Source: an uncultured Chloroflexia bacterium
GTDB taxonomy: Bacteria; Chloroflexota; Chloroflexia; QHBQ01; JADMIH01
DNA length: 64,000 nucleotides
NCBI GenBank assembly: GCA_963797095.1
Contig: CAWCNY010000003.1
Coordinates: 320,001-384,000, forward strand
Reading direction: 5' to 3'
Positions within the stretch are counted from its first letter, which is position 1, and each line of letters begins with the position of its first letter. The position numbers and the translations under genes are program-made. This document shows, piece by piece, positions 1 through 64,000 of this stretch. Below the pieces are notes generated by a model. It ran no database searches, was not told the origin of the DNA, and saw only the letters and a program-made list of their open reading frames with translations.

Positions 1-960
1 AAGAGCAAGTGCCTCTACCACCACCTCAGGGCAGAAAAGAGGCGCGCACATCCAGCCTGTATCGAGGCCAAGGCTGTAGGCGCTCAGAAGAAGGTTCTGG
101 ATGGCGGCACCCAGGCTCTGGATAGCCATCACGCGCTCGGCCTCCTGGCGGGCGGGGTCCGAGTAGGTGTGCAGGTCCGACAGGTACAGGCATGGGATAA
201 TAAGCACAGGGGTACTCACGATCCGGTTGTGGGATTGTCGTGCCCGCGTTTCCACCACATCGGGATCGTCACCGTCCAGGGCGAGGTTGCGCCGCCATTC
301 AGCACCCATCGCCTGTGCCAGCTTCTCCTTGACTTCAGGGCGGGTGAGCACAATGAAGCGCCAGGGTTGCGCGCCATGCGGCGATGGTGCCCACCGCGCG
401 GCCTCAATTGCCGCTTCAACAAGCTCGCGTGGCACCGGGATCGTCTTGAAGCGGCGCACCACATGGCGTCCTCTGGCCAACAACGCGAAATCAAGCCCTG
501 GCCTATCCTGCGGAATATGGCTCCCTACAGGTGCTGCCTGCCACTCGTAGGTGCAGGTCACCGAGATCGTTATCACGGGCTGGCTCTCGATCGGCATACG
601 GAGGTACTGCGGGTACTTGTCTCTGAGGAGCGAGATCGCAGCCGAGTGGTCGGGGCTACCGGGGGCCGCGAGAGCGGCAGTTCCGGTCACCAGGGCATAG
701 CGGAGACGTGTCCAGTCTTCGCTGTAGGTATCCACCAGCAGGGCAACATACGGGTTCGCCAGGATGTTGCGCACGCGCTTGAGACGTGTAGGCACCACCC
801 TCTTGGGCTTGGCATCCAGGGCTATGTAGATGCGAACTCCCGATTGGGCGAAGCAGACCGGCACCACGTAGGGCCGCCCGGCGGCATCGGCGGTGGCTAA
901 ACGCGCCACGCGAGCGGAATTGATGTAGGGATCTGGGTTGTCCTGAGAGAGTATAGCCAA
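1..960 (-). CDS. Fusion of a PPOX-class F420-binding domain (Rv0121/TIGR03668-like) and an FbiB-C-terminal/FbiE-like nitroreductase; 3' end runs off the window
   Basis: Not in the ORF track. Manual translation from TTG at 960 gives YINSARVARLATADAAGRPYVVPVCF...DAKPKR...RLKRVRNILANPYVALLVDTYSEDW...KYPQY, continuing in frame with no stop into RHVVRRFK...AARWAPSPHGAQPWRF...SLGAAIQNLLLSAYSLGLDTGWMCAPLFCPE. Confidence 0.85.
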   Translation of the reverse strand, partial: MAILSQDNPDPYINSARVARLATADAAGRPYVVPVCFAQSGVRIYIALDAKPKRVVPTRLKRVRNILANPYVALLVDTYSEDWTRLRYALVTGTAALAAPGSPDHSAAISLLRDKYPQYLRMPIESQPVITISVTCTYEWQAAPVGSHIPQDRPGLDFALLARGRHVVRRFKTIPVPRELVEAAIEAARWAPSPHGAQPWRFIVLTRPEVKEKLAQAMGAEWRRNLALDGDDPDVVETRARQSHNRIVSTPVLIIPCLYLSDLHTYSDPARQEAERVMAIQSLGAAIQNLLLSAYSLGLDTGWMCAPLFCPEVVVEALAL

Positions 961-1094
961 AGGTATGATCGCTATGCTGGATCTTCGTGGGGAGAGCCGG
1001 AGGGGCTGGTCCTCCCCCTCATAATACTAAATGACATTGGTGGACAAAAACGGGACACGTTTTGAGGTGTACTTTCGGGTGGTTTTTCTTGAGA

Positions 1095-2576
1095 TTACTT
1101 GTAGCGGATGATTGCGAAGTCATTGTTGAGGATGTCGTCGGGGTCTACGTTGGCTGTGCCCGCTAACACGACCTTGCCATCGGGTTGGAGGGCAACGGCA
1201 TGGGCCTCGTCCTGGTATTCGCCGAACAACTCTCGTATTATGCCTTTTTTGCCGAGACTTGTGTCGAGGCTGCCGTCCGCGTTGTATATTTCGAGGCCGA
1301 AGTCGGTCTGGCTCAGGTAGCCCGCGGTGGCGAGCCTGCCATCAGGTAGGCGCACAAGCGAGTAGTTGCCCGACGAAAAGCCGTAGTCGTTGCTGACCAT
1401 GCCGCCATCTCCAAAAGAGGTGTCGAGGCTACCTTCACTGTTATATTGCACAAGTCCAAAGCCGTTTTTCCAGCACGCATCGGTTGAGCAGAATTGCGCA
1501 CCCACGGTCACGGTCCCTGCCAGCACTATCTTGCCCCCCGGAACGAGAGCGATAGCATAAGCCACATCGGGAGAGTCGCCACCTATATCGGTGAGAAGCT
1601 TGCCGCCCTCGCCGAAATCAGTATCGAGGCTGCCGTCAGAGTTGTAGCGCACAACGGCAAAGTCGCGGAAGTCGGTGCTTTCGGGGCTTGAGGAAGCGAA
1701 GCCCGCCACAACGATCTTGCCATCATCCTGAATGGCGACCGCGTTTGCGCCATCATCGTTACTCACGTCGGTGATGATCACGCCTGCATCCCCAAATGTC
1801 TCGTCCAGGCTGCCGTCGGTGTTGATACGGGCGATTGCGAAGTCGAGCGGGTAGATGCCCGTGGTACCGGCGAGCACGATCTTGCCGTCGGGCTGGATCG
1901 AGGCTGCATAGGCGGTGTCGTCGCCGCTGTTGGATCTCTCGCGGTTGACCGGGATCAGAGCCTTGCCGCCATCGCCGAACAATTCGTCCAGGCTGCCATC
2001 GGTGTTGTAGCGCACAGCCGCGAACACCGAATGACGGTATGCCGGCCACCAGGCCGTGCCGACGGCGACCAGTTTGCCGTCAGGTTGCGCCAGGAGAGCG
2101 TAGGATTGCGAGTAGTCGTACGCTTCGCCCAGAACATTGGTGGCGGCTATGCCTTCGTCCGCAAAGGTTGTGTCGAGGCTGCCGTCGGCGTTGTAACGCG
2201 CAACCGTGAACTTGGGCTGTTGGTTCTTGATGGGTCGTGCCTCGCCCGCTACGGCTATCTTGCCGTCAGACTGGACTATTATCGCGCGTATTGTTTCGGT
2301 GCTACTGCCGAGGTCTGTAGTGACCTTGCCGCCCTCACCAAATGTATCATCGAGCACACCCTGGAAGTTGAATGAGCCCGACGTTCGAGGTGTCGAAGTG
2401 ACCTGGGTCGGCACGATATCGTCGCCCGTGTCACCCGTCTGGCCGGGGGTGGGGGTTGGTTGGGAGCTATCTCCACACGCTGCCGTGAATAGAAGTAGAG
2501 CGAGTATGAAGGTCGAAAAGAACGGGTGCGGAGTGCGGGATCGCTGTTTACTGGACTTTTGCGTGCGAGATAGCAT
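1095..2576 (-). CDS. Lipoprotein with delta-60 (DUF5122-like) beta-propeller repeats
   Basis: Lipobox FTAAC; about 7 repeats of QPDGKIVxAG...ARYNxDGSLDTTFG. Confidence 0.85.
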   Translation of the reverse strand: MLSRTQKSSKQRSRTPHPFFSTFILALLLFTAACGDSSQPTPTPGQTGDTGDDIVPTQVTSTPRTSGSFNFQGVLDDTFGEGGKVTTDLGSSTETIRAIIVQSDGKIAVAGEARPIKNQQPKFTVARYNADGSLDTTFADEGIAATNVLGEAYDYSQSYALLAQPDGKLVAVGTAWWPAYRHSVFAAVRYNTDGSLDELFGDGGKALIPVNRERSNSGDDTAYAASIQPDGKIVLAGTTGIYPLDFAIARINTDGSLDETFGDAGVIITDVSNDDGANAVAIQDDGKIVVAGFASSSPESTDFRDFAVVRYNSDGSLDTDFGEGGKLLTDIGGDSPDVAYAIALVPGGKIVLAGTVTVGAQFCSTDACWKNGFGLVQYNSEGSLDTSFGDGGMVSNDYGFSSGNYSLVRLPDGRLATAGYLSQTDFGLEIYNADGSLDTSLGKKGIIRELFGEYQDEAHAVALQPDGKVVLAGTANVDPDDILNNDFAIIRYK

Positions 2577-2607
2577 TGCCTTCTCTTTCCGGAGACCGGC
2601 TACTGTA

Positions 2608-3633
2608 TCAGTAGTGGTCGCTCTCGTCGTCAGTGGGCGCGGGCGGCTCCGGCCACTTGATGTTGGGGATGACTTCGCGACCGTAAGCCTCGATGAACTC
2701 AGGCTGGTTGCGACCTACGTTGTGGATATAGACTTCGGTGAAGCCGAGGTCTACGAAGTGCTGGATGTGGGCGCGATGGGCGTCCAGGTCGGCGGACATG
2801 AACACACGGCCCTTGAAGTTTTCGGGGCGCACAAGGCGCTGTATTGCCTCGAAGTCCTCGGGGTTGCGGATGTCCTGCTTGGGGAAGTTCATACCGCCGT
2901 TGGGCCACTCCTTGACAGATTGGTCGATGGCAGCTTCGTCGGTTTCGGCCCACGAAACGTGAAGCTGGAGAATGCGGGGCATCTTGAAGGGGTCTTTGCC
3001 TGCATCGAACGCGCCCTTCTCGAATCTCTCCATGAGGTTCTTGAGTTTCTCGTCGGCAGCACCCACGGTGATTATGCCCTCGCAGGTGCGGCCAGTGCGC
3101 TCGGCATTGATGGGGCCGGAGGTGGCGACGAAAATGGGAGGGGGTGTCTTGGGCATAGTGTAGAGTCTGGCCGATTCGAGGGTGTAGTATTGGCCCCTGT
3201 GCTTGACCACTTTGCCCGTGAAGAGCTTGCGGATAACCTCTATCGCCTCGCCAAGCATCTCAAGGCGTGTGACGGCTTCGGGCCAATACTGGCCGGTGAT
3301 GTGCTCGTTGAGGGCCTCGCCCGCGCCCAGGCCAAGATAGAACCTGCCAGGGAACATAGCCTCCATGGTGGCGGCGGCCTGCGCGAGGATGGCGGGGTGG
3401 TAGCGCCAGCCCGGAGGGGTGACGCCCGTACCGAGGCGTAGCTTGGTGGCGACCCCGAGCGCGCCCAGCAGAGACCAGGCGAAGGGACTTTGACCCTGTG
3501 AGGGAACCCAAGGGTGGAAGTGATCGGACACCATGAGGCCAGTCCAACCGTTGTCCTCGGCGGCCTTCGAGTAGTCTATTAGCTCTGTGGGCGAGAATTG
3601 CTCGCACATGACTGCATAGCCGAAAATGCCCAT
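2608..3633 (-). CDS. F420-dependent LLM-class oxidoreductase (G6PDH/TIGR03557-like)
   Basis: CEQF, SDHFHPW, GTGVTPP, GLGAGEALNEH motifs. Confidence 0.9.
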   Translation of the reverse strand: MGIFGYAVMCEQFSPTELIDYSKAAEDNGWTGLMVSDHFHPWVPSQGQSPFAWSLLGALGVATKLRLGTGVTPPGWRYHPAILAQAAATMEAMFPGRFYLGLGAGEALNEHITGQYWPEAVTRLEMLGEAIEVIRKLFTGKVVKHRGQYYTLESARLYTMPKTPPPIFVATSGPINAERTGRTCEGIITVGAADEKLKNLMERFEKGAFDAGKDPFKMPRILQLHVSWAETDEAAIDQSVKEWPNGGMNFPKQDIRNPEDFEAIQRLVRPENFKGRVFMSADLDAHRAHIQHFVDLGFTEVYIHNVGRNQPEFIEAYGREVIPNIKWPEPPAPTDDESDHY

Positions 3634-3719
3634 GGTGTGCCTCCTAGCGAATGATACGTGAAACGTGATACGTGAATCTTCGTGCGATGTATGTAATGGG
3701 GATTAATACTTTGTGTGTA

Positions 3720-3856
3720 TCGGTAGTCGGTAGTCGGAGGATTGGTGGCGAGTGGCGAGTGGCGAGTGGCGAGTGGCGAGTGGCGAGTGGCGAGTGGCGA
3801 GTATTTGCCTTTCCGACTACCGACTACCGACTACCGACTACCGACTACCGACTACC
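3720..3856. repeat. Heptamer hairpin cassette (TAGTCGG)n-(GTGGCGA)8-GTATTTGCCTTT-(CCGACTA)6
   Basis: Read directly; the outer arrays are reverse complements; the cofE stop codon lies in the CCGACTA array. Confidence 0.95.
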
Positions 3857-4601
3857 TGAACATATCGCGCGCAGGCTCGATGATCAACTCCTGGGAGTTG
3901 CCTTCGGCCCTGTCGTACGAATATCCGCGCACGACGGCGACGGGGCAGGACTCCACTTTGCCCATCACCAACTCGGCGGCTGATGCCAGTTCGTCGGCTA
4001 CAGCTATGATGGTGGCGTTCATGCGGTAGCCGTAGGGATCGTGCTGGCCCCGGTAGTCGCGCAGAGGGGCCAGACCGGACACGCCGATGGCGATGTTGAT
4101 TATGCCGTGACGCCAGGCGCGGCCAAAAGAGTCGGAGACGATCACGGGGATATCGAGGCCTGTGGCGCGTTGGACAGCTTCGCGGATGTGGAAAGCCGAG
4201 GCATCGGAGTTGAGAGGGAGAAGGCCCACAATGTGCTCGCCCTGTACATTGGAGGCATCCACTCCCGCGTTGGCGCATATGAACCCGTGGCGCGTCTCGC
4301 AGATGATGATGCCCTTGTCCATGCGCACGATGCGGGCGCTCTCGCGCAACACCACCTCGATGTGGCGGGGGTCTTTGCCCCATGTGCGGGCGTAATCTAC
4401 GGCGAACTGCGACGGCTCGATCTCGTTGAGGTCAACCAATCGACCCTCGGCTTTGCTGACGATCTTCTGCGTGACGACGAGCACATCGCCATCCTGCAAG
4501 GCTATATTGCCCGCCACACAGCCCGATAGGATCAGGGCGGGCAGGTCGTCGCCTGGGTGGATTTCGGGGATGTTGGGGATGCCTAGAAGTTGGATAGTCA
4601 T
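3852..4601 (-). CDS. cofE: Coenzyme F420-0:L-glutamate ligase (single-domain)
   Basis: GDVLVVTQKIVSKAEG, ICANAGVDASN, VSDSFGRAWR, AVADELASAAELVMGK. Confidence 0.95.
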   Translation of the reverse strand: MTIQLLGIPNIPEIHPGDDLPALILSGCVAGNIALQDGDVLVVTQKIVSKAEGRLVDLNEIEPSQFAVDYARTWGKDPRHIEVVLRESARIVRMDKGIIICETRHGFICANAGVDASNVQGEHIVGLLPLNSDASAFHIREAVQRATGLDIPVIVSDSFGRAWRHGIINIAIGVSGLAPLRDYRGQHDPYGYRMNATIIAVADELASAAELVMGKVESCPVAVVRGYSYDRAEGNSQELIIEPARDMFR

Positions 4602-4636
4602 TACTGCTTACTTCGTATTGCGTTTTGCGTATTTGA

Positions 4637-5566
4637 TCAGCCTTTGAGGCGTGGGATCACTTTCTCTATCATCGTGTGAAGCCCGTCTTGCCTGGGGAAG
4701 TCGAGGATGCGAAGCTGGAAGTGCCGCACACCAAGCTTGATGAATTGTTCCAGCTCACGCGTGATATCGTCGGGAGTGCCTGCTATCAGGTGGAAGGGGC
4801 GCTGCTCCTTCTGAGCGGGATCGTCGAGGAACTGCACGAAGCCGAAGTAGGTGTGGAATATGCCGGATGGATCGCGGCCTATGTCACGGCAGTGCCCCGC
4901 CAATACCTGCTGCTTGTGGGCGTACTCCTCGGCGTCGCAAAAGTTGTAGTTCCACCAGTCGGCATATTTGGCAACCACTCGAAGGGTCTTCTTCTCGCCT
5001 CCGCCCGCGATCAAGAGCGGGATGGGAGGGTCGGGCTGGGGTTGGCACTCGGCGTTCTCCATGCTGTAATACTGCCCTTTGAAATTGGCGGGCGACTCGG
5101 TCCAGAGGGCGCGGATGATCTGCACCGCCTCCTCTAGCTGGTCTATCCGCTCGCTGGCGGGCGGGTAGGGATAGCCATAGGCGCGATATTCGTCCTCTTT
5201 CCAGCCCGCGCCTATGCCCATGATGAACCTGCCTCCCGTCATCAATTGCAGGTTGGCGGCCATCTTGGCGGTAAGCGAGGGGCTGCGATACGACTGACCG
5301 AGCACGATATTGCCCAGGCGCACTTTTTCGTGGCGGCCTGCAAGGTAGGTGAGAGTGGTGAGGGCTTCAAGCACGGGCCGCTTGTCCCAATGGAAGTGGT
5401 CCTCCACCCACACGGTGTCGAAGCGGGGCTGCATCGCCTCAATATAGCTTTCGTTGGCCTGCAAGAGGGCGCGTGCGGCAGCCTGTGGAGACACCTTTTG
5501 CTCCTCAGAGAGGCCGCGCGGCACGGGATAAATGACCCAACCGAAAGTTATATCGCCGTTGCTCAT
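4637..5566 (-). CDS. LLM-class flavin/F420-dependent oxidoreductase
   Basis: WVEDHF, GIGAGWKEDEY, GGGEKKTLRVVAKYADWWN. Confidence 0.9.
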   Translation of the reverse strand: MSNGDITFGWVIYPVPRGLSEEQKVSPQAAARALLQANESYIEAMQPRFDTVWVEDHFHWDKRPVLEALTTLTYLAGRHEKVRLGNIVLGQSYRSPSLTAKMAANLQLMTGGRFIMGIGAGWKEDEYRAYGYPYPPASERIDQLEEAVQIIRALWTESPANFKGQYYSMENAECQPQPDPPIPLLIAGGGEKKTLRVVAKYADWWNYNFCDAEEYAHKQQVLAGHCRDIGRDPSGIFHTYFGFVQFLDDPAQKEQRPFHLIAGTPDDITRELEQFIKLGVRHFQLRILDFPRQDGLHTMIEKVIPRLKG

Positions 5567-5622
5567 CAGTTGCTCCTAGTATCAGTACGAGTTCGCGAGT
5601 GTGGTGTGTAAGATACGGATCG

Positions 5623-6240
5623 TCAGGAGAAAGCGTACTCCATAGCGGTCGCCAGGCGGTGAGCCTCAAGATAGCCCAGGTCGTCCAGGGTATCTATATC
5701 GAGGGCAAGGCCGTGGGCATTGAAGAGGCGGATGGCCGCGCCGCTGGCTCGCGCCAGGTCGATATGAGCATCGAGGCTGCTTGGGCCGAAGGCGAAGTGC
5801 GCCAGGGCGGGCGGGTGGCTAAGTAGGGCGTTGGTGCCGGCGGAATGTCTGTCGGGCGCGAGGACCACAGTGTCAGGCTGCTCACCAAGCTCGACCATGA
5901 GGGATATGTCCCCCGGAGCGAGCAGGGGCAGGTCGGCGAATATCACCAGCAATGCCTCAGCGCCCTGCGAGATGGCCCACTCGCGGCCTTCTTCGAGAAG
6001 GTTGTTGAGGCCTGGGCGGCTCTGAGGCAGGACCGTAACCGTCGAAGGGAGATGAACCTCGGTAGGCTCCTGGCTGATCACGGCGATCCGGTCGATGGAG
6101 CCTGATGTGGCCAGGGTTTGCACCACATGTAGGAGCATTTCGCTCGCAAGCTCGGCTCGCTCATCGGTGGATAGAGCGCCCGCAAGGCGAGTCTTGGCGT
6201 TGCGGAGGCTCTTCATTGGGATTATTGCGAAAGTGTTCAT
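5623..6240 (-). CDS. cofC: 2-phospho-L-lactate/PEP guanylyltransferase
   Basis: IIPMKSLRNAKTRL, ADLPLL, APDRHSAGTNAL, LDIDTLDDL. Confidence 0.93.
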   Translation of the reverse strand: MNTFAIIPMKSLRNAKTRLAGALSTDERAELASEMLLHVVQTLATSGSIDRIAVISQEPTEVHLPSTVTVLPQSRPGLNNLLEEGREWAISQGAEALLVIFADLPLLAPGDISLMVELGEQPDTVVLAPDRHSAGTNALLSHPPALAHFAFGPSSLDAHIDLARASGAAIRLFNAHGLALDIDTLDDLGYLEAHRLATAMEYAFS

Positions 6241-6289
6241 TTGCGTTGGTTATTGGTTGTCAGTAGTCGCAACTACAATCATCTGTGAC

Positions 6290-7318
6290 CTATCGTCTAT
6301 CGTCCAACTTGTGACTAAAGGCAAGTGCGACCTCGGCGAGTGCGCGCCTGTCTTCGTCCGTGTTCATTATAGTATCTGCTATTTCTGCAGCGATGCCCAG
6401 AGCCTCGATGCGGGGCGCATAGGCTTCGTCCAGGCGGTCGATGATCATGCCCTGGATGGCGTCTCCGTAAAGGCTGGCGACGCCCACCGGCGACACCTCG
6501 TGACCGAGAGATTGGAGCATGTTGGCGGCGGGGCCTTTGATGGCGGCACCGCCAACGATGGGGCTGACCGCCACGCGAGGCGCGGGCGCGGCTTTGAGGG
6601 CAGCACGCATGCCCGGCACCTTGAGGATCGGGCCTATGCTCACTATGGGGTTGGATGGGCAGAAGATGATAGCGTCGGCGCTCGCGATTGCGGACAGCAC
6701 CTGCTGGGTGGGCCGGGCTTCTCCGATGCCATGAAAGAGGAAGCCCGTGACGGTGTCGGTATGCCGGCGGCGCACAAAGTAGTCCTGGAATTCAAGCGGG
6801 CCGTCGGGGGTCATAAGGAGAGTGGCGACAGGCTCATCGCACATAGGGAGGATTGCGTTGGGGACGCCAAGCGCAGAGGAGAGATGGGCCGTAACTTCAG
6901 TGAGGGTGCGGCCTTCGCGCAGAAGCTGGGTGCGCAGGACGTGAGTGATAGTGTCACGGTCGCCCAGGCGAAACCACGGCTCGCGGCCATAGAGGGCCAT
7001 CTGCTCCATCCCCTGCCAGGTATCGCCCTCGATGCCCCAACCCCACGTGCGGTTGGCGAGACCCGCCAGCGTATACATAACCGTATCGAGGTCGGGCGAG
7101 ATGTGCAGGCCCCATAGCTCGAAGTCGTCGGCTGTATTGACGACCACGGATAGGCTGCCGGGGTCAAGGGCCATCTGGAGGCCATGCGCGAGCTTGGCAC
7201 CACCCACCCCCCCGGCCAGGGCCAGCACAGAATGACGAGTACCGAGTGCCGAGTTAGCCAGAGCGTACTCGGTACTCGGTACTCGGTACCTGTCACTCCG
7301 CTCAGAGTCCATGGACAT
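6290..7318 (-). CDS. cofD: 2-phospho-L-lactate transferase
   Basis: [40 protein letters not shown]; the N-terminus carries an in-frame heptamer repeat. Confidence 0.95.
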
Positions 7319-7706
7319 CTATCTTCTCGATGGTCATGTAGATGGTCACGCGCGCCTGCTTGCTGAATTTGTCACGCATGTCGCGTGCCGCCGATTCCTC
7401 GCCGTCGTAGCGAACTGCCAGGCGGTGGATCGTGGACTGCGACAATTCCGGGTCGTAATCAAGCTCGACGCGCCCCGTTAAGGTGAGGTAGTTGTAGCCA
7501 TCTTCCAGGCAGAGCGAAACACGCGGGTCGCGCCTAAGGTTGCGCTCTTTCTTGCGCCCCACAAGCGTGTTCATCATTATGCGGTCGCCCTGCAACTCGT
7601 ACCACATGGTGGTTAGTTGAGGCGTGCCATCGTCGTTAATAGTGGCAAGCACACCAAAGCGGCGCTCGCCGAGGAAGGCTTTGAGCTTATCTGTTAGTTC
7701 TGGCAT
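7302..7706 (-). CDS. PPOX-class F420-dependent oxidoreductase
   Basis: VLATINDDGTPQLTTMWY, RKKERNLRRDPRVSL. Confidence 0.9.
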   Translation of the reverse strand: MPELTDKLKAFLGERRFGVLATINDDGTPQLTTMWYELQGDRIMMNTLVGRKKERNLRRDPRVSLCLEDGYNYLTLTGRVELDYDPELSQSTIHRLAVRYDGEESAARDMRDKFSKQARVTIYMTIEKIDVHGL

Positions 7707-7721
7707 TGGTCTCTTGGGGTT

Positions 7722-7841
7722 GGTAGTCGGTAGTCGGAGGACAAGTGACGAGGGACAGTGACGAGGGACGAGTATTTGCCTTTCCGACTACCGACTACCG
7801 ACTACCGACTACCGACTACCGACTACCGACTACCGACTACC
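7722..7841. repeat. Heptamer hairpin cassette with the same frame as 3720-3856 but a different core; (CCGACTA)8
   Basis: Shares GGTAGTCGGTAGTCGGAGGA and CGAGTATTTGCCTTTCCGACTACC; core is AGTGACG/AGGGACA-type units. Confidence 0.95.
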
Positions 7842-7844
7842 ATC

Positions 7845-8750
7845 TCACCGTCCTGCAGGCACAAGATTGTTGAGTTGAGAAACGATCTCCGGGAAAACCT
7901 CGAAGGCGTCGGGGCGGCTGACGTTGGGGAGGCTGATGATGGCCTGGTCGAAACCTAGCTCTGCCAGGTGGCCGAAGCGATCAAGCGCCTCCTGGATAGA
8001 GATGCTGCCTTCGCGCCCATCGCGGGTAATGTACATGCGGTCGAGGCTGGTTTTCTCGATCTCCTCGTAGGGGCGGCCTTCCCTCTCGCAATGCTCCTTC
8101 AGAACGTTGAGTTTGTGCCGCAGCATCTCGTCGCCGAGGCGGGCAAAGAGGTTGCAGGCATCGGCGTATTTAGCCACGAAGCGGAGGGTCTTGGTCTCGC
8201 CGGTGCCGCCGATCAGGATCGGAGGGTGGGGCCTGGTAAGCACCTGCGGCGAGTTGAGCGTTTCGGCGAGGTGATAATGCTTGCCATGGTACTCACCGAC
8301 CTCGCCAGACCACATCTGGTGGGCGATCTGGAGGGTCTCTTCCAGGCGCTCGAAGCGCTCCTTGAGAGGAGGGAAGGGAACGCCCAGCCCTTTGTGCTCG
8401 CGCTCATACCAGCCCGCACCCACGCCGAAGTAGGCGCGCCCACTCGAAACAACATCGAGGGTGGAAACGGTCTTAACCAGGATGCCGGGGTTGCGATATG
8501 TGGCGCTGGTGACCATTGTACCCAGCTTTATACGCTCGGTCTGCCCGGCGATGAAGCTGAGCGCGCTGTAGCCCTCAAGCATGGGCTCTTCGGCCTGGCC
8601 CAAACCCGGTATCTGGAAGAAATGGTCCATAACCCACAGGCTCTCGAAGCCCGCTCGATCGGCCTGACGTCCGATCGAGCCGAAGATGGGGCCGATAGAT
8701 TGGGGCTGGCCTTCCCACGTGAAGTTGTTTACCTGTATGCCTAGTTTCAT
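7845..8750 (-). CDS. LLM-class F420-dependent oxidoreductase (Rv1855c/TIGR03560-like)
   Basis: WVMDHFFQI, YRNPGILVK, GGTGETKTLRFVAKYADACN. Confidence 0.9.
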   Translation of the reverse strand: MKLGIQVNNFTWEGQPQSIGPIFGSIGRQADRAGFESLWVMDHFFQIPGLGQAEEPMLEGYSALSFIAGQTERIKLGTMVTSATYRNPGILVKTVSTLDVVSSGRAYFGVGAGWYEREHKGLGVPFPPLKERFERLEETLQIAHQMWSGEVGEYHGKHYHLAETLNSPQVLTRPHPPILIGGTGETKTLRFVAKYADACNLFARLGDEMLRHKLNVLKEHCEREGRPYEEIEKTSLDRMYITRDGREGSISIQEALDRFGHLAELGFDQAIISLPNVSRPDAFEVFPEIVSQLNNLVPAGR

Positions 8751-9366
8751 ATTGTTACGACCTCTCTTTAGTCAATCTTTGTAACCCATCGCCGGTGGGC
8801 AAATGGGTTGTCTCTATTGTGATGGACTTTGACGGTGCAATATATATGCCGCAAGTGGGGATTTTTCGTCTATTTGCGCCTGGGACGGCGCATACGGAAC
8901 ACACCAGTATAGCACACTCCATGCCGGGCGTCATGGGACCGGAGATGTATTTGGAGATTAGATAATTGTTAACAGTTCTTTCGCTCATTTTTGGGCTAAT
9001 TGGAGAAATTGCACGCTTAGCATAAGCCTCTCGGTTTGATAAGTGGCCGAATTGGGCTCCAAAGACCGGTTTTGGGCCTTGCCACAAGGGTTGGGGCCTC
9101 GAGGTCTGAGAAACACATTCGATGGCTGACCTCCATTTAGTGAGTTGATGATGTCGAACACTAGATGTAGTGCTTCGGCAATTCTCAGAACCACCTGGAA
9201 AATGAGCGAACGATCTGTGTTAATACGCAGAATGCAGAATTGCGCGGGCAAGGGTGCGCGGGTATAATGATGCTGGGCGTGCCCTGCCCGTCCTATCGCG
9301 GCGCAATTAGCTATCTCAAAAGCGGTTCCCGGCCCCTTATGGTCCTCCCAAGAAATGGAATAGATT

Positions 9367-10506
9367 ATGTCCGAGCTATCTCCCTGGCAGGTGGCCTTAC
9401 TTGCCTTACTTACCATGCTTGGAATGGGTGTTGTTGCGAGCGTCTTACCTTCGAGCGGTTGGGGGCAGCAAGCAGCGAACGTTCAGAATGAGATGATACT
9501 TAGGCAGCCTGCGTGGGCTGTCGGTGCGCTACCCGTGGCCGCGCCTACCGCTACTCCTGGCACGCGAGCATTTCGAGTGGCGATACAGATCGGGCATTAC
9601 AAGAACGACGAACTGCCCCCGGAATTATCGCGCTTGGAGGGGAGCACAGGCACATCGGGCGGCGGGCGCACAGAGGTTGATCTGAATTACGACGTGGCGC
9701 AACTGGTAGCCAGGTTGCTGCGGGCGAAGGGCGTGATCGTGGAGGTGCTTCCCGCCACTGTACCGACCGGGGATAGCGCCGACGCCTTCGTAGCCATCCA
9801 CGCCGATGGAGCGGCAGCATCAGGGCCACGCGGGTTTAAGATCAGCACGCGCTGGAGCAGCGAGGTAGCTGTGCAGGATGGCATGCTGGTCGACCAGATG
9901 ATCGACGCTTACAGGAGAGAGACCGGTCTGCCAGAAGATAGCAACGTGACCAGGAACATGCGCGGGTATTACGCTTATTCACCCCGCAGGCCGACCTGGC
10001 GCGTATCGAACTTCACCCCCAGCGCGATCGTGGAGATGGGCTACATGACGAACGCCGCCGACCGCGCGGTGCTGTTCAACAAGACCGGTCTTGTGGCGAC
10101 CGGTATCGTGAACGGGATCATGGACTTCCTGCACGCGGCTTACGGGTCGCAGCCGACGGGCAACGCCTACGGGTACGGATATGGACTGGTGGACAACAAC
10201 ATCGTGCCGCCCGGCTCGGCGACACCTACCAGGGTGCCCGGCACCGGAACCGGCGCGGGAGCGGGAGTGGCAGCGGGAGCGCCGGGCGGAGCCTCAAGAC
10301 CTCAGCCTGGAAGCTGGCAGGTGGTGTTCATAGATAAGGCCCAGACCGGCGTATACACGGGACAAGGAAGCGGCGATCTGGTGGGCAAAGTGAACCGGGG
10401 GCAGGTGCTGACTGCCAGCATCCGGCAGGGAGATTATTACTATGTGACCCTGCCCAACGGCAAGCAGGGGTGGGTCAACCGGACCTGGATCGTAGTGCAG
10501 ATGTAG
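9367..10506 (+). CDS. N-acetylmuramoyl-L-alanine amidase (Amidase_3-like) with C-terminal SH3-like domain
   Basis: Signal/TM segment; IQIGH...TEVDLN...AFVAIHADG...IVEMGYMTN; C-terminal GDYYYVTLPNGKQGWV. Confidence 0.8.
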   Translation: MSELSPWQVALLALLTMLGMGVVASVLPSSGWGQQAANVQNEMILRQPAWAVGALPVAAPTATPGTRAFRVAIQIGHYKNDELPPELSRLEGSTGTSGGGRTEVDLNYDVAQLVARLLRAKGVIVEVLPATVPTGDSADAFVAIHADGAAASGPRGFKISTRWSSEVAVQDGMLVDQMIDAYRRETGLPEDSNVTRNMRGYYAYSPRRPTWRVSNFTPSAIVEMGYMTNAADRAVLFNKTGLVATGIVNGIMDFLHAAYGSQPTGNAYGYGYGLVDNNIVPPGSATPTRVPGTGTGAGAGVAAGAPGGASRPQPGSWQVVFIDKAQTGVYTGQGSGDLVGKVNRGQVLTASIRQGDYYYVTLPNGKQGWVNRTWIVVQM

Positions 10507-10553
10507 GCACGTCCCCGGCTTTGAAGCCTCTACCGGCTACCGCTTACCGCCGG

Positions 10554-12020
10554 TCATTTCTTATCTTGTGCCCACAACCCTTCAATATGCCGCCAGGCTT
10601 CGTTAGCCATATTGGCCGCGAGAGAAGAGGCGGGATAAGGGCTGTAGCGGGCGTCCAGGTAGGCCGAGGTGATCGCCTCCAGGTCAGGGCGGAGGTCGGG
10701 GAGATCGCGGGAGAGGACCCGCAAATACTCGCTGGGGGTTTGCTGCGGAAGGCGCGGGTGGCCGGCGTCGCGTGCCTGCCTGAGAAGGCGCGCATATATT
10801 TGGCGTATCGTCAGCGTGCCCGCCATATCGGCGCGGCCCTGGAGCGCGGCCAGGTCATCTACCTCCGCATGGGCCGATTCAGGCGCTGGCTTGCGGAAAC
10901 GCCCAAACAGGCGCTCGAACAGGGCCCGCAATTGGGCCAAAAAGAGCGCCCACGATCCGAAATGCTCGTGCTCCTCCTCGAATAGCTCGTCACGATCTTG
11001 CCGGGACGTTTTCAACCACCTCAGCGTGAAAAAGAGCACGGCAGCTACGATGAGCAGCGCGGCCAGCACAATGAAGAACGCCTGCCACTCCGACGGGATG
11101 TTGAGTGGGTCGAAACCCTGGTTCTGCTGCTGGAACTGTTCGAGGAAGGAAGGCTGCTGGGTAGGTCCAGGTGTCGGTTGCGGCTTAGGTTGGTCCGACC
11201 CAAAGCGGAGGCCGAGACCGCAGAACGATAAAGGCCACACAACGATGTACATGAACGCGTAGAGCAACCCCCCCACCGCCGACAGCACAGCCACCACTCC
11301 TGATTGAATGGTCGCAACCACATCCCCCGTGCCCAGGCCCTGCCCCAATATGCCCAGCAGCAGAATAATACCCACGCTGGCGACCAGCAGCCCGGCCCAC
11401 GAGCGGAAGCTTGTCTCGCCTGTCTCGCGACGCACCGTTTCGCGGTTTCCCAGCGCAAGTGCCGCCAGTCCCGATCCGAAAAAGAGCAGCACAGCGCCCC
11501 ACACTCCTGTCCACAGCGTATCTATGCTGTCGCGCATCACCAGGGTAGTCAGAATCACCAACAGGGCGATGGCGGTCAACTCCAGGCGGAAGTGGAGGTA
11601 AGCACGCTCGTACTCGTCCGGCTCGGAAGCTCTATAGCCGCCCAAACCCCAGACGAAGAGCACCAGCACGCCAATATAGACTAATGGTATGAAGAAGAGG
11701 TTGTTGATATTCTGCCAGTCAATGGGGGTATATGCCAGGGCCGTGACCAGGGCCACCGCCACGCCTACCGCCCCCGCGACAACACGCAACAAGGAATCGT
11801 TAAGCCTCGTGCGCCGGATCAGGTAGGTGACTAAGGCCAACCCCCCAAATTCCAGCAAGCCGAGCAGGAGAGGCTGGGGCACCGAAAACTGCAAAGTGCG
11901 GCTCAGGAAGACGCTATTGAATATCCACGCGAGGATATAGACGCCGCTTCCGTCCAGCAAAGATAAGAAGAAGGCGAAGGCGTTGATCGGGCTATAGACT
12001 CTGGTGCGTGGTGCCTGCAT
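10554..12020 (-). CDS. Polytopic membrane protein with C-terminal DUF4129
   Basis: Many TM segments; IRQIYARLL...GHPRLPQQTPSEY...ITSAYLDARYS; typical position in a moxR operon. Confidence 0.8.
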   Translation of the reverse strand: MQAPRTRVYSPINAFAFFLSLLDGSGVYILAWIFNSVFLSRTLQFSVPQPLLLGLLEFGGLALVTYLIRRTRLNDSLLRVVAGAVGVAVALVTALAYTPIDWQNINNLFFIPLVYIGVLVLFVWGLGGYRASEPDEYERAYLHFRLELTAIALLVILTTLVMRDSIDTLWTGVWGAVLLFFGSGLAALALGNRETVRRETGETSFRSWAGLLVASVGIILLLGILGQGLGTGDVVATIQSGVVAVLSAVGGLLYAFMYIVVWPLSFCGLGLRFGSDQPKPQPTPGPTQQPSFLEQFQQQNQGFDPLNIPSEWQAFFIVLAALLIVAAVLFFTLRWLKTSRQDRDELFEEEHEHFGSWALFLAQLRALFERLFGRFRKPAPESAHAEVDDLAALQGRADMAGTLTIRQIYARLLRQARDAGHPRLPQQTPSEYLRVLSRDLPDLRPDLEAITSAYLDARYSPYPASSLAANMANEAWRHIEGLWAQDKK

Positions 12021-12052
12021 AATGCGATTTACTCGGCGAAGGTGAGCCTCTG

Positions 12053-13394
12053 TCAGAACGCAAGACTTTCAATGGCTTCCGCTTGCCCTATGGCCTCCAC
12101 AAGATAGTAAGTGATACCCTGCGCCTGGATGGCCGCAGATGATTTCTTGCCGGAATGGGAGGCGGCGCGCTCTGACCCCACCGTCTCGATGAGCGTAACA
12201 GGGTGGCCCGCACGCCGCAGAGATAGAAGCACATCGAGCATATCGGCGGTGACGATGCCCGTCACCACAACGAGGGTCGCGCCCCTTGGCAGTGAGTAGC
12301 GCTGGGCGCGGATCAACTCCTCCATAGGCAGCCCCGACCACCCCTTGATGCGGGCTAGCGACTCTAGAATGCGCGTTAGCTGGCCCGAGTCGCGGCTGGG
12401 CGGCACCTTGACCTGCCTGTCGGAGGCGACGGCAAAAGTATTGATCTGCATACCCACCATCCACCCCTCCTCAAGCGCGTAGTTGGCGACCGATGCGGCC
12501 ACCGAGATGGTCAGCTCAAGGGTCTGCGCGTCGAGGCCCTCGAACATGTGCACGAAGGTATCCTGGTTCAGGAACACATAAAGCTGGGGGGTGGCCGACG
12601 GCTCGAAAAGGCGGGTCTGGAGTGCGCCACGCCGAGCGGTGGCCTTCCAATGGATGTGACGCGGGTTGTCGCCATAGGCGTATTCACGCACAGCACGCAA
12701 GCGCAACGGGTCGGTCACGATCATCTGCGTCGATTTGTGGTCGCCGAAAGGCTGGCGGGCCGGTATGCCCAGTTGCTCAACAGGCACGTAGCGCGGGTAG
12801 ACCAGCAGCGTGCCCGGCAATTCGACAGTGGCTGTCCGCCGGAACAGCCCGAATATGTCGCCCGACTTGATTTCGAGCGGGCCGAATTCGTACTCGCCCC
12901 GCGCCGTGCATAAAAAGGTGTAATGCCTGGTGACGCGCTCGTACCAGGCGAGCGAAAAGGCAGCGCTGAAACCCATCATGCGCAGCCTGGCAGCATAGGG
13001 ATGGGCCTGGCTGATCATCTTGAGCGCCACAGGATACTGGTCCTCCACCGCGATCCAGGGCAGAGGCAGCGGCTTGTTGTTGATAATTACGTGGGACATA
13101 GCCACCGATTTACCCCAGAAGGCGCGCGTCTGGCTGAAATAGCGCTCCACGCTCAGATTGGCGAGGCACCAGCGCGCCCAGGCCCAGGAAGTGAGGAGGG
13201 CCACCGAGAGGATCAGCCCAAGCCCGAAGATAGCCTGGTTGAACAGGATCGCCCCGACCACAATGAGTTCCCGCCGCGCCCCATATCCACGCCCTCGAAA
13301 GCTGGCTGCTGGTCATAACCTCCACCTGCGACGCATAGCGGTCGGGCAGGCCGGTAGGCCGGTAATATTTGGGCAGGTTGGGGATGTAGGCCAT
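12053..13394 (-). CDS. DUF58 protein with an apparent 1-nt frameshift near 13268
   Basis: VREYAYGDNPRHIHWKATARRG; the ATG-led N-terminus (from 13394) and the body (ORF from 13261) are in different frames and join if one A is removed from GGA-A-CTC. Confidence 0.75.
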
Positions 13395-13414
13395 GGTGGC
13401 GGATCAGAGCGGGA

Positions 13415-14461
13415 TTACCGCGCCTCGATGGTCTCCACAGGCACAGGCACGCTCTCCACTATCTCGGCCACAATTGCAGCCGTGTCTCTGCCGCGCAGGC
13501 GGGTGCGTGTGCCGAGCATGACGCGGTGCGAGAGGGTCGGCACCGCCATTCGCTTGGCGTCATCCGGCAGGACGTAAGAGCGGCCCTGTATAGCGGCCAA
13601 CGCCTGCGCAGTGCGCAATAGCGCCAGGGTAGCGCGTGGCGACGCGCCCAGTTCGATTGTGTCGTGCTTGCGGGTGGCGCGGATGATTTGCAGGATATAG
13701 CCCTCGACTGCCGGGGAGACGTGGACTGTGCGCACAGCCCCTTGTGCGCGCAAAATCTCCTCGGGCTGCGCCACGGGTTGGAGGTCGGCCAGGGGACTGG
13801 CTTCGCGGAAGCGGCGCATGATGGTCCGCTCGTCATCCTCCGATGGATAGCCGAGGGCCAGCTTGATCAGAAAGCGGTCAAGCTGGGCTTCAGGCAGTGG
13901 AAACGTGCCTTCAAGCTCTACCGGGTTCTGGGTGGCAAGCACCATAAAGGGACGAGGCAGGGGCGCAGTTTCGAGGTCGATAGTGACCTGGCGCTCCTCC
14001 ATCGCCTCAAGCAAAGCCGACTGCGTGCGCGGTCCTGAGCGGTTGATCTCGTCGGCCAGCACGATCTGGCTGAAGATGGGGCCGCGCCTTGTCTCGAACT
14101 CGGACGTGCGGGCGTTGAAGATCGACGTGCCCGTGATATCGGAGGGTAGAAGGTCGGGCGTGAACTGAATGCGGCTGAAGGAGCAGGCCAGCGACCGGGC
14201 AAGCGACTTGGCGAGGGTGGTCTTGCCGATGCCGGGCACGTCTTCGATCAGGACGTGCCCCTCGCACAGGAAGGCGACCAGCAGTAGCTCTATCTCGGCA
14301 TCTTTGCCCACGATCACACGCGAGATGCTATCCTGAACACGCCGAGCAAGCGAGGTCACAAGCAGCGACTGCGGGTTGCGGGCATCAGGTTGCGCGCCAA
14401 GAGGGCCTGTGCCGTTGGGGTCGCGCCCGTTGTTGGGCCCGTTGTTATGGGGGAAGGTCAA
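13415..14461 (-). CDS. moxR: MoxR family AAA+ ATPase
   Basis: EDVPGIGKT, RIQFTPDLLPSD, LADEINR, ATQNPVELEGTFPLPEAQLDRF. Confidence 0.95.
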   Translation of the reverse strand: MTFPHNNGPNNGRDPNGTGPLGAQPDARNPQSLLVTSLARRVQDSISRVIVGKDAEIELLLVAFLCEGHVLIEDVPGIGKTTLAKSLARSLACSFSRIQFTPDLLPSDITGTSIFNARTSEFETRRGPIFSQIVLADEINRSGPRTQSALLEAMEERQVTIDLETAPLPRPFMVLATQNPVELEGTFPLPEAQLDRFLIKLALGYPSEDDERTIMRRFREASPLADLQPVAQPEEILRAQGAVRTVHVSPAVEGYILQIIRATRKHDTIELGASPRATLALLRTAQALAAIQGRSYVLPDDAKRMAVPTLSHRVMLGTRTRLRGRDTAAIVAEIVESVPVPVETIEAR

Positions 14462-14476
14462 CTGGTGCTCCTTTTG

Positions 14477-17400
14477 CTATTTCTCGACGGGGGGAGGTCC
14501 CCAGTAGTCGGCGTTTTCGGCCATCCGGATCAACTCGCGCCACTGCCCTACCAGTCCCTCGTCGGTGACACCGTAAAAGATGCGCAACGAGCCGTCGGGA
14601 TAGCGGGCGGCCAGGTCGTAGCGGGATGCGCCCGCGCGGTGCTCGCGCCGCCACAAGCCGAGGGGAGCGTTAGGGTGCCAGGCGATCTCGGCGGCTGTGG
14701 GATCGCCATGCTCATGCTGCATGATAGCATAAAGCCAGAGCCTGCGCGCCGACTTGCGGGTGACGTTGTGCACCACGCTTGAGGGGTTGCGCAGGTCGCG
14801 CATAGTATGGTACAGGATACCGTTGCGCTCCTCGCTGCTGATGATCTCGACGCCCGTAGTAGGAGGCGCGGGCATGGGTGCCTGTGGAGTCTGCGCGGCG
14901 GGCTGGGATTGGGCCGGAGCCGGTGCAGGTGCGGCAGCCTCGGCGGGCTGTACTTCTGCCTGCTTGCGAGATCGACTGCGGCTGCGACTACTGGGGGCCG
15001 GTGCTTCGGCTGGTGCGGCCTGCTCCTCGGCGGGTGCAGCGTGCTCCACCTGGGGAGCTTGCTCGGCGGCTTCCGCCTCGGCCTCGGCGACTTGCTGGGC
15101 AACTGTCTTGCCCCGGCTGCGCCTTCGGGAAGAGGTCGTGGTCGCAGGCGGTGAGGTCATCTCAGCCTCCGTAGCCTGGGCGGGCAATTCGCTCGGAAGC
15201 TGCATACCCGGCTCGATCTCGGCCTCCACAAGGATCGCTATCTCGGCGGCGTCGCTCTCGGCTGCCGCCGCTGCCGGCGCTTCGACCTCCATCTTCTTCT
15301 CACGCCTGCGCGAGCGCCCCTTCTTCGCTGGCTGCTCAGGTTCGGCCTCCACAAGCTCCTCGCGGGTGAGGTGCTCGGCTGAAACTGCAATCTCGGCAGG
15401 CATCTCCCCTGCCGAGGAGGCAGGCGCTTCGGCCTGCTCAGGAGTGGGGGGCGCAACTTCCCCGGTTGCCTTCTTGCGGGAGCGAGAGCGCGCAGGCTTC
15501 CTGGCCTCGGGCTGCGCCCCCACCGGAGCGGCCTCCGCAGGTCCCTCGCTGGGAGCGGAGGCCGCTTCGGGCATTACCGGCACCTCGACCGCGGGTTCCT
15601 GGGCGGCCTGGCGTCCGCGGCGGCTCCTGCTCTTGCGCGTTGTCGTTGTAGGCTTAGGCTCTACCGCCTGCGCTTCAGCGACAGCCTGTTGCTCAGGTTG
15701 CGGTTGCTCTGCCATAGCTTCTTCGGCAGCCGGTGCATCCGGAGTTGGCTGCATTTCTTCAACTGCCGGCTCGGCCTGCGATGTTGCCCCCGTGGGCGCC
15801 ATCGGGCGGATCTGCCCTTTGAGCTTTTCGGGCGGCAGGTTGGCGAAAACAGGCGGGCGCGCCGTGCGGTCGGCCGGCGGCTGTGGCAGACGAGCCGGAG
15901 ACTGCTGGCGCTGCTCGCGCCTCGGCTGTTGAGTGTGAGGTTGCGCTGGCGCGGGCACCGCCGTGCCTGTGATCTGGGCAGGCGACATCGGCTCGCCCGC
16001 CTCCGACGCTGGAGGGGCCACGCGAGCCTGGGCGGGCGTCGACGGCACGGGTTGCGCTGCCGGGCTGCTTACGCGCGCCATACCTCTACGAGATGCCTCC
16101 AGCACCAGCGTCACTACCTCGTCGCGGTTAGCAACCACGCTTTCGCCCTCTAGCCTGATATAGATCTGTCCGGTGGGCGTGAAAGCGTAAGGGGCCTCGT
16201 CGCCCTTAGGGACGGTGATGATCACTACCCCGCGCTCCTCTCCGCCCCGCGTCACAAAATCGGGATCGACCGGCGGCTCGATTGTGCGCCGGATGTCCTC
16301 TTTTATCATCTTGATCGCTTCGTCCGGGCGCTCTATACCATGTACAGGCACCCCCTTGTCCGAGTTAGCACCCACATATATAGTGCCGCCTTCGGCGTTG
16401 GAGAAGGCCACTATATCGTGCAGGATCGGGCGCGTGCGGCTTGTGTGAGTGAAGGCCCGCTCGTGGAACGACTGGGTCATGTTCTGCCCCGCTACACGCG
16501 CCTTTTCGATATCGTCCCAACTTGCCCCCTGCCGGAAGGGGCGCGTGCGCGTGAAATCGTTGCCGTGAAGCAGGTCGCGCAGGTCGGCGAAGGTGGCTTC
16601 CTTCACCAGTATCTCGGTGACCCGCGCCCCCACGCCCAGGCGCTTGTTCATGCCGTCCATCTGCTCGGTATTGAGCGAGTGGGCGTCCGATCCCTGGATA
16701 ATGTGCATCCGGCGTGGGTATTCGGTCTTGGACCCATTATAGAAGCTGGCGGTGTTGCGCCTGCCCGTGCCCTCCAGGTCGGTAACTTCCAGGGCCGCTA
16801 GATTGGGGTCCTGCGTATATGCGATCTTGGTCTGCCCCCCAAACGGGAAGCCCTGCATAGCCACACCGTTGGACGAATTGGCATGGGCAGCTATTGCCAG
16901 CCCACCCGCCGCCGTGATCGCCTGGTAGGAGGTAAGCACATCGGACGTGGAGCCTGCATCTGGCGCGCCCAGCAGCATCTTCTCCTCCGGCACGTTGAGG
17001 TTGAGGAGGAGATATTCCAGCTTGCGAACCGAGGTGTTCTCCGGGAAGATGCCAAGTACGTGAAAACCGAACGTGGCGGTGAACTCGAAGCCCGGCAGCA
17101 CATTGATCTTGCCGAGCAGCCTGCGATAATCGGTCAAGGTCTGGCGCTCAACATCGGTCAGCCTGCCGAGGCGTTCGAGAAGGGTTAAAGTTTCAATTTC
17201 TCGGTGCATAGCCGCGTAGCCAGCCACCGTATTATGGTCGGTGAAGGCTATCATGTCGAGGTTCTTTTCCTCGGCTTTCTTGAGAATGTCCAGGTAAGAG
17301 ATACCTGGATCGCGATAATCGGACGAGGCGGGAGTGTGCAGGTGCAAGTCCATTCGTTTCCACTCGAGGCCGCCACCTGCCTGGCGGTTGCGGGCCGCCT

Positions 17401-17494
17401 CCTGGTCGCGGGTGAGTTCTTGCATCTTGACGCTACGTATACCGCCATGCTGGCGTGAAGTGCCTCGCCCTGGGGTTCTTCTATTCATTGTCAT
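14477..17494 (-). CDS. PHP phosphoesterase + Schlafen/AlbA_2-like domain + long disordered linker + C-terminal globular domain
   Basis: [24 protein letters not shown] (PHP); [16 protein letters not shown] (AlbA_2); roughly 400-aa A/E/P/Q-rich linker with RSRSRK patches; RBS AAGGA before ATG at 17494. Confidence 0.8.
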
Positions 17495-17777
17495 GTCAAT
17501 CCTTTTGGGGCCCACAGCACAAACGCGCGCAGGCACGGGAGATATTTCATCCCTTGCCGGTGCGGTCTTACATTGGCCGTGGGTGTGTTTATTCTATTCT
17601 GCTAAGCGAGGCCGGTAAAAGGTGAGTTACCACTCCTGGGGCAGGAGGAATTCGCTGTATTGTGCGAGATCGTTAGGCGCGTCAGCCGAGGCGGCGGGGG
17701 TGGCAGGTCTGCGGCGGCGATTTCTGCCGCCGGAACCCACTCCTCTCCCGGTGCCGGAGGATGGTGAGCGCTTGCCG

Positions 17778-20336
17778 TCACTTGTCGAGTTCGACCGCTT
17801 CCACCGTCTGGATCGAGGGCCTTTCGCCTTCGTCCGTGAGATTGGTGGGATCGGTCCGTGTGTCATCCTCGAGAGGAACTGGCGGCCCGATCTCTTCGCC
17901 GGTCGATATATCAGATGTGGCGACAGGGATGGCAGGCTGGACATCGTTGGAGAGCAGGGCAAGCCTTATCACGCCGTCCATTGTATCCACCCAGTGGAAC
18001 TGCAGGTGGCGGCGAGCGGCGGGCGGTAGCTCCGCCCAATCGGGCTTGTTCGCCAGTGGCGCGATGATCTCCTTGATTCCGGCGCGATGGGCAGCCAACA
18101 CTTTCTCTTTGAGGCCGCCAATGGCAAGCACCCTACCCGTGAGGGTGATCTCGCCCGTCATCCCGACTTCGCTCCGAACCGACCTTTGGGTAATGGCCGA
18201 TATAAGAGCGGTCGCCATTGTAATACCCGCCGAAGGGCCGTCCTTGGGGATGGCTCCTTCGGGCAGATGGATATGCAGGTCGGCCTTTTCGAGGGTATCG
18301 AGGTCGATATTCAACTCTTTGGCCCGCGAGCGCGCAAATGATAGTGCTGCGCGCGCCGATTCCTGCATAACGTCGCCCAAGCGCCCTGTGATTATCAGTC
18401 CGCCTCGTCCTGGCATAAGAACCACTTCGACCGGGAGCAATTCGCCCCCGTGCTCGGTCCATGCCAGGCCACAGGCCACGCCCACCTGATCCTGACGGAC
18501 TTCTTCTTCCACCCGGTAACGGGCGGGGCCAAGAAACTCTTCCAGGTTATGCGGAGTTACCCTTACGCGTGTGATACGCCCCTGCACCACACGTCGAGCC
18601 GCCTTGCGGCAAATGGTCGCCAGCTTACGCTCCAATTCGCGCACCCCGGCCTCGCGGGTATGGGTGCGGATTGTGTCTCTAAGCATGCGATCGGGTACTT
18701 CCAGGAAACCCGGCTCCAGGCCGTGCGTCTCCACCTGCTTGGGCAGAAGGTGGCGGCGCGCTATCTGAATTTTCTCTTCCTCTGTGTAGCCGCCGATCTC
18801 TACAACTTCCATGCGATCTCGCAATGCGCGTGGGATGCTGTAGAGGTTATTGGCGGTGCAGATGAAGAATACGTCTGACAGGTCGTAAGGTACGTCGAGA
18901 TAATGGTCCACGAAGGTGTGATTCTGAGCGGGATCGAGCACCTCCAGGAGAGCCGAGGCGGGGTCGCCTCGCATATCAGCCGTCATCTTGTCTATCTCAT
19001 CCAGCAGGACGAGGGGATTGACGGTCTCCGCGCTCTTCATGGACTGGATTATCCGCCCAGGCAGAGCACCAACATAAGTACGGCGATGGCCCCTGATCTC
19101 TGCTTCGTCGTGGATGCCGCCAAGCGACAGGCGCACGAACTTGCGGTTCATCGCCCGTGCGATCGATTGGCCCAGCGAGGTCTTTCCGACACCGGGAGGA
19201 CCTACAAAACAGAGAATGGTTGGACTTTGGATCTTAGATTTCTGATTTTGGGCTTCTGAGCCTCCGTCCTTCTTCTTTTGCCCTTCTTCTTTCGTCTGGC
19301 GGCGCAGCATAAGCTGCCGCACCGCCAGAAAGTCGAGAATGCGCTCCTTGACCTGGGCCAGCCCGTAGTGATCTTCTTCCAGGATCTGCTCGGCCAGCGG
19401 AAGGTCGATCCTGTCCTGCGTGCGCTCCGACCAGGGCAGAGAGAGCACCCAATCGAGATAGTTTCGCAGAACGGTGGTCTCCGGCGACATGGAAGGCATG
19501 CGCTCCAGTTTGCCGACCTCTTTGAGGGTGCGGGCCATGATCTCGTCCGGTAGGCCCTTGGCTGCCAGCCGCTCGCGCAATTCGGCGATTTCGTTGCCGC
19601 TATCGCTCGCAAGCTCGTCATGGATGGCCTTCAACTGCTCGCGCAGGTAGAACTCACGCTGGTTCTTATCGATGGAGGCGCGCACTTTCTCGCGCACGCG
19701 CTGGTCGGTTTCGAGCACGTCGAGAGCGCTGGCAAGCACGCTCGATATGTGATTGAGACGGGCAGCCTGGTCCGACATCTCCAGCACGCGCTGGCGCTCA
19801 AGCGCATCCGATACCAGGTGGGCAGCCAGCAGATCGGCCATATAACCGGGCTGGCGAGCACCCTTGATGTGGTCAGGCGCTTCGGCGGGGACCTTGTTGT
19901 TCATGGTCGCATAGCGAGTGAACATCTCCGACAGGTGGGACATCAGCGAGGTGATCTCGCGACCACCTGCCTGCTGCTCCGGTAGGTATTGCACTTCCGC
20001 CACCAGGCAATCATCATCACCCCGTATCAGATCAAGCGTCACCCTGCGTAAAGCCTCAACTTCGACCTGCGTCGTGCCGTCGCCTTGTGTGCGAACCGCG
20101 CGCACCTCCACCAGCGTGCCGATTGTGTAGAGATCGGCGGGCGTGGGGTCCTCTCCCTCATCGGTCTTGACGGCGGTTACAACCATGCGGTGGTCGCCCT
20201 CGAACGCCATATTGGCCGCATTGAGGGATCGCGCACGGTTTACGGTGAGATTGACTATGGTACGGGGAAATACTACTACGTTCTTGAGAGGAAGGAGAGG
20301 AAGCTCCATCCGCCCGCGGGCTGCGTCGTTTGGCAT
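17778..20336 (-). CDS. lon: Lon ATP-dependent protease
   Basis: GPPGVGKTS, GHRRTYVGALPG, LLDEIDK, PKDGPSAG, IGGLKEK. Confidence 0.97.
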   Translation of the reverse strand: MPNDAARGRMELPLLPLKNVVVFPRTIVNLTVNRARSLNAANMAFEGDHRMVVTAVKTDEGEDPTPADLYTIGTLVEVRAVRTQGDGTTQVEVEALRRVTLDLIRGDDDCLVAEVQYLPEQQAGGREITSLMSHLSEMFTRYATMNNKVPAEAPDHIKGARQPGYMADLLAAHLVSDALERQRVLEMSDQAARLNHISSVLASALDVLETDQRVREKVRASIDKNQREFYLREQLKAIHDELASDSGNEIAELRERLAAKGLPDEIMARTLKEVGKLERMPSMSPETTVLRNYLDWVLSLPWSERTQDRIDLPLAEQILEEDHYGLAQVKERILDFLAVRQLMLRRQTKEEGQKKKDGGSEAQNQKSKIQSPTILCFVGPPGVGKTSLGQSIARAMNRKFVRLSLGGIHDEAEIRGHRRTYVGALPGRIIQSMKSAETVNPLVLLDEIDKMTADMRGDPASALLEVLDPAQNHTFVDHYLDVPYDLSDVFFICTANNLYSIPRALRDRMEVVEIGGYTEEEKIQIARRHLLPKQVETHGLEPGFLEVPDRMLRDTIRTHTREAGVRELERKLATICRKAARRVVQGRITRVRVTPHNLEEFLGPARYRVEEEVRQDQVGVACGLAWTEHGGELLPVEVVLMPGRGGLIITGRLGDVMQESARAALSFARSRAKELNIDLDTLEKADLHIHLPEGAIPKDGPSAGITMATALISAITQRSVRSEVGMTGEITLTGRVLAIGGLKEKVLAAHRAGIKEIIAPLANKPDWAELPPAARRHLQFHWVDTMDGVIRLALLSNDVQPAIPVATSDISTGEEIGPPVPLEDDTRTDPTNLTDEGERPSIQTVEAVELDK

Positions 20337-20594
20337 ACCTTGCGCCTTAGAATTGCGGAAAGAAGACTCTTAAAGGAGAATGTAATTCAGACCTTCCGAC
20401 TAATTATACCAAATGATCGGCCAGCAGTCTATAGAGTAAACGGGCTACATGTCCTAATACTTTAGGGGGAATGCGACAGTCCTGATATAATCATGGATGA
20501 TGAGTGAGGATTACTGCTTATCAGGTATCGCATACGTAACAAGAGACGACTGAGCCTTATAGAGGGTACAACACTCAGGCTTTGATATTGAGAG

Positions 20595-21941
20595 GTGATT
20601 TTGATGCGGACACACCATGAGGTTGTTTCGGGCGAGCAGCGGGCGCTCGCCGGGGTCACTGTCGGAGAGGCATTGGAGGCAATCCTGGCGAACTTCGCCC
20701 CCCTGGAGGTGGTGGTGGTGGCGCTGCCGGATGCGCTTGGGTTGGTGCTGGCCGAGGATGTCGTCTCGGACATGAATATTCCGCCCTTCGACAATTCGTC
20801 CATGGATGGGTATGCAGTGCACGCCCAGGATGTAACGGGGGCAAGCGACGAAGAACCCGCCCGATTGCGGGTTGCCGGGTTTTTGCCCGCGGGTGGCGCT
20901 CCCGGACCCAACGACCGAGTGGAAGCGAAAACTGCGTTCCGGATCATGACGGGCGCACCGGTACCGCCAGGCGCGGATGCTGTGGTGCGGTTCGAGGATA
21001 CGAGCGAGGGAAGACCGCTGGACGAGCCGGGATTACAGCCGCAACATTCACAGGCGGGAGCAGTAGAGGTCGGAGACGAGATAGTCATTTACCGGGGCGT
21101 GAGCACGGGCACGAACGTGCGCGAGGCAGGGGGCGACATCCGCGAAGGAGACATGGTATTGCACGCGGGAGATCCCATAGGGCCTGCCACGATAGGCGTG
21201 CTGGCGTCGCTGGGCAAGGAGAAGGTGCGCGTGCACAGGCGGCCCAGGGTGGCGGTGCTGGCTACAGGCGATGAACTGGTAGGTGTGGCTGAGAGACCGG
21301 GGCCCGGTCAGATACGCAACACCAACAGCTATGCCGTCACGGCACAATTGAGATCATGGGGTGCGGAGGCATTCGACCTGGGGATAGCGCGGGACAACAG
21401 AGAGAGCCTGGTAACCAAGTTGAAGGAGGCGCTAGCGCTGGACCCCGATCTGCTGGTGACTTCTGCGGGGATATCGGTTGGCGATCACGACATCGTGAAG
21501 CAAATCCTGCTGGAAATGGGCACGATCAACATGTGGCGGGTGAAGATCAAGCCCGGCAAGCCTCTTGCGTTCGGCAGGATAGGCGAAAAGAGCGTGCCCT
21601 TCCTGGGATTGCCCGGCAACCCTGTGTCGAGCATGGTGACTCTGGAGCTATTCGGGCGGCCCGCCGTGATGAAGATGCTGGGGCGATCAACCTTGCGCAG
21701 GCCGGAGGTTATAGTGCGCGCCCTGGAGAGGATTGAAAGCTCGCCGGGACGCGAGAATTACATCAGAGTGGTGGTCTCGCGTGATGGAGATGATTACGTA
21801 GCACGCACTACGGGGGCGCAGGGTTCGGAGATACTCACCTCGATGGCGAAAGCCAATGCCCTGCTGATAGTGCCGGAGGACGTGCGCCTTGTGGAAGCAG
21901 GCGAGCGGGTCAGAGCGATACTGCTGGACTGGCCGTGGTAG
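20595..21941 (+). CDS. moeA: Molybdopterin molybdotransferase
   Basis: PPFDNSSMDGYA, RIMTGAPVP, TGDEL, KPGKP, GLPGNPVS. Confidence 0.95.
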   Translation: MILMRTHHEVVSGEQRALAGVTVGEALEAILANFAPLEVVVVALPDALGLVLAEDVVSDMNIPPFDNSSMDGYAVHAQDVTGASDEEPARLRVAGFLPAGGAPGPNDRVEAKTAFRIMTGAPVPPGADAVVRFEDTSEGRPLDEPGLQPQHSQAGAVEVGDEIVIYRGVSTGTNVREAGGDIREGDMVLHAGDPIGPATIGVLASLGKEKVRVHRRPRVAVLATGDELVGVAERPGPGQIRNTNSYAVTAQLRSWGAEAFDLGIARDNRESLVTKLKEALALDPDLLVTSAGISVGDHDIVKQILLEMGTINMWRVKIKPGKPLAFGRIGEKSVPFLGLPGNPVSSMVTLELFGRPAVMKMLGRSTLRRPEVIVRALERIESSPGRENYIRVVVSRDGDDYVARTTGAQGSEILTSMAKANALLIVPEDVRLVEAGERVRAILLDWPW

Positions 21942-21962
21942 CGCATCGCCCTGACCCTTTCT

Positions 21963-22232
21963 TCACCTGGCAAACCGCTGCGTAGAGCGCAGTTTCGCTT
22001 TCACCGCTTCCCGCTCTCGATCTTTAGGGGCTGCATTCGATTCGAGCGAGCTCAGGAGGCGGGCCGAGATCATGGCGATCTCATCGACCGCCGCATTGAA
22101 AGCCTCCTCGTTCGTCCTCGATGGCTTGTTGAAGCCGCTGATCTTCCTTACAAACTGAAGCGATGCAGCGTAGATCTCGTCCTCGCTGGCGGGCGGCTCA
22201 AAGTTGAAGAGCGGCCTGATGTTTCTGCACAT
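21963..22232 (-). CDS. DUF2277 family protein
   Basis: MCRNIRPLFNFEPPASEDEIYAASLQFVRKISG. Confidence 0.85.
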   Translation of the reverse strand: MCRNIRPLFNFEPPASEDEIYAASLQFVRKISGFNKPSRTNEEAFNAAVDEIAMISARLLSSLESNAAPKDREREAVKAKLRSTQRFAR

Positions 22233-22310
22233 GTTCCTTTATCCCCTGTTGCTCACCAACCGGATTTCGAGCGTCACGCACACCGGCAGGCGCAAAGTGT
22301 GGTGGAGGGC

Positions 22311-24134
22311 CTACAGCGCGCCCGCGTAGCCGTCGCCTCGAACATCGCTTCCCGCCATGTACGAGCCATCGGCCTGTCGCCAGATGATCTGCCCGCGACC
22401 GAATGTGCCGCTGCGATTGAGCACTGTGACGGCGTGCCCTTTGGACCGCAGGCCCTGCGTGACGGTTGAGCCTGCGCCCGACTCTATCTCGATGCTCTTG
22501 TTGCTGGCCCACTGCCAGCGGGGAGCGTCGAGGGCTGCCTGGGGGTTCATGCCGTAGTCTATTGTGTTGGCGATCACCTGCACATGTCCCTGCGGCTGCA
22601 TGAAGCCGCCCATTACTCCAAACGGGCCGATGGGCAGCCCGGCGCGGGTCAGAAAGGCCGGGATGATGGTGTTGTAGGGGCGCTTGCCTGGAGCCAGGCG
22701 ATTAGGGTGGTTGGGGTCGAGACTGAAGTTGGCACCCCGGTCGTGCAGCGAGATGCCCGTGCCGGGGATCACGATCCCTGAGCCAAAGCCCTCGTAGTTG
22801 GACTGGATGAAAGAGACCATCATCCCATCCGAATCGGCGGCGCACAGGTAGACGGTGCCTCCCGAGTTGGGATCGCCGGGAGCGGGAGTGAGAGCACGCG
22901 CACCTATCAGGGCGCGCCGTCGGGCGGCATACGCCTTGTCGAGCAGGCCCTCCACCGGAATGGAGGCAAAGTCGGGGTCGGCCACGTAGCGGAACGCGTC
23001 GGCGAAGGCCAGCTTGAGGCTCTCGATCTGGAGGTGGAAAGACTGCGTGCTGTCGCGTGCCAGTGAATGGAGGTCAAAGCCTTCGAGGATGTTGAGGGCG
23101 ATCAGGGCGGTGATGCCCTGCCCGTTGGGCGGCATCTCCCACACGTCATAACCCCTGTAACTGGTGGTGATGGGGTCTACCCATGTGCTTGTATGCGCCG
23201 CGAGGTCGGCCAGGGTGAGGTAGCCGCCCGTCTGAGCGGCAAACTGCGCGATCTTACGTGCGAGGTCGCCTTTGTAGAAATCCTCGGCCCCGTAGTCGGC
23301 GATGCGGCGAAGGGTCGCGCCAAGCTCGGTGCTCGACCACGTCCCACCCGACCTGGGCGCACGCCCGCCGGGGGCGAACATTGGGGCCCAGCCTTTGAAC
23401 TCAGGGCCTCTGTTGGCCGTGTAAATCGAGATAGCGTTTTGCCATGCAGCCGCCACGATAGGTGTGACGTGGTAGCCCTGTTCGGCGTAAGCGATGGCAG
23501 GCTCAAACAGCCTGTTGAATGAGAGCTTGCCGAAGCGGGCATGCAGGTCGTGCCAGAGGGCGGGCGCGCCAGCAATGGTTACGGGGAGCCAGCCGCGCAG
23601 TGGCATAGTGCGGTAGCCCTTGTTGCGCACAAGTTGGAGGGTGAGGGCGGCGGGGGCGCGCCCTGAGCCGTTGAGGCCGTAAAGTCTGGCGGTTCTGGGG
23701 TCCCACAGAAGCGCGAAGGCATCCGAGCCGACGCCGTTGGACACAGGCTCGACCACGGTCTGCGCGATAGCGGCGGCGATAGCGGCGTCAACCGCGTTGC
23801 CCCCCTTCTTGAGCATGAGCAGCCCGGCTTCCACCGCCAGGGGCGTGCTGGTAGCGACCACCCCGTTGCGCGCCACCACTGACCGGCGGTCCGCGCTGTA
23901 TGGATTGTGCGCGAGGTCCATCGGCGGGATGGAGAGATCGCCAACAGCCGGGGGGATATGGACCAGTGGAGGAGTGTAGGCGTGGGCAGCAGCGGGCAGA
24001 AGCGTACCGGAAGCCACCACTCCGCCAACGGTAAGAGCGGTGCGGCGAAGGAAATCGCGCCGGGTGAGGGTATCTTCCTTACTGGCGTCATCTATCCCGG
24101 GTTCGGCGTCTTCAGATTGGGATTGACGATCCAT
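22311..24134 (-). CDS. ggt: Gamma-glutamyltransferase family protein (YwrD-like) with Tat signal
   Basis: TRRDFLRR + hydrophobic stretch + AHA; GGNAVDAA, LNGSGRAP, GTVYLCAAD, GVMGGFMQPQG. Confidence 0.9.
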   Translation of the reverse strand: MDRQSQSEDAEPGIDDASKEDTLTRRDFLRRTALTVGGVVASGTLLPAAAHAYTPPLVHIPPAVGDLSIPPMDLAHNPYSADRRSVVARNGVVATSTPLAVEAGLLMLKKGGNAVDAAIAAAIAQTVVEPVSNGVGSDAFALLWDPRTARLYGLNGSGRAPAALTLQLVRNKGYRTMPLRGWLPVTIAGAPALWHDLHARFGKLSFNRLFEPAIAYAEQGYHVTPIVAAAWQNAISIYTANRGPEFKGWAPMFAPGGRAPRSGGTWSSTELGATLRRIADYGAEDFYKGDLARKIAQFAAQTGGYLTLADLAAHTSTWVDPITTSYRGYDVWEMPPNGQGITALIALNILEGFDLHSLARDSTQSFHLQIESLKLAFADAFRYVADPDFASIPVEGLLDKAYAARRRALIGARALTPAPGDPNSGGTVYLCAADSDGMMVSFIQSNYEGFGSGIVIPGTGISLHDRGANFSLDPNHPNRLAPGKRPYNTIIPAFLTRAGLPIGPFGVMGGFMQPQGHVQVIANTIDYGMNPQAALDAPRWQWASNKSIEIESGAGSTVTQGLRSKGHAVTVLNRSGTFGRGQIIWRQADGSYMAGSDVRGDGYAGAL

Positions 24135-24152
24135 AGATATCTCGATAATAGC

Positions 24153-24815
24153 TCATTTACGCTTGAGACGCACCGTGAGGTCGCTGTCGCTGGTGGCTAC
24201 ACTGCTCATTTCAAGGTCGGCGCTTTCGAGGCTTGGAACAACCGCATTATTGATCTCCGAGACGAGGAGGTCATTGTTCACGCGGTCAACCACCTGCCGG
24301 ATAGTGCCTTCGAGATCGAAGGGGAGGACCTCAAGCGATACGTTGAGGTCGCCTAGCTGGGGGTCGCCTATCATGTTGATCGCGAGACCGCCGTTCTGGA
24401 TGCTGACGCGGTTGTTCACGCGAGCATTGACATCAAGACTGAGGAAGCTCGCCACCACATGGAAGGTGAAGAGGAGGTCCATGCGGTTCTCGGTGTTGAG
24501 GTCCACGTTGAGAGATGTGAGGGTGAGCCAGTCGACGCCTGTGGGATACGAGCCGTTGACGCGCTGGGCGATCAGACTGTTGAGATAACCTTCGTCCACC
24601 GACACCACGATATCGGAATTGCTCGTGGTGGGGATATTGTCCAACGGGAGGATAGTCGAGGCGGCGAAAGTAGCCAGCCCCAGCACAAGGAGCACCCCGC
24701 CTATAATCCCGAAGATGCACCCACTGGCGAACCAGAGGAAGCAAAGCCCACCGGAAGAACGGCGACCGGAAAATGACCGGTGGTAGCTGGTAGATCGGGG
24801 TTGGTAGGTGGACAT
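24153..24815 (-). CDS. Hypothetical membrane-anchored protein
   Basis: One N-terminal TM helix followed by a beta-rich domain. Confidence 0.7.
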   Translation of the reverse strand: MSTYQPRSTSYHRSFSGRRSSGGLCFLWFASGCIFGIIGGVLLVLGLATFAASTILPLDNIPTTSNSDIVVSVDEGYLNSLIAQRVNGSYPTGVDWLTLTSLNVDLNTENRMDLLFTFHVVASFLSLDVNARVNNRVSIQNGGLAINMIGDPQLGDLNVSLEVLPFDLEGTIRQVVDRVNNDLLVSEINNAVVPSLESADLEMSSVATSDSDLTVRLKRK

Positions 24816-24820
24816 TGGAA

Positions 24821-24916
24821 GACGAACGAAAGACGAAAGACGAAAGACAACAGACGAGAGTCAGAACCAAAAAACCAGGAACTTGGAACTTGGAACTACT
24901 ATCGTCCTCCGTCTAC
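24821..24916. repeat. Heptamer repeat patch (GACGAAA)n ... (GGAACTT)n
   Basis: Read directly; intergenic. Confidence 0.8.
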
Positions 24917-25297
24917 TTACAGCGCTGCCCGGCGGCGGAGCCAGTCAGTCACATCTTTGTGCTTGATGCAGATCACCTTGTTCCCCCTGCGCTCGGCCTT
25001 GAGGTCGTTGCGCCAGATGGCGTGCATCACAACTTCCAGGCTGGTACTGATGAGCCGGGCCACCTCCTCAGGAGTGTATTCCTCCTGTGTGAGATCGACG
25101 TGAGCGCGGCTGTGGGGGTCGTGGCGGTCGTGGCGCTCCAGGATAACCTGGCCCTCGAATTCTTGTACATCCGAGAACCCGACGTGCGGATCGGTGTCAA
25201 CCGGCTCGATCTCATAGCGGTCGTCCATATCGAGATCGTCGGTTTGGCCCATCGCCATCCCCTTGTCTTCACGGCTGGTGGTTGGCTGCTCGTCCAT
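24917..25297 (-). CDS. Small hypothetical protein with C-terminal excisionase-like HTH
   Basis: EYTPEEVARLI...IWRNDLKAERRG; RBS AAGGAG. Confidence 0.65.
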   Translation of the reverse strand: MDEQPTTSREDKGMAMGQTDDLDMDDRYEIEPVDTDPHVGFSDVQEFEGQVILERHDRHDPHSRAHVDLTQEEYTPEEVARLISTSLEVVMHAIWRNDLKAERRGNKVICIKHKDVTDWLRRRAAL

Positions 25298-25369
25298 TAC
25301 GCTTCTCCTTGCAAACTACGGGTAACTGAAAGCAAACGATGCGCTTGTATCACAGCCACCCATCAACTT

Positions 25370-26572
25370 TTATTCAACGCGCTTCAACCACGATTCGGGA
25401 TCGCGCAGTTCCTCAAGTGTGGGGATGAAGCCGGGACCCTCCCAGATACGATTGGCTACCGAGATGCCCCGCAAGGCTACTACCCGGTTGATGAAGCTTT
25501 CACCGAGGCGGTACTGCTCCATCTTCAGCGCGAGGCCCGTAAGTCGAACAAAAAGCTTCTCGATAGGGCTGCGGTTTACAGCGCGCTGTTCGATGCGCTC
25601 CTTGATGGTGGCATAGCTGGGAAGAAGGCGCTCGCCCACGGCGTTCATTATATAGTTGGAGTAGCCTTCAATGATAGACATGAGTGCCTGGAGTTTGACG
25701 AACAGGGCGCGCTGCTCCTTGCTCATAACCACCTCGATCCAGTTCTCGCCGGTGGTCATGTTGGCACGAACGCGGTCCATAATACCGCGCATACCGCCCA
25801 TCCCGTTGCCGAATTGCAGGAGGTCGTCGCTCAGAAGCGCAAAATACTCTTCGAGGAGGGTGTTGAAATACTGGCGAACCCACGGGTAGGCCTCGAACTC
25901 GTAGGCGTGGGTGGTCTCGTGGAGGGCAATCCAGAGCCGGAAGTCGTCGGAGTCGAGGCCAAGCTCGGCCTGAACGCCCGCGATATTGGGCTCCACGAAA
26001 TAGAGGCGGCCCGCGCTGACGGGCTCCTTACCCAACAGCGAAAGGTCGTACTGGCCGAGCACGCGACGGGCCAGGTAGCCGAGGAGGACGCCCATCTGGG
26101 TGGACAGAAGGCCCTGGGAAAGCTCGCCCATAAGCATAGTGCCGAGGGAGGTGGAGGTCTGCACGCGACGATAAAGGTCCTCGATGGGGTCGAATAGCTG
26201 CTGGAAATTGGCGATATTGGCATCGATCCACTCGGTGCGCGTGAAAGCCTCGATCTTATCGACGGGGGCGGGGAGGGAACGGCCCATCTCCGACGTGATC
26301 AGGGGGTAGCAGCGGGCTACCATGCCTCGATAATACTCCTCCCACTGTTCGTGCCACCCTTCGGCGGGGAGCGGCTCGGCGATGATATTGTGAGCCATGC
26401 GGCGCACGCGCTCCCACTCGATAAGGCCGGGGATACCATGGCGGGCGTAGTGGCGCTGGCGCGTGTTGGCCCACACGAGGCCGAGAGCAGCGCCCGCCAT
26501 GAGGCCGATAGCGATCAGGCGGGGGTTGTAGGCGGAGGTATGGCGGCGCGATTGTGTTGTTTGTTCAGACAT
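25370..26572 (-). CDS. Zinc-dependent metalloprotease (Zincin_2; family often found in F420 producers)
   Basis: LARRVLGQYDL, LWIALHETTH, MSIIEGYS, KMEQYRLGE. Confidence 0.85.
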   Translation of the reverse strand: MSEQTTQSRRHTSAYNPRLIAIGLMAGAALGLVWANTRQRHYARHGIPGLIEWERVRRMAHNIIAEPLPAEGWHEQWEEYYRGMVARCYPLITSEMGRSLPAPVDKIEAFTRTEWIDANIANFQQLFDPIEDLYRRVQTSTSLGTMLMGELSQGLLSTQMGVLLGYLARRVLGQYDLSLLGKEPVSAGRLYFVEPNIAGVQAELGLDSDDFRLWIALHETTHAYEFEAYPWVRQYFNTLLEEYFALLSDDLLQFGNGMGGMRGIMDRVRANMTTGENWIEVVMSKEQRALFVKLQALMSIIEGYSNYIMNAVGERLLPSYATIKERIEQRAVNRSPIEKLFVRLTGLALKMEQYRLGESFINRVVALRGISVANRIWEGPGFIPTLEELRDPESWLKRVE

Positions 26573-26760
26573 CGGTGCTCCAATCTGGGAGGCGGTGCAA
26601 GGCCCTGCCCCTTAGCTTACTATAAACTTACGCGCTGGGAGCGTCAAGCGTTGCGGCAGGTCTGGTATACTGAGGGCCATAGAGAATTGGCAGCACCCTT
26701 CGGTTTCTGTGTTCGATAAAACGTACAAATAAGAAGACTTGACTATGGCAAAGGAGCAGT

Positions 26761-27390
26761 TTGAAAATGAGCGAGCAAGCGATCACATCAGAGAGGTTCT
26801 ATTCGGGATTGACGTTGAGTGAGTTCATGGAGGGGATGAAGGAGAACCAGGATAGGTTCAAGGAGAACCTGGGGAATGTCGAGCTGGAAGCGAGAGACGA
26901 GGCGCGGATTGCCGAGGTAAACAGGCCGTTACGAGTGGTGGTAATCGCCGAAGATTGGTGCGGCGACGTGCTCCGGTACCTGCCTGTGCTGGTCAGGATG
27001 GCGAGCAAGGCGGACCAGTGGGAGATACGCGTCTTCTACCGCGACGCCAATCCCGACCTTATGGAACGCTGGTTGAAAAACGGCACGCTCCGCTCTATCC
27101 CGGTGATAGCCTTCTTTGACCAGGATTGGAACGAGATCGGCTATTACCAGGAAAGGCCGAAGGCGGTATACGAGGAGGAAGCCGGGGCAAAAACAAGATT
27201 CGAGCAGTTGTACGCCGACCGATTGGATGTCGCTTTGGCTTATGCCGACATGAGCCAGGAAACCAAGGACCTCTACGCGCCTTTCTTCCGCGAGTTCCGC
27301 TTGCAGAGAATGAAAACATGGCAGGAGATGTTTGTGGACGAGGTGCTTGGGCTATTGGAGGGCAAGCTCGTAGGCGCGGGGGCCGTATAA
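26761..27390 (+). CDS. Thioredoxin family protein (Thioredoxin_9-like)
   Basis: VIAEDWCGD, RDANPDLM, RSIP. Confidence 0.85.
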   Translation: MKMSEQAITSERFYSGLTLSEFMEGMKENQDRFKENLGNVELEARDEARIAEVNRPLRVVVIAEDWCGDVLRYLPVLVRMASKADQWEIRVFYRDANPDLMERWLKNGTLRSIPVIAFFDQDWNEIGYYQERPKAVYEEEAGAKTRFEQLYADRLDVALAYADMSQETKDLYAPFFREFRLQRMKTWQEMFVDEVLGLLEGKLVGAGAV

Positions 27391-27432
27391 GCAGGCAAGG
27401 CTAGGAACTCTTACTTAAACTCTACTTTAGAA

Positions 27433-28071
27433 ATGAACACACCCTATAACCGCATCGCGGGCCAGAGCCTTGAGCGCCTTGCAGCCCTGAGCGACGGCAT
27501 ATTCGCTATTGCGATGACCTTGCTTGTGCTGGAGCTTCATGTCCCCGATATAGCGCCGCGCCAGGGGCTGGACGGCGATTGGGACCTGCTTGTGGGTCTG
27601 TGGAGCATCGCGCCGCACATACTCACCTACTTCATGAGCTTCCTGACCCTCGGCATTTTCTGGGTGGGTCAGCAGACCCAGCTTAACCACTTCACCCGCA
27701 GCGACCGCGACCTCACCTGGATACATATCGGCTTCCTCTGCGCGGTGTCGCTCATGCCCTTTTCAACCGGGTTCCTGGCCGAAGGGATCGAACACCACGT
27801 GCCCCTCATCGTCTACTGGCTCAATATCGTCCTGCTGGGCGCAATGCTGCTCTGGAGCGTGCGCTATGCCTGGCGGGCAGGGCTTATGAAGGAGGACGTC
27901 ACCGAGGTGGTACGCTCCGCCAACGAGCGGCGCATCTTCATCGCGCAATCGCTCTACGCGTTCGGCGCGCTCCTGTGCATCATCAGCACGTACCTGAGCA
28001 TCGCGGCGATTGTGCTCGTGCAGCTAAACTACGCGTTTGCGCCCAGGATACGCAGCCTCTACAAACTTTGA
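27433..28071 (+). CDS. TMEM175/DUF1211 family K+ channel
   Basis: ERLAALSDGIFAIAMTLLVLEL. Confidence 0.9.
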   Translation: MNTPYNRIAGQSLERLAALSDGIFAIAMTLLVLELHVPDIAPRQGLDGDWDLLVGLWSIAPHILTYFMSFLTLGIFWVGQQTQLNHFTRSDRDLTWIHIGFLCAVSLMPFSTGFLAEGIEHHVPLIVYWLNIVLLGAMLLWSVRYAWRAGLMKEDVTEVVRSANERRIFIAQSLYAFGALLCIISTYLSIAAIVLVQLNYAFAPRIRSLYKL

Positions 28072-28101
28072 CCCTCTATCCCAACACACCCGCCCCACTT
28101 A

Positions 28102-28367
28102 CTGATAAAAGGTTGCTCATAGTCTCTCCTTTGTCGCATAATTGAAGTAACGTGGAAGCTAACCAATGCTACACGCCACTATTGCCTTCGGGTAGTAGTC
28201 CGCACTTTGATAATGCAAGATGTTAGCGGGTTGTTGCACGAAACCCTTGTGCAGCGTAAAAGCATCTTAGGTGTCTCCTATAGTGCAACCTTAATGGCAT
28301 ATGGATGAGTATGCATCGGTGCAAAACCGTAGAAGCTGCTGGCGTTTACGCCATGCGGAGTCATCAC
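28102..28367 (+). mobile_element. Copy 1 of a non-autonomous IS200/IS605-type element (left end missing); putative omega-RNA locus
   Basis: 265/266 identical to 37778-38043; joined directly to TTAC; ends GAAG-hairpin-TCAC. Confidence 0.85.
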
Positions 28368-28809
28368 TATTATTGACCATCTCAAAGGGTCCTTTCTTCG
28401 CCCGCCAAATAGCGGCTTATGAAATTGTCTTTCAGTGGGTGCTATGTACAACTACACTACTCAAGTACACTACTCAAGCCGCCCCGGTTCAGTCCCCCGC
28501 CAAACCACCCCACAAAGAACAGGCCCCGAATTCTAAATCTGGTGCGAGAGGGGTTTCATGGCGAATGGAACTACACCATTCTCCCTCAATCCTCATCCCT
28601 TTCTGACCAGCTTATTTAGGCGGACCCCCTAAGATGCGAAGATCTCTTAATAACCCAAGCCCCTCAATAAGAAAAGTAGTTCTCCTAATCCACACCTGCG
28701 ACAGTTGCGTTGTACAATACACGTGCCACAATACCTTAAGCACATAAGGGTAGTAGATGTTTCTCAGAATGTGGTGTGGGCGGAGAAGGCAAAGATGCCG
28801 AGGGAGGAT

Positions 28810-29233
28810 GTGTTCAGTCACCCCGCTCTCTCCTCCGGCTCCGGCCACCTCGTCAGCGACTACCTCTTCGCCAAAACCCGCCTCTTCGCCGGCCTCAACC
28901 TCCACGATGCCGAGCTAGACCTCTTCGACCAGATCTACGAAGCCCTCGCCTCCCAAACCCCACCCCACCTTCGTAGTCTACCTCTCCGCCTCCCTCGACA
29001 CCCCCATGGCCCCCATCTACCAGCGCGACCGCTCCTTCGAACGCACCATCCAGCGCGCCTACATAGCCGGCCTTGCCCGCCTCTACCACTCCTTCTTCCA
29101 AGCCTACACCGCCGCCCCCGTCCTCACCATCCCCACCGACAACCTCGACTTCGTCCGCCACCCCTCCCACCACCAAACAGTCGTAGCCCAGATCCTATCT
29201 GCCACAGGCGTCCCCACCCTCGCCCAGCCCTGA
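28810..29233 (+). pseudogene. 5'-truncated, frameshifted deoxynucleoside kinase
   Basis: VSDYLFAKTRLFAGLNL...LFDQIY, then in another frame LVVYLSAS...IYQRDRSFE...VLTIPTDNLDFV; no P-loop half. Confidence 0.75.
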
Positions 29234-29243
29234 CCTCCAAGCT

Positions 29244-29450
29244 ATGCAGCCACCCATAGAAACAATATGCTCAGTCATACTGCTCGTGGGCATGGTAATC
29301 ACCTTTGCAGTTTGTCTCCTATGCTGTTATTTCTTTATCGTCGGTGGCGCGCTCGTCAGTCTTGGCGGAGGGGTATTCGTAGCTCTCACCCTGCTGATCG
29401 GCTACCAAATTCGCGTGCTCTGGCGAGGATTACACAATAAAAGCCAGTAG
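29244..29450 (+). CDS. Small two-TM hypothetical protein
   Basis: Hydrophobic 68-aa ORF. Confidence 0.4.
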   Translation: MQPPIETICSVILLVGMVITFAVCLLCCYFFIVGGALVSLGGGVFVALTLLIGYQIRVLWRGLHNKSQ

Positions 29451-29661
29451 CACTCTCAGCCACTTATAGGGTAATCTGGCCTGCCTCATATACCTCTCTA
29501 AGTTCCTCAACTAAAGCATCATTAAACAAAACACCAACCTCACCGACTACCGACTACCGACTACCACCCCCAAACCTCGCACCTTCCCCCCATAAGTTGT
29601 ATAGTGAATGATTGACCGTCAAACTACAGTGCGGCAACCGCACCACAAAAAAGGGGGCAAC

Positions 29662-29937
29662 ATGGAAGACCGGCACCAATCAGAAGTCAAACTCGAAATG
29701 GACATGGCCGACTTCAGCGGTAAAGTGGTAAGCCGCATGGATATACACAACATGGTAGGCCGCACGAGCGGCAAAAAAGTAGGCGTCGCCATAATAATGA
29801 AATTCACCGACGGCTCCACCGGCAGCATCCTACTCAAAGCAGGCGACGATACCCACATAGCCGTCTCCCCCTACGCAAGACCCCGCATGGACGACTACTC
29901 CATACTCCCCGAAGAGGTCGCAACCCCCAGATCCTGA
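29662..29937 (+). CDS. Small hypothetical protein
   Basis: RBS-like AAGGGGG before ATG at 29662. Confidence 0.55.
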   Translation: MEDRHQSEVKLEMDMADFSGKVVSRMDIHNMVGRTSGKKVGVAIIMKFTDGSTGSILLKAGDDTHIAVSPYARPRMDDYSILPEEVATPRS

Positions 29938-30046
29938 GCCAGCCAACACCCACCACCAAAATTGCAAACCTACCATCCCCGCCCTTCCATAAGCGTAGGT
30001 GTCTAAAAGCCGCGCTTCCTCAGCCCCTCTCCCGCACCACCACACC

Positions 30047-30988
30047 ATGCCCCTACTCCACCTCGACACCGATCTCGGCGGCGACATCGACGACCTCTGC
30101 GCCCTCGCCCTCCTCCTCAACTGGCCCGGCGTCCAACTCACCGCCATCACCACCGTAGGCGACCACCACGGCAAGCGTGCAGGCTACGTCCGCTACGCCC
30201 TATCCCTCGCCTCCCAACCCCACATCCCCGTAGCCGCCGGGGCCGATGTCTCCCAGGGCTACTACCGCTACCCACTCACCCTCCCGTCCGAACACCGCTA
30301 CTGGCCCCAGCCCATCGCCCCCTCCCCCAACCCACCCCAACAAGCCCTCGATCTCCTCAAATCCAGCATCGACCAGGGAGCCACCATAGTAGCCATCGGC
30401 CCCTACACCAACCTCTACCTCCTCGACCTCCAACACCCCGGCATCCTCGCCCGCGCCAACCTCTACCTCATGGGCGGCTATATCTACCCACCCCGCCCCG
30501 GCTACCCCCAGTGGGATAACACCACCGACTTCAACATCCAGGCCGATGTCAAATCCGCTCTCCACGTCCTCCAAAACTCCCACCCCACCCTCGTCCCCCT
30601 CTCCATAACAGCCGAAACCTACCTGCGGCGGGCCCACCTCCCCGCCCTCCAATCCGCATCCCCCCTCGCCCGCCTCATCGCCTACCAGGCCGAAGCCTTC
30701 GCCCAGGATGAACAGACCGAATCCACCTACGGCCAAACCTGCCCCGCCCTTCCCTCCGACATCATCAACTTCCAGCACGACCCCCTGGCCTGCGCCATAG
30801 CCCTCGGCTGGAAACAAGGCGTCCACACAGAGCAAATACCCCTCTCTCTAGAAATTAACGATACGTGGCTAAGCCAGCGCCCCCACCCCAAAGGCAAACC
30901 CCTCAAAGTTGTAACCAAAGCAGACGGCGACCGCTTCAGCCAATTCTGGCTAAACCAACTAACCAATCCCCAACCCACCAACCCCTAA
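30047..30988 (+). CDS. Nucleoside hydrolase family protein
   Basis: LDTDLGGDIDD, AIGPYTN, LMGG, DFNIQAD, HDPLA. Confidence 0.88.
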   Translation: MPLLHLDTDLGGDIDDLCALALLLNWPGVQLTAITTVGDHHGKRAGYVRYALSLASQPHIPVAAGADVSQGYYRYPLTLPSEHRYWPQPIAPSPNPPQQALDLLKSSIDQGATIVAIGPYTNLYLLDLQHPGILARANLYLMGGYIYPPRPGYPQWDNTTDFNIQADVKSALHVLQNSHPTLVPLSITAETYLRRAHLPALQSASPLARLIAYQAEAFAQDEQTESTYGQTCPALPSDIINFQHDPLACAIALGWKQGVHTEQIPLSLEINDTWLSQRPHPKGKPLKVVTKADGDRFSQFWLNQLTNPQPTNP

Positions 30989-31075
30989 CACCCCCACCTC
31001 CCGTCCACACTCATAACTTCAATCCTCGAACCTCGAACTCCGCACTCCGCACTAAAAAACCATACCAATGGCTAC

Positions 31076-31104
31076 TTGTAATCGCAGAACAAGTGTGCTA
31101 AGAT
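31076..31104 (+). promoter_or_regulatory. Sigma70-type promoter
   Basis: TTGTAA-N17-TAAGAT with TG extended -10. Confidence 0.5.
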
Positions 31105-31644
31105 CGTACACAGAAGTACTTTCCCCCTCCCTACCGCGCAGCAAGGAGGACATAGAGACAAGACTGGTGTCCCTGTGTTTCTTTGCGTTTAGCCTTTAGC
31201 ACCTTACCAAAGGAACAAAACAAAAGGAGAGAGCAACCAAAGTCGCGGCTGCACTAAACCACCATCTCAAAAAGCGCTCCGGTCTCCCACCACCGGACCC
31301 TAAGGGGACCAACACGGAGCAGTAATCCAGTGTGCATTCGTGTCACACCCTCTCAAGGCAAGAGGAACACTGCATCACGAGTACCAGTCGCAGTACGCAG
31401 TACGCAGTACGCAGTACGAATCCTCCCTCGCATCTTCGTCTACAAGAAAACCCAACATACACATTGCTATTCTCCGCCCATTCTGGTACAATTACAAAGG
31501 TTCATATTTGGCAAGGCATATTTCAAGTAAGGTATTCCCGCACTTCCCCTCCCCGGTTAAGCGCGAAAACCCACTGAACAGTCCACTAGCCAGACTGCAC
31601 CAGACGATTTTAGGTTTTCAAACATAACTGGAGAAACAACACCA

Positions 31645-32004
31645 ATGGCAGATAAAACACTCACGTGCCGCGATTGCGGTAACTCATTCACCTTCACCGA
31701 AGGCGAACAGGACTTCTACGCTCAGAAAGGCTACACCGAGCCTGGCCGTTGCCCCGATTGCCGCGCAGCCAAGAAAGCCAACCGCGACAGCGGCGGCTAT
31801 GGCAGCAGCAGCTACAGCGGTAGCTACAGCAACTACGGTGGCGGTGGCGGCGGCTACAGCCGCGAACGCACCATGACCCAGGTCGTCTGCGCCAACTGCG
31901 GCAAAGACACCGAAGTCCCCTTCGTCCCACGCGGCGACAAGCCCGTCTACTGCTCCGACTGCTACAACACAGTCGGTGGCGGCGGCAGCCGAAACCGCTA
32001 CTAA
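31645..32004 (+). CDS. Double zinc-ribbon protein (zf-trcl + CxxC-x17-CxxC)
   Basis: DKTLTCRDCG...FTEGEQDFY...RCPDCR; Gly/Ser/Tyr linker; CANCGKDTEVPFVPRGDKPVYCSDC; upstream TTGCTA-N17-TACAAT. Confidence 0.92.
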   Translation: MADKTLTCRDCGNSFTFTEGEQDFYAQKGYTEPGRCPDCRAAKKANRDSGGYGSSSYSGSYSNYGGGGGGYSRERTMTQVVCANCGKDTEVPFVPRGDKPVYCSDCYNTVGGGGSRNRY

Positions 32005-32348
32005 GCCGCGCATCACGCGCTGGGGAGAGCGTTCCTAACATATTCATCACGTCATAATGATGAACAAGCATAAGGGGTCGAGAGCACAACTCTCGACCCC
32101 TCTTTCCATCCAGATCGTGCGCGCAACTGCGAAGATATATGCCCTGCTAGGAGCGGACCCCCACCAGGCAACCACTGAATACCACCAACCAATAAGACCA
32201 GAGCGCATAATCCCACAAGGACCACGCACCCCATTCACCATTCCCATCCACTAGAACCCAAAACCCAAAACCCCCAAAAACCTTCGTGCCCTTCGCCAAC
32301 TCTTCGCATCTTCGTGTACAGGAAAACCCCAGTAAGCAATACGCAATA

Positions 32349-33626
32349 CTACTCAGCATGCGTATCCAACCTCCCCAACTTCCGCAGTTCCGGCGCAAGC
32401 CAGGCCACCAGCCCCACCACCACCACCGTCCCCAACCCACCGGCCACCACCGCCCCCACGGTGCCGATTAACGCCGCCAGCACCCCCGACTCGAACGCCC
32501 CCAGTTCGTTCGAGATCCCCACAAACACCGAATGCACCGAGTTTACCCGACCCCGCAACACGTCCGGCGTGCGCGTCAGCAGCAATGTCCCCCTGATCAC
32601 CACGCTCACATTATCCAGCCCCCCGAGGAGAGCCAGCAGCGCCAGCGACAGCACAAAATCACGCGACACCCCAAACGCCACAGTCGCAAACCCGAACCCC
32701 GTCACCACCAACAGCAGCGTGCGCCCGGCATACTTGAACGGTGGCCTCAGCGCAATAAACGGCACCGCCAGCACCGCCCCCACCGCCGGGGCTGCCCTAA
32801 GCCACCCCAGCCCTTCGGCCCCCACGTGCAGAATATCCAGCGCAAACACAGGCAGCAGAGCAGTCGCCCCTCCCAGCAGCACCCCGAACATATCCAGCGT
32901 GATCGAAGCCAGGATCACGGGCGTCCGCCGGATAAACTTCGCCCCCGCCAGCATCGATTGCAGATTGATCCGCTCCGTACTGCGCTCCACCGCGCGCGGG
33001 TGCATCAAACTCGCCAGCACCGCCACCACCAGCAACAGCCCCCCGGCGCACGCATACACCCAGGTCGCCCCGCCCCACACCGCGATCAAAACCCCCCCAA
33101 GCGCGGGCCCCAGAATAGCCGACGACTGCCACGCCCCACTCGACCACGTAGCAGCGTTGCCGTACAAGGCGGGAGGTACCACCTGCGCGCCCAACGCACT
33201 GAAAGCCGGGCTTTGGAACGACCTCGCCACCCCGATCCCGAACAACAGCCCATACACCACCGGCAGCGGCCCCTGGATCATCGAAATCCCAAACAGCCCC
33301 AGCACGCAAGCCGCGATCCCGCTCAAGGCCATCACCACGATCCACTTGCGTTCCCGGCGGTCGGCCACCTGCCCCGCAGGCAGCGCCAGCAGCAGCACCG
33401 GCACTATCTCCACCAGCCCGATCAACCCCAGCGACAGCGGGTCACCTGTGCGCAGGTACAACTCCCACCCTACCGCCACCCCCACCATCTGCTCGGCCAC
33501 CACCGCCAGGAAACTACCCAGCACCAGCAGCCGAAAATCACGAAAGCGCAGCGCCCCAAACGGGTCATGGCGCTGCGCTTCCAATCCCGGCAATCCGGGA
33601 ATCTCAGGCGTTTCTACAAGGCTCAC
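32349..33626 (-). CDS. MFS transporter (DHA3/EntS-like)
   Basis: About 12 TM segments; AGQVADRRERK; TPDVLRGRV. Confidence 0.9.
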   Translation of the reverse strand: MSLVETPEIPGLPGLEAQRHDPFGALRFRDFRLLVLGSFLAVVAEQMVGVAVGWELYLRTGDPLSLGLIGLVEIVPVLLLALPAGQVADRRERKWIVVMALSGIAACVLGLFGISMIQGPLPVVYGLLFGIGVARSFQSPAFSALGAQVVPPALYGNAATWSSGAWQSSAILGPALGGVLIAVWGGATWVYACAGGLLLVVAVLASLMHPRAVERSTERINLQSMLAGAKFIRRTPVILASITLDMFGVLLGGATALLPVFALDILHVGAEGLGWLRAAPAVGAVLAVPFIALRPPFKYAGRTLLLVVTGFGFATVAFGVSRDFVLSLALLALLGGLDNVSVVIRGTLLLTRTPDVLRGRVNSVHSVFVGISNELGAFESGVLAALIGTVGAVVAGGLGTVVVVGLVAWLAPELRKLGRLDTHAE

Positions 33627-33652
33627 AATCTCTAATTATACAACCTTGCGAT

Positions 33653-35386
33653 CTACCCCACCAGCACGCTCTTGGTATGCCACCCCGTAGCACCGTCCGG
33701 GTACGTGTCCTGCGAATTCGAAGTCTGCACCTGCCCTGTGCCGTCGGTCGCCCTCACAACCAGCTTGTGCTCACCCGAAGTGGCAATCCACGGATACGTC
33801 CACTGTGTCCAGGCGTCCTTCCCAAGCGACGCTCTCAGGTTCGCATCCCCCCAGGTCTGCCCGCCGTCCGTGCTAACCTCCACGCGCTGTATCCCGCGAC
33901 TCCCCGCGAAGGCCACCCCACCTATATACACGGGTCCCGACGGCAGCCTGATATCCGGGTAGTCGATCCTCGACATCGTCTGGTACTCCGCCGTATCGCT
34001 CCATCCCTGCAACTCCCAGTAGCCCCTGAAGTCGCTGCTCGTAAGCTCAACCTCCGTAATCCACTTCACGTTCTTCATCCCGTAGATGTTCGGCACCAGC
34101 AGCCGCGTCGGGTATCCGTGCTTCGTCACCAGCGCCGCCCCGTTCATCTCATAGGCCAGCATACACCCGTTGTTCAGCGCCACCTCCAGCGGAATGCTAT
34201 CCGTATACCCATCCGCCGCAGTCATAACCACTTCCGTGGCGTTCGCCTTGGGTCCCGCCTTCTTCAGCATCTCCGCGAAGTCTACGCCCTTCCACTTCCC
34301 GTTGCTTATCAAACTCCCACCAACCGAGTTGCTGATGCATGCAAGCGTCTCCGTCCTCTCCTGCGAAGGCAGCGCCATCACGTCTTCCAGCGTAACTGTG
34401 TACGGATTGTCCACCAAACCCTTGAACGTCAGCGACCACGACCCACCATCCACCGTCGGGTCGATGATGTTCTTCGTAGTGATGTAGAAGTTCTCCACAG
34501 GCGTCACTTCAGGCACAAGCCGCGCCTTCACATCCGCGAAGCTATTTGACGGTGCTGGCGTGGCCTGCCCCCCGGCCACACTCGTTCCCTCAGGCATGGG
34601 CGTGGGTGTCCCTGTACTACCCGACACATCCACTTCCTCTACCGCCGCCACGGGAGGGGCCTGCAAAGCCTGCCGTATGATCACCCACAGCGCGCCACCG
34701 CCCAAAACAGCGACTGCTCCACCGCCCAGCACCTTCATGAAGTCGCGCCTCCCAGGCTCTGCAGGTCCATCCGCGGGCACCATCGCCATCTCGCCCTCAG
34801 CCCTTGCGGGCACGATACTCTTCCACGGCAGAAGCCCCACCAGCGTCAACCCGAACGCCAGGCTCAAGATGAACATATCCAGGAACACCGGCACCCCAAA
34901 CGGAGCCAGGTTCGAACCGTAAATCGCCTGCGCTATATCGGGAGGAGCTGTCACCATCTCCACCCGGGACCCGAAGAACCCTTGATCCACCAGCGGCAAG
35001 AACACAATGTTCAAGAACAACCCAAGCAATAGCCCGTACAGCACTCCCTGCACCCACTTCGGCTGATTCTCGAACGCCCGGAACGGCCAGAACCGCGCGA
35101 ACAGCCATCCCAATAGCCCGCCTAACAGCAGCGTGCCCTCCACAATCGACACCAGCAACAGTGCCTTCCCCCCGACCCCCACCGCGTTGATGATCTGCAA
35201 CTCCAACTGCCCGCCGGCCAGAGTGACCAGGCTGTTCTCCATCAACTCCGGGATCGAGATGGTGTTGGTTGTAAGCCGCAATACAGCCATCACCACCATC
35301 ATGGCGAGCGCCGCCCCAACGCCTGCCCCAAAACCCCCCTGGAGTCTCGTCGGTGTCATACTCCTCTTCTCAGTCATGTCGTCCAT
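33653..35386 (-). CDS. Membrane-bound sulfite-oxidase-like molybdopterin oxidoreductase
   Basis: N-terminal TM helices, internal GRRDFMK, TLACISN, HGYPTRLLVPNIYGMKNVKW, VEVSTDGG. Confidence 0.9.
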   Translation of the reverse strand: MDDMTEKRSMTPTRLQGGFGAGVGAALAMMVVMAVLRLTTNTISIPELMENSLVTLAGGQLELQIINAVGVGGKALLLVSIVEGTLLLGGLLGWLFARFWPFRAFENQPKWVQGVLYGLLLGLFLNIVFLPLVDQGFFGSRVEMVTAPPDIAQAIYGSNLAPFGVPVFLDMFILSLAFGLTLVGLLPWKSIVPARAEGEMAMVPADGPAEPGRRDFMKVLGGGAVAVLGGGALWVIIRQALQAPPVAAVEEVDVSGSTGTPTPMPEGTSVAGGQATPAPSNSFADVKARLVPEVTPVENFYITTKNIIDPTVDGGSWSLTFKGLVDNPYTVTLEDVMALPSQERTETLACISNSVGGSLISNGKWKGVDFAEMLKKAGPKANATEVVMTAADGYTDSIPLEVALNNGCMLAYEMNGAALVTKHGYPTRLLVPNIYGMKNVKWITEVELTSSDFRGYWELQGWSDTAEYQTMSRIDYPDIRLPSGPVYIGGVAFAGSRGIQRVEVSTDGGQTWGDANLRASLGKDAWTQWTYPWIATSGEHKLVVRATDGTGQVQTSNSQDTYPDGATGWHTKSVLVG

Positions 35387-35663
35387 AATACCCCCCGCTT
35401 CAATGCGAATTACTCAATATGGAAATGCCCATTACTATTACCCACCCATTCTATCGCACACAGGTTACACACTCTCTTACAGTTATTACACAGCTATTAA
35501 CAATACGCTCTATTACCCGCTTTCGATCTATTACCGACAGTGTAGATCACCTTACCGGCCTTGTCCATTCTGCTATAATTAACGCTTGTGGAAACGCCCA
35601 TCGGACCTCAAGAATGGGTCGCCGGTAGTCGAAACAAGAAACTCGTTACTAAGGAAGACAGCG

Positions 35664-36647
35664 TTGTCTGACACACCCAACGTGCAAGCACGCAACTACA
35701 TAGAGACCCTGGTAGTTGCCCTGGGCGGGAATGCCATCCAGCAATCGGGCGACAAAGGCACCGCCGCCGAACAACTCGCCAACATAGTCAGCGCCATGAC
35801 CTCCGTAGCCGAGCTTGCCGACCGTGGCTATCGCGTCGTACTGACCCACGGCAACGGCCCTCAAGTCGGCACAATCCTCCTCCAGCAAGCCGCAGCCGAG
35901 GCTACGGAGGGCATCCCTTCCATGCCAATGGATGTTGCCGGGGCCATGACCCAGGGTGGGATCGGCTATATGATGCAACAATGCTTACAAAACGAGTTGC
36001 GTAAGCGTGGAAGGCCCTGGCCCGTCGCCACCGTTGTTACCCAGGTGGTCGTTGACAAAGACGACCCCGCCTTCGCCAACCCCACCAAGCCAATCGGCCC
36101 CTTCTACACCGCCGACAAAGCAGACGACCTGCGCGCAGAGGGCTACACAGTTGTTGAAGATAGCGGCAGAGGTTATCGCCGCGTGGTCCCCTCGCCCCAA
36201 CCCGCCGCACTCGCCGAAATCTACGCCATCCGCACCCTCGTCAATGCTGGTGCTCTGGTGATCTGCTCAGGTGGGGGCGGCATCCCCGTGGTTCGCGACG
36301 CGGATGGCCTGCTTCACGGCGTCGAAGCCGTCATAGACAAAGACCTCGGAGCGTCCCTCCTAGCCCAGCGTCTCGACGCCGACCGCCTGCTCATCCTCAC
36401 CAACGTCGAAAGGGTAGCGATCAACTTCCGCAAACCTGACCAACGCGACCTCGACACCGTCACAATCAAACAAATGAAGCAGTATATAGCCGAAGGCCAC
36501 TTCGCCGCTGGCAGCATGGGCCCCAAAGTACAAGCCGCCCTCGCCTTCGTAGAGTCGGGCGGCCAGGAAGCCATAATCACCCACCTGCACAGCGCTCTAC
36601 CCGCCCTGGAAGGCAAAACAGGCACGCACGTGGTACGCGATGCGTGA
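35664..36647 (+). CDS. arcC: Carbamate kinase
   Basis: VALGGNA, THGNGPQVG, NPTKPIG, EAVIDKD, GSMGPKV; start uncertain. Confidence 0.95.
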   Translation: MSDTPNVQARNYIETLVVALGGNAIQQSGDKGTAAEQLANIVSAMTSVAELADRGYRVVLTHGNGPQVGTILLQQAAAEATEGIPSMPMDVAGAMTQGGIGYMMQQCLQNELRKRGRPWPVATVVTQVVVDKDDPAFANPTKPIGPFYTADKADDLRAEGYTVVEDSGRGYRRVVPSPQPAALAEIYAIRTLVNAGALVICSGGGGIPVVRDADGLLHGVEAVIDKDLGASLLAQRLDADRLLILTNVERVAINFRKPDQRDLDTVTIKQMKQYIAEGHFAAGSMGPKVQAALAFVESGGQEAIITHLHSALPALEGKTGTHVVRDA

Positions 36648-36661
36648 TCTGGCGCGTACTT

Positions 36662-36719
36662 CGTACTGCTTATCTTATACTCGCTACTCGTCACTCGTCA
36701 CTCGTCACTCGTCACTCGC
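36662..36719. repeat. Heptamer array (CTCGTCA)n
   Basis: Read directly between arcC and argF. Confidence 0.8.
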
Positions 36720-36756
36720 AATAATCCTCTTTCGCCCATCAAGAAAGGAGCACACC

Positions 36757-37686
36757 TTGGCAGTAAGCATGAAAGGCCGCAGTTTCATCTCGGTAGCCGA
36801 TTTCACATCAGAGGAGATCTGGAACGTCTGGCAGTTAGCTGCCCAATTGAAAATGAAGCAGAAGATCGGCGAGCCACACCGCATCCTTGAAGGCAAGCAG
36901 CTTGCCATGATCTTCCAGAAGCCGTCCCTGCGCACCCAGGTCAGCTTCGAAACCGGCATGTCTCAGCTTGGAGGCCATGCTATCTTCCTCGGCCCCGATC
37001 ACATCCAGCTTGGCAAACGCGAGAGCGTGCCCGACGTAGCCCGTGTTCTCGGCAGGATGGTAGATGGCATAATGGCCCGCGTCTTCGCCCACAAAGACGT
37101 CGAAGAGCTTGCCGAGTACGCAGGCGTGCCCGTGATCAACGGCCTCTCAGATAGCGAGCACCCTTGCCAGGTCCTGGCCGATCTCTTCACCATCTGGGAG
37201 AAGAAGGGTCGCGTCGAAGGGGTCAATCTCACCTACATTGGCGACGGCAACAACGTAGCCGCCTCCCTCCTTCTCGCGGCGGCGCGTGTCGGCATGAACT
37301 GCACTCTCATATGTCCAGGCGGCTATAAGGTCCCATCTCACTATATACAGGTTGCCCGCGCGGACGCCGTCCACACCGGCTCACAACTGCGCTTCACCGA
37401 AGATCCAATGGATGTCGCAGGCAGCGACGTAATCTACACAGACGTGTGGGCCAGCATGGGACAGGAAGCCGAGGCCAAAGAGCGCGCCCACGTTTTCAAG
37501 CCCTACCAGGTAAACAAAGCCCTGATCGTGCAGGCCGGAGGCCTCCCGTTAGTGATGCACTGCCTGCCCGCCCATCGCGGTCACGAGATCACTGATGAAG
37601 TGATGGACAGTGCCCACTCCGTAGTGTTCGAGGAAGCCGAAAATCGCCTACATGTTCAGAAGGCAGTGATGGCCCTCCTCATTTAA
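36757..37686 (+). CDS. argF: Ornithine carbamoyltransferase
   Basis: FQKPSLRT, HPCQ, DVWASMG, HCLP, EAENR; RBS GAAAGGAG before TTG. Confidence 0.95.
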   Translation: MAVSMKGRSFISVADFTSEEIWNVWQLAAQLKMKQKIGEPHRILEGKQLAMIFQKPSLRTQVSFETGMSQLGGHAIFLGPDHIQLGKRESVPDVARVLGRMVDGIMARVFAHKDVEELAEYAGVPVINGLSDSEHPCQVLADLFTIWEKKGRVEGVNLTYIGDGNNVAASLLLAAARVGMNCTLICPGGYKVPSHYIQVARADAVHTGSQLRFTEDPMDVAGSDVIYTDVWASMGQEAEAKERAHVFKPYQVNKALIVQAGGLPLVMHCLPAHRGHEITDEVMDSAHSVVFEEAENRLHVQKAVMALLI

Positions 37687-37734
37687 TGGCCCTCAAGTAA
37701 TGGGCTTCAAGCCCGCTCCGCACAACCTTCTTAC

Positions 37735-38043
37735 AGAAAACCTTGAAAGCCATGCCCATTTATGGGCTGTGGTTCGGCTGATAAAAGGTTGCTCATAGTC
37801 TCTCCTTTGTCGTATAATTGAAGTAACGTGGAAGCTAACCAATGCTACACGCCACTATTGCCTTCGGGTAGTAGTCCGCACTTTGATAATGCAAGATGTT
37901 AGCGGGTTGTTGCACGAAACCCTTGTGCAGCGTAAAAGCATCTTAGGTGTCTCCTATAGTGCAACCTTAATGGCATATGGATGAGTATGCATCGGTGCAA
38001 AACCGTAGAAGCTGCTGGCGTTTACGCCATGCGGAGTCATCAC
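37735..38043 (+). mobile_element. Copy 2, complete 309-bp non-autonomous IS200/IS605-type element; putative omega-RNA locus
   Basis: TTAC|AGAAAACCTTG-AAAG-hairpin (left end) ... GAAG-hairpin-TCAC (right end); no transposase or nuclease ORF. Confidence 0.88.
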
Positions 38044-38594
38044 AAATCGACAGCAACCGTGCGTGTAGCGGTCCCGCGCCTGACCTCCAGGTTCGTACGG
38101 CCCGCGCTCAACCTGCCAAGCGTAGCGCTCAGGTCGTCCGCTGAACGCACAGGCGTGCCCCCCACCTGCACGATAATGTCACCGGCCCGTATCCCAGCTG
38201 CATCCGCAGGCGACCCCGGCCTCACCGCGCCGACATAAGCGCCCGGCACCGGGTCGCCGCCAGGTAACGCATACTTACTTGCATCCGCCACCTTCGCGCC
38301 TAGCAGCTTGCGCCCTCCTGGGCTACCTTCCGCCGCTTGCCCACCGTTCGCAGCCATCGAATTGATAATCCTCTCCAACCTGCGCTGGTCAAACCCGACC
38401 ACCACCTCACCCCCGATTACCGTCACAGGCACACCCTGCTGTCCTGACTTTCTGATCATCTCGATCGCGGCGGCCCTGTCCTGGTCCACGTACTTCTCTG
38501 TGTACGGCACCCCTCGCTGTGAAAGATACTCCTTCACACGATAGCACCACGGTCAGGTATGTGTTGAATACACCACTGCTTGCGTGTCGTCCAT
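38040..38594 (-). CDS. Selenocysteine-containing glutaredoxin (UPWC) fused to a PDZ domain
   Basis: RBS AAAGGAG, ATG at 38594, MDDTQAVVYSTHT-TGA-PWCYRVKEYL...GQQGVPV; SECIS-like hairpin; PDZ GAYVGAVRPGSPADAAGIRAGDII. Confidence 0.88.
38514..38541 (-). promoter_or_regulatory. Putative bacterial SECIS element
   Basis: UCG-UGUGAAGG-AGUAU-CUUUCACA-G-CGA starting 12 nt 3' of the UGA. Confidence 0.7.
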
Positions 38595-38666
38595 CGCTCA
38601 GTCTCCTTTACTTTGCCTCCCCTTCTGTCCCCGCAGATAACCGCACATTACCCATATTATGATAAC

Positions 38667-40598
38667 TCATAGCTTAGCAGAATGCATGCCCTGATTCGCC
38701 AGGACCTCACCGAGCGCCTCCTCAAAATCCCGCCAATCTGAGACAATCCCGATGTCACACATCTCAAAGATCGGCGCCTTACGATCCCGGTTCACAGCTA
38801 CAACAGTGCCGGCACGTATGGTTCCTGCCATATGATTGAAGTTGCCCTGCAATCCCAGCCCCACGTACACATTGGGCGCGACCGATCTCCCCGTAAGCCC
38901 TATCTGCTGTTGGCGCGGCAGCCACCCTTCATCCACCACTTTACGCGTACCACCAACCGCCACCTGATCGGGCCTCAGCCCCATCCACTCGCCCAAGCCC
39001 AAAGCCAGCTTATACACCTCCGGCAACGCCTCAGGCCCCCCGATCCCCATCCCCACGCACACAATCAGCCGGGCCGTGTCGAGCGCCATCCCCTCCTCCC
39101 CACCACCCTCAATCGACAACACCTTCACACGAGCATCAGGCAGCCCAGCCACATCAAGATTAGTGACACGGGGCACAACCACATCACCCATCGCGTAAAC
39201 CGGAAGCGCACCTGGGCGCAGCGTCGCCATATGAGGCAAGGTTCTGCTCAAAATCGGCGCGATCACCTGCCCACCAAACGCAGGCTTCAACCCGAGCAGA
39301 TGCCCCTCGCGATCCACCTCGAAACCAATACAATCCCCCGTCAATCCCAATCCCAGGCGAGCCGCTACTCTCGCAGCTACATCTCGCCCAAACGAGGTAG
39401 CCGGCACCAACACCGCCCACGGTTTGCGCTCCTCCATAGCCCTGCTCAATACCCACGCATAGCTCTCCACGTCCATAAACCGCAAACGTGGATCGTCGGC
39501 TAACAGAACTTGATCCGCACCGTGCCGCCCCAGCTCGGCTACCACACCTGCTCCAATCTCGCTACCAATCGCCACCGCGACCGCTTCGCCTCCAATCTCC
39601 GATGCTAACCTGGCTGCCTCATCAAGCAGTTCCACCGAAACAGGACGCAGTTTGAGATCACCGGCTTTCGTTGCAATGCCTGCTTTTCCCTCCTTTGGGC
39701 CGGCCAGAAACTCGGCAACAGCCCATACCGCCTTCTCAGGATCAGGAGCGCCGCTCTTGGAAGGCAAGGTCCTATCCTCGTCAAACTCTCTTGCATCACT
39801 CCCACGCGCCCCGAGATCTTCCAATTGCACCAGCAAGCTCTCAGCCGACGAAAGCGCATCTCCTTGCAGAATGATCCCCCTGCGATCCACCTCAACAGGC
39901 CGCAACGCGGCCACCCATGTCGGCGACCCCGACAGCCCAACCTCCTCGGCCTTCAATCCCAGGTCGTACGCGCTCCAGATCTCGATCAAACCTGGCTCTT
40001 CCGCGATCCGCCTTTCGCCCTCCGCGATAACAGGAGGCTTTGTCTTCACAGGCTTGATCAACTGTTCCGAGGCAGTAAGCAGCGCAGGAAATAGACACTC
40101 CACCTTCTCAAACCCGCTGTCCGTCTCCCTGACGATTATCAACTTATCCCCCAGCTGTTCGATAGCCGAAGCTCCGGTCACCTGCGGCAAATCGAGCATC
40201 TCAGCCAACTCCGGTCCCACCTGCCCCGTCTCCGAGTCCGTACTGAACTTACCCAGCAACAGCAGGTCGAACGACAGCCGCCTGAGCGCAGCGGCCAGCG
40301 TGCGCGCGGTCGCCAGCGTATCCGCGCCCGCGAAAGCCCTGTCCGTCAGGTGTATAGCCCGATCCGCTCCTCTACCTAGGCACTCGACAAGCGCTGCGCG
40401 TGCCTGAGGTGGCCCCATAGTGATCGCTATCACAGACCCGCCATATACCTCGCACAAACGCATGGCCTCCGTGAGCGCACGCTTATCATACGCATTGATC
40501 ACCGAGGTTACTCCCTCGCGCACCAGCGTGCGCGCCACAGGGTCATACCTCAACTCGTCGGTCTCAGGAACTTGCTTTATTGGAACAATGATCTTCAT
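38667..40598 (-). CDS. Fused electron transfer flavoprotein beta-alpha
   Basis: IKQVPE...FAGADTLATA...TGQVGPEL (beta) then GLTGDC, QQIGLTGRSVAP, NRDRKAPIF (alpha). Confidence 0.9.
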   Translation of the reverse strand: MKIIVPIKQVPETDELRYDPVARTLVREGVTSVINAYDKRALTEAMRLCEVYGGSVIAITMGPPQARAALVECLGRGADRAIHLTDRAFAGADTLATARTLAAALRRLSFDLLLLGKFSTDSETGQVGPELAEMLDLPQVTGASAIEQLGDKLIIVRETDSGFEKVECLFPALLTASEQLIKPVKTKPPVIAEGERRIAEEPGLIEIWSAYDLGLKAEEVGLSGSPTWVAALRPVEVDRRGIILQGDALSSAESLLVQLEDLGARGSDAREFDEDRTLPSKSGAPDPEKAVWAVAEFLAGPKEGKAGIATKAGDLKLRPVSVELLDEAARLASEIGGEAVAVAIGSEIGAGVVAELGRHGADQVLLADDPRLRFMDVESYAWVLSRAMEERKPWAVLVPATSFGRDVAARVAARLGLGLTGDCIGFEVDREGHLLGLKPAFGGQVIAPILSRTLPHMATLRPGALPVYAMGDVVVPRVTNLDVAGLPDARVKVLSIEGGGEEGMALDTARLIVCVGMGIGGPEALPEVYKLALGLGEWMGLRPDQVAVGGTRKVVDEGWLPRQQQIGLTGRSVAPNVYVGLGLQGNFNHMAGTIRAGTVVAVNRDRKAPIFEMCDIGIVSDWRDFEEALGEVLANQGMHSAKL

Positions 40599-40807
40599 AG
40601 ATTGGTATTCTATCTTGGATTGGATCTTTTAGAAGAGACGAAAGCTATCACTAGCATACAACAAAGCCATCCGCAACCCCAATCGGCTGCAAGCTCAATA
40701 TGCATGACCTGCTTGACGCTGCTCCTCCCACTCCATATACTGACCTTGTAGCCTCGAAACTCAGGAGCGTCCGAGGCGCTCGCATTCATCGCCCGAAAGG
40801 AAACATC

Positions 40808-42274
40808 ATGCGTCATCGTGCGCTCTTCACCTGCGCCTTAGCGCTACTCCTCCTGCCAATGATGGCCGGTTGCGATACCTCCGGCCTCCCCGAATCTCTT
40901 GCCTCTACTCCCACCGCTATCCCTCAACCAACCGCCACCGAAATCGCCCTCGTTGAGCCACAGCTAAACCCCACCGCCACCAACGCGCCGAACGCAAACA
41001 CCCCTACCACCCGGCCACAACCGAGCAACACCACACCCCCGCAGCCCACCGATACTACCTCTGTGGGCGCACAACCCACCGACACCGCCGGTGCGCAGGA
41101 CACCCCGGCCCCGGCTGCCACGATCTCCGCTGACAAAATACAGGAGATCCAGCAGATCGAAAGCGAGACTGCCGCTTTCCGCGGCCTCCAACCCCTCTCT
41201 GACGTGCCTGAGACCTTCCTTACCGAAGACCAGCTTCGCGCAGATATCATCAATGAGATGAAAGAGGATTATCCTCGCGCCGAAGCAGCCCAGGATTCCA
41301 AAGAGCTGTGGCTTATGCGGCTCTCGGACGACCCGAATCTCGACCTCTTCCAGCTTGATATAGACTTGCAGAGCGAGCAGGTGCTGGGTTACTACGACCA
41401 GGTCAAGAAGGAGCTTTTCGTGCGCAACAATGGGAGCGATCTAAGCCCGACCGCCCGCGAGACCCTTGCCCACGAGTACACCCATGCCCTCCAGGACCAG
41501 CACTACGACCTCAAAAAGCTCCTCCCGACCGAAACTACCGACGATGATAAGGCACTGGCTGTACGTTCCCTCGTTGAGGGCGACGCAACCGTCACAGGCA
41601 TCCTCTACGCTCAGACCCACATGACCCCAGACGAATACCAGAGCATCATCGATGAGAGCCAGAACGCCGATACCAGTGTGCTCGACAGCGCTCCGCGCTA
41701 TATTCGCGACAGTCTTTACTTCCCGTACAACGAAGGCGTCGAGTTCGCGCTCGCCCTCGGCATCCTCCAGGGTTACAGCCAGATCGATAAAGCCTTTACT
41801 AACCCTCCTGTCTCCTCCGAACAGATCATGCACCCTGAAAAGTACACGAGCCGCACCCCTGACCTGCCCAAGCCCGCGCCTATCGTGCCTCTGACCGACA
41901 CCCTCGGCACAGGCTGGACCCACGGCGATAACGGCACCCTCGGTGAGTTCGACCTCAAGATCATCCTTGAGGAGAACGGCGCTGTTGACGGCGAAGGCGC
42001 GGCGGCAGGCTGGGGCGGCAGCACCTACGAATACTACGCCAACGGCGACGACGCCTTGATGATGATCAGCACCGTTTGGGACACGAAGCGCGACGCCGAC
42101 GAGTTCGAAGACGCCATCAACGAGACATTCGCCAACTACGACAAAGACGGCATCATACTCAAAGACCTCGACGGCCAGCGCTTCTTCAGTGTCAAACGCG
42201 TCAACGACCAGATCACCTTCGGAGCCTCCACCAACTCAGCAGCCCTCGAACACGCTATGGCAGCCATAAAGTAA
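40808..42274 (+). CDS. Lipoprotein, putative zincin metallopeptidase
   Basis: MAGC lipobox, P/T-rich linker, LAHEYTHALQDQ, EGDA, PVSSEQIMHPEKY. Confidence 0.8.
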   Translation: MRHRALFTCALALLLLPMMAGCDTSGLPESLASTPTAIPQPTATEIALVEPQLNPTATNAPNANTPTTRPQPSNTTPPQPTDTTSVGAQPTDTAGAQDTPAPAATISADKIQEIQQIESETAAFRGLQPLSDVPETFLTEDQLRADIINEMKEDYPRAEAAQDSKELWLMRLSDDPNLDLFQLDIDLQSEQVLGYYDQVKKELFVRNNGSDLSPTARETLAHEYTHALQDQHYDLKKLLPTETTDDDKALAVRSLVEGDATVTGILYAQTHMTPDEYQSIIDESQNADTSVLDSAPRYIRDSLYFPYNEGVEFALALGILQGYSQIDKAFTNPPVSSEQIMHPEKYTSRTPDLPKPAPIVPLTDTLGTGWTHGDNGTLGEFDLKIILEENGAVDGEGAAAGWGGSTYEYYANGDDALMMISTVWDTKRDADEFEDAINETFANYDKDGIILKDLDGQRFFSVKRVNDQITFGASTNSAALEHAMAAIK

Positions 42275-42322
42275 CCGAAAAATACGCCTGCATCCCGGCT
42301 CCAAACGTGCAATCTGATGCTA

Positions 42323-42412
42323 AAACATGAAACATCCCGAATTTTAGATTCAGCTTCGCAGGCGTGCAATCTGCTTTACGCACGAATTTAAAATTCTGGG
42401 TGACCTATGTTT
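42323..42412. repeat. Short copy of a MITE-like inverted-repeat element (compare 55962-56164)
   Basis: AAACATG..CATCCCGAATTTT...CAGCTTCGCAGGCG.GCAATC...TTTACGCACGAAT...AAATTC. Confidence 0.75.
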
Positions 42413-42479
42413 CAGAACTTGAACTTCAACCCCCTAACTGCTATACTCAACGCAGCACAACCGAATATCCAAAGGTCAA

Positions 42480-42590
42480 GCAGAGGTCACCCTAAGCCCG
42501 GAAGCTGGGGGTTAATGGGGGAAGCCGGTTAGAGTCCGGCGCTGTCCCGCAACTGTAATCCACCTGGAAAGCCAGGATACCCACCTCTGC
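42480..42590 (+). ncRNA. Cobalamin riboswitch
   Basis: GGGAAGCCGGTTAGAGTCCGGCGCTGTCCCGCAACTGT, AAGCCAG B12 box, P1 GCAGAGGT/ACCTCTGC. Confidence 0.93.
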
Positions 42591-42725
42591 TCTCTCATAC
42601 AACCTTCGCGCGAAAGGGGGTAGGAGCTATGCCAACAGCATTGATGCACCTTCTCACTGCACCACCGTAGTCCCTTCACTCCACATCACATGCAGTAAGC
42701 AGAGATCAGCAGGCACTTCTCGTAA

Positions 42726-42757
42726 CCCTTGTCGCAATCGACAAGGGCTTTTTGTTT
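42726..42757 (+). terminator. Riboswitch-associated intrinsic terminator
   Basis: CCCTTGTCG-CAAT-CGACAAGGG-CTTTTTGTTT. Confidence 0.8.
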
Positions 42758-42846
42758 GTACAGAACGAGGGAAGTTGGGATATCCCCAGCCTCTCCTTCA
42801 CCCCTCAATGCCCTGCCAGTGGGCTACCCTTTCAGGAGGAATCACT

Positions 42847-43938
42847 TTGAGAAATAAACTCATCACACTAGCGGTCGCGGGTCTGACCGCCCTGGCGGTG
42901 TTCGCCCAGGCCGCCCCAAGCCTGGCCGCGCCGCAAGCCGCCCAGTACGCCGCCCAGTACACAGACGCAGCCAACAAAGCGCTCGCCTGGATGAAGACAC
43001 AGCAACAGCCGGATGGCTCGTTCGCCGGTTTCGGCGCAGGCTCTACCATTGATGCGCTCCTCGCTATCATCGCGGCCAACGGCGACCCTGCTTCTTACAC
43101 CCAGGACGGCAATAGCCCCGCTACCTACCTCGAAAGCAACGCAGGCACTATTGTCGCCACATCAGGTGGCGCGGGCAAACTCCTTCTCGCCGCTCACGCC
43201 CTCGGCCAGGACGTTCACTCCTTCGGCGGCGTTGACCTCGTCGGGGCTATCAACGCCAGCTACGGCATCTCCGCCACCGGGCAGTACGGCCCCGACACCA
43301 TCGGCCACGCGTTCTCGATACTTGGCCTCTCTGTCGCCGGGGAATCCGTGCCGTCTGCCGCCATCGACAGGCTTAAGAGCCTGCAATCCCCCGAAGGAGG
43401 CTGGTCTTTCAGCGGCGACACCTCGGCAGGCGCAGCCGATACCGATACCACCGCCGTAGCCATCCAGGCCCTGGTAGCCGCAGGCGCTAACCAGCCCGGC
43501 GACAACACCATCAAATACGCTGTCACCTACCTGGCCGACCAGCAGAACTCGGACGGCGGCTGGCCCTACCAGCAGGGCAGCCAGTACGGCAGCGACAGCG
43601 ATGTCAACTCCACCTCCTACGTGGTCCAATCCATGCTGGCCCTCCAGAATGCCACCATAGCCGAGGCCGGTCAGCGATTCATCGCCTCCCTCCAAAACCC
43701 AGGTGGAGCGTTCGCCTACCAGAAAGCCGACCCCACCGATAACGCCGGGGCCACCTACCAGGCGATCCCCGCCCTCCTCGGCGCAACCCTGCTCAACCCT
43801 GTAGCCGCAGCAAGCCCGGTAACCCAACCCGGTATGCCCGTCACCGGGGCAGCGCCTGAATGGGCCTATCTCGCCGCTCTTATACTCGTCGCCGCGCTCC
43901 TGTCAGGCGCCGGTCTGTTCCTTCGCCGCACTCGCTAG
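42847..43938 (+). CDS. Secreted prenyltransferase/squalene-cyclase-repeat (alpha/alpha barrel) protein with sortase-like tail
   Basis: Signal peptide; QQPDGSF, LQSPEGGW, QQNSDGGW, LQNPGGAF; MPVTG + TM + RRTR. Confidence 0.85.
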   Translation: MRNKLITLAVAGLTALAVFAQAAPSLAAPQAAQYAAQYTDAANKALAWMKTQQQPDGSFAGFGAGSTIDALLAIIAANGDPASYTQDGNSPATYLESNAGTIVATSGGAGKLLLAAHALGQDVHSFGGVDLVGAINASYGISATGQYGPDTIGHAFSILGLSVAGESVPSAAIDRLKSLQSPEGGWSFSGDTSAGAADTDTTAVAIQALVAAGANQPGDNTIKYAVTYLADQQNSDGGWPYQQGSQYGSDSDVNSTSYVVQSMLALQNATIAEAGQRFIASLQNPGGAFAYQKADPTDNAGATYQAIPALLGATLLNPVAAASPVTQPGMPVTGAAPEWAYLAALILVAALLSGAGLFLRRTR

Positions 43939-43961
43939 ATCACAGGAAACAGGGGCGGCCT

Positions 43962-44939
43962 ATGGGTCGCCCCTCACGCACCATGCGTTTATCGCCCCGC
44001 CGGATACTAATATCTCTACTATGCTTGCTCACTCTCGGCATGGCGGGATCGCCCGTGCCATCCGCCGCGCAATCCACGGGTAACCGGGCCGGAATGGTGA
44101 TCCAATTCCCCGACGGCACCACTCAAACCTACTGCCTGACCTTCGAAGGCGACGACATCACCGGCCTTGACCTTCTTCTCAAGACCAACCTCGACGTGAA
44201 GGTGGAGGTGCAGGGGCTTGGCGCGCTCGTTTGCCGGATCGGCCCCACAGGCTGCCCATACCCCGCCCAACCGTGCCTGTGCCAGTCCTACGGTCCCAGC
44301 GGCGTCTACTGGAGCTACCACCACCTCAAGGACGGTCAATGGAAAGCCTCCATCGTCGGCGCGGGAAGCTACAAAGTAAGCCCGGGCGACGTGGAAGGCT
44401 GGGCGTGGAGCAACGGCTCGCCGCCGCCCGTCTACACCTACGGCGAGCTATGCCAGGCCACCGGACCACCCACTTCTACCCCCATCCCAACGCCCCTCCC
44501 CACGGACACACCGCAACCACCACCCACATCCACGCCCCGACCTCCCGCACCAACCTCGACGTGGGTGGCGCAGCCCATGAATACTTCTCAACCCACGCCG
44601 CAAGCGCCACAATCCACTGCTGTGCTGACCAATACGATGCTCCCAGCAACATCTACGCCAACCTCCACACTGACCAATACACCTTCTTCAACCGGCACTC
44701 CACAACCTACGGCCACGCCCTCACCCGTAAGCACAGATACACCTGTGCCCACCCCTACCGCCACCATCGCGGCTCCTGTGACGCCAACTCCCACACCACC
44801 GGCAACCTCCAGCGAAGCCACCGCCCGCACCGTCGGCATCCTCATTGCAGGCAGCGTACTGGGGCTGCTCGCGATCTGGGGCTGGCTTACCTTCCTGCGC
44901 AGACGCACACCGCCCCGCGACGGCACAGGAGCGCCCTGA
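43962..44939 (+). CDS. Surface protein with DUF4430/SCO2322-like domain, P/T stalk and C-terminal TM
   Basis: GLDLL...VCRIGPTGC...YWSYHH...W...GAGSYKVSPGDVEGWAW. Confidence 0.75.
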   Translation: MGRPSRTMRLSPRRILISLLCLLTLGMAGSPVPSAAQSTGNRAGMVIQFPDGTTQTYCLTFEGDDITGLDLLLKTNLDVKVEVQGLGALVCRIGPTGCPYPAQPCLCQSYGPSGVYWSYHHLKDGQWKASIVGAGSYKVSPGDVEGWAWSNGSPPPVYTYGELCQATGPPTSTPIPTPLPTDTPQPPPTSTPRPPAPTSTWVAQPMNTSQPTPQAPQSTAVLTNTMLPATSTPTSTLTNTPSSTGTPQPTATPSPVSTDTPVPTPTATIAAPVTPTPTPPATSSEATARTVGILIAGSVLGLLAIWGWLTFLRRRTPPRDGTGAP

Positions 44940-44941
44940 CC

Positions 44942-46051
44942 ATGTGGAGCCGCGACACAGGCACATACGAGTTCCACGTAGGCTCATGGTCCTTATGGCT
45001 GCTGGCCGCCATGTTCGCCTCCCTCGGCACGCGCAACCCCTTCTACCTGGTCCTCGTGATCGTCATCTCTCTAATGGTAGGCAGAGCCATAGCGCGCCCG
45101 CCATCCACCACCGAAGATAAGCAGTATGCAGTGAGCAACTCGCAATCAGGCTTCTCCAGCCTCTGGCGCATCGTCGTGATCATCACTATCGGGGTGGCCG
45201 TTCTCAAAGGTCTCAGCTACCACATCGGCGCGACCGTCCTGTTCACTCTGCCCGATTGGCTCCCTGTGATCGGCGGCAAGGTCGCCCTGGAAGATATGCT
45301 GGCCGCAGGGCTTGACGCGCTGGCCCTCCTGACCGTGCTCGCCGTATTTGCCGCCTTCACCGCCGGGGCCGACTACTACGCCATGCTCAGATCTGTGCCT
45401 GCTGCTATGCACGGCGCGGGCCTTGTAACTTCTATCGCCATCACCTTCGTCCCCCAGACCATCCAGCGGTACACCGAGATCCGGGAAGCCCAATCGCTCA
45501 GGGGCCACCGGGTGCGCCGCGTAGCCGACCTTCTCCCCATGATCATCCCCCTTTTGGCAGGGGGCATGGAGCGCTCCATGAACCTCGCCGAAGCGATGGA
45601 AGCGCGCGGCTTCGGCAGAACCACCACTTCCCGCTCGATCTCTCCCCTGCTCGTGCAGGTGGGCCTCATCCTCGGCCTCGGACTGCTCCTGGTCGGAAGC
45701 ACCATGTTCGCGTTCGCCCCGGACACACCCCTCCTGGGTTGGCTCCTCATTGCGTTCGGCCTCTCCCTGGTCACGTATACCCTGTGGGCAATCGGCAGGG
45801 GCACCCATCGCACCCGCTACCGCCGCACCGTCTGGCGCGCCTACGATACCCCCCTGGCCGTCGTTTCGGCAGGCATCCTCGCCATACTCCTCGTCTTCAA
45901 ACTGCTTGCACCTTCCCTGCTGGCCTACACCCCGTTCCTTCGCATCTCAATGCCCGATTTCGATCCCCTGGTCGCGCTGACCCTCTGCGCTCTGGTCGCG
46001 CCCACCCTTATGGTCCGCTACCTCCCCAACACCAGACAAGGCAACTCATGA
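44942..46051 (+). CDS. ECF transporter T component
   Basis: IREAQSLRG, LAEAMEARGFG. Confidence 0.9.
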   Translation: MWSRDTGTYEFHVGSWSLWLLAAMFASLGTRNPFYLVLVIVISLMVGRAIARPPSTTEDKQYAVSNSQSGFSSLWRIVVIITIGVAVLKGLSYHIGATVLFTLPDWLPVIGGKVALEDMLAAGLDALALLTVLAVFAAFTAGADYYAMLRSVPAAMHGAGLVTSIAITFVPQTIQRYTEIREAQSLRGHRVRRVADLLPMIIPLLAGGMERSMNLAEAMEARGFGRTTTSRSISPLLVQVGLILGLGLLLVGSTMFAFAPDTPLLGWLLIAFGLSLVTYTLWAIGRGTHRTRYRRTVWRAYDTPLAVVSAGILAILLVFKLLAPSLLAYTPFLRISMPDFDPLVALTLCALVAPTLMVRYLPNTRQGNS

Positions 46052-47694
46052 ACACACCCCTTATCTCGCTATCCAACATAACCTACACCTATCCCGGCAC
46101 CACCAACCCTGCCCTGCGCGACCTCACCCTCCAGGTCGAAGAAGGGGAGTTCCTGCTGGTAGCCGGCGTCTCCGGCGCGGGCAAATCCACCCTCCTGCGC
46201 CTCTTCAACGGCCTCGTCCCCCATTTCTACGGAGGCGAGCTTGCAGGCACGATCCGCGTTACCGAGCGCGACCCCGTGGCCCTGGGTCCCGGCGAGATGA
46301 GCAGCGATGTCGGTCTTGTTTTTCAGGACCCCGAAGCCCAGTTCGTGGCCGAAATTGTTGAGGACGAGATGGCCTTCGCGCTCGAAAATGCCGGCCTCCC
46401 CCTGCCCACCATGCGCAAACGCGTCGAAGAAGCACTCCACGCTCTCGGCATCGATCACCTGCGCGCCAGGCGTGTAAACACCCTCTCCGGAGGCGAGCGC
46501 CAGCGTGTAGCCATCGCCGCCGTGCTCACCCTCCAGCCTCGCGTGCTCGTGCTCGACGAACCTACCTCCCAACTCGATCCCCAGTCCGCCGAAGAGGTGC
46601 TAGACTCCCTTGTCAAGCTCAACAAAGACCTCGGCCTCACCATCATCCTCTCCGAGCATCGCCTTGAGCGCGTTGTCCAGTACGTCGACCGCATCTTCTA
46701 CATGGACATAAATGGCACGACCCTCGACGGCCCTCCCCGCGATCTTCTCTCGCACATCCCATTGGCCCCGCCCATCGTACAGGTTGCCAGGCTCCTCGAC
46801 TGGCAACCCATCCCTCTCACTATCAAAGAAGCCCGCAAATTTGTCGCGACAAAAATCGGCCAGCAAATCCCCAGCCCAACTCCTGACAATTCGGACATTC
46901 AGATCCCCTTAGCTCCCACGCGCCAGCCCCATCAACCGCCTGCCAGCCAACTCGATTCCGTCTGGTTTGGCTATGGCGGGCGCGAAGTACTCAAAGGGAT
47001 GTCGCTCGATTTCCGCCAGGGCGAGATCACCTCCCTCATGGGGCGTAACGGCGCTGGCAAAACCACCATCCTCAAGCTCGCGCTCGGCCTCCTCAAGCCT
47101 CACCGCGGCACCGTCCGCACCCTCGGCAACGATACCCGCCATACGCCGTTGGACGCACTTTCCAGGCTTGTGGGATATGTCCCACAACAGCCCGACCTGC
47201 TCCTCTTTTCCGATACTGTCCAGGGCGAGGTCGATTTCACCCGCCGCACCCACGGCCTCCCGCCCGACGGTGCGGACCTCCTGGCCAGCCTCGGCCTCAT
47301 TCCCTACCGCCTCAGCGATCCCCGCGACCTGAGTGTTGGCGAGCGCCAGCGGGTGGCCCTGGCCGCCGTGCTCGCTGGCTCCCCTCCTGTTCTCATCCTC
47401 GACGAGCCGACGCGCGGCCTAGACTACCTGCAAAAGGAGGTGCTGGCCCGCATCCTCCGAGACCTGCGCGATCAAGGGCGCACCGTCATCCTCACAACCC
47501 ACGACGTAGAACTGGCCGCACACCTGACCGACCGTGTGATACTACTCGGCGACGGCGAAGTAATAGCCGACGGCCCCGCCCGCGAAGTAATGACAAACTC
47601 CCTGGTCTTCTCCTCCCAGATCAGCAAACTCTTCCGCGACCCCACCCTCCTGACAGTAGAAGATGTAGCCCAACGAATAACAAGCAACGAGTGA
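46048..47694 (+). CDS. ECF transporter tandem ATPase
   Basis: Two Walker A motifs (GVSGAGKS, GRNGAGKT), LSGGERQR, LSVGERQR. Confidence 0.92.
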   Translation: MNTPLISLSNITYTYPGTTNPALRDLTLQVEEGEFLLVAGVSGAGKSTLLRLFNGLVPHFYGGELAGTIRVTERDPVALGPGEMSSDVGLVFQDPEAQFVAEIVEDEMAFALENAGLPLPTMRKRVEEALHALGIDHLRARRVNTLSGGERQRVAIAAVLTLQPRVLVLDEPTSQLDPQSAEEVLDSLVKLNKDLGLTIILSEHRLERVVQYVDRIFYMDINGTTLDGPPRDLLSHIPLAPPIVQVARLLDWQPIPLTIKEARKFVATKIGQQIPSPTPDNSDIQIPLAPTRQPHQPPASQLDSVWFGYGGREVLKGMSLDFRQGEITSLMGRNGAGKTTILKLALGLLKPHRGTVRTLGNDTRHTPLDALSRLVGYVPQQPDLLLFSDTVQGEVDFTRRTHGLPPDGADLLASLGLIPYRLSDPRDLSVGERQRVALAAVLAGSPPVLILDEPTRGLDYLQKEVLARILRDLRDQGRTVILTTHDVELAAHLTDRVILLGDGEVIADGPAREVMTNSLVFSSQISKLFRDPTLLTVEDVAQRITSNE

Positions 47695-47800
47695 CGAGTG
47701 ACGAGTGACAAGTAACCGAATACGCAGTACGGAGTACGCAATAAGAAATGTCCACCCCAGCCCGGGCAATCCAAAATCCAAAATCTAAAATCCACAATCG
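47687..47800. repeat. Mixed heptamer arrays (GAGTGAC, GCAGTAC, AAAATCC), partly inside the S-component N-terminus
   Basis: Read directly; translates as IQNPKSKI. Confidence 0.8.
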
Positions 47801-48614
47801 CAACGCTCCTCGCGCCTCGCTCAGCGTTGCCATCATGGTCCTTACCACTTTGCTCGGCGCGTGGGCCTTCCTCTACCCGTTCTTCGTACCCCCTCCCACC
47901 GGAGACGATGTCGGAGGCTCGCACGCAGCCGACGCCCCACTCATCTTCCTGCTTGTCATGGGCCTTTGCCTGGTAGCCATCGTCGCCGACCTTGAGACCC
48001 GCGCCATAGACAGCAAGACCATCGCCCTTCTGGGCGTGCTTGTCGCCACCAACTCCCTCCTTCGGCCACTACAGGGGCCGGGGGGTTTTTCAGGCTTCCA
48101 GGTGCTCCCCATCCTCTGCGGCTACGTCTTCGGTGGCGTCTTCGGCTTCCTCCTTGGTTCCCTTTCCGTGTTCGTGTCGGCCCTTATCACGGGAGGCGTG
48201 GGGCCCTGGATGCCCTTCCAGATGCTAGCCATCGGCTGGATAGGCATGTCCTCCGCCGCCCTCCCCCGCAAAGCCATCAAGAGCCTATGGGGCGGCAAAG
48301 CCGAAAAGTGGATCCTCGCCGCCTGGGGTGCGCTCCTCGGCCTCGTCTTCGGCCTGATCATCAACCTCTGGTCCTGGCCCTTCATCGCCGCAGGCACCAC
48401 CGACCTACCCACCAACCAGACCTGGCAGCCCGGCGCAGGACTCCCTCAAGCCCTGGCCCGCTATTCAGCCTACTACCTGGCCACTTCTCTCCCCTGGGAC
48501 ATCTGGCTAAGCATAGGCAACGTCCTCCTGATCCTCTTCCTGGGCCCACCCATCCTCCGCCTCCTGAGACGCTTCAAACAGCGTTTCTTCTTCTCGGTAG
48601 TCGGTAGTCGGTAG
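47748..48614 (+). CDS. ECF transporter S component (predicted cobalamin)
   Basis: IALLGVLVA, GFLLG, GGVGPWMPFQM; under the B12 riboswitch. Confidence 0.88.
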   Translation: MSTPARAIQNPKSKIHNRNAPRASLSVAIMVLTTLLGAWAFLYPFFVPPPTGDDVGGSHAADAPLIFLLVMGLCLVAIVADLETRAIDSKTIALLGVLVATNSLLRPLQGPGGFSGFQVLPILCGYVFGGVFGFLLGSLSVFVSALITGGVGPWMPFQMLAIGWIGMSSAALPRKAIKSLWGGKAEKWILAAWGALLGLVFGLIINLWSWPFIAAGTTDLPTNQTWQPGAGLPQALARYSAYYLATSLPWDIWLSIGNVLLILFLGPPILRLLRRFKQRFFFSVVGSR

Positions 48615-48718
48615 TCAGAAGTTCCTGGTTCCTGGTTCCTGGTTGTTCTTCGTCTATCATCCTCTCGACTACCGACTACCGACTACCGACTACCGACTAC
48701 CGACTACCGACTACCGAC
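48594..48718. repeat. Heptamer hairpin cassette (TAGTCGG)n-(GTTCCTG)3-...-(CCGACTA)n
   Basis: Read directly; supplies the S-component stop codon. Confidence 0.92.
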
Positions 48719-48742
48719 CCCCAAATCTGCTACAATACACCT

Positions 48743-49855
48743 ATGACCACCGACGCGAACCGCTACCGCATAAACTGGCAGGACGAGATCGATAGCGCCG
48801 CTCTCTATCGTGCCGTGGCCGATGCCGAATCCAACCCTCAGCTAGCCCAGGTCTATCGGAAACTGGCCGACACCGAAGAAGCCCACGCAGCCTTCTGGGA
48901 AACCCGGCTTCGCGATGCCGGCCAGCCTGTGCCACCTCGCCGCGTTGGCTGGCGGGCGCGCGTGCTTGCCATGCTGGCCCGGCGCTTCGGCGCATCCTTC
49001 GTCCTCCCCACCATCAGCAACCTGGAACGTTCAGACAGCGCCGGCTACAGCGCCCAACCGGAGGCCGCAGGCACTCCTATGCCCTCAGAAGAGCGCTCGC
49101 ACGCCCGCCTCCTCCGTACCATCACAGGGGGTATGGAAGGGAGCGACATCGCCCAGATCGAGGGTCGGCACAGGGCCAGCAGCGGCAACGCCCTGCGCGC
49201 CGCCGTGCTCGGAGCCAACGACGGTCTCCTCTCCAATTTCAGCCTCATCATGGGCGTCGCCGGGGCGCAACTCAACGCCACCACCATCCTGATCACGGGC
49301 TTCGCTGGCCTCCTGGCGGGCGCAGGCTCTATGGCGATGGGCGAATGGATATCGGTCCAAAGCTCCCGCGAGCTTTACACGCGCCAGATTCGCGTTGAAG
49401 AGATGGAGCTTGAGGAGGTGCCCGAAGAAGAGGAAGAAGAGCTTGCCTTGATCTACCAGGCGAAGGGCGTGCCCGAAAAAGAGGCCCGCAACATGGCCCA
49501 CCGCATCATGGCAGACCGGGCCAGCGCCCTCGACACCCTATCGAGGGAAGAACTCGGCATTGATCCCAAAGAATTAGGCGGCTCTGCCTGGGAGGCCGCC
49601 ATTACATCGTTCGTGCTGTTCGCCCTCGGTGCGATTGTGCCCGTGGCCCCCTTCATCTTCTTCACAGGGTGGGCGGCGGTCCTCACCAGCGCCGTGCTCA
49701 GCGCCATCGCGCTCTTCGGCATCGGCGCGATAATCACCCTCCTCACAGGTCGCAGCGTGCTTTTCTCCGGCACACGCCAGGTGGTGATCGGTCTCGCGGC
49801 AGCGGCCCTTACCTACGGCCTGGGCCAACTCCTGGGCGTTGCTATCAAAGGCTGA
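48743..49855 (+). CDS. VIT1/CCC1 Fe/Mn transporter with rubrerythrin-like N-terminal domain
   Basis: EIDSAALY...EEAHAAFW; LRAAVLGANDGL, SMAMGEWIS. Confidence 0.9.
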   Translation: MTTDANRYRINWQDEIDSAALYRAVADAESNPQLAQVYRKLADTEEAHAAFWETRLRDAGQPVPPRRVGWRARVLAMLARRFGASFVLPTISNLERSDSAGYSAQPEAAGTPMPSEERSHARLLRTITGGMEGSDIAQIEGRHRASSGNALRAAVLGANDGLLSNFSLIMGVAGAQLNATTILITGFAGLLAGAGSMAMGEWISVQSSRELYTRQIRVEEMELEEVPEEEEEELALIYQAKGVPEKEARNMAHRIMADRASALDTLSREELGIDPKELGGSAWEAAITSFVLFALGAIVPVAPFIFFTGWAAVLTSAVLSAIALFGIGAIITLLTGRSVLFSGTRQVVIGLAAAALTYGLGQLLGVAIKG

Positions 49856-49856
49856 C

Positions 49857-50984
49857 CTACTCCCCCAACAGCCACTTGTCCATCAGCGCCCGCGTCACAG
49901 GCCCGGTCTGAATATACCGGATGATCCCGTCCTTATCTATAAAGAAGGTGGTCGGGATCGGCAAAACGTGGTAAGTGCTGACCACCCCGCTATCCAGGTC
50001 GGGCAACAGCGGGAACCCCATCCCGAATTCATCGGCAAACGCCTTGATCGTGGAGGTGTCGCTCTGCGTCGCCACCCCCAGTATCTGGTAACTCCCCCCG
50101 CCCTCAGTTTCCTTGTACATCTGGGAGATTATGGGTATCTCTGCGCGGCAGGGTGGGCACCACGTCGCCCAGAAGTTGATCATCACCGGCTTGCCTTTCA
50201 GGCTTGACAGCGTGACCGCCTTCCCATCTACATCCCTCAGTGTGAAATCGGGCGCTTCCGCTCCCACCCTGGGCGCAGGCCCCGACCCCGGCGCTTTAAA
50301 TCGCTCGATCTTGGTGGTATCGGCAAGGCTCTGGAACCACTGGTTTGACAGGTTTTGCCTGTCGGTCTGGGTCTGCCCGCTCCCGGTCACCATCTGGATA
50401 TCTTTCAAAATCAGCAGCGTGTTCGCGCTGTACTGGCGAAGATCGTCCATAGTCAGGTTGTACCAACTCAGCATCTCGTCCAGGTCCCCAAGTTCGTGCC
50501 CCGATCCCGAAGCTATCTCTGTGACATCCTTATCTACCTCGCTGTTGGTCACTACCATGCCCGCTCTTTGGGCGTCCTGCACCTCCATTAGCTCGGTAAT
50601 CATATCTTCCAGGGCCGAAGTAGCGTTGGGCGGGTTGGTCACCGCGCGGCTGTACAGTTCGTTCAGGAACTTGAGCAGATCCAGCCTCTTCGCTACATCC
50701 TGCTGGTATATGAACTGGCCGTTCACCCGCGCCACCGCGCTATCCGGTATATTGGCGAGAGGGTTCGTGATCCAGGCCCACGCTATCGCCGCCGCCAATA
50801 CCACAATGATACCCACAGCAAGGACCGTGTATCGTCTGCGCGCCCTGGCTTTGGCCGCCGCCCTCGTAGGAGAAAGCACCACCGGGGTTTCCCTCACAGG
50901 CTCCGCCTCGCGGTGCGCCCTACCCCCGCTCTCGATCTCCACCTCGAACGTGATTCTCTTTTTGGTCGGTTCTGTCTTACTCAT
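49857..50984 (-). CDS. Membrane-anchored SurA-N-like + TlpA/ResA redoxin fusion
   Basis: TM, VARVNGQFI; APDFTL, NFWATWCPPCRAEIP, IPTTFFID. Confidence 0.85.
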   Translation of the reverse strand: MSKTEPTKKRITFEVEIESGGRAHREAEPVRETPVVLSPTRAAAKARARRRYTVLAVGIIVVLAAAIAWAWITNPLANIPDSAVARVNGQFIYQQDVAKRLDLLKFLNELYSRAVTNPPNATSALEDMITELMEVQDAQRAGMVVTNSEVDKDVTEIASGSGHELGDLDEMLSWYNLTMDDLRQYSANTLLILKDIQMVTGSGQTQTDRQNLSNQWFQSLADTTKIERFKAPGSGPAPRVGAEAPDFTLRDVDGKAVTLSSLKGKPVMINFWATWCPPCRAEIPIISQMYKETEGGGSYQILGVATQSDTSTIKAFADEFGMGFPLLPDLDSGVVSTYHVLPIPTTFFIDKDGIIRYIQTGPVTRALMDKWLLGE

Positions 50985-51688
50985 ACCAGTGCCACTTCAT
51001 GATGTATCCGGTCCACGATGTACACGTGAGCCTCGCCGCCCAGCTTCCCCACTACCAGCGAAGCCAGGTCATCACAAGCCCTTCTCAACGGCTCGCTCCC
51101 CATCTCCGGCAGCGCCTCTATGCACAGAAATGCCCGTTTCGTGCCCTCAGTCAGCTTCGTACGCTCGGCTTCGCGCCAGTTCCACGAGCGGCATAGCACC
51201 CCCACATCGTCGCGGTAGATCACCTCTCCGGGCTGCGGCGGCTGCTCCTCCTCGGAGCCAAGCGGCACAAAATGCTCCCCACCCTCGGCGCGCATCAATC
51301 TTATGTCGCCTCTGACGCTATCGAGGTCCTCGCCACCGCAAGGCAAGAAGTACTTGAGCGACACACTATTGTAAAGGTCCACCAGCGGGTTGATGCTCCG
51401 AACGTTCCCGTTGCGGGCCGACCTCAGCAAGCTCTCAATTGATGACCTGTACTTGTTCGGCTTCATGCCAAATGCCGCGTAGGCGCTCCGCCAGGGGGCT
51501 ATGGCGGGGTGTCCCGCGATCTCCTCGTCCCCGATACGCGATGCCGCTTCGCGCATCCGGTTCGCAAGCAGAGGGGCCGTGATCTCGCTGGCCTCCCCTG
51601 TATTGTCGAGACCACTTACCGTTACTATCCCGATAACAGTCCCAGCAAAGAGGGACCGCAAACTCTCCTCAACGCGAAAGCGCATCAT
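50981..51688 (-). CDS. B3/4 domain (PheT-like, tRNA-editing) protein
   Basis: WRSAY...SSIESL, INPLVDLYN, CRSWNWRE. Confidence 0.88.
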   Translation of the reverse strand: MMRFRVEESLRSLFAGTVIGIVTVSGLDNTGEASEITAPLLANRMREAASRIGDEEIAGHPAIAPWRSAYAAFGMKPNKYRSSIESLLRSARNGNVRSINPLVDLYNSVSLKYFLPCGGEDLDSVRGDIRLMRAEGGEHFVPLGSEEEQPPQPGEVIYRDDVGVLCRSWNWREAERTKLTEGTKRAFLCIEALPEMGSEPLRRACDDLASLVVGKLGGEAHVYIVDRIHHEVALV

Positions 51689-52480
51689 TTAGGACTGCGG
51701 GGTTATATCAATAGCGGGGCCGAACTGAGCCAGGAACGCCATCGAATTGGTAACGATCAAAATACCCATGAGCACCAGGAACACGCCGCTGACCAGCGAC
51801 ACGATGTTCACATGGTCGACCACCTTCCAGTTGCCCACCTTGACCGTATACATCTTGCGCGTGACCTTCTTGAGCCACCCCGCGATCTGTCCCATCGCCA
51901 ACCCTGCTACCAGGAACGGGATACCCAACCCAATCGAATAAGCCAGGAAAGGCACAAAAGCCTTGTCAGGCTCCCCATTCAGCGCCAGTGTGATCAATAT
52001 GCCAAGCCAGTAGCTTATGCACGGCGTCCACCCGATGGCGAAGCCGATCCCGATCAGAAACGACCGCAAATATCCCAGGTTCGACGCTGGCCGTATATCC
52101 AACCGGCGGGTGTAATCGAGAAAGGGTATTTTGATCACGCCCATCGCGTTCAAGCCGAACACGATCAGCACCAGGCCCATAACCCATTGCAGAAGCGACC
52201 TGTTGGCCCTGAACAACTCGCTGACCGCGCCCGCCAGGCTCCCCACTACCACCACAAAGATGAAGGTAAATCCCAGCACGAACATCAGCGAATGCAGCAG
52301 CGCGATCCACCGCACATTGGCTGTGGAAACAGTCGCTGCCGCCGCCCCACCACGCCGCGCGTCGGTCACAACCGACCCACCGAGGTACCCGATATAAGCA
52401 GGTATGAGCGGCAGCACACACGGCGACAAGAACGACAGCAGCCCAGCCGCGAATGCTACAAACAGTGATGGTGCTTCCAT
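51689..52480 (-). CDS. ccdA: Cytochrome c biogenesis/disulfide transfer protein CcdA
   Basis: AGLLSFLSPCVLPLIP, GWTPC, YSIGLGIPF. Confidence 0.92.
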   Translation of the reverse strand: MEAPSLFVAFAAGLLSFLSPCVLPLIPAYIGYLGGSVVTDARRGGAAAATVSTANVRWIALLHSLMFVLGFTFIFVVVVGSLAGAVSELFRANRSLLQWVMGLVLIVFGLNAMGVIKIPFLDYTRRLDIRPASNLGYLRSFLIGIGFAIGWTPCISYWLGILITLALNGEPDKAFVPFLAYSIGLGIPFLVAGLAMGQIAGWLKKVTRKMYTVKVGNWKVVDHVNIVSLVSGVFLVLMGILIVTNSMAFLAQFGPAIDITPQS

Positions 52481-52505
52481 AGGCTATCTCCTCAGTGAAT
52501 AATGC

Positions 52506-52757
52506 TCAAACCTTGCGCGCCCTGTCGAAGTAGGCCCTCAAATCATGCTCGGTAATCGGCGCGCTCAATCTGCCCTCACGCGCCCCCACCACTTCCACCA
52601 CAGGGATGACGTTCCTAAGCTCCTCATAGATTGCCATATCATTGAGGATGTTCACCTCCGTAAGCTCCATCCCGTATCTCGGTGTGAGCTTGTCCAACAG
52701 GAGAAGAGCCTCGTCACACAGATGGCAGCCAGGCTTGGTGTAAACAGTTACGCGCAT
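52506..52757 (-). CDS. Glutaredoxin-like protein (DUF836)
   Basis: YTKPGCHLCDEA, IPV. Confidence 0.85.
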   Translation of the reverse strand: MRVTVYTKPGCHLCDEALLLLDKLTPRYGMELTEVNILNDMAIYEELRNVIPVVEVVGAREGRLSAPITEHDLRAYFDRARKV

Positions 52758-52934
52758 AAGGACCAGGGAAAGGGGTCAGAGACCATACATAGATTGGGCA
52801 ACAAACATGGTAGCCGCTATTGGTCATTATACGGAGCGTGCCGCCGGGGTGTCAACAACTCGCCGGTATGTTACAATGGATGTTGCCCCCGTAATGCGGG
52901 CTACAGCGTTGTATCCACCAATGGAGGTTCAAAT

Positions 52935-54293
52935 ATGGTCATGCAATCCGATCTCTCCAGCGAGATCAAGTCCGAAATGCCCGACATCCACACACCGCTC
53001 CCGGGCCCCGAGGCCAAACCTGTATTGGAGCGCGATGAAGCCGTTATCTCACCGTCCTACACCCGCTCCTATCCCTTCGTGATGGACCACGGCAAGGGGA
53101 GCCACGTCTGGGACGTAGACGGCAACCGCTACATAGATTTCACAGCAGGCGTAGCCGTGCTCGCCACGGGCCATGCCCACCCTGAGGTCGTAAAAGCCAT
53201 CCAGGAGCAGGCCAAGCGCTACATCCACATGGCGGGCACAGATTTCTATCTGCCCAACGCCGTCGAGCTTGCCGAAGCCCTCACCCGCATCACCCCCGGC
53301 AGCTTCGACAAGCAGGTATTCTTCACCAACTCCGGCACCGAATCGATAGAAGCCGCCATGAAGCTCTGCCGCCACCATACCGGCAGGCCGGTGTTGATCT
53401 CCTTCATGGGTGGGTTCCACGGACGCACCTACGGCTCGATGTCGCTCTCCTCAAGCAAGTACTTGCATCGCACCGGCTACCAGCCCCTTGTCGCCGGTAT
53501 CTATCAAGCGCCATACCCCAACACCTACCGCCCGCCCCTCGATGCCGCCCCCGACAAGTTGGGCCGCGCGTGTGTCGATTACATTGAGAAGACCATGTTC
53601 CGCCACCTGGTATCGCCCAAAGAGGTCGCGGGTATCTTCGTGGAACCGATCCAGGGCGAAGGCGGCTACATCGTCCCACCCGACGATTTCTACCCCGCCC
53701 TCCGCGACCTTTGCGACCGCTACCACATACCTCTGGTTATGGACGAAGTGCAGTCGGGCATGGGTCGCACAGGCAAGATGTTCGCAATCGAGCACTGGGG
53801 TATCGAGCCTGACATCGTCTGCATCGCCAAGGGGATCGCTTCCGGTATGCCGATGGGCGCTATCGTGGCTCGCAAGACCATCATGGAGACCTGGCCCTCA
53901 GGCGCGCACGCCAACACCTACGGCGGCAACGCCCTCGCCTGCGCCGCTGCCCTCACCACCATCCGCCTCCTCGAAGAAGGGATGGTCGAGAACGCCGCTA
54001 AGGTGGGCGAGCACATGAAGGCCCGCCTGCAAACCTGGATGGACCGCTATCCCTTCATTGGTGACGTGAGAGGCAAGGGCCTCATGCTCGCCGTCGAGAT
54101 CGTCTCCGACCGCGTGAACAAGACCGCCGATCCCGCTCTCCGCGACAAGATCGTAGACCTATCGTTCGAGAACGGCCTCCTTCTCCTCGGCGCAGGACTC
54201 AACGCCATCCGCTTCTGCCCGCCCCTCAACATCGATGAAGCAACCATCGACGCGGGCCTTGAGGTAATGGAAAAGGCGATGGACTCGCTCTAG
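52935..54293 (+). CDS. Class III PLP aminotransferase (GabT/acetylornithine-like)
   Basis: WDVDGNRYIDF, NSGTES, EPIQGEGG, DEVQSGMGRTG, AKGIASG. Confidence 0.92.
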   Translation: MVMQSDLSSEIKSEMPDIHTPLPGPEAKPVLERDEAVISPSYTRSYPFVMDHGKGSHVWDVDGNRYIDFTAGVAVLATGHAHPEVVKAIQEQAKRYIHMAGTDFYLPNAVELAEALTRITPGSFDKQVFFTNSGTESIEAAMKLCRHHTGRPVLISFMGGFHGRTYGSMSLSSSKYLHRTGYQPLVAGIYQAPYPNTYRPPLDAAPDKLGRACVDYIEKTMFRHLVSPKEVAGIFVEPIQGEGGYIVPPDDFYPALRDLCDRYHIPLVMDEVQSGMGRTGKMFAIEHWGIEPDIVCIAKGIASGMPMGAIVARKTIMETWPSGAHANTYGGNALACAAALTTIRLLEEGMVENAAKVGEHMKARLQTWMDRYPFIGDVRGKGLMLAVEIVSDRVNKTADPALRDKIVDLSFENGLLLLGAGLNAIRFCPPLNIDEATIDAGLEVMEKAMDSL

Positions 54294-54316
54294 TATTCGA
54301 CTCCTGTAATAACGGA

Positions 54317-54343
54317 AATGGGCCGCCCGCCGGGCGGCCCATT
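54317..54343. terminator. Hairpin between convergent genes
   Basis: AATGGGCCGCCC-GCC-GGGCGGCCCATT. Confidence 0.7.
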
Positions 54344-54364
54344 GCATTTAGCTCAGTGTTGCTT

Positions 54365-54760
54365 TTATAGCCCGTGCGAGTTGTCCAACAGATAGGTATA
54401 GAACCCATATGCCGCGATACACACCAGCGACGAAGCCAGCGAAGTCGCCAGTACCCGCAAAAGGGCCTGCGCGAAACCTGTAATCGAGTGATCCGCCTGC
54501 CCGGCAAAGAGTGCCAGCATTACGAGGAACACCACCAATGGAATAAGCGAGAAGATCCGCCGGGCTGTGTGCAGCCTGGGGTCATTGTTGCGTGTTGAGT
54601 TGCTTGCCCAGTCAGATTGTCGAGAAAGCTCTACGTCGAGCGAGCGTAGTATCGTCGAGATCGTGCTGTAGTTGCGCTGTCCGGCCTGTTGTAACACTGC
54701 GGTTGCCCCCTGCGTTGTAGAACGCATGTGAAAAGCTAAGGGGAGCGGCCCAGCTGCCAA
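54365..54760 (-). CDS. Hypothetical two-TM protein (start uncertain)
   Basis: Two hydrophobic helices. Confidence 0.45.
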   Translation of the reverse strand: MAAGPLPLAFHMRSTTQGATAVLQQAGQRNYSTISTILRSLDVELSRQSDWASNSTRNNDPRLHTARRIFSLIPLVVFLVMLALFAGQADHSITGFAQALLRVLATSLASSLVCIAAYGFYTYLLDNSHGL

Positions 54761-54923
54761 GCCAAGCTAGCGAAGTGCCACACGCCAACTGCTCGTCTCA
54801 AATCAGAACCCTGAGATACCCTGACCAGCAGGCCGCTCTAGCTGTTCCCAGTGTACCCCAGCGAACTACCCTCGTATATAGCTAACTTGGGCTATTCTCA
54901 CACAGACAGAATTACCAGGACCC

Positions 54924-55115
54924 CTACTGTCCGATGGTCCCGATGTGCGAAATAGCCCACACAATTATCATCCCTCCGAGTACCACAAACATGGCGATCA
55001 TGGCCCAATACATGCAGCTAGGACCTATCAAATCGTCCGGGTTCAGGCGCGACCTTCGACGCGCCATTTCTTCCGAGAGCTCAACCGTCTCATTCGACTC
55101 AGGATCGACTGACAT
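54924..55115 (-). CDS. Small single-TM protein
   Basis: RBS GAGGAG, C-terminal TM. Confidence 0.6.
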   Translation of the reverse strand: MSVDPESNETVELSEEMARRRSRLNPDDLIGPSCMYWAMIAMFVVLGGMIIVWAISHIGTIGQ

Positions 55116-55178
55116 AGCTTCTCCTCTGGTGTAGTTTTAGGTTCACAAAAGTATAGCACAAGGCAAGCCCGGCGCTCA

Positions 55179-55862
55179 CTACGCTTTCGGCCTGCTTACA
55201 TACACGTGCTGCGCGATCTCCCTCTCCACCCTCTGCGGAACGCTACTTTCCTCCAATATGTCATCACCATCCAGTACTACTTCAACAGAGCCATCCGAAG
55301 AATCATGCCCTCTAACCCTGAGAGCCACATTTGGAAGCAAGCCAAGCTCCGCCGCGTGCCGCAACAGCTCAGGGTTATCATCCGGTATGTGCTGCACCAC
55401 CGATGATGTACCGGGTGTCAGATCGTACAGTGTGATCATGTCGCGCTCGGTTACTGTTCCAGAGGAACTCGGGATCGGTGCGCCATGAGGATCGAACTGC
55501 GGATAGCCTAACCTGGCATCGATCCTCTCCTCCAGGTAGGGCGAGATCGCGTGCTCCAACCTCTCCGCTTCATCATGCACTCGATCCCACGGCACGCCGA
55601 GATACTGGTTGAGGTACAACTCGATAAGCCTATGTCGCCGGATTACCCGCAGGGCCTCGGCCATCCCTTTGTCCGTCAGGATCACTCCCTTGTACCTGGT
55701 GTAGTCGACCATAGCCTGGTTCTGGAGCCACTGCAACATGGAGGTAACAGAAGCCGCGCGCACACCAAGCGCCTCAGCGATCGCGTTGGTGGTGGCGGGT
55801 GCGCCGTCTCGCTGAAGCTTATAAATAGCCTTCAAATAGTCTTCAACAGCCCGTGTGACCAT
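55179..55862 (-). CDS. DtxR/MntR family metal-dependent regulator
   Basis: EDYLKAIY, RRHRLIE, EAERLEH, DPHGAPIP, FeoA-like C-terminus. Confidence 0.93.
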   Translation of the reverse strand: MVTRAVEDYLKAIYKLQRDGAPATTNAIAEALGVRAASVTSMLQWLQNQAMVDYTRYKGVILTDKGMAEALRVIRRHRLIELYLNQYLGVPWDRVHDEAERLEHAISPYLEERIDARLGYPQFDPHGAPIPSSSGTVTERDMITLYDLTPGTSSVVQHIPDDNPELLRHAAELGLLPNVALRVRGHDSSDGSVEVVLDGDDILEESSVPQRVEREIAQHVYVSRPKA

Positions 55863-55961
55863 GATGCTATTGTATCACACAGGCATGGAACGCGGGCTAG
55901 TGCGTACTGCGTACTGCGTATTGCTTATCTTGCTTTCTCTATGTGGCGTGGGAATTTGTAT

Positions 55962-56164
55962 CACAAACATGAGGCATCCCGAATTTTAAATGCAGCTTCG
56001 CAGGCGCGCAATCGGGTTCTAAAAAGAGCGATATTGGCGGCGACGCCGCCAATATCGCTCTTTTTAGAAGGCCCCTCCCCAAATTTCGGGGAGGGGTGGG
56101 GTCTTTGACCATTTCCAATCTGTTTTACGCACGAATCCGAAATTCGGGATGCCTCATGTTTGTG
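55962..56164. mobile_element. MITE-like element with 25-bp perfect terminal inverted repeats and nested hairpins
   Basis: CACAAACATGAGGCATCCCGAATTT / AAATTCGGGATGCCTCATGTTTGTG; internal palindrome with 26-bp arms at 56017-56069. Confidence 0.75.
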
Positions 56165-56175
56165 GTTCGACAGAG

Positions 56176-58908
<2,733 letters not shown>

Positions 58909-58977
58909 CGTCGTAGTCTCCCTTTCAGGTTTGTCTCACCGCAGAGGCGCAGAGAGCGCGAAGGGTTCTGGAGGTTA

Positions 58978-59260
58978 AACAAAAAACCCTCTCGTCCGCG
59001 CAGGACGAAAGAGCATGCTTTCGTGGTACCACCTTGCTTCGGCGACCCGCCTACTCATGTACGCGAGTTCACCCTCTGACGGCTGTATCGGGCCTACCCG
59101 TGCGGGCTGAGAGGTATTTTGACCTGTTCACCCACAGGCTCCGGAGTGACCTTCGAACGCTTTTACCGCAAGAGGCTTACAGCCGGTGGCCTCTATTCTC
59201 TGTTAGCGGTCGGGAGCGTCCTACTCCTCTCCTTCACTGCCTTGCGTGTATGCGGTTGTA
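58978..59260 (-). ncRNA. T-box riboswitch (Val)
   Basis: AAGGTGGTACCACG T-box, terminator with U-tract, specifier loop GAAG-GUC-A (Val). Confidence 0.9.
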
Positions 59261-59265
59261 GGGGT

Positions 59266-59295
59266 ATTATACGTGCGTGTACGCCCTTTTGTCAA
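59266..59295 (-). promoter_or_regulatory. valS promoter
   Basis: TTGACA-N18-TATAAT. Confidence 0.8.
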
Positions 59296-59357
59296 TCGGT
59301 CGGGAGATGTAAGCAGGCGTATGCAAAGCCGTTGTCTGCCCCACCAGGATGAGCTAC

Positions 59358-59442
59358 GTCATTCTGAACAGTGAGATTACAGAATTGTTTCAGAAAACGA
59401 ACCAACAAAGAGGTTGTCATCCTTCACTTCGTTCAGAATGAC
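59358..59442. repeat. REP-like inverted repeat
   Basis: GTCATTCTGAAC ... GTTCAGAATGAC. Confidence 0.65.
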
Positions 59443-59590
59443 AAAGCCTAGTCAGGTAGCATTCGCCATTCGTACTATTGATTTTGCATTCGCCTTACAT
59501 GGGATCTTGACTCTTACGCAACGTCACGCCTTAGTATAGGTATTGTGCTTGCAAGCACCCCACAACCTATCACTGAGGAGTAACACTAGA

Positions 59591-60064
59591 ATGGAATCGA
59601 CCGAAGAAATCTACCCAATGCCCTCATTCCCGATACTGAACGTCGCGGATCTCGCCGTTTCGTCGCGTTGGTACCAGGAAGCCCTCGGTTTTCGGCATGT
59701 GTTCACCATGTCGGGGCCGGGCGGGGTGCCTCTGCTGGCGCACCTGCGATGGGTGAAGTACGCCGACCTGTTGCTCGGCGCACGTCCTGTGGAGCCTGGG
59801 CAGCGCGGGCTTGGCATGATCCTCAGTTTCAGCGCATTTCTGGCCGAAAGAAAGGTGGACGATATAGCAGCTCAGGCGGAAAAGTATGGAGCGCACATCG
59901 TCGCGCCCCCGGCTGATATGCCCTGGAACGCGCGCGAGTGCACTATTGCAGACCCCGACGGCTTCAGGCTCACCTTTACCGAGCCTATCAACATCGGCAG
60001 AAACTTCGAAGATGTGATCCAGCAAGCCAGCAGGGCGGAGATGGAACGCCCAGGGTCAAACTAA
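59591..60064 (+). CDS. VOC/glyoxalase family protein
   Basis: LNVADL..S.RWY..ALGF, DMPWNARE, DPDGFRL. Confidence 0.88.
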   Translation: MESTEEIYPMPSFPILNVADLAVSSRWYQEALGFRHVFTMSGPGGVPLLAHLRWVKYADLLLGARPVEPGQRGLGMILSFSAFLAERKVDDIAAQAEKYGAHIVAPPADMPWNARECTIADPDGFRLTFTEPINIGRNFEDVIQQASRAEMERPGSN

Positions 60065-60096
60065 GCTCGAATATATCGGATAGAGAGGACCATCAA

Positions 60097-61191
60097 ATGG
60101 CAACCGAGCGAATACCCTTCGTCAATCTCGTGGAGCTTGAGGCGCTGGCCCGCGAACAGCTCCGGCAGGCTCACTTCGACTATATAGCGGGCGCAGCAGA
60201 CGATGAAGTTACCCACCGCCGCAACCGGGAGGACTTCGAGCGCATCACCCTGCGCCCCCGTTACATGGTCGACGTGAGCAACATAGACACGACTACCACC
60301 GTGCTTGGCGAGTCTCTAGCGTTCCCGGTGCTGCTCGCGCCCGCCGCAGGCCACAAGCTATGCTGCCCCGACGGCGAGGAGGCAACGGCCAGGGCCGCCG
60401 CGAGCGCGGGCATTGCGATGATCCTCTCTACTCTCTCCACAGTCTCTATGGAAGATGTGGCCGCCACCTCGGACGGTCCCAAGTGGTTCCAACTCTACGT
60501 CTACAAGGACCGCGAGATCACCCGCCAGTTGGTGCAACGGGCCGAGGCGGCAGGCTATAAAGCTCTCTGCCTGACGGTGGATGTGCCCGTCATAGGCAAC
60601 CGCGAGCGCGACCTGCGCAACGCCTTCTCGCTCACCGACGAGTACCCTCTCGCCAACTTCCTTGGCATGGATATGGCGCAGATGCCCGCAGGCGTAATCA
60701 ACGAGTTGTCAGGCTTCACTGCGTACATCTCCTCTAAATGGGACCCCTCCCTCACCTGGGCCGACTTCGACTGGTTCCGCTCGATCACCAGCCTGCCTAT
60801 AGTGATCAAAGGGATCCTCACAAGTGAGGACGCTAAAGAAGCGGCGCAGCGTGGCGCGGACGGCATTATCGTGAGCAACCACGGCGGCAGGCAGTTGGAC
60901 AGCACCCCTTCCGGTATATCGGCCCTTCCCGAAGTGGTGGAGGCCATAGATGGCAAGTGCGAGGTGCTGGTAGACGGCGGGGTGCGCCGGGGCACCGATG
61001 TAATCAAAGCGCTCGCCTTAGGAGCACGCGCCGTTCTCATAGGTCGCCCCTATATGTGGGGCTTGGCAATAGCAGGAGAAAATGGCGTCAGCTCGGTGCT
61101 GGAAGTCCTGCGCCGCGAACTTGTAACCGCCATGGGCCTGACAGGTCGCCCAACCATAGCCAGCATAGATCGGACGCTGGTAAGTTGCTAG
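60097..61191 (+). CDS. FMN-dependent alpha-hydroxy-acid oxidase
   Basis: WFQLY, LTVDVP, VSNHGGRQLD, DGGVRRGTD. Confidence 0.93.
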   Translation: MATERIPFVNLVELEALAREQLRQAHFDYIAGAADDEVTHRRNREDFERITLRPRYMVDVSNIDTTTTVLGESLAFPVLLAPAAGHKLCCPDGEEATARAAASAGIAMILSTLSTVSMEDVAATSDGPKWFQLYVYKDREITRQLVQRAEAAGYKALCLTVDVPVIGNRERDLRNAFSLTDEYPLANFLGMDMAQMPAGVINELSGFTAYISSKWDPSLTWADFDWFRSITSLPIVIKGILTSEDAKEAAQRGADGIIVSNHGGRQLDSTPSGISALPEVVEAIDGKCEVLVDGGVRRGTDVIKALALGARAVLIGRPYMWGLAIAGENGVSSVLEVLRRELVTAMGLTGRPTIASIDRTLVSC

Positions 61192-61286
61192 TTCCGAGTT
61201 CCAAGTTGCTGGTTCCTGGTTGTTCATCGTCTATCGTCCTCCGACTACCGACTACCAGGAACTTGGAACTAGCAACTTGGAACTAC
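61190..61286. repeat. Heptamer hairpin cassette between convergent genes
   Basis: AGTTCC/GTTCCTG ... CCGACTA x2 ... GGAACTT arrays. Confidence 0.8.
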
Positions 61287-61873
61287 GGAACATATCCAAG
61301 CCGCTGCTCAAGCGCGGCTTTCACTTGGGGCCACTCGGCTTCTATTATGCTGAACATCACGCTATTGCGGTAATAACCGTCGGGCAGGATGTAGTGGTTG
61401 CGAAGCGTGCCCTCCAGTTTCGCCCCTAACTTCGCCATAGCGCGCTGGCTCTGGACATTGCGCTCGTCAGTCTTCAATTGGACCCTAATCGCACCCAGAG
61501 TCTCAAGTGCGTGGCGCAGCAGCATGTATTTATTCTCAGGGTTTACCTGCGTCCCCTGGTATGCCTTGCCGAGCCACGTATAACCGATCTCTAACCCTCG
61601 ATGCTCAGAGCGTACATCCATGTAGGAGGTCGTACCGACAGCCTGCCCAAGTTCTTTCAGGATAATCGCAAATGGCATGCGTCCCGGCACGCTCAACGAC
61701 TTGCGCATATACTCGGCCCAGGCCTCATCGGAAGCATCGGCGGGAGCGAGAGGGTGCCAGCGCAGAATAGTCTGATCTTGAAGCCAGGATGCGTGCAAAC
61801 CCGCGAAGTGCTCCGGCCCAAGAGGCTCCAGCCGCACAGTCTTGCCCTCGAGAGTAACAGGCTCAACCCACAT
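61283..61873 (-). CDS. RimJ/RimL-type GNAT acetyltransferase
   Basis: EIGYTWL, RVQLKTDERN, GAKLEGTLR. Confidence 0.9.
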   Translation of the reverse strand: MWVEPVTLEGKTVRLEPLGPEHFAGLHASWLQDQTILRWHPLAPADASDEAWAEYMRKSLSVPGRMPFAIILKELGQAVGTTSYMDVRSEHRGLEIGYTWLGKAYQGTQVNPENKYMLLRHALETLGAIRVQLKTDERNVQSQRAMAKLGAKLEGTLRNHYILPDGYYRNSVMFSIIEAEWPQVKAALEQRLGYVP

Positions 61874-62175
61874 AAATGCTCCTATTGGACGAAGGACGAA
61901 GGACGAAGGACGAATGAACCAAATTAGCATTCGCCTTTCGTCTTTCGTCCGTTAAAGCCAAACACCCGCCGGGCAGAGCGGGTGTCTGGTTGCAAGGAAG
62001 GAGCGAAGAGCCATGCGGCGCAAAGTACATGTGATCTCCGTTCACCTATTACGACGAACGACCCCAATCCTTTATTACACCATTACAACGAATTTGCCGG
62101 AAAATTCGCAGATTCTGCCGTTTTCACGCTCTAACTATCGGCTTCTGCGGTCCCGGACAGGGAATTCCATGGGCA

Positions 62176-62910
62176 CTACCGTCTTATACCCATCGCTGCC
62201 TGTTCTCTTTCCATCTCGCTCTTGAGATAGAATCCGGAGATCAGAGGGATCGCCAATGCCGCAAAGAGCATAACACAACCGACCAGCAGGATAGTCAAGG
62301 CCCACGACATGCCGAGATATATCCAGTACCCGACCAGCAGGGCCACTCCTCGCGTAGTCTTGCCCGCCCAGATGTGCCCTATACCCAGGAAGCCCACATA
62401 CCCTAACAATTCAAGCAGCAAGCCGACCGTAGGGTCTTTGGGCTGAGCATACCCGTACTGAGGTTGCGGATACTGCTGGTACTGTGGATTTTGCGGATAG
62501 TAAGGCTGCTGCTGTTGAGGGTACTGTTGCTGCGGGTAGGGTTGCTGTGGAGGCGGTGCATACTGTGCAGGTTGCCCCTGTCCCTGCCCGTACTGAGAAG
62601 GATTGTACTGAGGTGGCGCGGTATATTGCGTTGGCTGCCCCTGGCCTCCGTAGGCCCCTGCACCGCTGCCGGGCGTTTCACTACCCGGTGAATACTGTCC
62701 GGGCTGCCAGGAATACGGATCGCGGGCTGGCACCCCCGGCGTTTCCAGGGGCGAAGCAGGCATGGGTGAAGTCGAATAGGGTGGGTTTGGTGAGCTATAG
62801 GAACCACCAATATTTACGGTTGGCGTACCTTCCGCTGGTGGGGTCGAGCCGCCGGCATCTGAGCGGGCTTTCTCCTCACCGGAGTTGGGCACTTCGGGTT
62901 TGTCGTTCAT
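62176..62910 (-). CDS. Pro/Gln/Tyr-rich protein with C-terminal TM2-like membrane domain
   Basis: KDPTVGLLLELL..GFLGIGHIWAG. Confidence 0.75.
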   Translation of the reverse strand: MNDKPEVPNSGEEKARSDAGGSTPPAEGTPTVNIGGSYSSPNPPYSTSPMPASPLETPGVPARDPYSWQPGQYSPGSETPGSGAGAYGGQGQPTQYTAPPQYNPSQYGQGQGQPAQYAPPPQQPYPQQQYPQQQQPYYPQNPQYQQYPQPQYGYAQPKDPTVGLLLELLGYVGFLGIGHIWAGKTTRGVALLVGYWIYLGMSWALTILLVGCVMLFAALAIPLISGFYLKSEMEREQAAMGIRR

Positions 62911-63142
62911 AGAGTAACCTCCTCTTCTATTTAGGCAGGAACACGCCGCCATTATAGCTTAAGGCCTGCCCGTCGTATATAAATACGGACCCCATGCGTG
63001 CAAAGTTGCGGCTTTCGCCGCCCGAAAATGGTAAAATAGAAGTGATATTGCCCCTTGTCGCCTCCCCCGATGCCAGGCACACAGGCTGTTTGCCCCATTT
63101 ACAGGGAAGGCGTCAATCCCCTTGAGAGGAGAGTTGCCCGCC

Positions 63143-64000
63143 GTGGCAAAGAAGACCCCCGCTACCGACCCCGCTTTCCAACAGAGCTTCGGTTTCACAG
63201 CACCCGCCGCCGACCCTGAGCTACCTTCAACCCCTGAGGAAACGCTCCCCGATGAGCCTGCCTGGCTGAACGATGCCCCCACTCCGGACGACAACGACAC
63301 CGTAGCTCCCAACGAGGATGCCCCACGTAAATACATCCACCAGCCCGACCCCGCAGCCCGCGAGCGCATCCTTGCGGGGTTGAATTCGAGGCAGCGCGAG
63401 GCCGTCGAAACCACCTCCGGCCCACTCCTCATTATTGCGGGCCCCGGCAGCGGCAAAACCCGCGTGCTCACGCACCGCATCGCCTATTTGATCGAGGTGG
63501 AAGGCGTGTGGCCGAGCCGCATATGCGCCGTTACGTTCACTAACAAAGCCGCTTTCGAGATGAAGCACAGGCTGGAGGGGCTGATTGGCTCAAGAGTCAA
63601 GGAGCTGACGGTGGGCACGTTTCACAGCCTCGGCGTGCGTATTCTGCGCCAGGATGCCGATGCAATCGGCTACCCGCGCGACTTTGCCATCTACGACGAC
63701 GACGACCAGTTGGCCCTGGTCAAGCAGGCCATTAAAGATATCGGCCTCGATGAGAAGATGTATCCCCCACGCTCGTTCCTCTCACGAATTAGCGACGCCA
63801 AGGCGGTGCTTGCGGGGCCTGAAGAGGCCCTCCGGCAGGCCGAGAACTACCGGCAGGAGATCGCGGCCCGTGTCTACCGCCGCTACCAGGAACTTCTACA
63901 GGGCAACAAGGGGATGGACTTCGACGACCTGATCAAGCTCACTATCGAGCTTTTCACCGAGCGGCCCGATATCATAAGGCGCTACCAGGAGAGATTCCTG
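63143..64000 (+). CDS. pcrA: UvrD/PcrA helicase, partial, with acidic N-terminal extension
   Basis: Manual translation: LNSRQREAV, AGPGSGKTRVLTHRIAY, TFTNKAA, GTFHS, DFDDLI. Confidence 0.93.
   Translation, partial: MAKKTPATDPAFQQSFGFTAPAADPELPSTPEETLPDEPAWLNDAPTPDDNDTVAPNEDAPRKYIHQPDPAARERILAGLNSRQREAVETTSGPLLIIAGPGSGKTRVLTHRIAYLIEVEGVWPSRICAVTFTNKAAFEMKHRLEGLIGSRVKELTVGTFHSLGVRILRQDADAIGYPRDFAIYDDDDQLALVKQAIKDIGLDEKMYPPRSFLSRISDAKAVLAGPEEALRQAENYRQEIAARVYRRYQELLQGNKGMDFDDLIKLTIELFTERPDIIRRYQERFL

Follow-up and report, generated by a model that had tools for sequence, protein, structure and literature searches.

An uncultured Chloroflexia bacterium carries, in the spacer between argF and a Grx-PDZ gene, a segment of 309 bp (37735..38043, + strand, of the 64,000 nucleotides analysed here, which we call the window), and this locus raises the question of what so short a segment, bounded by the signals of an IS200/IS605 transposon, might be carrying. 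An earlier note, made from the letters of the window alone, had proposed a non-autonomous IS605-type element encoding nothing but the scaffold of a TnpB-type guide RNA (omega RNA). The analysis reported below leads us to the view that the segment is probably a non-autonomous IS200/IS605 element (PATE) whose sole cargo is a standalone guide RNA of this type.

The reading as a protein-free IS200/IS605 mini-element is supported by its copy number, by the exact ends that the copies share, by the TTAC target, by the empty sites in relatives and by a resident IS605 with related ends. The search for further copies suggested in the earlier note yielded seven other full ones in the same genome; the eight are 98.4-100% identical, and their boundaries fall directly after TTAC and directly after TCAC. 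Six of the eight are preceded by TTAC and the remaining two by GTAC and CAAC, while TCAC is terminal in all 11 aligned copies; the flanks of the full copies have nothing in common beyond the target tetranucleotide. The near-identity of the eight full copies suggests recent movement. Besides the full copies, the genome holds two that have lost the 5' end, one internal-deletion derivative (C6:414979-415123) and seven diverged paralogues; one of the copies outside the full set stands at 86% identity. Within the window, a second, 5'-truncated copy (28102..28367, + strand; 99.6% identical over 266 nt) lacks the left-end hairpin and retains the promoter region and the whole RNA, with TTAC directly before its junction. 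The argF/Grx-PDZ spacer occurs without the element in two relatives: the alignment with G017 resumes, on the downstream side, at the first base following TCAC and extends on the upstream side as far as ...AC, and in G018 the spacer is collinear minus about 310 bp. Both empty sites are collinear with both flanks, and a target duplication is absent. There is no protein gene inside the element, the sole fully internal open reading frame being one of 49 aa on the - strand; two + strand frames (55 and 85 aa) begin inside it and extend into the copy-specific flank.

The short motifs named in the earlier note all lie where it had placed them. The TTAC target (37731..37734, + strand), which belongs to the flank and is the predicted TAM of a partner TnpB, is followed after 11 nt by the left-end guide AAAG (37746-37749) and by an imperfect hairpin (37750-37772) in which the loop is TTTA and a single T is bulged, the left-end signals spanning 37746..37772. 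At the right end (38008..38034), the guide GAAG (38008-38011) precedes the hairpin P8 (38012-38034), which likewise has a TTTA loop (UUUA in the RNA) and one bulged T; the region 38037..38043, with which the element ends, then holds the pseudoknot strand UCAUC (38037-38041) and the cleavage site TCAC (38040-38043). The two termini do not pair with each other according to an inverted-repeat scan. In IS608, the guide tetranucleotides situated 5' of the hairpins match the cleavage sites, and the two pairs, AAAG/TTAC and GAAG/TCAC, occur in the mini-element as well as in the resident IS605 (C3:1052786-1054453). The latter has an intact tnpA and an intact tnpB, shares with the mini-element the bulged-T hairpins, the terminal TCAC and the preceding TTAC, and resembles it at the left end with 85% identity over 78 nt; TTAC also precedes three tnpB-only relatives. 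Its TnpA (129 aa) matches Y1_Tnp at 4e-38, one of four such matches in the genome, and its TnpB (357 aa) contains three TnpB Pfam domains, matches the ISDra2 TnpB chains at 1e-45 and keeps, by alignment, the catalytic residues D, E and D. An element with tnpA and tnpB and with related ends, as the earlier note expected, is present in the resident IS605, but no tnpB with exactly the pseudoknot and right-end hairpin sequence of the mini-element was found in the genome. Two right-end-only BLAST matches, considered as candidate parent tnpB elements, were rejected: C3:433438 is another mini variant and C6:414979 is the deletion derivative.

The internal RNA fold is real. The stems named in the earlier note, including the pseudoknot between GAUGA and UCAUC, all pair in a hand-built structure, and the pseudoknot is paired in 16 of 16 sequences. 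The structure comprises a 5' domain of 112 nt (37851..37962, + strand) and, downstream, the hairpins P6, P7 and P8. The 5' domain, supported by covariation and described by our covariance model R2, contains P1 (37854-37875), P2 (37878-37882 with 37958-37962), P3 (37885-37888 with 37948-37951), P4 (37893-37900 with 37937-37944) and P5 (37908-37915 with 37925-37932). P6 (37973..37990) exposes in its loop the pseudoknot 5' strand GAUGA (37980-37984), and P7 (37993..38005) is a small hairpin; the structured region stops 2 nt short of the last base of the element. Compared with shuffled sequences, the + strand folds with a z-score of -2.46 (2 of 100 shuffles as good), against -0.35 (41 of 100) for the - strand. 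Seven of the 57 pairs in the window copy are G-U and would therefore be mismatches on the - strand, which bears out the claim that the wobble pairs work on the + strand only. Together with the repeated copies and the better folding of the + strand, this puts the pattern well beyond coincidence. In an alignment of six paralogues made with MAFFT only, compensatory changes were seen at 23 of 56 pairs. Among 16 distinct sequences, 91.0% of the pair cells are paired, against 72.6% in shuffled alignments (0 of 500 as high) and 25-43% with slid partners, and 42 of the 57 pairs show compensatory changes; among the 22 distinct sequences of a motif scan of genome contigs (24 loci, in which P7 is invariant by construction), 94.6% of the cells are paired and 37 of 47 pairs have changed on both sides, with the reservation that fitting the covariation alignments A5 and A7 to the model tilts these figures towards the structure. 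In both sets every cell of the pseudoknot helix is paired (100%), three of its five pairs having changed on both sides, and P8 shows compensatory changes at eight of nine pairs. The check by covariance model that the earlier note had recommended speaks for its stems. The RNA family is absent from Rfam: no family matched within the element, whether the gathering threshold was applied or E values of up to 10 were allowed, and a weak match to DUF805b (E 0.028), located inside argF, was taken as chance.

Upstream of the fold lies a promoter-like region (37789..37818, + strand) consisting of a weak -35 box, TTGCTC (37789-37794), a spacer of 18 nt and the -10 box TATAAT (37813-37818). The internal promoter claimed in the earlier note is borne out in its -10 box, which is conserved in relatives (at least five of six positions at the same distance in 9 of 16), but not in its -35 box, and because the latter matches the consensus at three of six positions a consensus promoter and terminator scan called no site in 37600-38200. 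The case for a promoter rests on the conserved -10. A TGn motif precedes the hexamer at the homologous position in 11 of the 16 relatives when read by eye (a script counted 6), and the window copy is without it; among the near-identical copies, three have TATAAT and six CATAAT. From the distance to the -10, the RNA would start at about 37824 and begin with a small leader hairpin (37824..37850, + strand), whose stem appears in the alifold consensus. Four RNA libraries contain contigs that correspond to 37824-38047 with a likeness of 80-99% and continue past TCAC into unlike flanks; these contigs represent relatives in metatranscriptomes, none of them from the source organism, and do not prove transcription. 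The shares of the element in the RNA-run index were 0.04-0.06, and 37768-37809 had no cover in the four RNA runs compared. In one contig the match starts at 37824 after 19 loose letters, which we take to be the end of a sequencing adapter; this start is a faint hint at the start of the RNA.

The reading of this RNA as a guide-RNA (omega RNA) scaffold, proposed in the earlier note, is supported by the covariation including that of the pseudoknot, by matches at the 3' ends of tnpB genes, by a layout resembling that of the ISDra2 RNA and by co-occurrence with tnpB in 11 of 11 genomes. With a covariance model of the RNA (R1), the 3' ends of four tnpB genes of the same genome scored 34-44 bits (E values on these loci, 1e-8 to 3e-11), and the matching part is the 3' module only, that is the pseudoknot hairpin, the small hairpin and the UUUA-loop hairpin; the arrangement of P6 and pseudoknot recurs in these tnpB-linked RNAs with other letters, covarying. 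The earlier note had seen no recognisable tnpB C-terminal coding sequence in the scaffold, which holds only for the 112 nt of the 5' domain: the last ~70 nt of the element are homologous to the stretch in which tnpB-bearing relatives encode the C-terminal tail (...SIGxQSVEA...), although in the mini-element the frame is lost and the stretch is shorter by 1 nt. The 5' domain itself was not found in 12 tnpB loci searched with model R2 with filters off (best E 1.9). The genome has eight matches to the TNB domain, none of which adjoins a standalone copy, the nearest lying about 2.6 kb away on the opposite strand; it is by this separation from any tnpB that the standalone form is defined. Besides the TnpB of the resident IS605, the genome encodes one of 399 aa at C2:1032892-1033980. 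Use of the mini-element RNA by a TnpB in trans would follow by analogy, but the resident tnpB-linked RNAs score only 34-44 bits with R1, against 207 bits for the mini-element, and no tnpB with an exactly matching right end was found in the genome, so that its compatibility with the resident TnpB is an assumption. The role of the 5' domain is left unexplained by the guide-RNA reading and counts against it.

The distribution of the family also links it to TnpB. The 5' domain was found in 11 of the 151 genomes of the class; all 11 have a TnpB match, compared with 62 of the 151 overall, and nine have TnpA, compared with 38 of the 151, these being related genomes and hence not independent samples. 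The co-occurrence with tnpB could merely reflect a shared dependence on IS605 and TnpA. For nine further R2 matches in the class search, no long same-strand frame ends at the RNA, and none of ten upstream open frames at the motif-scan loci (with 400 nt of flank per locus) contains a TnpB domain; a frame of 387 aa upstream of one locus (L043), considered as a possible TnpB, was by eye of low complexity, TPR-like and unlike TnpB. The form lacking tnpB is represented in Chloroflexia, Ktedonobacteria and Armatimonadota records, and the TNB domain of TnpB occurs in four of five further genomes holding the motif; no TnpB domain was found in one motif-bearing MAG of uncertain quality (G156), whose contig measures only 1632 nt. 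The -10 box and the 5' domain occur only in the form without tnpB, the comparison for the 5' domain being with the 12 tnpB loci.

If the RNA is a guide, the sequence following each copy should act as its targeting part. In the window this predicted guide, inferred from TnpB biology, is 38044..38063 (+ strand) and lies opposite the final codons of the Grx-PDZ gene, in antisense. All 22 flank 20-mers, this one included, are unique in the genome; no second genomic target was found for any of them, partial matches reaching at most 17/20, and only one partial match (14/15, from a tnpB-linked guide) follows TTAC.

Based on these observations, a mechanism in four steps may be outlined. The Y1 transposase TnpA of the resident IS605 would recognise both bulged-T hairpins and use AAAG and GAAG to find TTAC and TCAC, so that the top strand would be peeled out and pasted in on the 3' side of a TTAC; of this step, what was observed directly is the ends, the target, the absent duplication and the empty sites, and that the acting TnpA is the resident one we infer. 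The internal -10 promoter would then start an RNA near 37824, and the transcript would pass the right end into the flank, a step to which the RNA libraries lend a little weight. This RNA would fold into the 112-nt 5' domain and the 3' module with its pseudoknot, small and UUUA-loop hairpins, placing the pseudoknot strand 3-7 nt before the flank; judged from sequence, such folding is demonstrated by the covariation and by the homology to tnpB-linked RNAs. Finally, by analogy with known systems, a TnpB encoded elsewhere might bind the RNA in trans, with the flank as guide and TTAC as TAM, and the complex might cut the empty site left by excision, after which recombination would restore the element.

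Other explanations have to be weighed against this one. The RNA might have a job independent of TnpB, as a regulatory or antisense RNA directed at the gene into which it reads, as a regulator of TnpA or TnpB or as a decoy for TnpB, with the 5' domain as the functional part. We regard this as unlikely, even though the 112 nt of that domain are conserved with compensatory changes and missing from all 12 tnpB loci examined, the element has its own -10 box, and read-through from the window copy would enter the end of the Grx-PDZ gene in antisense orientation: the flank is different at each copy, so that a common antisense target is absent, homology ties the 3' module to the tnpB-linked guide RNAs, its pseudoknot has stayed right beside the flank, and all genomes in which the RNA was found (11 of 11) have tnpB. 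It is also conceivable, with a far smaller probability, that the element arose from a tnpB element by deletion and is decaying while TnpA still moves it, the internal folds being leftovers with no present function. The origin of the last ~70 nt from a tnpB 3' end and right end fits this idea, as do the deletion derivatives (C6:414979-415123 and the two 5'-truncated copies), and the high identity of the copies, a sign of recent spread, is by itself silent on selection for the RNA. However, the helices have been kept through two-sided changes (42 of 57 and 37 of 47 pairs) in diverged paralogues and in relatives scoring down to ~56 bits, the -10 box is retained, and the tnpB-less form, with TnpB domains in 0 of 10 upstream frames, spans records from three groups (Chloroflexia, Ktedonobacteria, Armatimonadota).

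Very improbable, too, is the idea that the folds act solely in single-stranded DNA, aiding excision and integration by TnpA, with RNA not involved. IS200/IS605 elements move as top-strand single-stranded DNA of the same sense as the proposed RNA, and therefore the strand asymmetry and the G-T wobbles fit both readings; moreover, covariation of the right-end hairpin would be expected from TnpA recognition alone. Nevertheless, the IS608 TnpA is not known to require more than the subterminal hairpins and the guide tetranucleotides, we know of no DNA role for the pseudoknot and P1-P7, the same 3' module serves as the guide RNA of TnpB elements, and the conserved -10 box and the RNA-library contigs point to RNA. 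The slightest probability of all goes to the suggestion that some copies, especially the immobile 5'-truncated ones, are domesticated guides that would, as with TldR, bring a TnpB-like protein to targets in the host for the purpose of regulation: two copies without a left end do retain the whole RNA, one of them the promoter region too, but no guide 20-mer has a second genomic match (the partial matches stay at or below 17/20, with that of 14/15 alone behind a TTAC), and the D, E and D residues of the resident TnpB are intact by alignment.

Within the preferred reading, that of a mini-element carrying a guide RNA, we may speculate further that the tnpB-less elements are an old, self-propagating "guide-only" transposon lineage parasitising both TnpA and TnpB, with its own promoter and a dedicated 5' domain, rather than the product of repeated accidental deletions. 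The 1-nt-shorter P7 that they share and their occurrence in Chloroflexia, Ktedonobacteria and Armatimonadota records fit this idea, which remains tentative and in our opinion rather doubtful. If it were true, then thanks to the 5' domain the RNA could be made, stabilised or loaded onto TnpB outside the context of a tnpB mRNA, and the RNA would perhaps compete with the nuclease's own guide. In any case, the element would offer a clean natural case of a transposon stripped down to its two ends, with just a promoter and a guide RNA between them, and a genome in which young copies are numerous and occur together with diverged paralogues and with an intact candidate TnpA and TnpB is a convenient test bed for asking how a guide RNA is made and loaded without a tnpB mRNA, how far TnpB tolerates foreign scaffolds and whether guide-only elements compete with their helpers. 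The covariance models obtained here could also be used to annotate an RNA family missing in Rfam.

Standalone mobilised guide RNAs are already in print, so that the idea itself is not new and the present finding leaves the principle unchanged; our literature searches found no paper on the RNA family of the mini-element or on its 5' domain. According to the passages of the Meers et al. 2023 preprint that treat them (PMC10055086), PATE-like minimal IS200/IS605 elements of Geobacillus stearothermophilus "often encode omega RNAs", which for their use depend on TnpB supplied in trans by other IS elements, TnpA acting in trans as well. The mini-element resembles them in the absence of a protein gene and in having left and right ends in common with tnpB elements, but differs in host phylum and in RNA sequence family; it has a conserved -10 box and a 112-nt 5' domain, parts that the Geobacillus elements, compared through their text description only, may also have. 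The standalone mobilised omega RNAs of Altae-Tran et al. 2021, as summarised in the relevant part of Altae-Tran et al. 2023 PNAS (PMC10691335), were likewise mobilised without an effector or transposase gene in genomes with effector loci, and the 2023 paper states that they were shown to work in trans, whereas the family described here is known from sequence alone.

As regards the ends, the mini-element is like the Helicobacter pylori IS608 in its TTAC target, its AAAG left guide, its subterminal imperfect hairpins and its lack of target duplication and of terminal inverted repeats; unlike IS608, which carries tnpA and tnpB, it has TCAC as right cleavage site and GAAG as right guide. As regards the RNA, the features of the ISDra2 TnpB omega RNA of Deinococcus radiodurans given in the structural description by Nakagawa et al. 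2023 (PMC10097598) are in part found here as well: the guide lies at the 3' end, a pseudoknot joins the bases just 5' of the guide (-6 to -2 in ISDra2) to the loop of stem 1, and the last stem (stem 4 there, P8 here) has a UUUA tetraloop. However, on the same description, stems 2 and 3 (~55 nt) lie in ISDra2 between the pseudoknot hairpin and the last stem, where the mini-element has one hairpin of 13 nt, and the ISDra2 RNA overlaps tnpB and has a disordered and dispensable 5' region, whereas the 5' domain of the mini-element RNA is non-coding and conserved.

The mini-element, a 309-bp non-autonomous element of the IS200/IS605 type (PATE), lies on the + strand of the window (C3:320001-384000), between the ornithine carbamoyltransferase gene argF (window 36640-37686, + strand, OTCace domains) on its 5' side and the convergent glutaredoxin-PDZ (Grx-PDZ) gene (38040-38537, - strand) on its 3' side. 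A check of the + strand sequence found every motif listed in the earlier note in its place, that is, TTAC (37731-37734), separated by 11 nt from AAAG (37746-37749), a left imperfect hairpin (37750-37772), TTGCTC followed after 18 nt by TATAAT (37813-37818), GAAG (38008-38011), a right hairpin (38012-38034) and the terminal TCAC (38040-38043); in each hairpin, the loop is TTTA and the 3' arm bears a single bulged T. The BLAST search for more copies that had been proposed, run on the whole genome, revealed seven further full copies (312-319 nt aligned, 98.4-100% identical), two copies without the 5' part (C3:348102-348367, corresponding to window 28102-28367, + strand; C5:636572-636790, - strand) and one that is 86% identical (C1:421240-421540). 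When these were aligned with their flanks, the likeness in each of the 11 rows started directly after a tetranucleotide and stopped at TCAC; beyond these limits, the flanks are unrelated between copies. Because the likeness is bounded in this way, the mini-element spans 37735-38043, and the extent of 309 bp that had been inferred matches the boundaries common to the copies. The expectation of a preceding TTAC held for six of the eight full copies and failed for two (GTAC and CAAC, one each).

Both 5'-truncated copies directly follow TTAC despite their different internal start points, for which the chance is roughly estimated at 1 in 1000; this points to a TTAC-site event linked to TnpA or TnpB as their origin, and not to random deletion. 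A derivative of about 100 bp (C6:414979-415123, + strand), which joins half the left-end hairpin directly to the pseudoknot-hairpin loop, also retains TTAC in front and TCAC at its end.

The same gene pair occurs without the mini-element in two genomes of the same genus. In one (G017), alignment of the downstream flank begins with the first base past TCAC, and that of the upstream flank extends to ...AC; in the other (G018), the spacer is collinear with both flanks and about 310 bp shorter, the junction being fixed only approximately in both because the alignments are about 70-80% identical. The Grx-PDZ gene (- strand) ends with a TGA that the terminal TCA of the mini-element provides (38040-38045), and the pre-insertion stop in the same frame would be TAA, from the TTA of the TTAC target; hence, the insertion replaced one stop by another without altering the protein. 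Elsewhere in the window, a cobalamin riboswitch (42467-42602, + strand) scores 69.1 bits, the gathering score being 31.5.

Compared with shuffled sequences, the mini-element folds better on the + strand (z -2.46) but not on the - strand (z -0.35). The genome also harbors diverged copies of the same architecture, in which the sequence differs and the stems are kept; in the consensus fold of a MAFFT alignment of six such paralogues, 23 of 56 pairs are changed on both sides, and the pseudoknot of the earlier note appears as a long-range helix. Two diverged standalone copies (that is, without tnpB) have a common upstream region (C4:557540-557690 and C2:787433-787580), where tandem repeats of about 30 nt replace the usual left end. 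A covariance model over the last 191 positions of the RNA (R1) gave 23 matches in the genome: 10 near-identical copies, seven diverged standalone ones, one internal-deletion derivative, four at tnpB 3' ends (34-44 bits) and one weak match (E 0.013). Pairs were then counted on a hand-written structure (eight stems plus the pseudoknot) in 16 distinct sequences from this genome and its relatives, the loci of genome G016 being left out. In this alignment, whose fitting to a covariance model favours the structure and for which the MAFFT alignment of six is the independent check, 91.0% of 855 cells were paired, versus 72.6% after shuffling and 25-43% when the partners were slid; both sides had changed in 42 of 57 pairs, and the predicted stem covariation was accordingly found. 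The pseudoknot helix, likewise predicted, was paired in 100% of cells, with three of its five pairs changed on both sides, and no shuffle out of 500 equalled the real alignment on any of the five measures. A second set of 24 loci (22 distinct), obtained by scanning public genomes for a motif, gave 94.6% pairing and 100% for the pseudoknot; this set may not be independent of G016, because its locus L121 may be the same DNA as locus L032 of G016, the two scoring exactly alike (154.1 bits over 189 nt).

The RNA is structured and akin to the RNAs linked to tnpB. The covariance-model alignment revealed the same 3' module in tnpB loci and in the mini-element, order included: a hairpin (P6) whose loop pairs with the bases that immediately precede the end, then a small hairpin (P7), GAAG, the right-end hairpin and the end. 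The pseudoknot letters differ yet compensate, being GAUGA/UCAUC (5'/3' strand) in the mini-element, GACUA/UAGUC in the complete IS605 element resident in this genome and in a tnpB-only relative, and GAUUA/UAAUC in a third tnpB element, with several more combinations among relatives. In tnpB-bearing relatives, the stretch running from P6 to the right-end hairpin doubles as coding sequence for the C-terminal tail (...SIGxQSVEA...); in the mini-element, it has one nucleotide fewer between two conserved blocks and is out of frame. The claim that no recognisable tnpB coding remnant exists was therefore only partly right, since the stretch corresponds to that tail even if its frame is lost.

Upstream of the shared 3' module lies a 5' domain of 112 nt (stems P1-P5; window 37851-37962, + strand). 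Its covariance model (R2) matched at 39 sites, spread over 11 of the 151 genomes sampled from the class; no tnpB-like frame adjoined the RNA at the 18 sites whose neighbourhood was inspected, and a run with filters off on 12 tnpB loci gave no match (9.6 bits, E 1.9 at best). A -10-like hexamer stands at a constant distance upstream of this domain; of 16 sequences, nine match it at five or more of six positions under a strict rule, the remaining ones mostly having TATAAG, TATAAC or similar at the homologous position. TGn directly precedes it in 11 of 16 by reading of the upstream sequences, and in six by the script's strict rule. The window copy has a perfect TATAAT, no TGn and a -35 at three of six, and a promoter scan did not call it. 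The first base of the hexamer (37813) is the main polymorphism of the near-identical copies (T in three, giving TATAAT; C in six, giving CATAAT). The conserved 5' domain of the standalone RNA and its putative own promoter are points worth following.

Regarding possible helpers, the genome contains four Y1_Tnp matches and eight matches to the TnpB TNB domain. The search that had been proposed for a parent with tnpA, tnpB and shared ends led to the complete resident IS605 (C3:1052786-1054453, - strand), which follows TTAC, has a left end 85% identical to that of the mini-element over 78 nt and a right end with GAAG, a hairpin and ...TCAC, and encodes a TnpA of 129 aa (Y1_Tnp at 4e-38) and a TnpB of 357 aa. 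This TnpB has the domains HTH_OrfB, OrfB_IS605 and TNB, and its match to chains of ISDra2 TnpB reaches 1e-45. A second copy without the left end (C1:424130-425693) is 99.9% identical over 1564 nt. The resident TnpB (locus L026, C3:1052858-1053928, - strand) ends about 20 codons before its relatives, with its TGA inside the pseudoknot hairpin. The tnpB-only relative L027 (C1:22055-23458, - strand) has a left-end hairpin nearly identical to that of the mini-element, and its tnpB contains four tandem 12-nt repeats and matches TnpB in two frames (271 and 123 aa); at C3:703780 and C3:797200, the same left end is followed by unrelated sequence.

Among 24 other genomes of the genus, four have the 5' domain, five TnpB (including all four) and eight TnpA; in the class sample of 151 the figures are 11, 62 and 38, and the 11 genomes with the 5' domain comprise 11 with TnpB and nine with TnpA, the other two being 71% and 79% complete. 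These counts concern related genomes, which are not independent samples, and rest partly on unpublished ones, because G016 (RNA-positive) and G033 are included. A 24-nt motif that covers P7 and GAAG turned up at 24 loci in public records, which bear the labels Chloroflexia, Chloroflexales, Ktedonobacteria, Armatimonadota (Capsulimonadaceae, Chthonomonadaceae), Candidatus Chlorohelix and one Nitrosomonadales MAG. None of ten upstream frames tested had a TnpB domain, and four of five of the genomes with the motif have TNB-domain matches elsewhere. A 7.1-Mb Chloroflexia MAG (G153, with locus L101) carries an unusually heavy TnpB load, with at least 150 TNB-domain matches.

The best reading remains that of the earlier note, namely a PATE that TnpA mobilizes in trans and whose RNA likewise serves TnpB in trans. 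The DNA-level steps, in which TnpA would mobilize the mini-element, are well supported. TnpB, as we infer, would bind the RNA and cut the TTAC-flanked empty site, after which the element would be restored. The 20 nt past the scaffold end are unique in the genome for each of 22 scaffold ends, which fits flank-derived guides targeting only the element's own empty site. The RNA may also be transcribed: no RNA data of this organism were found, and contigs of four metatranscriptome libraries (three studies) match window 37824-38047 with 80-99% likeness and run past TCAC into sequence unlike the window flank, as would be expected of transcripts from related elements inserted elsewhere, contigs from RNA libraries being no proof of transcription.

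The principle of a TnpB-type guide RNA on a protein-free element, used in trans, is already in print. The RuvC-site residues D, E and D of the resident TnpB are present by alignment; its third RuvC motif is HRDVA, whereas a PNAS survey gives DRDxN for its clade (PMC10691335). In the solved ISDra2 complex (PMC10097598), the pseudoknot joins positions -5 to -3 (plus -6 and -2) with the stem 1 loop, and the last stem has a UUUA tetraloop at -20 to -17. Similarly, the mini-element RNA has a pseudoknot strand near its end (-7 to -3) with its partner in the P6 loop upstream, and a UUUA loop (-23 to -20) in its last stem; unlike that ISDra2 RNA, which has stems 2 and 3 in the middle, it has only a 13-nt hairpin there.
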